Below are positions 1 through 45,520 of a stretch of 45,520 nt of DNA, piece after piece. Numbering within the stretch: the stretch's first letter is position 1; each line of letters opens with the position of its first letter. Position numbers and translations under genes: made by a program. The stretch is from positions 1-45,520 of IMG/VR virus record IMGVR_UViG_3300006638_000001; one strand, written 5' to 3'. This DNA is from a virus. The notes under the pieces were generated by a model. That model did no database searches. It had not been told where the DNA came from and worked only from the letters and a program-made list of their open reading frames with translations.

Positions 1-110
1 GCAGGGTATTCCCCCGGGCAACCACTGGACACTGCGTACATCTTGACTGCCTGTTGTGGCATTTCGAGCGATGAGCGCCACGCAACTCCAGGCATATAAT
101 CCTCAGCCGA
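1..110. repeat. Terminal direct repeat, copy 1 (identical to 45411..45520); probably the overlap of a circular or concatemeric assembly
   Basis: Bases 1-110 (gcagggtattcccccgggcaacc...cctcagccga) recur exactly at 45411-45520. The repeat lies inside CDS 45197..45505. Confidence 0.9.
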
Positions 111-166
111 ATATCTCATTGTACTACTCTCTCCATTTTGTGTGTGGGTGTGTGTGTACTACTACG

Positions 167-187
167 GTCCGAAGGGAAGGTGTATTG
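167..187 (-). promoter_or_regulatory. Phage-RNAP promoter-like motif (class A variant)
   Basis: Minus strand reads CAATACACCTTCCCTTCGGAC, one of six co-oriented intergenic copies of the CCTTCC(C/T)TA core. It lies directly after the stop of 193..420 and about 75 nt upstream of the start at 45505 (= position 95). Confidence 0.5.
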
Positions 188-192
188 TTTCG

Positions 193-420
193 TTACACCA
201 GTGCTGTCTTACGGTGGCGCTCTTGCGCGGTGAAGTGACCGAGTGCACGCGCCGTAGCTTCATCCCTTACTCCTGCACGCCCAATCCGTGCGGTTACTGC
301 TTCAATGGCGGAAACGCAGATGGAACAGCGCGCGCCAGTCTCTGGACAGTAATACTCGAAGATGGTTCCTTTATAGAGATCATGGGGCCGCTCGCCAACT
401 AACTCCACACTCAGCGTCAT
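193..420 (-). CDS. Hypothetical protein (75 aa)
   Basis: ORF whose start overlaps the stop of 417..665 (4-nt overlap). No motif recognised. Confidence 0.4.
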   Translation of the reverse strand: MTLSVELVGERPHDLYKGTIFEYYCPETGARCSICVSAIEAVTARIGRAGVRDEATARALGHFTAQERHRKTALV

Positions 421-665
421 TTTGGCTCCTCCAGTACGAACGTGTCAAACAGTGCGCCTTTAACCAGCCTATAACTATGCACTTGCGGACCCTCCAGTGG
501 ATTGTTGTTGACTTTCCGAAAGAACCTCGTTGCGATACCTGCGTACACAAATTCTCCATTCATACATCCGCCAATACACACCGTTGCACGCCGGCCAAGC
601 GGAATCCTCGGCGGGTCTGGGTCTGGTGGCGGGGTCATCCACTCGTCGCCCGATAGCATAGCCAT
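417..665 (-). CDS. Hypothetical protein (82 aa)
   Basis: ORF starting 7 nt downstream of the RNAP stop on the same strand. No motif recognised. Confidence 0.45.
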   Translation of the reverse strand: MAMLSGDEWMTPPPDPDPPRIPLGRRATVCIGGCMNGEFVYAGIATRFFRKVNNNPLEGPQVHSYRLVKGALFDTFVLEEPK

Positions 666-671
666 AATGTG

Positions 672-3194
672 TCACGCGAAGAAATAGGGTGAGTCGAGGA
701 TGACGTTGAGGTCGAGAGTTCCCAACGCGGGAGGAGCTGGACATTCTGTTGCGTCTTTGGCCTGTGCGCACCATTGCGCGTACAGACTGCCCACAACGTC
801 GTTATCACGGTACAGTGACACGAATGATTCACGAGTGGCGGCAGCCAGAATGCCTGTGTCACATGCGTGCGTGGAGTAGCTGTCGTGGACGCAACCAAAT
901 GCTGTTACACCACGCGACATTGCCAGCGTGACCGTCATCTCCAGTGCAGCAGCGTCCAGTGAATGCACCACGTTCGGCGCAATGGCGTTCCGCTGCTTGA
1001 GCGGGCGGATTGTGTCCAGTTGCTTGTGATAGCTAGGCTGAATGACTTTACCAGCCAGTACTGTTTTGATTTGCTTCTTTTCCGATTCGAAGTACTCTTG
1101 TCGGACAGGAAACCCCGTGACAGGAACGATCCACTCAACCGCTGTCCCGTTCGCTAATATCTGGAGCACCGCTTTCTGCATCCACTCCATTCCTTCACTA
1201 GCTGCCACAACCGTCTGTTGCAGCGCGTTCCAAATGAGCAACGCCATCAAATCACACGCTTCGTGGACAACTGACTTACCGGCTACATCTATGCACGTCG
1301 CACGGATGGTCTGCCAGTCGTCATGGCTGCGTAAGTAGTCACGGAGCTGGTCTGCGAACCCGTACTTCTTCGACCCGTACCCATATGTCATCGTTGGGCG
1401 CTTGGTCAGCTTGCGTGTTACCAGACTCGACTGGAGCCACCACAGAGCAACGGGATTAGTTGAAGCTCCCTCCGCAAGCGCGTCCAGAACGAGGTCAGCA
1501 ATCGTTTGATATATGTCATGTGGTGTTTGTGACGGTGAAAGGTTGACCGCTGCCCCACCAATAGGATCACGGAACATTGCCGAGAAGTGTTGGAGCCCAT
1601 TGCACGATCCATCTTGAGCAATCGGTAGATACGACACGAATCCTTCTTCACCACCAATGTTGAGAGCTGCCCACTCACAGCAGAACGCATAGAACTGCAA
1701 CGGTTTCTCTGCACACTCCGCCCACCACGTTTCTTCCAGTGGATTCATTGCAACGCCGATGATGTCTTGCGTGTGTGCGTCTATCCAGTCGATACGATCA
1801 TCCAGTGACCAACTGCTCATCTTGGCACCTTCCGGCGTCTTGTCGAGGCAATTAGCGCCATGCAGTGCTAACCATCTAGCTCCGTCTAGCCCCAAAGGCT
1901 TTCCTTCGGAGAACCGGAGTAGTGCTTTAGACAAGTCAGCGCCTTGCGGTGACAGAAACGAACAGATTGGGTAGATACGCCCCCGGAAGTCCAGATTATA
2001 CGCGAAGAAGATTGCATCATCATGCTCCAGAGTGTCCGCTACTTTCAGCGTGTGTGAGTACTCAATGGTGTGGACTACCCGTGCGTGGTTGCGCTCGTGC
2101 ACTGCGTGCTTTGCTTTGCGATACAGACGCCGACGCTCTTTGCTTACATCGTCATCGCCCGTGATGAGATTGTCGGGCGGCTTTGGTGGCATGGGCTCTG
2201 GCTCAAATGCCGGGACACCAGCGAGTGCTCTACCTGTCAGCTTGATCTTGCGCACCAGCTCCAGCACATGCGGATTAACTTGCCACGCTGTCTCTTGCAG
2301 TGCGTTGAGCGTGTCATACACCAGTGGCATCGTTGCGTCATCAAACCGAGCTTGCTGCACTCGTTTGTCACATCCTCGTACCAACGGGTGACGGCCACGG
2401 AGTGAGAATCGATATCCACCACGTTGCTTTGGCTGCCACCGAAGTGGTGGCACGACCATTGGCATTGCTACTGGCTGCAACAGAGCCAGCATATCGTTAC
2501 GCTTGGTCAGCCATTCAATGGTTTCCACGGCTGGGACCAACACGACTTCTTGCCGGATAGCTGTACGGCGTCCTTTGCCGTGTGTGTTCTTGACAATCCG
2601 TTTGGACTGTAGCTCCAGCATCCCTGTGGTTGATATGAGGATGTCCAAGAGCTTGCATCCAACCAGGAGCTTCGTGCTTTCACTCATGTCCAGGTCAGTC
2701 ACATCAACTTCCGCATACTTCGCCGTGGCTGCCATCGACTTCGCCATGTGTGCGTAGTTGGACGTGGTGAATGAGTTAAGCCGGTATTCGAATAGTCCCG
2801 GTGCTTGCTCTTGGAACCGTCGAAACCGTAGCTCATCCAGCATGTACTTGGTGATGGACCGTGCGACATCATTCAATGGCATCTTGAGTGCAAGCACGTC
2901 CAACACAGCTTTGACCATCATGTACGCTGTGACATCAGGACCGAGAAGCTGGACCCATTTGAACGCGCAGTGCTTCCCGCCTGACCTGTGCTCTACCAGG
3001 CCCACCCATGTGGTGATGCCAGCAGCGACTTTGCCAACAGCTTCGGACAGGAGTTTCTTGTTACCACCAACGTGTGCAGCGTTGCCAGCTTGCTCTGCGG
3101 CGATGAGGCGTTGACGGTATGCTATCGCACCATCGGCTGTAGCTTGGGACTCAAGGAACCGTTGACGCTCGACAAGGGATGCGTATGAGTCCAC
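672..3194 (-). CDS. Single-subunit DNA-directed RNA polymerase, T7 gp1-like
   Basis: 840 aa, GTG start. Colinear by eye with T7 RNAP: YNLDFRGRIYP (T7 YNMDWRGRVYA), DGSCNGLQHFSAMFRD (DGSCSGIQHFSAMLRD), ETWWAE..FYAFCCEW, TMTYGYGSKKYGF, APNVVHSLD, VHDSY, C-terminal SPYFFA (T7 SDFAFA). Confidence 0.97.
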   Translation of the reverse strand: MDSYASLVERQRFLESQATADGAIAYRQRLIAAEQAGNAAHVGGNKKLLSEAVGKVAAGITTWVGLVEHRSGGKHCAFKWVQLLGPDVTAYMMVKAVLDVLALKMPLNDVARSITKYMLDELRFRRFQEQAPGLFEYRLNSFTTSNYAHMAKSMAATAKYAEVDVTDLDMSESTKLLVGCKLLDILISTTGMLELQSKRIVKNTHGKGRRTAIRQEVVLVPAVETIEWLTKRNDMLALLQPVAMPMVVPPLRWQPKQRGGYRFSLRGRHPLVRGCDKRVQQARFDDATMPLVYDTLNALQETAWQVNPHVLELVRKIKLTGRALAGVPAFEPEPMPPKPPDNLITGDDDVSKERRRLYRKAKHAVHERNHARVVHTIEYSHTLKVADTLEHDDAIFFAYNLDFRGRIYPICSFLSPQGADLSKALLRFSEGKPLGLDGARWLALHGANCLDKTPEGAKMSSWSLDDRIDWIDAHTQDIIGVAMNPLEETWWAECAEKPLQFYAFCCEWAALNIGGEEGFVSYLPIAQDGSCNGLQHFSAMFRDPIGGAAVNLSPSQTPHDIYQTIADLVLDALAEGASTNPVALWWLQSSLVTRKLTKRPTMTYGYGSKKYGFADQLRDYLRSHDDWQTIRATCIDVAGKSVVHEACDLMALLIWNALQQTVVAASEGMEWMQKAVLQILANGTAVEWIVPVTGFPVRQEYFESEKKQIKTVLAGKVIQPSYHKQLDTIRPLKQRNAIAPNVVHSLDAAALEMTVTLAMSRGVTAFGCVHDSYSTHACDTGILAAATRESFVSLYRDNDVVGSLYAQWCAQAKDATECPAPPALGTLDLNVILDSPYFFA

Positions 3195-3197
3195 CGG

Positions 3198-3464
3198 CTA
3201 GTACCGAGCTGTGATACGCCCTGATTCACTACGGAACGACGACTGCCGTGGTTTGCCTGTCCAGATTGGTCCGTTGTAGTGAGTCTTGTAGCTGCTCCAC
3301 TTGATGTTGGCAGCCAGCATTTCTGCCTTGCGCTGCATCTGGCGACTACCACGTCCTGAGAACTCAATACGCTGGCCGGCCACTAGTGCGCTTACGGCGT
3401 TCGCTAGCATGTGCTGAACAGAGACACGACGACGGGTGACTTGTTGTGGGGTTGACCGTTCCAT
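3198..3464 (-). CDS. Hypothetical protein (88 aa)
   Basis: I chose the internal ATG (MERSTPQQ..) that lies 1 nt after the TAA of 3466..3651. The longer track ORF (to 3563) would overlap that gene. Confidence 0.45.
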   Translation of the reverse strand: MERSTPQQVTRRRVSVQHMLANAVSALVAGQRIEFSGRGSRQMQRKAEMLAANIKWSSYKTHYNGPIWTGKPRQSSFRSESGRITARY

Positions 3465-3465
3465 G

Positions 3466-3651
3466 TTAGAGGGCCCCCATCTGCTCTGCGGCCCGTATGG
3501 CCACCAGCACCGCCCTGTACAGAAGGACGGCATTGTCAGCAATGTCATCCGCAACTGCATCAAGCTTGCTGCGTGGATGTGCAGCCATCGTCGCTGCCAT
3601 CAGAGCTATGGTGTTGTAGCGGGCTGTCTCGCGAATGCTTCGTACGTCCAT
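3466..3651 (-). CDS. Hypothetical protein (61 aa)
   Basis: ATG preceded by AAGGAGAG with 6-nt spacing. First ORF after the long non-coding leader. Confidence 0.55.
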   Translation of the reverse strand: MDVRSIRETARYNTIALMAATMAAHPRSKLDAVADDIADNAVLLYRAVLVAIRAAEQMGAL

Positions 3652-4015
3652 TTCAACTCTCCTTGTTGTGGATCGTGAACGCGCCTATGGCGGAAGCCGG
3701 GGGTCCGGTTCTGTTTTTGGGGCGTATAGGTTGTTCTGGTGGTGGTGCTGCTCTACGGCACTACTACTGACTACTGCTGTCTAGTAACTAGCAGTACCCA
3801 GGCTATACCATGCTATGTATTGACTCGCTACGCTCGTACCAGCTGTACCTCAGCCAGTACCCTGCTAGGTATCCCTTAAGGAGGGACTATCATTGGTATC
3901 ATTGTTGATAATCCACTAAAAGGGTCCATACTGTCTCTCTCTACTGGTTCACTACTGGTGATCCTCAAGGGAGCCTCTAGTAACCCTATAGTAGTCCATA
4001 CTGGTGTATCTTCAC
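3652..4015 (-). promoter_or_regulatory. Long (~360 nt) non-coding, visibly AT-richer leader between promoter motif 4016..4040 and the RNAP operon; candidate origin or regulatory leader
   Basis: No ORF on either strand. Minus strand has CAGTATGGAC twice (3923..3932, 3993..4002) and clusters of CAGTAG/AGTAGT. CTAGTAAC occurs twice on the plus strand. Confidence 0.35.
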
Positions 4016-4040
4016 GTCCGTAGGGAAGGTGCATTGATTG
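4016..4040 (-). promoter_or_regulatory. Phage-RNAP promoter-like motif (class A)
   Basis: Minus strand CAATCAATGCACCTTCCCTACGGAC. Near identical to the copies at 34280 and 16210. Confidence 0.6.
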
Positions 4041-4072
4041 GAATACGGACTATTTGTCCGAACCCCCGGGCG

Positions 4073-4360
4073 TCAGTTAATAAATGGCAGTGGCAATAGT
4101 GCAGGTGCGTATGCCGGGTTTATATACCATGCCGGTACTTCTGTCTGTGTATCATTTCGTACAGAGGGTATATCTCTGGCTACAGCAAAGTCCATATTGT
4201 GTGTGACTGCGAGCTTGTACTCGTCCATACATGCCGTGCAACTGCTGCTGCTGGTCTTACGTGGTGCCAGGTGTCCGTGAGAACAGGGCTTGCCTGTGAA
4301 GTAGTCGCCAAGCCCTTCGGCTATGGCTTGCTTCCGTGGTACGATGACGTGCTTACTCAT
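4073..4360 (-). CDS. Small zinc-ribbon protein (95 aa) with a YFTGKPCxHGH..CxxC motif
   Basis: Start chosen at MSKHVIVPRKQAIAEGLGDYFTGKPCSHGH, just downstream of promoter motif 4403. The same motif forms the N-terminus of the HNH endonuclease at 39741..40226. The track ORF extension to 4681 crosses a repeat array and the promoter motif. Confidence 0.55.
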   Translation of the reverse strand: MSKHVIVPRKQAIAEGLGDYFTGKPCSHGHLAPRKTSSSSCTACMDEYKLAVTHNMDFAVARDIPSVRNDTQTEVPAWYINPAYAPALLPLPFIN

Positions 4361-4402
4361 TTGTTTGGGGTCTCTCTTTTTGGGGTGCCTGTCTGTATAA
4401 CG

Positions 4403-4425
4403 GTCCAATAGGAAGGTCTGATTGG
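4403..4425 (-). promoter_or_regulatory. Phage-RNAP promoter-like motif (class B)
   Basis: Minus strand CCAATCAGACCTTCCTATTGGAC. Shares GACCTTCCTATTGGAC exactly with the copy at 9452. Confidence 0.55.
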
Positions 4426-4447
4426 TAACGTACAGAGCGTCAGCCGT

Positions 4448-4607
4448 GGACAGAGAGCTAGTCTCTCGACTCGTGGCTGTGCGACTGGTGTACTGGCCTG
4501 ATTCATGCTTGCTCTCTTGCAGCGGACAGAGAGGTAAAGTGGAGCTGGACGTATAGCGGACAGAGCGACAGCGGACAGAGAGGTGCTGGAGGACAGAGAG
4601 GTAAATG
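4448..4607. repeat. Array of five direct GGACAGAG(A/C)G repeats (iteron or operator-like)
   Basis: Copies start at 4448, 4524, 4558, 4573 and 4591. The copies at 4524 and 4591 extend to GGACAGAGAGGTAAA. The array is non-coding and lies upstream (transcriptionally) of promoter motif 4403. Confidence 0.6.
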
Positions 4608-4644
4608 TGCTTGTGTGCGATTTCGTACATAGGCCTGCCCTCAA

Positions 4645-4663
4645 CTGTATAATTTCTATACAG
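4645..4663. promoter_or_regulatory. Perfect 7-bp inverted repeat CTGTATA-ATTTC-TATACAG (operator-like)
   Basis: Read directly from the sequence. It contains TATAAT on the plus strand and flanks the GGACAGAGAGG array. Confidence 0.4.
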
Positions 4664-4776
4664 TGATTGCGGGCCCGCCATGCCGTCTAGGACTGTGGCA
4701 TATGTCTAGCCATACTAGGACGCCAGTTCGGTAAAAGAATGGACTGGCGCCCCCTTGCACCGCGTAGGCGGGCTAT

Positions 4777-4899
4777 CTACCGGCCTAACCCCTGGATCAA
4801 TGCTGCCAGTAACGCTAGTGCCCCGATCATCAGGGCTATTTGGATGATGGCCCCAAGCGCTTCCTTGATGATTCCAGATTTCCGCTTCTTCAACACCAT
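4777..4899 (-). CDS. Possible small membrane protein (40 aa)
   Basis: Below the ORF-track cutoff. ATG..TAG encodes MVLKKRKSGIIKEALGAIIQIALMIGALALLAALIQGLGR, a basic N-terminus followed by one hydrophobic helix. GGGGA lies upstream. Confidence 0.3.
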   Translation of the reverse strand: MVLKKRKSGIIKEALGAIIQIALMIGALALLAALIQGLGR

Positions 4900-4932
4900 T
4901 GACTTATCCCCGGGCTAGGGTGTGCTGTGAAT

Positions 4933-5160
4933 CTACTGTGCTACAGCTTCCTTCACGTATACCGGCCCCGTTTCGTTCACGGGGTCGATTAACTCGGTAT
5001 ATCCGTACCGCTTGAGCCAGCGTTCACACCCGCCAGCCGTGTCAGACGCCATGAGGTAGCCTTGGTTCGACTGCACTCTCCATGGCCTGACCGGAAACGG
5101 GAACCACTGTATCCAAGTTCGGGCCGGTAGATTGGCGCGTGCTAGTTGAGCTTTGGTCAT
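4933..5160 (-). CDS. Hypothetical protein (75 aa)
   Basis: ORF whose start overlaps the stop of 5157..5555 by 4 nt. Confidence 0.5.
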   Translation of the reverse strand: MTKAQLARANLPARTWIQWFPFPVRPWRVQSNQGYLMASDTAGGCERWLKRYGYTELIDPVNETGPVYVKEAVAQ

Positions 5161-5555
5161 GTGTCGTACCCCCAGCCATTCACTAGGCTTATTACATCCT
5201 TCACTAACTCTGTGCGGAGGTTGTCAAACCCATATGCCACTCTCGCTGCCTTGGCGCGGTGCCATGGGTTTACGTCGCCAAACATGCCAAATTGGACGCC
5301 TGCCTTGCGCGCCTCATGTGTCAGATTCCACGTTGCGACAAACGTATCCGGCTGTGGGCTGTCCCCATCAAAGTCAACGTCAACGTATGCGCCACCTGGT
5401 GCGATGATGTGCAGCATAATGGCGCGCGGGCAGTGTTCCATCCATTCAGTATCCACCGTGACCGTCGCACCCGCCTCAACTAGCTCTTGACTCAATAGAT
5501 TGGCCATTTGCACGCGGTCAGCCTTTCGGCGTTCGCTCAGTTTGGCACCGGTCAT
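5157..5555 (-). CDS. Hypothetical protein (132 aa)
   Basis: ORF overlapping both neighbouring ORFs by 4 nt. No motif recognised. Confidence 0.6.
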   Translation of the reverse strand: MTGAKLSERRKADRVQMANLLSQELVEAGATVTVDTEWMEHCPRAIMLHIIAPGGAYVDVDFDGDSPQPDTFVATWNLTHEARKAGVQFGMFGDVNPWHRAKAARVAYGFDNLRTELVKDVISLVNGWGYDT

Positions 5556-5773
5556 TTCGGATACCTCCCGCCTATCGTCCGCGTGATAACCGCATCATCC
5601 CCGAGTAGATAGGCGGTGCTGTACCACATCCTATTTGACGGGCTAAACTGGACTAGAGCGTATTCGCGTACATCGTCGCGTGACGTGAACACATCTACAA
5701 CCTGGCCGCGGCGCCATGCGTTATCTGGACGCTCCGGGCCGACTGTGGCAGCGTCTCCAATGTGGAATTGCAT
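5552..5773 (-). CDS. Hypothetical protein (73 aa)
   Basis: ORF packed between ArdA and 5157..5555. Confidence 0.55.
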   Translation of the reverse strand: MQFHIGDAATVGPERPDNAWRRGQVVDVFTSRDDVREYALVQFSPSNRMWYSTAYLLGDDAVITRTIGGRYPK

Positions 5774-5775
5774 GG

Positions 5776-6399
5776 CTAGTTATCCCGGAAAACGTGGCCA
5801 TCAATGAACGTATATCCGGCCATGAACAGGTCGCGCGCAAATGCGTCATAGTCAAAATAGTTGCTGACGCTTTCATCCACGTTGTCTAGCATGCCGATCT
5901 CTTCGATGTATGACTCCGCGTATGCTTCCTCAGTGTCATACTCACCACAATACGCATCGGTGAAATCATCAGACGATAACGTCACGTCCCCAATGTTCTG
6001 AGCCCACAGTATCCACGGCTCGCCATGCTCTTCGATCATTTCAGCGGCATGCGCGACTTCATCAAGGTCCGGATACTCACCGAATGTGGACGCGAGCGGG
6101 CCAAACCCGTCGTAGTCGTGGATTGCGTACTCTTCGGCGCTTGGGACAGTGCCCACTCCATTGCATACTACACATGTCTCGATTTGCCCGTCGTCACATT
6201 CAATGTGCTTGTTGCCGTCACAGTTGGGACACACAAGTATGACATTCGGATACTTGGACGTACGCAATATGCGTTTGATTTCGTCGCGCATATCGTCTGC
6301 GTCAGTGGCGTCTATCCACTCGCCGGTTAGTACGCCGTTGTTGTAGTCGGCAAGGACGGCGATGTAAACGCGTGGTGTGTCAGTGGTTGCTGTGTTCAT
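5776..6399 (-). CDS. ardA: ArdA-family antirestriction protein with an inserted CxxCxGxG zinc-finger segment
   Basis: Start at MNTATTDTPRVYIAVLADYNNGVLTGEWIDA, preceded by AAGGAGAG. ArdA-like blocks: YNNG.L.G.WID, AEEYAIHDYDGF, C-terminal YFDYDAFARDLF. CPNCDGNK..CVVCNGVG is inserted between the first two blocks. Confidence 0.8.
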   Translation of the reverse strand: MNTATTDTPRVYIAVLADYNNGVLTGEWIDATDADDMRDEIKRILRTSKYPNVILVCPNCDGNKHIECDDGQIETCVVCNGVGTVPSAEEYAIHDYDGFGPLASTFGEYPDLDEVAHAAEMIEEHGEPWILWAQNIGDVTLSSDDFTDAYCGEYDTEEAYAESYIEEIGMLDNVDESVSNYFDYDAFARDLFMAGYTFIDGHVFRDN

Positions 6400-6403
6400 G
6401 GTG

Positions 6404-6571
6404 TTAACTCTCCTTTGGTGTGTGAGTGCGTGCGAGTGTAAGCAGCCGTGCGTTGTACACATCCCATTCACTGGCTGTCAGCGTGCCACCATCACAAGCC
6501 TTGCGGTCTGCAAAGTAGGGAACGCGAAGTGCACGAGCTGCAATGAGTGTGGCGCTTTCTTTGGCGTTCAT
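6404..6571 (-). CDS. Hypothetical protein (55 aa)
   Basis: Below the track cutoff. ATG overlaps the upstream stop (TAATG). Encodes MNAKESATLIAARALRVPYFADRKACDGGTLTASEWDVYNARLLTLARTHTPKES. Confidence 0.4.
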   Translation of the reverse strand: MNAKESATLIAARALRVPYFADRKACDGGTLTASEWDVYNARLLTLARTHTPKES

Positions 6572-6786
6572 TAGCGCATGCTCTCTGCGGCAAACTGGCG
6601 CGCACGCTCGATGCTGGCCGTGTCAATGAAGCCAACCACGCGCAACGGTGTGGCAATCCATTCAGTACCCATGAGTGCAATTTCATCCGCGTCCGTTAGT
6701 CGCACTTGCCACATCCCTGCGCATGGGCGCATTTCGCACTTCTTGCCGGTGCTGGTTGTGGCTTCGATGATAATTGTGGTGTCCAT
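6571..6786 (-). CDS. Hypothetical protein (71 aa)
   Basis: Start chosen at MDTTIIIEA, with GGGGAG upstream. Confidence 0.45.
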   Translation of the reverse strand: MDTTIIIEATTSTGKKCEMRPCAGMWQVRLTDADEIALMGTEWIATPLRVVGFIDTASIERARQFAAESMR

Positions 6787-6880
6787 TGTCTCCCCGTGTG
6801 TTAGGTGTCTATCCTGCACGCCACCAGTATCTATGTCTAGCACGGATAACACAAGGGCAAATCTTCTAGTTAATCAAACC

Positions 6881-7102
6881 CTAATCTATGTTTCGGTATG
6901 GATTCGGTTTCAACAGTCGGGTGACGTTGAGCTCGTCAGCTAGTCGGCGCGTGGCGACGGATACCGCGTCACCAATAGTATGCACGCGTCCAGTGTCGAG
7001 CGTTAGGCGTGCTGCCAGGAGCCGGAGGAGTTGTTGTACCTCGACAGCATCATCCATTGGTAGACGGATGTTGATTTGTGGCCGTAGATCGGATGCACTC
7101 AT
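6881..7102 (-). CDS. Ribbon-helix-helix (Arc/CopG-like) DNA-binding protein, candidate regulator
   Basis: MSASDLRPQINIRLPMDDAVEVQQLLRLLAARL..IGDAVSVATRRLADEL fits a beta-strand/helix/helix layout. It lies downstream of an operator-like repeat array. Confidence 0.5.
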   Translation of the reverse strand: MSASDLRPQINIRLPMDDAVEVQQLLRLLAARLTLDTGRVHTIGDAVSVATRRLADELNVTRLLKPNPYRNID

Positions 7103-7116
7103 AATGATACAACATA

Positions 7117-7202
7117 TGACAATCAGGCAGTGTGCGCCAGTGGACACTGTCTAATGTGGCAGGCTGCCAATAAGGCATGATAAGACATGTCAATATGGCA
7201 GG
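7117..7202 (-). promoter_or_regulatory. Three direct repeats CTGCC-N2-3-ATT-N0-1-G(A/T)CA plus the palindrome TGGCAG-G-CTGCCA
   Basis: Minus strand: CTGCCATATTGACA (7188..7201), CTGCCACATTAGACA (7148..7162), CTGCCTGATTGTCA (7117..7130). Palindrome at 7157..7169. One copy contains a TTGACA -35-like hexamer. Confidence 0.45.
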
Positions 7203-7296
7203 AAAAACAAACCGATAAGAGACTTACGTAGAGTAAGCGACTAACTAAAAGTAAGCAAATAACGCGCGATATGACGCTCGCACCCTCCCGCGCACC

Positions 7297-7569
7297 CTAT
7301 TGACCCTTAGATAACCAATCAAAAGCCACCCCATAACTCATTGTGCCACATAGACTTAGCATCATGAGTGTGCGAGTGGTGCGCGACCATACATCAGGGC
7401 CCAGGCGAGACATAGAACGCGCCAGCGCGCACGCGTTCCATCCAGGCGCGTTATGAGATCGAGAGGGTGGCATGGGGAAAACCTGCATGGCCGCCATATC
7501 GTATACCGGCTCGGATATGTTCACCAAAATTCCCCAGCCCGACACTTCAGGCATCCATTGAAATCCCAT
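7297..7569 (-). CDS. Doubtful hypothetical protein (90 aa)
   Basis: It is the only ORF of at least 60 aa in this interval. The composition is Trp/Met-rich and atypical, and there is no clear RBS. Confidence 0.25.
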   Translation of the reverse strand: MGFQWMPEVSGWGILVNISEPVYDMAAMQVFPMPPSRSHNAPGWNACALARSMSRLGPDVWSRTTRTLMMLSLCGTMSYGVAFDWLSKGQ

Positions 7570-7577
7570 AAATCAAC

Positions 7578-15559: not shown

Positions 15560-16165
15560 TTATGCCAGCACGAAATCGGGGGCGGTGATGTTGCCAGCGA
15601 ACGTGCCAGCAGCCGGGAACGTCGCGCTTGATGGTGTCAGTGTCGCGACTGTAGTGCCACCGTTCGCAAGCGTGAGCGCAGTGCCCCCGCTATTCGTCCC
15701 GAAAGTCGCTGCGACAAACTGGCCACCAGTGGACGTGACGATGCCGCTGAACGACGCGGACGTGCCAGCCAGCGCACCCGTCATCGTGTCGCCGGCTTTT
15801 GCTACGTACCGAGCATCCGCCACTGCTTCTGTCCACGCTGGATCGGCTGCTATCGTGACGGTGACTGCCCCAGAGACTGCTGTGGCTGTTACTCCGGCCC
15901 CAACAAAGTTGAGCGAAGTAGCGTCAGGTGTGAGTGACGCCCCTTCATCCATAACTTCTACGGAGAAGACCCCCACACCGGGAACACCACCGGTGCTTGC
16001 ATCCAGTACAAAGTCTTCTGACGTGGTGGTGCCGACAATCGTTGCTTCGCCGGCGACGTATAGATCGCCGGTTATGACCCCATTGTCACCAGACGACCCT
16101 CCTGACTGGCCACTTCCGATATACAACGGGGGATCGGGATGCGTTTTACGCAGTGGTCTAGCCAC
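15560..16165 (-). CDS. Tail fibre protein (201 aa)
   Basis: GTG start with GAAGGA upstream. ADARYVAKAGDTMTGAL is a motif common in phage tail fibres. First gene after promoter motif 16210. Confidence 0.65.
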   Translation of the reverse strand: MARPLRKTHPDPPLYIGSGQSGGSSGDNGVITGDLYVAGEATIVGTTTSEDFVLDASTGGVPGVGVFSVEVMDEGASLTPDATSLNFVGAGVTATAVSGAVTVTIAADPAWTEAVADARYVAKAGDTMTGALAGTSASFSGIVTSTGGQFVAATFGTNSGGTALTLANGGTTVATLTPSSATFPAAGTFAGNITAPDFVLA

Positions 16166-16209
16166 AGTGGGTATCCTTCATTTTATTTGTGATTGGTGTA
16201 TTGCTACTG

Positions 16210-16232
16210 TTCCGTAGGGAAGGGTGGTTGAT
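16210..16232 (-). promoter_or_regulatory. Phage-RNAP promoter-like motif (class A)
   Basis: Minus strand ATCAACCACCCTTCCCTACGGAA, in the 79-nt gap between terL and the fibre module. Confidence 0.6.
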
Positions 16233-16244
16233 ACGTCCGATCCA

Positions 16245-17921
16245 CTAATGCCGCTTCGGGCTGGCGTAGCTGAGGTTCCCCACACGCATTCCAACGCCGA
16301 GCACATTCTGGCCCCAATTCTTGAGTTCTTGGTCCAGTAGCGAGTCTTTGAACTTGTCGTGTGCTTTGGCTTGGTCGCGGCCCATCTTGTCTTCGAAGTA
16401 CGCGCACGCTCCGGCGAGAGCTTCTATACGGTCATCGTGAGCTAGAGCGCCTTTCATGCGTGCCATACGTGTGAACTGCTGCACGAATGAGTACTGAGAA
16501 TTGTCAGCTTGCTGCTTCAAGTCTTGCTCTATAACGCGACGATCTACAGTGAGCCGATGTGACTGGATGATTGGCTCCAGCACATCCAGGATGCGTCCTT
16601 CTTTCATCCCTCGTGCCCACTCAGCGTCCTCGACAGCCGAGCGGCCTATCTTCATGACCGCGGTACGGAGCATCTGCGTGAACATGCCACCGCCATAGTT
16701 GGGCTCCACAATGATCTTTGTGACCTTGTAGCGCGCCGCTATGCCAGCGAGTGCCTGCAACGTTTCCTCTGCAAACCCCGCTTTGTAGCCGCCGATGGCG
16801 AACAGGTGGAGCTGTGAGTACAGAATCTTGAGAACACAGTAGCTCGTCTCGTCACCACCACGGCCAGACGGATCGACAAACATGATCGCCTCAGTGTACG
16901 GCGCCATTTCATCAGACTTCCAAGCCGGACGGAAATAGTAGTCTCCGTCGAATCCACCGGGAGTCAGGTCTTTGATGCCATACTCTTTCTCTGAGCTGTG
17001 GACAACGCGGACGTGAGTCATGGTGTCGTCAAGCTGTGACACTATAAGGTCACGCAGCTTGAGCGGGTGCTTGTCTATCTCACTTGGGTTGGTGTCCAGC
17101 ATGAACTGGAGCGCATATCCACTACGGCCATATTCAGCCAGTCGCTTATCCAGCTCCTCTCTTGGGAATCGTGTCGGCTCCACTGGAGTGTGTGCCGGAA
17201 CTCCACGCTCCACCATACGCATGATGAACGGAGCCAGTGTGCCATGGTACGCTTCGGTGTGCTCCGGTACTTCTGCGGGCCACACCATGATCTTGTAGCC
17301 ACGAGCAGGGAGCCTGTTATACACTGACTGCTCTACCTGTGGTGTGCCTAGATACACGACGCGGCCCCCAGGCTTGAGCACGGCGCCAAACTCACGGATC
17401 AACTCCGCTATGCGCTCACGGAGTCCGTGGGCATACGAGTTCTTAGGCGTCTCAATGTCGTCAGGCACAATGATGTCTGCTCGTGATCCGGTGAGCTGTC
17501 CGGTGATACCAACGCTCTTGACGGATGGTGACAGGTCAGCGGTTGCCGGACCAACATCGAATGCCAGGTTGGAATCGCGCTGGTTCCCATGCGGACGCAA
17601 GTGCTGGAGCAGTGGCATGTCGAGCAGGCGCTTGCAGAACGTCGTGAAGTTTATAGCGTGGTCTTCCGACGCTGACACGACCATGATTTTCTTCTGTGGG
17701 TCAAGGAACAGGTGCCACAGTACAAACGAAACCGTGATCCACGACTTGCCTACACCGCGGAACGCTTCGATCATCAAGTGTGACGGGCCATGCTGAAGGT
17801 TGAAAGCCAGGTCATTCTGTACAGCAGTTGGGGCTGGGAGTCCCAAATAATCCCAAACTTGACGTAAGAAAACGCGAAAGTCGTCCAGCCCAGCCCGTTC
17901 TATCTCCTCTTGTGTGTACAC
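16245..17921 (-). CDS. terL: Terminase large subunit (T7 gp19-like)
   Basis: 558 aa. Walker A-like FRGVGKSW and Walker B-like DIIVPDDIE. Size and position after terS match T7 gp19. Confidence 0.9.
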   Translation of the reverse strand: MYTQEEIERAGLDDFRVFLRQVWDYLGLPAPTAVQNDLAFNLQHGPSHLMIEAFRGVGKSWITVSFVLWHLFLDPQKKIMVVSASEDHAINFTTFCKRLLDMPLLQHLRPHGNQRDSNLAFDVGPATADLSPSVKSVGITGQLTGSRADIIVPDDIETPKNSYAHGLRERIAELIREFGAVLKPGGRVVYLGTPQVEQSVYNRLPARGYKIMVWPAEVPEHTEAYHGTLAPFIMRMVERGVPAHTPVEPTRFPREELDKRLAEYGRSGYALQFMLDTNPSEIDKHPLKLRDLIVSQLDDTMTHVRVVHSSEKEYGIKDLTPGGFDGDYYFRPAWKSDEMAPYTEAIMFVDPSGRGGDETSYCVLKILYSQLHLFAIGGYKAGFAEETLQALAGIAARYKVTKIIVEPNYGGGMFTQMLRTAVMKIGRSAVEDAEWARGMKEGRILDVLEPIIQSHRLTVDRRVIEQDLKQQADNSQYSFVQQFTRMARMKGALAHDDRIEALAGACAYFEDKMGRDQAKAHDKFKDSLLDQELKNWGQNVLGVGMRVGNLSYASPKRH

Positions 17922-18181
17922 TAGCCCACCAGTCGCGGTCGGGCATCTCCATCCTGCTCATCTGCATCAAACGAAATCTGTGATGTGAGCTTGTCAAGCA
18001 GCTCTTGCGGTAGCTGTGCAGGGTCCAGCGTCCAGCCATTCGCCATCAACACGCGTGCGATTGTGGCGCTGTCTGTGGACGTAAGCTCACCGTTCTTGGC
18101 GAGCCGTATCCAGTTGTTGAGCAACAGGTCCGCGAGCTGCTCTGCCTTCTCTATCTGCTCTTTCTTCTTGTTGTTATCCAT
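17921..18181 (-). CDS. terS: Terminase small subunit (T7 gp18-like)
   Basis: 86 aa with an acidic C-terminus, immediately upstream of and overlapping terL. Size is close to T7 gp18 (89 aa). Confidence 0.6.
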   Translation of the reverse strand: MDNNKKKEQIEKAEQLADLLLNNWIRLAKNGELTSTDSATIARVLMANGWTLDPAQLPQELLDKLTSQISFDADEQDGDARPRLVG

Positions 18182-18193
18182 AAGGTTCTTGTG

Positions 18194-18430
18194 TTAGTGC
18201 CCGAACAGCTTGCTAAACCAGTAGCTCGCTGCACTCATTATGACCACAATCACTGTGCCGATACCGAACACCCGGCTGATCTTGGATTCGACATCGCTGA
18301 GTCGCGTTTCCATCAGTGCGAAACGGTTAGCGCTATCGAGGTGTGCTGTGGCTATCTGTGCGGTAAGTGCGTCTAGCTTTCCTTCGACGCGCCCTAACCC
18401 ACGGATAAGTGTGGCTGTGTTTTCATCCAT
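18194..18430 (-). CDS. Small coiled-coil protein with a C-terminal TM helix (78 aa); holin/lysis-type candidate
   Basis: Start chosen at MDENTATLIRGL... The C-terminus is GIGTVIVVIMSAASYWFSKLF. It occupies the T7 gene 17.5 position upstream of terS. Confidence 0.45.
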   Translation of the reverse strand: MDENTATLIRGLGRVEGKLDALTAQIATAHLDSANRFALMETRLSDVESKISRVFGIGTVIVVIMSAASYWFSKLFGH

Positions 18431-18443
18431 TATTGATATGAGA

Positions 18444-18475
18444 AAGCGGCCCCACCGGTAAAGGCAAGGCCGCTT
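18444..18475 (-). terminator. Stem-loop (terminator or RNA-processing site) sharing a 15-nt block with the hairpin at 36909
   Basis: Minus strand AAGCGGCCUUGCC-loop-GGUGGGGCCGCUU followed by UCUCAUAUC. GGGCCGCTTTCTCAT is identical at 36901..36915. Confidence 0.45.
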
Positions 18476-18497
18476 GAGTGTGTGAGATGGTGATATG

Positions 18498-21400
18498 CTA
18501 CTGAATGAACGCGGGACTGGCTGTGCTATTGGTACGAGCTGACAGTGGTGCTGCCAATGCTCTGGTGCTCTGGCCTTTTGCCATTTGGATTGCATTCAGC
18601 AACCCGGGATATTCCGTCTCGACTTTGGCGAGAGCTGCACCTTGGTACGCTTTAATTACATGAGAAGCAGCATCGTATCGCTCTCCTCCAGGGTATTGAT
18701 CCGTACCTGCACCCATCTTGGCCCAGCCATCGGACTGCATAAGCTCAGTGAGTTTGGCACGCAATGATGGCATACCGTTGCCCATGTTGCCTTGCAGCTC
18801 CAGCATACGATCATACGGAGACTGTGTATCTTTCGCATTCCGTTTCCACGTTCCACGGTCTGTGAGGTCGATACCGCCAACCTTTGACGAGGGCATCGCC
18901 ATGCCTCTGCCGAGCTGGACGAGCTGCTCTTGTACATCGTTGATGTCAGCACCCGGACGCAGCGTGAACGGATTCATCTGCTGTAGCAAGTTTCCCGGAG
19001 GCTTGATTACTTTCTCCCCCAAGATGTTGCGCTGTGGCTCCAGTGTGGAGGACATGTGTGGCACGCTTGATTTGAGCTGGTCCACAAGTCCTCTAACTTC
19101 GGTGTACACATCGGGTGTGTCAACCTGCCGGCCCAATGCGGGGACGAATGAAGTGAGCACTCCACCAAACAGTGCTTTCGCCTTGTTTGGATCACCGCTG
19201 TCAAACGCATCTGAGAACTGCGAGATACCTTGCATGAATGACTGGTTGGTCACATCCTTGGATGCAGCTACCACGAACTTAGCGGCAATGTCAGAGGACA
19301 CTTCTTCGTGTACCTCTCCAGACATTTCCGTCATGTCAGACACCAGGGACATCACCTTGGAGAGCTGGTCAATGCCCCGGTATGACATCCACTCATTAGT
19401 ACCGGGGATGCGTACCGAGTACGCCTGATGTCCGGCGTCAAGCCACTGCTGACGTAGCTCTTTGTCAGTAGGACCATCACCCGTCATGTTCCCAGCAGCG
19501 GCCCATCCGGCTATGGTGCCCCACAGCATTGTGCCACTGGCTTGCTTCCCAATGGCAGCAGAGCGGCGAATGCCGCCGGCTTCCAAGTCAGATTGCATCT
19601 GGCGTGATGCCAGGCCGAGCAACGGTGTGCGCTGCCAGGAGTATCTCACCAGGTTGATGGGTGTGCGAACGAATGGTGCTATGAATCGCAATAGCGGGTA
19701 TTTCTGTATCCCGCCTTGAATGGTCTTAGCGAATCCGGTTAGCGGTGCAGAGAATGTTGCATCACGAGCTTGCGCCAGTGCCACAGGATTCAATGCAGCT
19801 CCCGTAGTGGGATTCGTGGACGTGCGCAGGTCATCAGCCAGTCTTCCGGCGATGAACTGGTTCTGCTCTTCCACTGACATTTCCGGCATCTGAGCCAAGT
19901 CTTCACGTGCTGCTCGCATGGACAAGCCACGTATGGCACTCAAGTAGTCCACGTTCTTGAAGAACTCGTGGTTGGCTTGTGTCAGGCTCGTAGGCACATT
20001 CATGGCGCGCATGGCAAGGTTCGAAATGCTGCTCTCTGCTGCCTGCCCTTCATCCGTCTCAATGCTCATTCCCGGATCAAGTACACCACCGCCTTTCATA
20101 AGAGATCGACCAGAAGCCCGCCATGCAGCACGGAAGTTCTGAGTCAGACCGAACAGCGCATCTTTCCCGAACTGTGCATCTTGAGCACCACCGGCTGCCA
20201 TCTCCGCGTTGCCCCTGAGCAGGCCCATGCCCCGGGTGATGTTGCCACCGAGCCAATACTCGCCACTGCTCCATACGGAGGAGAGAGCCTGACTGGCCGC
20301 TAGCTTGAACTGAGTCTTGGTTCCGGAGAGCATCATGTTGGCTCGGAACGCATTCACTTTCTCAGTCATCGAAGTGTTGCCGGATGTCTCCGCCACTTTC
20401 TTTGCGACACTACCATACATAGCATCTTGTATGAGAGAAGCATCGCCGCCGCTGAGGCGCACCTGTCTGGCCAAGTCTTGCCAGTCTTTCGGTTCGAAGT
20501 TGTCTGTGAAGTTAGGGGGCTTGGCCCCCACGGTCACATCGGCAGCGTCCGCCCCATCGTTCAAATCAGGGATGACATTCTTGAGTCGCTGGAGAGAGCG
20601 CCCAAAGCCACTGTCAATAGCAGACGTTTCCGCTCCGAGCTGTAGAAGCTGCTCGGTAGCTGCTTTGAGGTTGGCCCCTGCCACTGCATTCGTCGGGTTA
20701 GTGTCGAGTGCTCGAGAGAGTGTAGCTACTTTGCCGGCCAGTTGATTCAGCACGATCTTGCGTGCGAACTGCTGGGAGTCTATGACACCCTGTGCGTCGG
20801 CTGTATTGCGTGCATCTGCAAGCCAGCTGTCAGCGTTGGTCGTCCGAACCAGAGCCGTTGCTTTAGCTACAAAGGCATCGGTTGACGTTCCAGCACCTTC
20901 GCTGACGCGGCCTTTCAATCCCGTAAACGCTTCTTGGAAGTGATCGGCAATGGTCTGCACTACTGCCTGTGTCTCAGGGGTTCCCCCAAGATAGTTGTAG
21001 TTGAACGCATCGCTCGGGAGCTTTAGCCCCTGCATCCCGGAACCAGCCTGCGCTCCGTTGATGGCCTTAGTCAGTGCAGCAATGTGTGTGTCGTCAATAT
21101 GTCCTGTTGGAATGCTGCTGGTGTTGTACGCCTCATTCAGAGACGCAGCATGAGACTCAGCATCCGCGGCAGAGGATGATACAGGCAGCTCTGGAGGGGC
21201 TGGAGGAGCCGAGTCGGGAGCACTTGTTGGCGCCCCTGTACTGGCCGGAGCCTCTGGGCCTTGTACGGCGAACGTGCCGTCATCCTGTGCCTTCACCGTG
21301 TACGGGCTGGGAGCTGACGGAGGAACGTCGTCTGCTGTCACTGTTCCGGCAGCTACGTCCGTGCCCCCACCCTTAATCGCCCTAGCCACCGACTTCAACC

Positions 21401-22220
21401 CACCAATAAATGCGTCAATCGTTGCGCCAGTGACGATGCCCTCAACACCATTCTTTATTCGTGCCAACGCATCACTGTCCGTCCCATTGGATTTGAGGAA
21501 CCGTGTGATGGGATTGCTCAGCCATGCGGGGCCGTTCTCAATCATGTCTGAGAGGCGTGCCGCACGGGGATCGGTGGACACAGCCTGAGCCAGCCCAACC
21601 AATCCCACCTTAACGAGTGCTTTAACGGCGCCAGGCTGAATGCCTGCAACGTCGGCCACTGCACCACCTGCTTCATACGAAGTGGTGAAAGCTGACATAT
21701 GCTCCGCAAAGTCGTAGATGCCACCTTGCCTCTTTCCGAACAGCGCATCGGTTGTATAGAGCGGTGCCGGTGCGCCATTGGCCCCGTCATCCGAATGATA
21801 CCACTTGTCGAATCCGGCTCCGGTAGTGGGGTTTCCTGTGATCGCCCTAGCTGCTGACAGTCCGGCTTTCTCCATGGGTGTGGCTGCGTCCATGATTGTG
21901 TTACTGAGTCCGTCCGCAGCATCCGCCCCACCACGAGCGACGGCTTCACCCATCTTGGTTGTGCCACTCTTTACTGTGTTCCACAGGTCCGACATCTTCT
22001 GACCCCAGCCGGCGCTGCGCTGGGGCACTGGTGGGGTAGGCTTAGTAGGAGTGGTGGGGTGATCATTCTTCCAACCCATGCCACGTACTGATGCCTGCTC
22101 CGCTGGAGAGATTACTATTCCTTGCGATGCAGGGGTGCCCGGACCAGAAGCTACTGTGGCCGGCTGTGTAGGATCGTCTTCCCCCGATGCAGCCGGGGTG
22201 TCAAGTATATCTTCGGCCAT
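18498..22220 (-). CDS. Internal virion (core/ejection) protein, gp16-like by size and position
   Basis: 1240 aa and last of the internal-protein block. I did not recognise a transglycosylase motif. Confidence 0.6.
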   Translation of the reverse strand: MAEDILDTPAASGEDDPTQPATVASGPGTPASQGIVISPAEQASVRGMGWKNDHPTTPTKPTPPVPQRSAGWGQKMSDLWNTVKSGTTKMGEAVARGGADAADGLSNTIMDAATPMEKAGLSAARAITGNPTTGAGFDKWYHSDDGANGAPAPLYTTDALFGKRQGGIYDFAEHMSAFTTSYEAGGAVADVAGIQPGAVKALVKVGLVGLAQAVSTDPRAARLSDMIENGPAWLSNPITRFLKSNGTDSDALARIKNGVEGIVTGATIDAFIGGLKSVARAIKGGGTDVAAGTVTADDVPPSAPSPYTVKAQDDGTFAVQGPEAPASTGAPTSAPDSAPPAPPELPVSSSAADAESHAASLNEAYNTSSIPTGHIDDTHIAALTKAINGAQAGSGMQGLKLPSDAFNYNYLGGTPETQAVVQTIADHFQEAFTGLKGRVSEGAGTSTDAFVAKATALVRTTNADSWLADARNTADAQGVIDSQQFARKIVLNQLAGKVATLSRALDTNPTNAVAGANLKAATEQLLQLGAETSAIDSGFGRSLQRLKNVIPDLNDGADAADVTVGAKPPNFTDNFEPKDWQDLARQVRLSGGDASLIQDAMYGSVAKKVAETSGNTSMTEKVNAFRANMMLSGTKTQFKLAASQALSSVWSSGEYWLGGNITRGMGLLRGNAEMAAGGAQDAQFGKDALFGLTQNFRAAWRASGRSLMKGGGVLDPGMSIETDEGQAAESSISNLAMRAMNVPTSLTQANHEFFKNVDYLSAIRGLSMRAAREDLAQMPEMSVEEQNQFIAGRLADDLRTSTNPTTGAALNPVALAQARDATFSAPLTGFAKTIQGGIQKYPLLRFIAPFVRTPINLVRYSWQRTPLLGLASRQMQSDLEAGGIRRSAAIGKQASGTMLWGTIAGWAAAGNMTGDGPTDKELRQQWLDAGHQAYSVRIPGTNEWMSYRGIDQLSKVMSLVSDMTEMSGEVHEEVSSDIAAKFVVAASKDVTNQSFMQGISQFSDAFDSGDPNKAKALFGGVLTSFVPALGRQVDTPDVYTEVRGLVDQLKSSVPHMSSTLEPQRNILGEKVIKPPGNLLQQMNPFTLRPGADINDVQEQLVQLGRGMAMPSSKVGGIDLTDRGTWKRNAKDTQSPYDRMLELQGNMGNGMPSLRAKLTELMQSDGWAKMGAGTDQYPGGERYDAASHVIKAYQGAALAKVETEYPGLLNAIQMAKGQSTRALAAPLSARTNSTASPAFIQ

Positions 22221-22229
22221 CTGATGTTA

Positions 22230-23981
22230 TTATGGAGTTGGTTGTGGTGTGAGCCCCATCTTCCGCATGAACGCGCTGCGTTCCTCGGGAGTGAGCAGCC
22301 CACGCTTTTTGATTTCGGCCACTGTTGCTGGGGAGAACGATCCCCCTGCACCAATCTCCGTCTGCATGGTGCGTGCGAAAGACGTATCAGCATGAGCTTT
22401 CTGAGCCTCTAGGCCAGACTTGATGGTAAGATTTGGTGTCCCAGACTTACCGAGTGTGGTGAGGTTCGCATTGTCCGTGGCAGTTTGTACGATCCCAGCC
22501 GCGGCAGCCCGACGCCGTGTAGCATCCATTGCCAGATAGGCCGGACTGGTAATCAATTCTTGGAGCTGGCTATCCAGAGACTCAGCCGCTTTCCCGAATC
22601 CGGGATTGAGTATGCCCACGCCACCAACAGAGCTCATGAAGTTGCTGCGGAGGACTTTCATTGACAATGAGTAAATCGGGTCTTTGGTGTAGCTGTTGGA
22701 CTTCGACTTATCCTGCGCTGCTTTCTGCTGCTCAGTGAGCATGTTAGATGCAGTGTGCGCGTGATCCGGCGTTAGATCACCATTGGCGATCATGGCACTC
22801 AGGTGTGCGCGTGTGAGGGTTGGATTTGGACCAGTGAGGTCTTCCATCACGCTCGTCCACCCTGCGCTGTCATCCTTCTCTGTGTGCTGCTGGAGTGCCG
22901 CCTTGTGTGCTTGCAAGCTCTCTATAGCTGTGAAATCTTTGGTAGCCGTGAGAGCTGCCACCATCGGACGAATATCTGCGTTCGGGTTGGCATCCAGTGC
23001 ATTGATGCCTAGCGTCATCTGCGTTGACCGGACATCATCACTGGCGCGTACCTTGGCTTCATGTGCAGCGTTGTCCGCTTCCATCTGCGACCGTACGATG
23101 TACGCATGTGTCTGTGCGAATGCGTCAGTATCTTGAAGTGTTCCAGTCCCAGCCTTTATTCCTTTGGCCAGATTGAGGTACGACGTATCTGACGCTGCTT
23201 CTGCCGAGTCTCTGAGGGCTTGGCTTGTGGCACTATTCACTTGCGTCCCGCTCATGCCCGCGGCAATGGCTTGGTCATTCTCAGCGTTGATCGTCGCCTG
23301 TATCTGGGCATCCGACGCACCTTGCGCCTTCATCGTGCGTATCGTCTGCGAATGCGTCTGTTGAAGCGTGGCCTGGGTCTGGACTTCAAGGTTCTTACCC
23401 ACAGCCTCAGATGCCCGTGAGCGAAGTTCTGCCATCGCAGCATTGGCGTGCGGGTTGAATCCTTCTGTCCACGCCGTGTCGCCTGTTGCGTTATGTGCTT
23501 TGATCCAGTTGGATTGGTACTGCTGCATGTACTTGTCAACGGCAGCCATGCTTGTAGCACCTGCCATTGCTTGAGTACCATCAGCTTCCATGTCACTCGC
23601 CATCTTGCCGGCCATGAGCTGCCCCATTTGCTTCTGGGCGTACATGCGGTAGAATGGTGACGCACTGGCTGGGATAGCTCCTGACTTCACCGCATCTGCG
23701 TAAGTCTGGGCACCGTTGCGTACTGCTTTGCTAACGTCGGCCTGAGCTTGCGTTTGATCTTGCTGCTTCCCTTTCTGATCCAAGAAGTCACTCAACTGAC
23801 CAACTTCTGGTGATACGGATGACAGCGAGCGGGCCAACTGCGAGAGCTGGTTGCCGCCATTGGTGTCAACGAAAGTGTCCACCGGAGATGCTACAGGCCG
23901 AACACCTTCTGGTTCTATGGTGTCCTGTCGAAGCGCACGCTGGAACTGAGTTTGCGTTTGTAGGCGATCTGCGTCAGCCAT
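22230..23981 (-). CDS. Internal virion protein, gp15-like by position
   Basis: 583 aa, Ala/Gln-rich helical composition, lying between the gp14-like and gp16-like genes. Confidence 0.55.
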   Translation of the reverse strand: MADADRLQTQTQFQRALRQDTIEPEGVRPVASPVDTFVDTNGGNQLSQLARSLSSVSPEVGQLSDFLDQKGKQQDQTQAQADVSKAVRNGAQTYADAVKSGAIPASASPFYRMYAQKQMGQLMAGKMASDMEADGTQAMAGATSMAAVDKYMQQYQSNWIKAHNATGDTAWTEGFNPHANAAMAELRSRASEAVGKNLEVQTQATLQQTHSQTIRTMKAQGASDAQIQATINAENDQAIAAGMSGTQVNSATSQALRDSAEAASDTSYLNLAKGIKAGTGTLQDTDAFAQTHAYIVRSQMEADNAAHEAKVRASDDVRSTQMTLGINALDANPNADIRPMVAALTATKDFTAIESLQAHKAALQQHTEKDDSAGWTSVMEDLTGPNPTLTRAHLSAMIANGDLTPDHAHTASNMLTEQQKAAQDKSKSNSYTKDPIYSLSMKVLRSNFMSSVGGVGILNPGFGKAAESLDSQLQELITSPAYLAMDATRRRAAAAGIVQTATDNANLTTLGKSGTPNLTIKSGLEAQKAHADTSFARTMQTEIGAGGSFSPATVAEIKKRGLLTPEERSAFMRKMGLTPQPTP

Positions 23982-24508
23982 TATGGTGTCCCGGTGTCAC
24001 CACCAGACCTCTGTGATGCCATCTGCGTTCCTGTCCTGAGAGCTGCACCGGCGATGCCGATTGCAGTGGCCCACGGATTGGCTGGCTGGACGGAATTTAT
24101 GTGGGATTGAGTGCGAGCTTCGATACCGAGCTTCTCTTGTCCGAGCTGGTTGATTTGATTGCTCAAGTTCTCAGCGACCGAGTCATGATAGGTTCCTTGC
24201 TGAAACTTCAACTCATTGCTGAGTGCTGTAATGCTATTGCCGTTCACACCGTTGTTTGCCGCGGCGTTGTTGTTAATGCCTGCGTCTAACTGGAGTCGCT
24301 TGTCAACGGACTGGTCTGCACCAATCGCTGCGTCGTTTTCCTGCGTACCCCGGAGCGCAAGAGAGTTGAATCCTTGCGTCTGATCCGAGTTGGCTGACAT
24401 CGTGTTTGTTGCTGCTGCTGTATTTTGAGCGTGAGCGGCCATAAGCTTACCACCCGCGTCTAGCGCGAAGCTGCCTAGTGCTACTGCTGCTGCGACTGGC
24501 ACGCACAT
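23981..24508 (-). CDS. Internal virion protein, gp14-like by position
   Basis: 175 aa with a hydrophobic N-terminus (MCVPVAAAVALGSFAL) and an Asn/Gln/Ala-rich body. Confidence 0.5.
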   Translation of the reverse strand: MCVPVAAAVALGSFALDAGGKLMAAHAQNTAAATNTMSANSDQTQGFNSLALRGTQENDAAIGADQSVDKRLQLDAGINNNAAANNGVNGNSITALSNELKFQQGTYHDSVAENLSNQINQLGQEKLGIEARTQSHINSVQPANPWATAIGIAGAALRTGTQMASQRSGGDTGTP

Positions 24509-24991
24509 CTATGTAGTGCTCCTGTTGAGTCGAACAAAGTGAATGAAAGTATGGCCGTTTAAGCTGACCTCTCTCTCACGAGAGAAGCCGCAGCGGTCGA
24601 GCCACCGCAGATGTAGATGATTGCGTGCGTCAGCGACACAGTGTAGGCCGGCATAGCCAGCCCCTAAGTCGTCAAGGATCGTTGGCGCCGCTTTGATGAA
24701 TGCGACAGATACCTTACTGATCCGGGGAGTTGCAAGCATCCATACGGAACCCAACTGTGGGTAGTGTGGATCATCCGCAACCCCGAAGATTGCCAGTGCA
24801 TGTCGGTCTGTGCGACCGAGCGTGTCGGTATATCGCATTGCTGTACACTTCTTTGATGAGCGAAACGCAACAGGAACAGCCCAGCGTGGAGCTGCTCCTG
24901 TCACAGTCCTGACTTCCTGCTCATCTTCTGGTCGCAATCGCGCACCCACCCACACTGCATCACGAAGCACAGCGGTACGGAATTGGATCAT
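24509..24991 (-). CDS. gp13-like internal virion/assembly protein
   Basis: 160 aa, directly after tail tube B as in T7-group genomes. No catalytic motif asserted. Confidence 0.45.
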   Translation of the reverse strand: MIQFRTAVLRDAVWVGARLRPEDEQEVRTVTGAAPRWAVPVAFRSSKKCTAMRYTDTLGRTDRHALAIFGVADDPHYPQLGSVWMLATPRISKVSVAFIKAAPTILDDLGAGYAGLHCVADARNHLHLRWLDRCGFSREREVSLNGHTFIHFVRLNRSTT

Positions 24992-25043
24992 GGGTTACTC
25001 GTGTCAAGTTTGTACCATTAGTACCTCGTGTAAAGAACTAATG

Positions 25044-28000
25044 CTACACAAAGGCAGCACGGTTGTGATACGTGCCTTCCCAATCAAGCCCCGAGAGTCT
25101 GAATCCATCGGAAGTATTATTCCCGATTGACACCACCACCTCAGTATTGACAGCCATGACGGGAATGCGGAAGTTGCCGTCTGCCTGAGTTGCACTGGCG
25201 AACGGGTAAGTTGTAGTGGCTCCTCCCGTAGGAGTGACACTAGCAGTGAGTGCTCTGGACTCGTGATACCTAGCGGTCAGGTATCTAATAATGAGACGGC
25301 CCGCCGTGGTGGGGCTGATATTCCCCCACCGTGAGTACCGACGCATGTACATCGGAGACAAATCAATGCGTGACGGATACACGATCCCTGTATACGCACC
25401 AGCGGTCCCTTGGCGAGCGTCCAGGTACTCACCTACTGTGTCAGCCGCTTGGACTACCAGACTAATCTGCTCTATGTACACGCCAGTCGAGCGGCGCACC
25501 ACAAGTGCGAGCACACCGTCCAGCACATCCATAGCAAGGATGTGGCAGTCAGTATCGAATACCCACTTCCCCCACGCTTCCTGGATTTTGCTCTGGTTCT
25601 CAAATGCGAAGTGCTGGACGTACAGAACATTGTCTGCTGCGTCCGTCCTCACTGCCAATAATCCAAGTGCCGAATCCCCAGCCATCTGTATTGGGTTGCC
25701 TTGGATGTACGTAGGGATGTTACGTGTAGTCTCCTCTGCGTCCGGTGTCCCGGTCACGTTGACTACTGCGTACTCAAATACTTGGGTAGCCGATCCACGA
25801 GTGCGTGCAAACAAGATGTGCTTGCCTGCCACCAATGGTGGGCACTTGGCCGCATTAGTGAACTGTGACAATGGCAAGATGCCCACCGTCTGAGGACTCA
25901 ATGCCGGCGCACCTTGCACTTCATACTGTCCTTCATCGGACCAGAGGAGCAGTGAGCCACCCCACTGCACCGCACTATGAAAGCGCGAGAGCATCTGGTT
26001 GGCACTCTGTACGTCGATCACGTCATCCGGGAGGACTTGTGTGACGGTCTGCCGGAAGAAGTTGAGACTGTCAGACGACATGGACGCAATGAAGTTCTGT
26101 CCTGCTGTGAAGCACAGCCGGTTCTTGTTGAAGAATATGGACTGTATCGTCTGTCCAACGAATGACGGATTGGCGTTGCTCACCAAGTCGCCTACTGTAC
26201 GCCCTTTCCAGAGCGCCACATCGAACGTGAAGTTGACACCTGCACCAACTACACGGCACAGGTCGCCCTTGGTGAATACGTTGTTGACTCCACCTGTGAG
26301 TCCAGCAGACACCACAATCTCTGTGGCAGTGTTGCTGGTGATCGTGCCAGAGCAACCATCGCTCAAGTTCTCTACGATCTTCCCAACCAGTGAACCAGTT
26401 ACAAGGCTCAGGTCTGAGTTGTATAGCGTGTGGGTAGTGTCAAAGCTCAGAGCACACGTAACCACTGGCACGGACGTAGCCGCGGTGAACAGGATCACGC
26501 CTGCACTTGGCGTCGTTGTGGTGTACGCCGAGCCAACGAATAGGGCCGAGATAGCCGTAGCTATAGCAGCACCAGCAGCGTCAGCCGTCAGCAGGTACGT
26601 CTCAGTGGCCGGCACAATTATCCCGCCGCCATCAGCCGTGACCTCAAACGTAGTCCCTGCTGGGTACGTCACGTCCACGTCTAGCGTGAGCTGCGTCCCG
26701 CTGAGCACTGATATCTCAAGTGGCTGGTGCCCAATCTGTCCGAGCACATGGAGACGCATTTCGCAGACGTGATACTTGTCTGGAGTTGCACCTGCCGCGT
26801 ACATCAGTCGGATGTAGAAGCATGTATTGATTGGCCATGACCCAACGGCGGATAGCACCTCATCGTACTGCATGAGTCCCGCCTGATACGTCTTGGCCGA
26901 CACGCGCGTGCATGTAGAGCTGTCAAATGCAGGGATGACCGTGTGAGCAGCATTGCTGGCCCACAGCTCCACCGTAGCATTTGATCCGGCTGCCAGTGCT
27001 GTCGTGTCTGCATCGAAGTACGCATTGACCGTAGCTGGTGCACCGTTGAGTACAGCCAGCGTGGCCGCTGCCCACTCAGCTTGATCGTTGAGTGAGTATG
27101 ACCATGCAGGATTGAACGTCTCGTTGCCGGTCGTCCATCCTTCAAGCTGGAGTGTCCCGTTGGCAGCAGATGCTATGACAGGTCCGGCTGGAAGTCCAAC
27201 CGCAGTAACACCGTCCAGCAGTGCTCCATCCAGTGACAGCAGGTGCGGCATGGTAGTGGCGTCCAGGTCCGTGAGGATGTCTGGGGCTACTGTCTCGCGC
27301 CACACGCCGGCCAGGTTAGGAGCGCCGTTGTCATCGTAGACGACGTAGTAGTTGTCAAACTGGTTGGTTGGATCGCCTGTGATTTCCACCACGACGCCCT
27401 TCTTGGCGCGCTCTGGTAGATCATCGAATCTCTGGACGGACCCTTTGATCGCAAGGATCGCTTGGTCAGCCAGACCATCACTAGCAGAGATAGCGAAGTC
27501 GCTACCGTCCGTCTTGACGATATATAATGAAGAACCGTACTGCGTGACCGCGAATCCAGTCAGCTCCGGGTTGGCTGCAATCTGACCTGCCAGCTCGGAC
27601 GCAATGTAGTTTGTGCTGATAAGCCCGCGGTCATGTGGCGTCGAACCGTCAGGCGTGTTGATACCTATAGTAGTGCTGTCGAGCGTGATGTTGTACAGCG
27701 TGGCAAAGTCAGCCTGCCGTATCGACACCAGCGCTTCATTGAGAGATGGCTTGGACTTGGTGGAGTTCCCTTTCACCACGACGGTGCGGTTGACGATGTA
27801 CGTCTTGTCACCAATCGTCACAGCCCGGAAGTCATTCTCTGGATCGGATGCAGTGAGGTAGTCTGTACCCCCTGGTGTATCCACAGTTATGCTGGCGCCA
27901 GTAACCGCGTCATGCACGGTGATGGCCCCATTCACGATGACAGCCCGGTAGCGATCCGCTGCGTCACGATTGACCGTGTGCAAGAATGCCGAGCCTGTTC

Positions 28001-28175
28001 CGCCAGATGCTCCCACAGAAGCTAAGCGCACTGACGGTGGGCGTTTCATCACCCCGAATGTGGGGTGGGACAACATGTTGATTTGCTCGGCTACCTCTGA
28101 TGGTGAGCGCAAAGCCGGAGCCAACTGCGACACACCATTGAGGAGATTCGGAATACTCTGTGAAATCAGTCCCAT
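25044..28175 (-). CDS. Tail tubular protein B (T7 gp12-like)
   Basis: 1043 aa. N-terminus MGLISQSIPNLLNGVSQLAPALR compares with T7 gp12 MALISQSIKNLKGGISQQPDILR. Confidence 0.88.
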   Translation of the reverse strand: MGLISQSIPNLLNGVSQLAPALRSPSEVAEQINMLSHPTFGVMKRPPSVRLASVGASGGTGSAFLHTVNRDAADRYRAVIVNGAITVHDAVTGASITVDTPGGTDYLTASDPENDFRAVTIGDKTYIVNRTVVVKGNSTKSKPSLNEALVSIRQADFATLYNITLDSTTIGINTPDGSTPHDRGLISTNYIASELAGQIAANPELTGFAVTQYGSSLYIVKTDGSDFAISASDGLADQAILAIKGSVQRFDDLPERAKKGVVVEITGDPTNQFDNYYVVYDDNGAPNLAGVWRETVAPDILTDLDATTMPHLLSLDGALLDGVTAVGLPAGPVIASAANGTLQLEGWTTGNETFNPAWSYSLNDQAEWAAATLAVLNGAPATVNAYFDADTTALAAGSNATVELWASNAAHTVIPAFDSSTCTRVSAKTYQAGLMQYDEVLSAVGSWPINTCFYIRLMYAAGATPDKYHVCEMRLHVLGQIGHQPLEISVLSGTQLTLDVDVTYPAGTTFEVTADGGGIIVPATETYLLTADAAGAAIATAISALFVGSAYTTTTPSAGVILFTAATSVPVVTCALSFDTTHTLYNSDLSLVTGSLVGKIVENLSDGCSGTITSNTATEIVVSAGLTGGVNNVFTKGDLCRVVGAGVNFTFDVALWKGRTVGDLVSNANPSFVGQTIQSIFFNKNRLCFTAGQNFIASMSSDSLNFFRQTVTQVLPDDVIDVQSANQMLSRFHSAVQWGGSLLLWSDEGQYEVQGAPALSPQTVGILPLSQFTNAAKCPPLVAGKHILFARTRGSATQVFEYAVVNVTGTPDAEETTRNIPTYIQGNPIQMAGDSALGLLAVRTDAADNVLYVQHFAFENQSKIQEAWGKWVFDTDCHILAMDVLDGVLALVVRRSTGVYIEQISLVVQAADTVGEYLDARQGTAGAYTGIVYPSRIDLSPMYMRRYSRWGNISPTTAGRLIIRYLTARYHESRALTASVTPTGGATTTYPFASATQADGNFRIPVMAVNTEVVVSIGNNTSDGFRLSGLDWEGTYHNRAAFV

Positions 28176-28181
28176 AATGCG

Positions 28182-28949
28182 CTATGCTCCGGGACCGACG
28201 TTGCTGCGTGGATCAAGGATGCCCGTGAGATAGCGTGTGCGATTACCAAGCATGGAAGCTGTGTCCATGTTGTAATCAAATATGTTGCAGTGGTCGTCCT
28301 CGTTGCCATGCTCACGCTTCAATACCCGGAGAGCGTACAGCTCATCCTTCTCAGTGAACGCAGATAGCTCTTGTGCCCCAACTACCTGCTGTGTCAACTG
28401 TCGTGCAGCGCGAATTGCGATGTATCGACGGGCAGACTCAGGCAGCGAATTGAAGTCGAAGAACCAAACGGGGTCAATGTACAGGACCGGATACAGTGTT
28501 GAGTCCAGGCCGTCTCTGTTGTTGGCACGGTCATAGAACACGAGTGGGTATGTAGCTACTGAGAGCTTGCGGGGGGGACGGACAACTACGTCAACCCAGC
28601 GCGTTCCAATCTGTACGACATCACGTGCTACACGGAAGCGGGCCAGGTTGGTGGGTGGAATGAATACATTGAGGGCTAGGTCTGGGCTTCCATCACGGAG
28701 AGTCCATGCCATAGGGGAAGGCGGGTTGACTGGCTCCAGCTCATACCCGAACTCCATGTTGAAGCGCCACCCCATTGAAAGGGTTTCGCGAGTTGTGTTG
28801 CGAAGGATGTTGATAGCCATGACCAAATCCGCCGCAGTAGGCGAGTCAACTTGTGCTTGCAGAACAGGTGATTCACCTATGGCTGAAAGCATCGTGTTCA
28901 CGGCCTCTAGCTCTGTGGTCGGGACGATGCCCGTAAGAAGTGGTGGCAT
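28182..28949 (-). CDS. Tail tubular protein A (T7 gp11-like)
   Basis: 255 aa. ELEAVNTMLSAIGESPV / GWRFNME / RRYIAIRAARQL compare with T7 gp11 ELSAVNDILASIGEPPV / GWTFNIE / RYWIVTKASRQF. Confidence 0.88.
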   Translation of the reverse strand: MPPLLTGIVPTTELEAVNTMLSAIGESPVLQAQVDSPTAADLVMAINILRNTTRETLSMGWRFNMEFGYELEPVNPPSPMAWTLRDGSPDLALNVFIPPTNLARFRVARDVVQIGTRWVDVVVRPPRKLSVATYPLVFYDRANNRDGLDSTLYPVLYIDPVWFFDFNSLPESARRYIAIRAARQLTQQVVGAQELSAFTEKDELYALRVLKREHGNEDDHCNIFDYNMDTASMLGNRTRYLTGILDPRSNVGPGA

Positions 28950-28976
28950 TTATACCTAGTTTATTTGTGGGTAATT

Positions 28977-29023
28977 GCAAAAAAGCCGGGAGCAGAGGAG
29001 GTTGAGTCCATTGCTCCCGGCTT
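28977..29023 (-). terminator. Rho-independent terminator after the major capsid gene (T-phi-like position)
   Basis: Minus strand AAGCCGGGAGCA-17 nt-UGCUCCCGGCUU followed by UUUUUGC (with the stem-closing UU, a run of about six U). Confidence 0.8.
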
Positions 29024-29164
29024 GGTCATGCGGGTACTAAGGTGCTTGTAAGAAGGCTGACCTCGGTGCTGACGCGAGCTACGCCATACTTTGCGTAGAA
29101 GATACGAACTGTGCCCATGTTGCAGGGTCAGTATAACTATCAGCCTACAGACTACATTGTGCGA

Positions 29165-29959
29165 CTACGCGGTCTTGATTTCGACAGCCGCTTCTGGGCG
29201 CAGAATGCCGTGACCAACAGCGTACTTGCTCACGATGAGCGTACCCTGACGGCGAACGTCGTATGCGCTTTCAGTTGCAAGGTCGAGCAGCTTCACGGTG
29301 CCAACCGCGCTCTTGTGAGCAACGATTGCAACAGTCGTGGAGAAGTCACCCTGATACGCGGCAAGGCCAGTCGTGACATTGGTGCTCGGAATGTTGAGCG
29401 CCTTCACAACCGGGATACCACCAATGAGCATAATCTTGCCCGTGGCGATACCAGATTCCTGACCCGTGTTATACGCAAAGTCGCGGTTGGTGAGCTTGTC
29501 TGCGTTGAACAGGTTCCAGTACTGAGCGGGACGCAAGAAGATGGTGCGATCCTGCTCTGGGATGCTGTTCTCATCGAAGCGCTGAGCTGCCGCGAGAATG
29601 GACGCAACGAGGGAGTTGGCGCCAGCAGTCGTAGTGGTTGCAGCAGTTGCGTTCGTGATGACATACCCTGCTGGCAGGCCCGTGACGGTAGCAGCAGCAC
29701 GCGCGGCCAGAACGAACTGGGTAGCTACGTTGATGTCATACTGCTTCGCCAGAGCAAAGCCGAGCTGCTTGGTGTACTCGCCACGAACGTCGAAGTGTGA
29801 CATCGCCTGGTCGAGATTGTCGAGGAACGTGGAGGCGAGAAGCAGACCATCAATGCTAATCGTCTTTTCGGCCCCGTCGATTACATCGCCTGTAATCTCT
29901 ACGCCAGCCGTGTGATATGCAGCAACAGTGCGGCCAGTGGCTGGGAACTGTACGGTCTT
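29165..29959 (-). CDS. Major capsid protein, exon 2 (264 aa; T7 gp10-like)
   Basis: KTVQFPATGRTVAAY..EKTISIDGLL..AMSHFDVRGEYTKQLG..HKSAVGTVKL..SKYAVGHGILRPEAA is colinear with T7 gp10 KSAQFPVLGRTQAAY..ITIDGLL..AMNHYDVRSEYTSQLG..HRSAVGTVKL..AKYAMGHGGLRPEAA. The ATG at 29960..29962 in the track is assigned to the end of the insert. Confidence 0.85.
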   Translation of the reverse strand, partial: KTVQFPATGRTVAAYHTAGVEITGDVIDGAEKTISIDGLLLASTFLDNLDQAMSHFDVRGEYTKQLGFALAKQYDINVATQFVLAARAAATVTGLPAGYVITNATAATTTTAGANSLVASILAAAQRFDENSIPEQDRTIFLRPAQYWNLFNADKLTNRDFAYNTGQESGIATGKIMLIGGIPVVKALNIPSTNVTTGLAAYQGDFSTTVAIVAHKSAVGTVKLLDLATESAYDVRRQGTLIVSKYAVGHGILRPEAAVEIKTA

Positions 29960-30533
29960 CATTTGTGTTATAGATGCGCGCTGTACGCACCCGCTCTACG
30001 TTGCCGCAGAGATCAGACTATATCTTCCCTAGATACGCAATGGCGTTTGAAAGTCGCTTTGGTGAATCCTTAAAGAAGCCTAAGCCAGCGTTGCAGTTGC
30101 CGCACAGCAAGCCACGAACACGCTTGGTACGGTGGCAGTGGTCCACAGCGAAGCGTGTATATCGCTTGCTGTCGAGTTGCCGTTCACAAATGCCACACTT
30201 GCCCTGTTGCTCCTCAAAGAGTGCTTGGTATTCTGCTTCTGTTACTCCCAAGTCACGTTCCCGCTGACGTAGGATGATGCAGTCCTTACACTCTCTCCGT
30301 GTTAGCCCGCTTTCCGAGCGCACGTAGAAGTGATCCAAAGGCTTCGCGGTCATACACACGCGACATACTTTCTCTAGTGTTTCCTGTTTCGAGTCCGCTT
30401 GGACCCTACTCGCTTTCGCGATAGTCGTTGAACCTTCCCCGGTAATACTCTCGGGGCTTGGCTGCTGATTGGCCACTAGGGCTGTTCCAGCAATTAAGGA
30501 AATGTTTTTAGCGAAAGGCAAGAGGACTTACCA
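29960..30533 (-). mobile_element. Putative group I intron (574 nt) with a homing endonuclease ORF, interrupting the major capsid gene
   Basis: It separates two in-frame halves of a gp10 homologue with no residue lost. The 5' exon ends in U and the insert ends in G. P1 (GAAUGGU/GCCUUUC) and P10 (AAGA/UCUU) pairings are available. GNRA hairpins at 30410..30421 and 29994..30011. Confidence 0.7.
30018..30521 (-). CDS. Endonuclease VII-family (HNH-type) homing endonuclease ORF inside the insert
   Basis: C-terminal block GKCGICERQL..FAVDHCHRTKRVRGLLCGNCNAGLGFF..AIAYL matches the recalled T4 endo VII-type motif (DH.H....RGLLC..CN). Upstream zinc motif CRVC..CKDC. The true start is uncertain (the track start is TTG, and the 5' part may be ribozyme). 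Confidence 0.75.
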   Translation of the reverse strand: MPFAKNISLIAGTALVANQQPSPESITGEGSTTIAKASRVQADSKQETLEKVCRVCMTAKPLDHFYVRSESGLTRRECKDCIILRQRERDLGVTEAEYQALFEEQQGKCGICERQLDSKRYTRFAVDHCHRTKRVRGLLCGNCNAGLGFFKDSPKRLSNAIAYLGKI

Positions 30534-30689
30534 ACCATTCGCAATAGTGCGCTCCATGGCTTTGCCAAGGAATGCGGTTGCCTGCTCGAAAGCAGTCAAT
30601 ACCTCGCCGCTCCATATTTTAAGGAAGAGCGCGAGTGTGTCGCCGGAGCCATTGATTTGCCCAGCGAAGGATGGCGTTGCATTTGCCAT
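30534..30689 (-). CDS. Major capsid protein, exon 1 (52 aa)
   Basis: Not in the ORF track. ATG at 30689 encodes MANATPSFAGQINGSGDTLALFLKIWSGEVLTAFEQATAFLGKAMERTIANG. Compare T7 gp10 GDKLALFLKVFGGEVLTAF..MVRSISSG. Confidence 0.8.
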
Positions 30690-30867
30690 AGTGTGTTACT
30701 TCTTTTGTTGAAGGAGGAAACTGTGAGTGAACAACGGTTTCGACTTCCGCTCAACTGACTTTCACGCGCGCCTTGTCGGTCGCAACCGGGACGTGGCTAC
30801 TACGTAAGTGTTGTGGTGTGTCGGGTACTACAAGCGCATCACAATGTGATCGGCATGGTGACGTGCA

Positions 30868-30939
30868 ACAGACAGGGATGGCTACGATCCACCGACCTCC
30901 ACGTTTTCACCGTGGCGCTCTACCTCTGAGCTACCTGTC
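30868..30939 (-). tRNA. tRNA-Phe (anticodon GAA) with an unusual T-loop
   Basis: 72 nt: AGACAGG UA GCUC AGAGGUA GAGC G CCACG GUGAAAA CGUGG AGGUC GGUGG AUCGUAG CCAUC CCUGUCU G. The acceptor, D and anticodon stems are perfect. The T-loop has A54/U58 instead of T54/A58. No CCA is encoded. Confidence 0.7.
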
Positions 30940-31038
30940 TAAATGGGCCAGCACACACGGCGCGAAGGAGAGAGGAACGCGCCCACTGATACTTGTCTTA
31001 CGGGCCTCGTGGGGCATGTGTGTGCTAGCTGTACTGAT

Positions 31039-31482
31039 TTACTTCTTCTTACTGTCGAGCACCGCAGATACTATTGGTGCAGTAATTTTCTCGGCTGAAC
31101 GTCCAGCGATATAGCCCCCGATGCCGAGCTTAAGGAGCTGCCACATGTCAGGTGGAATAACGAGCGACTTGAGTGAGAACAGGGGAGCTACCACGTAGTC
31201 TTGAAAGATGATATACGTGAATACCAACATGAGCACCGGGCGCCAATTGCGCGCCATCCAGCTCTGCGAATCTGCTTCACTCTTGATTACTTCTGCTTGC
31301 GACTGTGCGAATGATATGTCCGCAGCCATCGCTTCTTTCTGATAGTTCGCTTCAAGCTCCAGCAACGCCTGCTGTGCTGCTAGCTTCTGCTCTGGTGACG
31401 CAACGAATTGATTTATGAGTCCTGTAACACCACCAACGAGCGACTTCCCTGGCCCCATAAGGAGCGAAAGTATTGAGCCCAT
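31039..31482 (-). CDS. Membrane protein, holin-like (recalled similarity to the 3-TM GTA-type holin family)
   Basis: 147 aa. Gly-rich N-terminus MGSILSLLMGPGKSLVGGVTGLINQF and hydrophobic segments WRPVLMLVFTYIIF / LLKLGIGGYIAG. Confidence 0.45.
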   Translation of the reverse strand: MGSILSLLMGPGKSLVGGVTGLINQFVASPEQKLAAQQALLELEANYQKEAMAADISFAQSQAEVIKSEADSQSWMARNWRPVLMLVFTYIIFQDYVVAPLFSLKSLVIPPDMWQLLKLGIGGYIAGRSAEKITAPIVSAVLDSKKK

Positions 31483-31487
31483 GTGGA

Positions 31488-32330
31488 TTACTTGGTGTTG
31501 GCTACACGCTTCGCAACCGCAGCGTTATACGCTGGGTCTTTCGCATAGCGTGGGTCAGACATGGCTTTCACCATCTCCGCATTGCTCTTGAATCCTGGAT
31601 ACTCTGACTCGGCTGCTGCTGTGACTGCTGCTGTGATAGGAGACACCGGTGGTGATCCATTAGCTGCTTTGTACTGCGACACGACGCCAGCAAGGGCCAT
31701 CTTCACGATGCCTTTGTTGCCAGTCTGAATCGCCGCATCGTACGCCACTTGGTCATCCGCTGACAGATTCGCTTTCGCCCATTCAATCACGGACTTGAGT
31801 GCGTCGTCCCCACCAGCCACAGCGGCAATCTCTGCGTGTGTCTGTGCAGCAATAGCTACCTGTCCGTCCACGTATGACTTCACTTGGTCAGCCGTGAGGC
31901 CGGCGTCAGCGAGAGACTTCATGGACGTATCAGACAGCTTGCCAGTCTGTGCGAACTCGGTACTCATGGCCGTGATATCTAACTTGGCCGCGGTAGCGAC
32001 TGCTAGAACATCGGCGGGAACTACCGGAGCTGGTATGACGGCGACGGGAGGAGCGACCGTCTTTCCGTCTGTGGTGGAAGCAGACCCTAGCTTCTTCTCC
32101 AGCTCACCGTATGACTTCGCCATGTCCTCTGGCGTCTTGAACTTGTCAGGAAGCCACGCCGGCCTTGCAGGTTCGGCTGCCGGAGCAGCGGGGGTGGCAA
32201 GGGCCGGGTCCGTGGCTTCCTTTGGGATTACTTGTACTCCACCATTCACCGTGTCAACGATGTTGGCGGCAGGCACCGGAGTCGGATCAACTTTGACATC
32301 TGGCGTTATCTGATATGATGCAAATGACAT
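31488..32330 (-). CDS. Scaffolding protein (T7 gp9-like by position and composition)
   Basis: 280 aa, Ala/Pro/Asp-rich and low complexity, located between the portal and capsid genes. Confidence 0.7.
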   Translation of the reverse strand: MSFASYQITPDVKVDPTPVPAANIVDTVNGGVQVIPKEATDPALATPAAPAAEPARPAWLPDKFKTPEDMAKSYGELEKKLGSASTTDGKTVAPPVAVIPAPVVPADVLAVATAAKLDITAMSTEFAQTGKLSDTSMKSLADAGLTADQVKSYVDGQVAIAAQTHAEIAAVAGGDDALKSVIEWAKANLSADDQVAYDAAIQTGNKGIVKMALAGVVSQYKAANGSPPVSPITAAVTAAAESEYPGFKSNAEMVKAMSDPRYAKDPAYNAAVAKRVANTK

Positions 32331-32354
32331 TCTGGTCTGGTTGTTATGGAACCG

Positions 32355-34031
32355 TTATCGCGCTTGTTGTGGCTGCGGCGGTGCCGATGGTTGACCGTTC
32401 TGAGTTGGCTGTGCAGCGGATGCCGCCTGTTGCGCTTGGTCACTACCCGCTTTGATTGCGGTAGGGCCAAGCTTCTGTGCCAGCTCGTGTTGCTGTTGCT
32501 GATTGACTTGCTGTTGCACGGCATCATCACTCCGGATCAATCCGGTCATGTCGATACCAAGCGCGGTGCCGCGACGCTTGAGGTAGCCGCCCACGTCCAC
32601 ATACTGTGCAACCACGGGTGGCCCGAAGTTCTGAGCAAGTCCTTGGAGCAGTACGTCTAGGCGCTGGAGGTCGGCATTGCGACCGAGTGCTTCCAGTCCT
32701 GTGACAATCGACGGGTTGACTGCCTGCTTCGGGAGCACTGGCAGCTTACGCTCGCGCTCCATCTGTGCCATCATGACCGACACCAGCGGACGCTGAAATT
32801 CTTCACCTAGGATGGAGTAAAAGCCACCGAGTCCCATTTCAAGGGAGTTGGCAAGGAGACGAATCTCCTCGGCTGTAACACGCTCAGCGTCTCGCTGTAC
32901 TGCGGTGTCGAGTAAGAATGCTTGCTCTAACCTGTGTTGGATTCCGTCTGCTACTTCCTTGGTAACTTTGAAGTCGTTGTACTTATCAAGAGTTACCGCG
33001 CCAACATCTTCTTTGTCGCCATCCAAGACATCGCCACTACGTGCAGCCGCAAGTTTGTTCTTGTCTGTGAGGCCATTCTCTTTGACGAGATAGACAACCT
33101 TGGCGGCAACAACGGAGAACCGGACGACGGCTTCGGTGAGGGACTCCAGAGATGACATGTCACCTTGGTACTCTTCAACGAACCCGCGGCCATAGTCTTC
33201 GTTCGTGATGTGTGTGAATCGAAGTGGAAGCCAAGGGGTCTTGTCGAGTGGGTATGTACCCTGAGTGTCGGGCACGATCTTTCCGCACGCCTCTTGATAC
33301 ACTTCCCACGTCTGCACGCCGGTGTCTGATTCTTTCCGTGACACGCGGGTGTACAGGTCGATTGTCTTGTCTGGGCTCGCGTCGTTCGCTTCCACAGCGT
33401 CGTTCGCTTCCACGATGGCGAGCACTTTGGGAGGCAACGACATCCGACTGAGCGACTGCTTGACGACTATCTCCAGCACGTTGCCAGACATGTCGCGCTT
33501 GACGACGTAGTTACTGAGCATGTGGAGCTGGAGCTTGCCAGATGGCAGCACTTGCACCAAGCCATTGCCGGCGACGAGGAGCTGCTTCAACGCTTCAAAC
33601 ACAATGGTCCGAGCGCCTACTTGCTCCAGCCGATTACACACGGCACGCTCAACGCGGCCAAGGGCTTCCTCCAGCGCACCGCGGGCGTCGTCGCCCATCT
33701 GCGGGTTGGCTTGGAACTTCTGAGCCAGCTTCGCCACAACAAAGTCATCCAGCGTGAGCCGGAAGAAACTAGAGCCGGGTGGCAGGAGAGCGAGCAGTAG
33801 CTTGGAAGCTAGGTTGTTGACCCCACGAGCACCTACGCTCTGGAATGGAGTCTCGTACATCGTTCCGCCATTCGCACCCTCCGGGGGAAACAGTCCGGGG
33901 ATCGTGTAAGCAGAAGCGGTACGCGCACGCAGCAGGTACGGCGCACGCGATGCTTGCAAGGAATCGTACCGCCCTTGCGCGGTCATTACTTGTGTCAGGC
34001 CAGAATCGGCAAGACTTTTCTTCTTGGTCAT
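32355..34031 (-). CDS. Portal (head-tail connector) protein, T7 gp8-like
   Basis: Start chosen at MTKKKSLADSG. ..SRAPYLLRARTASAYTIPGLFPP..YETPFQSVGARGVNNLASKLLLALLPP compares with T7 gp8 ..DRAPYETRAQNCAQYTIPSLFPK..YQTPWQAVGARGLNNLASKLMLALFP. Confidence 0.93.
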   Translation of the reverse strand: MTKKKSLADSGLTQVMTAQGRYDSLQASRAPYLLRARTASAYTIPGLFPPEGANGGTMYETPFQSVGARGVNNLASKLLLALLPPGSSFFRLTLDDFVVAKLAQKFQANPQMGDDARGALEEALGRVERAVCNRLEQVGARTIVFEALKQLLVAGNGLVQVLPSGKLQLHMLSNYVVKRDMSGNVLEIVVKQSLSRMSLPPKVLAIVEANDAVEANDASPDKTIDLYTRVSRKESDTGVQTWEVYQEACGKIVPDTQGTYPLDKTPWLPLRFTHITNEDYGRGFVEEYQGDMSSLESLTEAVVRFSVVAAKVVYLVKENGLTDKNKLAAARSGDVLDGDKEDVGAVTLDKYNDFKVTKEVADGIQHRLEQAFLLDTAVQRDAERVTAEEIRLLANSLEMGLGGFYSILGEEFQRPLVSVMMAQMERERKLPVLPKQAVNPSIVTGLEALGRNADLQRLDVLLQGLAQNFGPPVVAQYVDVGGYLKRRGTALGIDMTGLIRSDDAVQQQVNQQQQHELAQKLGPTAIKAGSDQAQQAASAAQPTQNGQPSAPPQPQQAR

Positions 34032-34090
34032 TCTGCTTGGCCTGTGTCCTAATAAGGTTCTTCGCACTATGTGGGAGGACTGGCGCCGGA

Positions 34091-34273
34091 CTACAGCACC
34101 GTCAGCGATTGTTCTTTAGCCAGTGCCCGTAGTGTTTGGATGACATCCTGTCGTCCAACTGCGATCCAGATTTCTCGTTCGGAGTCGCCTATGTTCGGGC
34201 ATCGGTTAGGGATCACGCTGGACAGCCAGTCAACCAGCGATTGATCGACAGGGGGTTTCTTTCTGTCTGTCAT
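34091..34273 (-). CDS. Hypothetical protein (60 aa) preceding the portal gene
   Basis: The ATG lies 7 nt downstream of promoter motif 34280. No motif recognised. Confidence 0.45.
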   Translation of the reverse strand: MTDRKKPPVDQSLVDWLSSVIPNRCPNIGDSEREIWIAVGRQDVIQTLRALAKEQSLTVL

Positions 34274-34662
34274 ACGTGCGTCCGTAGGGAAGGGTCATTG
34301 ATTCTGGTTCGGCCTAGATATGGCGACTCGTATGGATTGGCAAAGACGAATAGTGGATGGAGCCACACCACTTGCCGAACCCTGTGCGTCACGGCCAGAT
34401 TGCTACGGCGTGTCTGTTTCGTTTTGACCAAGCCCGCAGCCGGCGGCACGGAGCCCAAGTAACTGAGCTGGCGTCCGCTTTCGTATCCGGTCAAGATGCC
34501 TTTTCGGAATGCTTCAAGTCGAACGTCCGATACTGTGATGCCCTTGGTGCCTGCTGCATACGCCAGCGTCTCAGCGATCTTGGCCAGACGTTCGATCATG
34601 CCAAGGTTGGCACTGGCCTGCTGACGGGGCCGGTACTCAGTTGCGTTCTGTGTGCTGCTCAT
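34270..34662 (-). CDS. Hypothetical protein (130 aa)
   Basis: ORF overlapping the upstream stop by 4 nt. Its C-terminal codons overlap the promoter motif. Confidence 0.55.
   Translation of the reverse strand: MSSTQNATEYRPRQQASANLGMIERLAKIAETLAYAAGTKGITVSDVRLEAFRKGILTGYESGRQLSYLGSVPPAAGLVKTKQTRRSNLAVTHRVRQVVWLHPLFVFANPYESPYLGRTRINDPSLRTHV
34280..34303 (-). promoter_or_regulatory. Phage-RNAP promoter-like motif (class A) at the head of the structural module
   Basis: Minus strand AATCAATGACCCTTCCCTACGGAC. It overlaps the 3' end of CDS 34270..34662. Confidence 0.6.
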
Positions 34663-34994
34663 CTGTTGTCTCTCCTAATGGGTGGTGGGTAAGGCTTCAA
34701 AGCATCTACGTACATCATTCCGAGCAGCTCAGTAGCGATTGCAAATTCCCAAAGCGAACCTCTCGCTGTCGGGGCATCCCAGCCGGGGAGTAGTGCGATC
34801 ACATCACACGCCATGAGCAGAACCACATCATTTTTGCAGTACGTCAGGTACGGCAGCGTGGCATCGCCATTGAATGACTCTGCTGGATTCGCCACACTCC
34901 ACCCCATGTCACGCCATGCTGCTGCTGCTGCATGGAACGCTGGGAAATTGCACTCGGGGAGCCCGGTCATCGGGCCGGCTATATAGACCCTCAT
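34659..34994 (-). CDS. DUF4406 / nucleoside 2-deoxyribosyltransferase-like protein
   Basis: Start at MRVYIAGPMTGLPECNFPAFHAAAAAWRDMGWSVANPAE, with GAGG 7 nt upstream. The pattern IAGPMTG..NF..F......G..V.NP is typical of that family as I recall it. Confidence 0.6.
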   Translation of the reverse strand: MRVYIAGPMTGLPECNFPAFHAAAAAWRDMGWSVANPAESFNGDATLPYLTYCKNDVVLLMACDVIALLPGWDAPTARGSLWEFAIATELLGMMYVDALKPYPPPIRRDNR

Positions 34995-35127
34995 CGGAAA
35001 CCTCGTCCGACACGCAGTGTGATCGGCCCAACGGAAACCCACCACTGCTTGGTGTACGTCAGTCGGTCGATTCCTACCGCCCAATTATTCAGGTCCAGCG
35101 GATTCCAGAAGTAGATGTGGAAGTACT

Positions 35128-35529
35128 TCATGCGTCCTCCCCTTCATCCAGAAACACCCGGTCGTCGAACTGACCGTACAGGTGTGGCCGGAGCACAGAG
35201 TACATCACGAGGAACATGATGCCGCACGCTGCGTGGAACAGGTGAGACAGTTTGGATTCAAGGTCATACTCCTCACCCATGTACCATGCCGTGAGATGGC
35301 GCTGCACCCCACCATACACAGTCGTCCAGCTCATGCCGCGGAGCCAGTTGTTAGCTGCGTACTTCTCGCGGCCATAGCCCAGCACGCGAGCGATGCCTAC
35401 GATGAAGCCGGGGACGATCAATTCAAGCGGGAGCTTTGCTACAAACATGCACCCCTTCACACCGCCGCCATCAATGTCGCCAGTGTAGTCCTCGACCTCC
35501 GGCACTACTTCATTCTTTCTGGTTGCCAC
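35128..35529 (-). CDS. dATP/dGTP pyrophosphohydrolase-like (DUF5664-type) protein
   Basis: 133 aa. ..LGYGREKYAANNWLRGMSW..VYGGVQRHL..W..GEEYD.ES..SHL.HA.C..MFL resembles the recalled phage dNTP diphosphohydrolase domain. Confidence 0.5.
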   Translation of the reverse strand: MATRKNEVVPEVEDYTGDIDGGGVKGCMFVAKLPLELIVPGFIVGIARVLGYGREKYAANNWLRGMSWTTVYGGVQRHLTAWYMGEEYDLESKLSHLFHAACGIMFLVMYSVLRPHLYGQFDDRVFLDEGEDA

Positions 35530-36305
35530 GGTATTACCTCCGCTTTCTTAAAGTCATATTCAGTGTGCCGGCATATCCGGGCCACCTGTGCGTTCATCAG
35601 TGCCACGTCTTCACTCAGTCCTGCTTTCTCATAAGCCGTCACTATCGCAGCCCACGCATCGGCTCCGGTGAGGTCGCCAAGTATCTTCTCTGCTTTCACA
35701 GGTCCAATGCCGGGGCAGCCGGGGTATCCGTCAGTGGTATCCCCTGTCAGCGTTTGCATCAGGTGGTAGTGATCGGCTTCCGCCGATGTAACCGTGCGTA
35801 CGCTTTCTATGAATGACAGCGTTGGGTTGTCCTTGCGTGCTTTCTGGACAGCCCCGTAGTTACATAGGTCGCCGGGGATTGTCTGCATGTCCTTGTCGAG
35901 CGACACGATGATCTTCTCGTCGGCCTTCACCAAGTGCGGGTGAGTGGCGAGGATGCCGAGGATGTCGTCACCCTCCAGACCGGGCCGCTGATACACTACA
36001 TACTTCTCAGCTACGTACTCACGCATGGCCTTGTAGCAGACCGGCTTGCGTGTCTTGACGCGAGCGTGCTTGTACGTGGCCATGATGGACTTGCGCCAGT
36101 TGGCCGTATCCGTGATGGCGACGATCACACTGTCTGCTTGTAAGTCATTGAGCACACCTTCCAGCGAACGATTGAAGTGCTCGGCACACGCATCGAAGTC
36201 TGCGTGCAGCGTCCACAGCCAGTCGTCCCACTGCGTCTCGTACTCGTTGGCGGCGGTTGCGGCGAAGATGAACGTGTCGCCGTCTATGAGGGCTACGCGG
36301 GTCAC
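35505..36305 (-). CDS. 5'-3' exonuclease (T7 gp6-like, FEN/PIN + H3TH)
   Basis: GTG start forming a GTGA overlap with the ligase stop. LIDGDTFIFAA, NWRK, LEGDDILG, SLDKDMQTIPG, GDTTDGYPGCPGIG are colinear with T7 gp6 (VMDGDWLVFQA, NWRK, LEGDDVMG, SCDKDFKTIPN, GDITDGYSGIAGWG). Confidence 0.88.
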   Translation of the reverse strand: MTRVALIDGDTFIFAATAANEYETQWDDWLWTLHADFDACAEHFNRSLEGVLNDLQADSVIVAITDTANWRKSIMATYKHARVKTRKPVCYKAMREYVAEKYVVYQRPGLEGDDILGILATHPHLVKADEKIIVSLDKDMQTIPGDLCNYGAVQKARKDNPTLSFIESVRTVTSAEADHYHLMQTLTGDTTDGYPGCPGIGPVKAEKILGDLTGADAWAAIVTAYEKAGLSEDVALMNAQVARICRHTEYDFKKAEVIPWQPERMK

Positions 36306-36880
36306 GCTGCTGCTCCCTTGTGACCGTCGCCGCCGAGCGTAACCTTGTACAGATGCCCACCCTTCTCGTGGAACACAACGACACCTTCCGGCTGCATGAA
36401 GCCTGGTGCCGCTACGCTGCCCCATGTCTCCAGATAGCGTAAGGATTCCTCTACATCATTCGTTGAGAAGTTCTCCAGGTAGCCAAGTACGGGAACGACG
36501 TGAACGCACGCCGGCATGTCGATTGGCTCAGTGACAAAGTTCTGGTTCCACTTACTCACGTTGAACAGGGACCAACGCTTCTCACTCAAGCCGTAGCCGC
36601 GGGCAATCCCTTGGCCCCACCACTCACCGTAGTGCCGGCCAACGCCGAGCTTGCGCAGTTCCTCCTCGTTGTCACGCACCCATGCGGCGAAGCCGTAGTT
36701 GTCCGTTGTCTTGCCTGGGGTGATCCAGCGGTTGCGTGAGCCGGCGCGCACCGTGCCATCCTCACTGATCTCCACGAGGCCGTTTGTACCATCCAGCTTC
36801 TCAGTGATGATGATTGGACGGAACAGACGGGGAATCGGGGAGAACTTCGGATATGGTGCTACTGCTGCTGCTTCCTCCAT
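36302..36880 (-). CDS. ATP-dependent ligase, nucleotidyltransferase domain only (Rnl2-like RNA ligase family)
   Basis: 192 aa. Motif I TEKLDGTNG (KxDG), motif III-like YGEWWG, motif IV EGVVVF, motif V-like LYKVTLGGDGHK. No OB domain. Confidence 0.65.
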   Translation of the reverse strand: MEEAAAVAPYPKFSPIPRLFRPIIITEKLDGTNGLVEISEDGTVRAGSRNRWITPGKTTDNYGFAAWVRDNEEELRKLGVGRHYGEWWGQGIARGYGLSEKRWSLFNVSKWNQNFVTEPIDMPACVHVVPVLGYLENFSTNDVEESLRYLETWGSVAAPGFMQPEGVVVFHEKGGHLYKVTLGGDGHKGAAA

Positions 36881-36908
36881 TGCCTTCTCTCCTTATATGA
36901 ATGAGAAA

Positions 36909-36939
36909 GCGGCCCGATCCGTTAACCAGACCGAGCCGC
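36909..36939 (-). terminator. Stem-loop (terminator or RNA-processing site), paralogous to 18444..18475
   Basis: Minus strand GCGGCUCGGUC-UGGUUAACG-GAUCGGGCCGC (11 bp, 2 G.U) followed by UUUCUCAUUC. It lies between the phosphoesterase and ligase genes. Confidence 0.45.
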
Positions 36940-37021
36940 CAAGATTTTGCCCAGATACTCATTGCACGCAGCGCAGAAGTAGCGCCATATGCTGTCATGT
37001 TCTTCGCCACACCATGCGCAC

Positions 37022-37909
37022 TTACGCACGGTAGACTTCGCCCCGCCACACGCCCATGCCCTCGTGTATGTAGATAGGCTCCACGGACACCGCGCCTGTA
37101 GTTGGCTCGAATGTCAATACGACACAGCCCTGTTCCCAGTTTGGATCAACAACGTATTCGGGATCAAGCCGTGCAGTTGTGCCTGTCTCTACCCACACGT
37201 GACTACCGTTTGCATCGCGCCGATAGAACACACCTAGCCTATGTGTGTGCCCCGACGCACCGCTCTTTCCGTACTTCTCATGTTCTCCGGCTGCGGTGTA
37301 CGCGCTCTTGCTCCGCACCAACGAGCCATGTTTCAAGATGAACTTGGGCAGCAGGTGCTTCTTAGACTGCTCGCCGTACTGGTAGAACTCGCAATGCAAG
37401 CTCTCCAGATCAAGCAGCTTGGGCCACGTTATCGCTTTCTGGAAGGCCGTCAGCTTACCGAGCTGAGCTGCTGGCCCATCCATCTGCCACATGGCCCGCT
37501 GCATACGGTTTTCATGATTACCCTCAAGAAATATCATGCGACTGTTGGGACTAATCTTTCTGGCTTGTGCCAAGTGCGCGCGTGCCATGTTGATTTCATC
37601 TTGCAGACTTTCCTTTCTCGCTGGGTCTTTATCGAACCGAGACAAGGAGTACGCATCGCACAAATCCCCCATGTGGACCATGACTGTTGGCTGGAGCCGC
37701 TTCAAGACACCAAACACAACTGCTATGGCGCTATCGTCTTGGCTCGGGAAGTGTGTGTCCCCCCACAGTAATGCAGTAATCATCTTGCCCTTACGTGGAG
37801 CAACCGGCTTGTCGAACTTCACCGCGAACGGACGCACCGGAACTGTTAACAGTCCGGTAGGCGTCGGCAAGTATGGTGATTCTGTGTCGTCTAGTGTACG
37901 TCGCGCCAA
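37022..37909 (-). CDS. Calcineurin-like metallophosphoesterase
   Basis: 295 aa. Motifs WGDTHFP, HMGDLCD, EGNHE and GHTH occur in canonical order. Confidence 0.8.
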   Translation of the reverse strand: MARRTLDDTESPYLPTPTGLLTVPVRPFAVKFDKPVAPRKGKMITALLWGDTHFPSQDDSAIAVVFGVLKRLQPTVMVHMGDLCDAYSLSRFDKDPARKESLQDEINMARAHLAQARKISPNSRMIFLEGNHENRMQRAMWQMDGPAAQLGKLTAFQKAITWPKLLDLESLHCEFYQYGEQSKKHLLPKFILKHGSLVRSKSAYTAAGEHEKYGKSGASGHTHRLGVFYRRDANGSHVWVETGTTARLDPEYVVDPNWEQGCVVLTFEPTTGAVSVEPIYIHEGMGVWRGEVYRA

Positions 37910-39753
37910 GTAGCCCCCAGCTTCGCCTCACCCGTAAGGGGACAGCGAAAGTGAAAATGTTGTGTCATGTGTTCAATGGAAGCGATTGCTATTGCACCTG
38001 CTTCCTCTGCTATCTCGTCGCGCACTGCGACCTCTATCTCATCGTGGACCCACAAACATGCAGCCCACTTGCCGTCCCACCCCTGCGCACCAAACCGCTC
38101 CGTCATACGCCGGTTGAACTCCACGATCCATCTCTTACAGATCACAGCACCCGTGCCTTGTAGTAACGAGTTGAGTGCCGCATGTTCTGAGCGGATGAAC
38201 GTGAGTCGTCCGTCAATGAGCTTGAGGTATCCATTCTTCTTGGCCGATTCTTTTACCGCATCGGTCAGGTATGCCATAGCTGGAAGATTCTTGAGGAACT
38301 TCTTCCGCAGCTTTGCGCCAGCTACACTCTGCTGGTCGGGTGAACCGAGTGGCAGAATGATGGAGCCCAGCTTTTGATTTCCTGCGCCATAGAGGAATGC
38401 GTAACAAAATGTTTTCGCTATATCACGCCCTTCCTTCCCCTCCAGTCCGAGCGCATCCCTGTTGACCGCATGCACGTCACCATTGAGAATGACATCGACG
38501 TATGCACCGCCGTCATACTTCGCCATGTAGTGTGCCAAGCATCGCAGCTCCAGCCCACTAGCATCAGCGCCGAGCATCTTCCATCCCCGTGGGACAGTGA
38601 ACAGCTCACGGCACTCAGGACCATACGGGCTCGTCACCTTTGGCACTTGCCCAAGGTTTGGATGCATGTGTGCGCCGCGGCTCGTCACCGTACCACATGA
38701 TATGATTGATCCGTGGATGTGATACGCGCCAGTTATTGCGCCGCCTTGCGCGCCATCTTTGGTCGCATACTTGAGCCACGCCTGCTTGCCTTCGGACAAC
38801 TGCCCGAGTCGTTTGGACACAAGCAGACATTCGACCAGCTCCGGCAGCGCTGGGAAGTCCAGACCTTTCAGCGTGGCGTCGTTCATCTCCGGCTCGCCAC
38901 TCTCTGTGAACTCCGTCGGTTGCCAGCCATACAGTGCAGTGAGACGATTCGCTATGTGCTGCCGCGACTTCGGGTTGAACGTGATGGTTTTCTTCTTGAT
39001 GACCGGAACGCCCTTCTTGTATCCGAGAGTCCTGTTGTCGCGCTTAGGAGTGAACGGTTTACAGTCCACTTCCCACGAACCGAACACGTCGGCCAGGATT
39101 GACTCTAGCTCCGCACGCCGGCCAGCCAGAGTTGCGGCCAGAGTCGTTGCTTTAGCCATGTCAAAGGGCACACCATTTCTTTCTTGCTGTGCCAGATACC
39201 AGCCGAGCTGGTGTTCGGTGTCTATTGCTTCGGGAGAAATCTTCTGCTGACGGAGCATGTTCACCAGCTTCACCGTCACAGCAATGTCACCAACGCAATA
39301 GGCTGACATCTCCGGCGTCCACACGGCCCAATCAGTTGACTTTCCGTAGTCACCTTTACGCAGACCAAGACGATAGCCCCAAGCCTCAAGGCTGTGGCGA
39401 CCAATCAAGTTTCCGGGGAGTTTGTGCTGGCGCCAGCGTTTGAAGTCGGATTCTTTTATGTGCGCGAACCGCAAGCGTGCCATCAACAGTGTGTCACGTA
39501 CCTTGGACTCATCAAGGGTGAACGACGGATATACTTTGCGCAATGCGGGTATGTCGAAGTTGATCCCGTTGTGCCAATAGCTACGCTCCGCAGCCTGCAC
39601 GATGCGCAACCCCTCTGCGATTGGGACATAGCCCGGCTGATCTGCACAAGACAAAACTGCCCCGTCATCTAAACTGTGGATGGCGAGGCAGTGAATGGTT
39701 GTGAGCTGGTCAAGCAGGCCGTTGGACTCAAGATCACACACTATGTGACGCAT
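37891..39753 (-). CDS. Family A DNA polymerase with 3'-5' exonuclease (T7 gp5-like)
   Basis: 620 aa. Exo I VCDLESNGL, Exo II HNGINFDIPAL, motif A GADASGLELRCLAHY, motif B RDIAKTFCYAFLYGAG, motif C WVHDEIEV. Confidence 0.95.
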   Translation of the reverse strand: MRHIVCDLESNGLLDQLTTIHCLAIHSLDDGAVLSCADQPGYVPIAEGLRIVQAAERSYWHNGINFDIPALRKVYPSFTLDESKVRDTLLMARLRFAHIKESDFKRWRQHKLPGNLIGRHSLEAWGYRLGLRKGDYGKSTDWAVWTPEMSAYCVGDIAVTVKLVNMLRQQKISPEAIDTEHQLGWYLAQQERNGVPFDMAKATTLAATLAGRRAELESILADVFGSWEVDCKPFTPKRDNRTLGYKKGVPVIKKKTITFNPKSRQHIANRLTALYGWQPTEFTESGEPEMNDATLKGLDFPALPELVECLLVSKRLGQLSEGKQAWLKYATKDGAQGGAITGAYHIHGSIISCGTVTSRGAHMHPNLGQVPKVTSPYGPECRELFTVPRGWKMLGADASGLELRCLAHYMAKYDGGAYVDVILNGDVHAVNRDALGLEGKEGRDIAKTFCYAFLYGAGNQKLGSIILPLGSPDQQSVAGAKLRKKFLKNLPAMAYLTDAVKESAKKNGYLKLIDGRLTFIRSEHAALNSLLQGTGAVICKRWIVEFNRRMTERFGAQGWDGKWAACLWVHDEIEVAVRDEIAEEAGAIAIASIEHMTQHFHFRCPLTGEAKLGATWRDVH

Positions 39754-40226
39754 AAGTCTCCCTTGCTGTTGTTCTCCCAGGCCGTAAGAACTTGTAAGTT
39801 CCCAGCCTCATGCTTGCCACCTTTGCTCAGCGGTACGATGTGATCCACCTGATGTGCAACTCCGGTTTCTCTAGAAAGCCGGCGCGCCTCCGCATAAAAC
39901 GAGATGCACGTAGCGGGCGTATATGTTTCACCTATTACTGCACCCCGCTTCACGGCCAAAGCACGCCCCTGACTTGCCGCCCAGGCGTCTGGATTCCGGC
40001 GCCTCCATATGCGTACAGACGCGGTGGAAGGAGAATTGGTTCGGCGCCTCCACTCTTTGGTCCAAGCTATGGTACGCCGCCTCTGACAAATAATGCAATT
40101 TCGTGTCGCTACATGCCGTTCTGCAATATGCCCGTGCTTACAGGGCTTCCCTGTGAAATAGCGTCGGCTTCCAAAAGCAATAGCCTCAGCCCTAGTCATC
40201 ACCCCGAGTGCAGTATCAGAAATCAT
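39741..40226 (-). CDS. Free-standing HNH homing endonuclease with an N-terminal YFTGKPCxHGH zinc ribbon
   Basis: Start chosen at MISDTALGV (ATG 40226), overlapping the primase-helicase stop by 11 nt. HNH block HQVDHIVPLSKGGKHEAGNLQVLTAWENNSKG. The 3' end overlaps the DNAP start by 13 nt. Confidence 0.8.
   Translation of the reverse strand: MISDTALGVMTRAEAIAFGSRRYFTGKPCKHGHIAERHVATRNCIICQRRRTIAWTKEWRRRTNSPSTASVRIWRRRNPDAWAASQGRALAVKRGAVIGETYTPATCISFYAEARRLSRETGVAHQVDHIVPLSKGGKHEAGNLQVLTAWENNSKGDLCVT

Positions 40227-45520: not shown

Follow-up and report, generated by a model that had tools for sequence, protein, structure and literature searches.

A T7-like phage has its major capsid gene split by a 574-nt insert, which is very probably a mobile group I intron (subgroup IA2). 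The gene lies on the minus strand of the window, i.e., the whole 45,520-nt stretch of viral DNA analysed here (IMG/VR record IMGVR_UViG_3300006638_000001), and the features of the locus are collected in Table 1.

The interrupted capsid gene and its intron

The frame of exon 1 (30689..30534, minus strand) reads from ERTIANG straight into TGG TAA, so that a UAA stands in this frame two codons into the insert. The downstream ORF (29165..29962) starts with an ATG formed by the final three bases of the insert (29962..29960), and KTVQFPATGRT follows. When 30534 is joined to 29959, an in-frame product of 316 aa (52 + 264 residues) is obtained, which runs ..ERTIANG|KTVQFP.. and has the predicted junction peptide ..TIANGKTVQFPATGR. 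The original prediction had claimed both this join and a resemblance of the product to T7 gp10, and both claims were borne out. The joined protein matched the Pfam family Gp10A-like (PF21703) over the full length of the profile (positions 1-279 of 279, E 6.7e-67, 226.5 bits vs. a cutoff of 27), and in the alignment it was colinear with intact, uninterrupted homologs of 315-317 aa, showing 80, 77 and 70% identity over 100% of the length without an indel at the junction. The closest intron-less relative of the window's phage, L217 (80% protein identity), bears the uninterrupted site GGC|AAGACCGCACAG. The comparison with intron-less relatives thus agreed with the proposed join, their homologs (at most 80% identical) being uninterrupted and colinear at the junction. 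A dip in identity at the junction was also looked for between the window and L217, where any such signal was lost in noise at 80% protein identity. A search of the phage GenBank records with the whole locus returned zero matches of near-identical DNA, so the phage has no close cultured relative.

The Rfam covariance model RF00028 matched 30555..29994 of the minus strand over its full length (model positions 1-253) with 74.6 bits, above the curated gathering score of 50, and with an E-value of 3e-17 as computed for the whole window, thus confirming the group I-like intron that had been proposed. Two other kinds of insert were rejected: an intein, because of the UAA two codons into the insert and the absence of intein domains from the Pfam scan, and a group II intron, because zero group II families matched 29800..30700 even at E up to 10. 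The latter is also disfavoured since the ORF encodes an endonuclease and not a reverse transcriptase. Exon 1 terminates in U and the insert in G; these predicted splice boundaries proved correct, with both the guide and P10 changing together with the exons in relatives.

All helices of the conserved core were located, including the P3-P8 and P4-P6 domains and the P3/P7 pseudoknot; the P3-P8 core, which had not been folded by eye, was detected by the Rfam model and is backed by covariation. P2 is absent, and P7.1 and P7.2, with a GUA linker, lie between P7 and P3'. For introns of T7-like phages, subgroup IA2 is recognised by P7.1 and P7.2 linked by G-U-A, while P2 may be absent (PMC3428280). 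Both GNRA-capped hairpins noticed earlier exist, and they correspond to P7.1 (30410..30421) and P9 (29994..30011). As for P1, the pairing of GCCUUUC (30519..30513) with exon GAAUGGU and the U.G pair at the splice site stood, while the helix extends to nine positions and includes an internal U-U mismatch at -4 that had been overlooked; its loop contains the in-frame UAA. The pairing of UCUU with AAGA in P10 was upheld as well, since it covaries with exon 2 in relatives, where the P10 strand/exon-2 pairs are AGAUUU/AAAUCU (L096), ACUCUU/AAGAGU (L055) and AAUUG/CAAUU (L033).

Table 1. Features of the interrupted capsid locus (positions in the window)
Feature	Position	Strand	Details
Capsid exon 1	30534..30689	minus	52 codons, MANATPSF...ERTIANG; ends in U30534, the U of the 5' splice site
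Capsid exon 2	29165..29959	minus	264 codons + stop, KTVQFPATGRT...EIKTA
Group I intron, IA2-like	29960..30533	minus	574 nt; starts UGGUAA, ends ...AAAUG; G29960 is omega-G
Homing endonuclease ORF, maximal (putative)	30018..30521	minus	167 aa from TTG 30521
P1	30511..30542	minus	exon GCGAAUGGU (30542..30534) pairs with guide GCCUUUCGC (30519..30511); U30534.G30519 at splice site
P10 5' strand, UCUU	30520..30523	minus	pairs with first exon-2 bases AAGA (29959..29956)
P3	30502..30497 / 30385..30380	minus	domain 30380..30502 encloses P4 through P7.2
P4	30492..30487 / 30468..30463	minus	
P5	30482..30479 / 30475..30472	minus	
P6 + P6a	30461..30433	minus	
J6/7 + P7 5' strand	30432..30422	minus	GACUA at 30426..30422
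P7.1	30421..30410	minus	UCGC-GAAA-GCGA, GAAA loop; GUA linker next
P7.2	30406..30391	minus	GGGUCC-AAGC-GGACUC
P8	30029..30377	minus	CUAGA 30377..30373 / UCUAG 30033..30029; ~340-nt loop with endonuclease gene
J8/7 + P7 3' strand	30016..30028	minus	J8/7 GGAAGAUA; UAGUC pairs with GACUA 30426..30422
P9 hairpin	30011..29994	minus	CUCUGCG-GCAA-CGUAGAG; covariation in 6/7 pairs
P9.1 hairpin, probable	29990..29976	minus	from window sequence alone

Covariation was assessed on seven class-1 introns in an anchor-guided structural alignment, N-padded for pair counting. This alignment replaced a plain MAFFT alignment of mini-introns, which misaligned P1, P7.2, P3' and P8 and was unusable for pair counts. 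In the structural alignment, made by hand around the proposed helices and hence biased toward the proposed structure, 95.7% of cells pair vs. 72.9 +/- 1.5% in shuffles (0 of 500 shuffles reached the observed value), and pairing drops to 36-45% when the partners are slid. Both sides change in 40 of the 66 pairs. In P1, five of nine pairs change on both sides, i.e., the guide covaries with the exon among the seven introns; P3 is 100% paired and compensatory in five of six pairs. Compensatory pairs are likewise found in P7.2 (6/6), P7.1 (2/4), P8 (5/5) and P9 (6/7), while P4 and P7 are invariant.

Since the data are metagenomic only, and an integrase is also encoded, so that the genome could survive as a prophage with its capsid gene free from selection, one might suppose that the intron has decayed in what is a defective phage or the remnant of a prophage, with neither splicing nor capsid production. 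This appears very improbable: all core helices are intact and the Rfam score lies well above the threshold, the exons are both open and conserved, all remaining hallmark genes of the window are intact, and an identical exon-2 protein is found on four assembled contigs of 20-50 kb, which is the scale of a phage genome.

From the structure, we infer that the capsid precursor is spliced. The gene would be transcribed as a single precursor RNA, and the intron RNA would fold into the P1-P10 ribozyme. An external guanosine would attack 3' of U30534, held in P1 by the U.G pair with the guide; P10 would align exon 2, and the free 3'-OH of exon 1 would attack after the terminal G29960. The predicted ligation product ...AAUGGU|AAGACC... 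would allow ribosomes to make the full 316-aa capsid protein, and the UAA two codons into the intron would halt ribosomes entering unspliced RNA.

An alternative without splicing is that a free-standing endonuclease gene really does divide the capsid gene, whose parts are each translated on their own and assemble as two polypeptides. An ATG (29962..29960) does happen to precede exon 2, and the annotations of Ralstonia phages give two capsid ORFs and endonuclease VII separately. This ATG, however, has no Shine-Dalgarno sequence upstream, and an equivalent start is absent in relatives, where the boundary reads CUCG|AAA (L096), ACUG|AAG (L055 and L075) or GAAG|CAG (Ralstonia). Moreover, the group I core is complete, with covarying P1 and P10 fitted to the exact exon ends, and exon 1 is broken off inside an invariant motif, G-K-S-A-Q-F-P. 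A capsid made of two separate polypeptides is thus hardly credible, and we retain the spliced intron as the preferred reading.

The endonuclease gene in the P8 loop

The Endo VII signature claimed for the internal ORF was confirmed by its match to Pfam Endonuclease_7 (PF02945, E 1.9e-24, 85.8 bits vs. a cutoff of 23.6). Among PDB entries, the protein matched Hpy99I (4.2e-10, residues 50-166) and T4 Endo VII (8.6e-6). Its two Cys4 sets are CRVC..CKDC and CGIC..CGNC, and its active-site residues DHCH..R..N; in the window's enzyme none of the eight zinc cysteines is lost, nor any of D, H, H, R and N, and GKCGIC ... VDHCH ... RVRGLLCGNCN is kept in 10 of 10 aligned family members. The DHHRN motif, which defines Endo VII-motif homing endonucleases, comprises CX2C, DHxH, R, CX2C and N (PMC6083498), and the residues found support the assignment of the enzyme to this DHHRN type.

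Gene callers place the start of the endonuclease at GTG 30476 (152 aa); the conserved enzyme begins at the first CxxC (30365), inside the P8 loop. There is no canonical in-frame start near this CxxC in the window's enzyme, the only upstream candidates being GTG 30476 (in P5) and TTG 30521. Both lie within ribozyme helices and lack a clear Shine-Dalgarno sequence, so that the endonuclease could be poorly or not expressed. The 5' part of the open frame crosses the ribozyme from P1 to P3', and at the other end the stop codon UAG (30020..30018) falls within the conserved J8/7-P7 core, the final codons and the stop overlapping P8 3', J8/7 and P7 3'. The original prediction had supposed either a start well downstream or an overlap of the core with coding sequence. 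In fact, the conserved enzyme lies in the P8 loop and its 3' end does overlap the core. Our survey of start codons gave none that is consistent across the family: their positions vary between P10/P1 and the P8 loop, and in some members the stretch upstream of the first CxxC lacks a start altogether. In the relative L033, the open frame lacks ATG, GTG and TTG before intron nt 306, and start-codon loss therefore does occur in this intron family. We also considered an endonuclease fused to, or read through from, exon 1, and rejected it: the frames are in phase in 5 of 10 cases, and stops intervene in all.

The missing start in L033 lends some weight to the view that the intron splices while its endonuclease has lost expression or activity, i.e., that the element is stranded, vertically inherited and not currently mobile. 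In the window itself, no canonical start occurs between GTG 30476 and the first CxxC, and the next ones (GTG 30359 and ATG 30353) would remove the first zinc knuckle, which aligns with part of the Hpy99I fold. We nevertheless consider such a loss unlikely, because the entire 152-167-aa frame is open with the zinc and active-site residues preserved, the sister intron L091 (HEG 64-65% identical) retains the same long frame, and ORFs starting within core helices are documented for IA2 introns of T7-like phages (PMC3428280). A mobile intron thus remains our preferred reading.

Relatives, insertion sites and proposed homing

In eleven further lineages from public data, T7-like capsid genes are interrupted at the corresponding place by an intron with an Endo VII gene. 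All eleven have U as the last base of exon 1 and G as that of the intron, and an in-frame stop follows within 1-3 codons in 10 of the 10 examined. The carriers include Ralstonia phages in culture, whose annotation reads "capsid / endonuclease VII / capsid"; for these, the predicted spliced junction is ...AAGUCGGCU|CAGUUCCCC and the predicted junction peptide SGKSAQFPVIGK. The insert is absent from 76 of 80 capsid relatives in IMG/VR. At the Rfam gathering threshold the Ralstonia loci gave no intron match; a permissive Rfam search recovered the Ralstonia intron at 38.1 bits, below threshold, and standard pipelines therefore miss this compact class-2 form. As a probe for capsid introns, the core pattern AATCAGCAGCCAAG..GGTTCAACGACTA proved unspecific, being present on at least 120 IMG/VR contigs, just 2 of these 120 with the pattern in a capsid gene; this pattern marks a common phage IA2 core.

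Within the intron family, insertions occur at two sites, A and B, which lie 9 nt from each other. Two ribozyme classes are each found at both sites. No local motif of the capsid protein is more conserved than the one targeted by the insertion, exon 1 being interrupted within the G-K-S-A-Q-F-P mentioned above. Within the genus Gyeongsanvirus, DU_RP_I is intron-plus and P-PSG-11 intron-minus; together with the intron-plus vRsoP-WF2, these are cultured phages of one genus with Ralstonia solanacearum as host. DU_RP_I and P-PSG-11 show 18 differences in the 63 nt around the insertion (-46 to +17) and zero differences in the adjacent 119 nt upstream and 170 nt downstream. Judging from the two sequences compared, the divergent -46..+17 tract is co-conversion-like.

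Homology and the comparison with relatives suggest mobility via endonuclease homing. The P8-loop endonuclease would most likely cut or nick intron-less capsid alleles of co-infecting relatives, putatively within the conserved DNA encoding R-T-I-S-S-G-K-S-A-Q-F-P, and repair off the intron-plus genome would then copy into the cut allele both the intron and a little of the exon sequence beside it. We also put forward, as a possible though rather doubtful extension, that the capsid DNA for G-K-S-A-Q-F-P is a contested hot spot of T7-like phages, where the endonucleases may serve as weapons against intron-less co-infecting relatives. Under this reading, two ribozyme classes, each with its own sub-lineage of one endonuclease family and each at two sites 9 nt apart, would imply at least two site switches, and either insertion would destroy the shared recognition sequence and so provide immunity. 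Interference competition has been shown for the intron endonuclease of PhiPA3 (PMC11620839).

Implications and comparison with known systems

It is well known that mobile IA2 introns with His-Me-type endonucleases occur within DNA polymerase genes of T7-like phages, and that capsid introns occur in other phages. Such a selfish element has apparently gone unnoticed in the capsid gene of T7-like phages; our literature search, whose incomplete coverage makes the result absence of evidence only, gave no account of an intron in the capsid gene of such a phage. In the annotations of several Ralstonia biocontrol phages in culture and of many metagenomic T7-like phages, the capsid stands as two fragments plus an "endonuclease VII", and these fragments should become one spliced gene. 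Capsid-based phylogenies and gene-count statistics of the phage family are affected as well. If the intron is spliced as proposed, a late, very highly expressed capsid gene relies on efficient ribozyme splicing. The intron-plus DU_RP_I and vRsoP-WF2 and the intron-minus P-PSG-11 provide a convenient natural system for studying homing and marker exclusion, and whether introns harm or benefit the fitness of small lytic phages, while the twin insertion sites common to two ribozyme classes form a compact case for site change by an intron and its endonuclease.

The textbook phage group I introns are those of T4 td, nrdB and nrdD (sunY), in which mobile endonuclease ORFs are looped out of the ribozyme; for these introns, homing is established, and so is the co-conversion of exon sequence on the flanks. 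They carry GIY-YIG or HNH endonucleases in P6/P9 loops and reside in nucleotide-metabolism genes of myoviruses, thus differing from the window's intron in endonuclease type, loop, host gene and phage type. Mobile DNA elements in T4-related phages are the subject of a review (PMC2988022).

Capsid genes with group I introns are known from the Cluster J mycobacteriophage LittleE, where RT-PCR showed splicing, and from lactococcal phage Tuc2009 (PMC3706429). Just as in the window, the intron lies in the gene of a major capsid subunit and carries a putative homing endonuclease, with U as the last base of exon 1 and G as that of the intron. However, LittleE and Tuc2009 are siphoviruses with capsid sequences unrelated to the window's, and the intron subgroup is also different; LittleE has a LAGLIDADG-like endonuclease whose gene lies on the opposite strand, whereas the window's is of the Endo VII type. 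Roseophage DSS3_VP1 has a group I intron with an Endo VII-type endonuclease in the large terminase gene (PMC8323127), i.e., likewise in a conserved late/structural gene, and its enzyme is a detectable homolog of the window's (34% identity), though the host gene and the phage family are different. Among the DHHRN enzymes (PMC6083498), the window's enzyme has CX2C, DHxH, R, CX2C and N, with the motif C-terminal as in the 'endonuclease clade'. F-CphI is free-standing beside an intron, while the putative enzyme of the window lies within the intron and has another target gene.

Group IA2 introns of T7-like phage DNA polymerase genes have been described in PhiI and W31 (both with I-TslI), Pf-WMP3 (with I-PfoP3I), K1F and Xanthomonas phiL7 (PMC3428280). 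With these, the window's intron shares the phage group, the P1-P10 fold without P2, P7.1/P7.2 linked by GUA, the U.G pair at the 5' splice site, a short P10, the omega-G, and a His-Me finger endonuclease ORF overlapping core helices, its splicing and cleavage being predicted here from sequence. The differences concern the endonuclease and its location. [quoted passage not shown] Finally, the introns of the T7-like relatives interrupt the DNA polymerase gene, whereas that of the window lies in the major capsid gene.

The interrupted capsid gene

The window is a T7-like genome with its capsid locus on the minus strand (see the table). The minus-strand reading of 29000..30900, together with the ORF list, bore out each statement of the original prediction on the gene split, namely the two exons, the stop in TGG TAA, and the in-frame joining of 30534 to 29959, which gives a product of 52 + 264 = 316 residues. 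This product is indeed a T7 gp10-like capsid protein, as had been proposed: it matches the whole Pfam Gp10A-like profile (E 6.7e-67) and is colinear with intact capsid proteins of 315-317 aa (80, 77 and 70% identical), which cover it from end to end, the alignment being gap-free at the junction (ERTIANG/KTVQFPATGRT vs. ERTISSGKTAQFPATGRT). L217, the nearest allele without the intron, shares the window's gene neighbours (portal, scaffold, holin-like protein, capsid). An identical copy of the exon-2 protein is present on four assembled contigs. A 229-aa ORF antisense to exon 2 (29111..29800, plus strand) is almost certainly spurious, a codon-composition artefact of the opposite strand.

Features of the window (positions of helices are from helix mapping)
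Feature	Position	Strand	Remark
Single-subunit RNA polymerase	672..3194	minus	
Tyrosine integrase	7961..9112	minus	
T7-type terminase	16245..17921	minus	
ORF with capsid exon 2	29165..29962	minus	ATG is the insert's last three bases, then KTVQFPATGRT
P9.1 (probable)	29990..29976	minus	
P9	30011..29994	minus	GCAA loop
P8	30377..30373 with 30033..30029	minus	
P7.2	30406..30391	minus	
GUA linker		minus	joins P7.1 and P7.2
P7.1	30421..30410	minus	GAAA loop
P7	30426..30422 with 30020..30016	minus	
P4, P5, P6, P6a	within 30492 to 30433	minus	
P3	30502..30497 with 30385..30380	minus	
P10	30523..30520 with 29959..29956	minus	
P1	30542..30534 with 30519..30511	minus	
Capsid exon 1	30689..30534	minus	encodes MANATPSFAGQINGSGDTLALFLKIWSGEVLTAFEQATAFLGKAMERTIANG, then TGG TAA
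tRNA-Phe (anticodon GAA)	30868..30941	minus	between holin-like and capsid genes, ~180 nt upstream of capsid start codon
Portal	32355..34067	minus	
Family A DNA polymerase	37891..39753	minus	
Primase-helicase	40216..41892	minus	

Apart from the integrase near the RNA polymerase, the genome is T7-like, which points to a T7-like lineage that is temperate or carries an integrase. Compared with the usual T7 map, the contig seems to be circularly permuted, judging by its gene order. In the scaffold-capsid interval, where a holin-like gene is unusual, lies a 147-aa ORF (31039..31482, minus strand), whose counterparts in L090, L091, L217 and L218 are called GTA_holin_3TM (PF11351). L217 carries a tRNA-like gene at the position equivalent to that of the window tRNA (2231..2303; aberrant anticodon loop according to ARAGORN), and L096 has a tRNA-Asn downstream of the capsid gene.

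Ribozyme structure and splice sites

The group I identity of the insert, put forward in the original prediction along with an Rfam search to check it, was confirmed by a full-length match to the group I model (30555..29994, minus strand; 74.6 bits vs. a gathering score of 50, E 3e-17 calculated on the entire window) and by locating the P3-P8 helices. A tRNA was the sole other Rfam match in the window, and a permissive scan of 29800..30700 revealed no competing RNA family. The two GNRA-capped hairpins noticed earlier proved to be P7.1 and P9. P2 is absent from the mapped helices. According to the Rfam alignment, a 33-nt insertion separates the P7 5′ strand from the P3 3′ strand, and the endonuclease ORF falls in the P8 loop.

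Covariation was assessed in seven class-1 introns (IA2 ribozymes with P7.1 and P7.2), which were cut to mini-introns by dropping the P8 loop and aligned on conserved junction anchors; the structure tested included P1, P10 and the P3/P7 pseudoknot. Standard pairs occupied 95.7% of cells vs. 72.9 ± 1.5% in shuffles (0 of 500 reached the observed value) and 36-45% in a slide control with partners moved by 1-3 columns; the alignment was built around the proposed helices and is thus biased to the structure; against this, invariant junctions constrain the strands, and the slide control failed badly. Both sides had changed in 40 of the 66 pairs. Helices P3, P7.2, P8 and P9 were each 100% paired, with 5/6, 6/6, 5/5 and 6/7 compensatory pairs, respectively.

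The guide sequence tracks the exon (window GCGAAUGGU/GCCUUUCGC, L092 GAGAGUGGU/GCCUCUCUC, L096 GCCAGUGGU/GCCUCUGGC, L055 CGUCUGGU/GCCUGACG), as the P10 strand tracks exon 2 (L096 AGAUUU/AAAUCU, L055 ACUCUU/AAGAGU, L033 AAUUG/CAAUU). Both splice sites are thereby fixed without recourse to the protein alignment, so that the P1 and P10 pairings and the splice sites proposed from the window are supported by exon covariation in its relatives. A U-U mismatch at P1 position -4, opposite the codon third base (30537 opposite 30516 in the window), occurs in six of the seven class-1 sequences (the window, L092, L093, L096, L055 and L033) and in L051; only L091 (C-G), L075 and the Ralstonia phage introns have a Watson-Crick pair there.

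The intron-encoded endonuclease

That the intron carries an Endo VII-family enzyme was equally upheld. Its ORF matches Pfam Endonuclease_7 (E 1.9e-24); among solved structures, it is most similar to Hpy99I, a restriction enzyme (E 4.2e-10; residues 50-166, both CxxC..CxxC sets), and its catalytic part is similar to T4 endonuclease VII (E 8.6e-6). The DHHRN (Endo VII-motif) homing endonuclease family, defined by CX2C, D-H-x-H, R, CX2C and N (PMC6083498), includes enzymes from DNA-polymerase introns of T7-like phages, and all these residues, as well as the C-terminal motif, are present in the window and all ten aligned members.

The conserved protein spans from the first CxxC (intron nt 169, window 30365) to the UAG at 30020..30018, which sits in the invariant AGAUAUAGUC element (J8/7 and the P7 3′ strand); the last codons double as the P8 3′ strand, where covariation persists. 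In three relatives an ATG lies a few codons 5′ of the first Cys (within P7.2, P3′ or the loop of P8), and L092 has a TTG there; no start codon shortly precedes the first Cys in the window, its sister L091, L033 or the three class-2 introns (compact ribozymes lacking P7.1 and P7.2). It is possible that the window endonuclease is no longer expressed. The only upstream in-frame starts in the window are GTG 30476 (in P5, 152 aa; the start picked by gene callers) and TTG 30521 (at the P10/P1 boundary, 167 aa). As the endonuclease fold seems to include the first zinc knuckle, we favour one of these upstream starts, in which case ribozyme core sequence would encode an extension at the N-terminus; an ORF overlapping the core has a precedent in Pf-WMP3 (PMC3428280). 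The class-1 intron of L033 (2428..3012) contains an intact 145-codon endonuclease frame in which no ATG, GTG or TTG occurs ahead of intron nt 306; the start codon may have been lost, or a non-canonical one may be used.

Distribution, insertion sites and known systems

No near-identical DNA to the window locus was found in GenBank phages. The joined-capsid protein search revealed a split capsid with "endonuclease VII" in between in the Ralstonia phages DU_RP_I, RsoP1EGY, vRsoP-WF2, vRsoP-WM2, vRsoP-WR2, PY065YO380 and PY04L1; in their congener P-PSG-11 the gene is uninterrupted. Among the best 80 IMG/VR capsid relatives, 76 were uninterrupted and four were split at the same residue. In a large protein collection, the closest four homologs looked up for the window endonuclease (P0002, P0003, P0011 and P0012; 51-65% identical) are each flanked by an ORF of ~53 aa on one side and a Gp10A-like ORF on the other. 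The exact core motif AATCAGCAGCCAAG-N(12-40)-GGTTCAACGACTA was present in at least 120 viral contigs (IMG/VR loci L097-L216); among the 120 matches listed, only two are in T7-like capsid genes (the additional introns L116, whose capsid is 32% identical to the window's, and L100) and three have a similar Endo VII-type endonuclease, so the IA2 core is widespread in other phage genes. Further intron-bearing capsid lineages come to eleven in total, all with exon 1 ending in U and the intron in G, and in all ten lineages surveyed the exon-1 frame meets a stop within 1-3 codons of the 5′ splice site.

The public records of L001-L003 (the Ralstonia phages DU_RP_I, RsoP1EGY and PY065YO380; locus 1501..2960) present capsid exons and endonuclease as separate genes, that of RsoP1EGY showing short hypothetical ORFs on both strands in place of exon 2 and that of PY065YO380 leaving the endonuclease without annotation. 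The DU_RP_I, RsoP1EGY and PY065YO380 records need spliced-CDS annotation.

The patchy distribution may be counted as evidence for mobility. Over the 63 nt that surround the insertion point (-46 to +17), the spliced DU_RP_I capsid gene and its P-PSG-11 counterpart show 18 differences; the adjoining 119 nt upstream and 170 nt downstream are identical, and beyond +187 the mismatch rate is about 6%. Homing from a diverged donor with exon-flank co-conversion would leave such a sharply bounded tract. The target lies in the locally most conserved capsid motif, R-[TS]-I-x-x-G-K-S-A-Q-F-P, whose R, I, G, K, F and P do not vary among 41 distinct intron-less alleles, the search pattern itself having demanded G, F and P and restricted the Lys position to K or R. 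A cultured intron-plus/intron-minus pair opens homing and competition to direct testing.

The introns occupy two sites 9 nt apart. Site A, between the Gly codon GGU and Lys, is used in the window, L091, L092, L093, L096, L055, L075 and L116; site B, after ..K-S-A (GCU) and before the Gln (in three) or Thr (L100) codon of the ..FP motif, in the Ralstonia phages, L051, L033 and L100. Class-2 introns (L001 1666..2180, L051 2485..3000, L075 2508..3003) reach only 38.1 bits with RF00028, below its gathering score, so that routine Rfam annotation would miss this class. Each class occurs at each site (class 1 at B in L033 and L100, class 2 at A in L075), P1 and P10 matching the local exon sequence at either. 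Endonuclease identity tracks ribozyme class rather than site (60-69% within class 2, 39-49% between classes), and the site-B enzyme of L033 groups with class 1 (51-61%). From these comparisons, either each intron-plus-endonuclease lineage would have switched site at least once, or related endonucleases may have colonised different introns that shield the same recognition sequence.

The reading of the window as a capsid gene with an intron is well supported, and its novelty lies in the host gene. The mechanism itself is no surprise to a specialist, for whom the value lies in the corrected annotation and the breadth of the family; the most interesting by-product is the twin-site pattern. Our literature search turned up no account of a capsid-gene intron in a T7-like phage; as its coverage was incomplete, priority is not claimable. 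Already known are IA2 introns with His-Me endonucleases in DNA polymerase genes of T7-like phages (PMC3428280), the capsid-gene introns of LittleE and Tuc2009 (PMC3706429) and an Endo VII-type endonuclease within a terminase intron (PMC8323127). The T7-like DNA-polymerase introns are assigned to IA2 by having P1-P10 minus P2, with P7.1 and P7.2 joined by G-U-A (PMC3428280), and the window intron is built in the same way, P2-less and with the P7.1-GUA-P7.2 arrangement.
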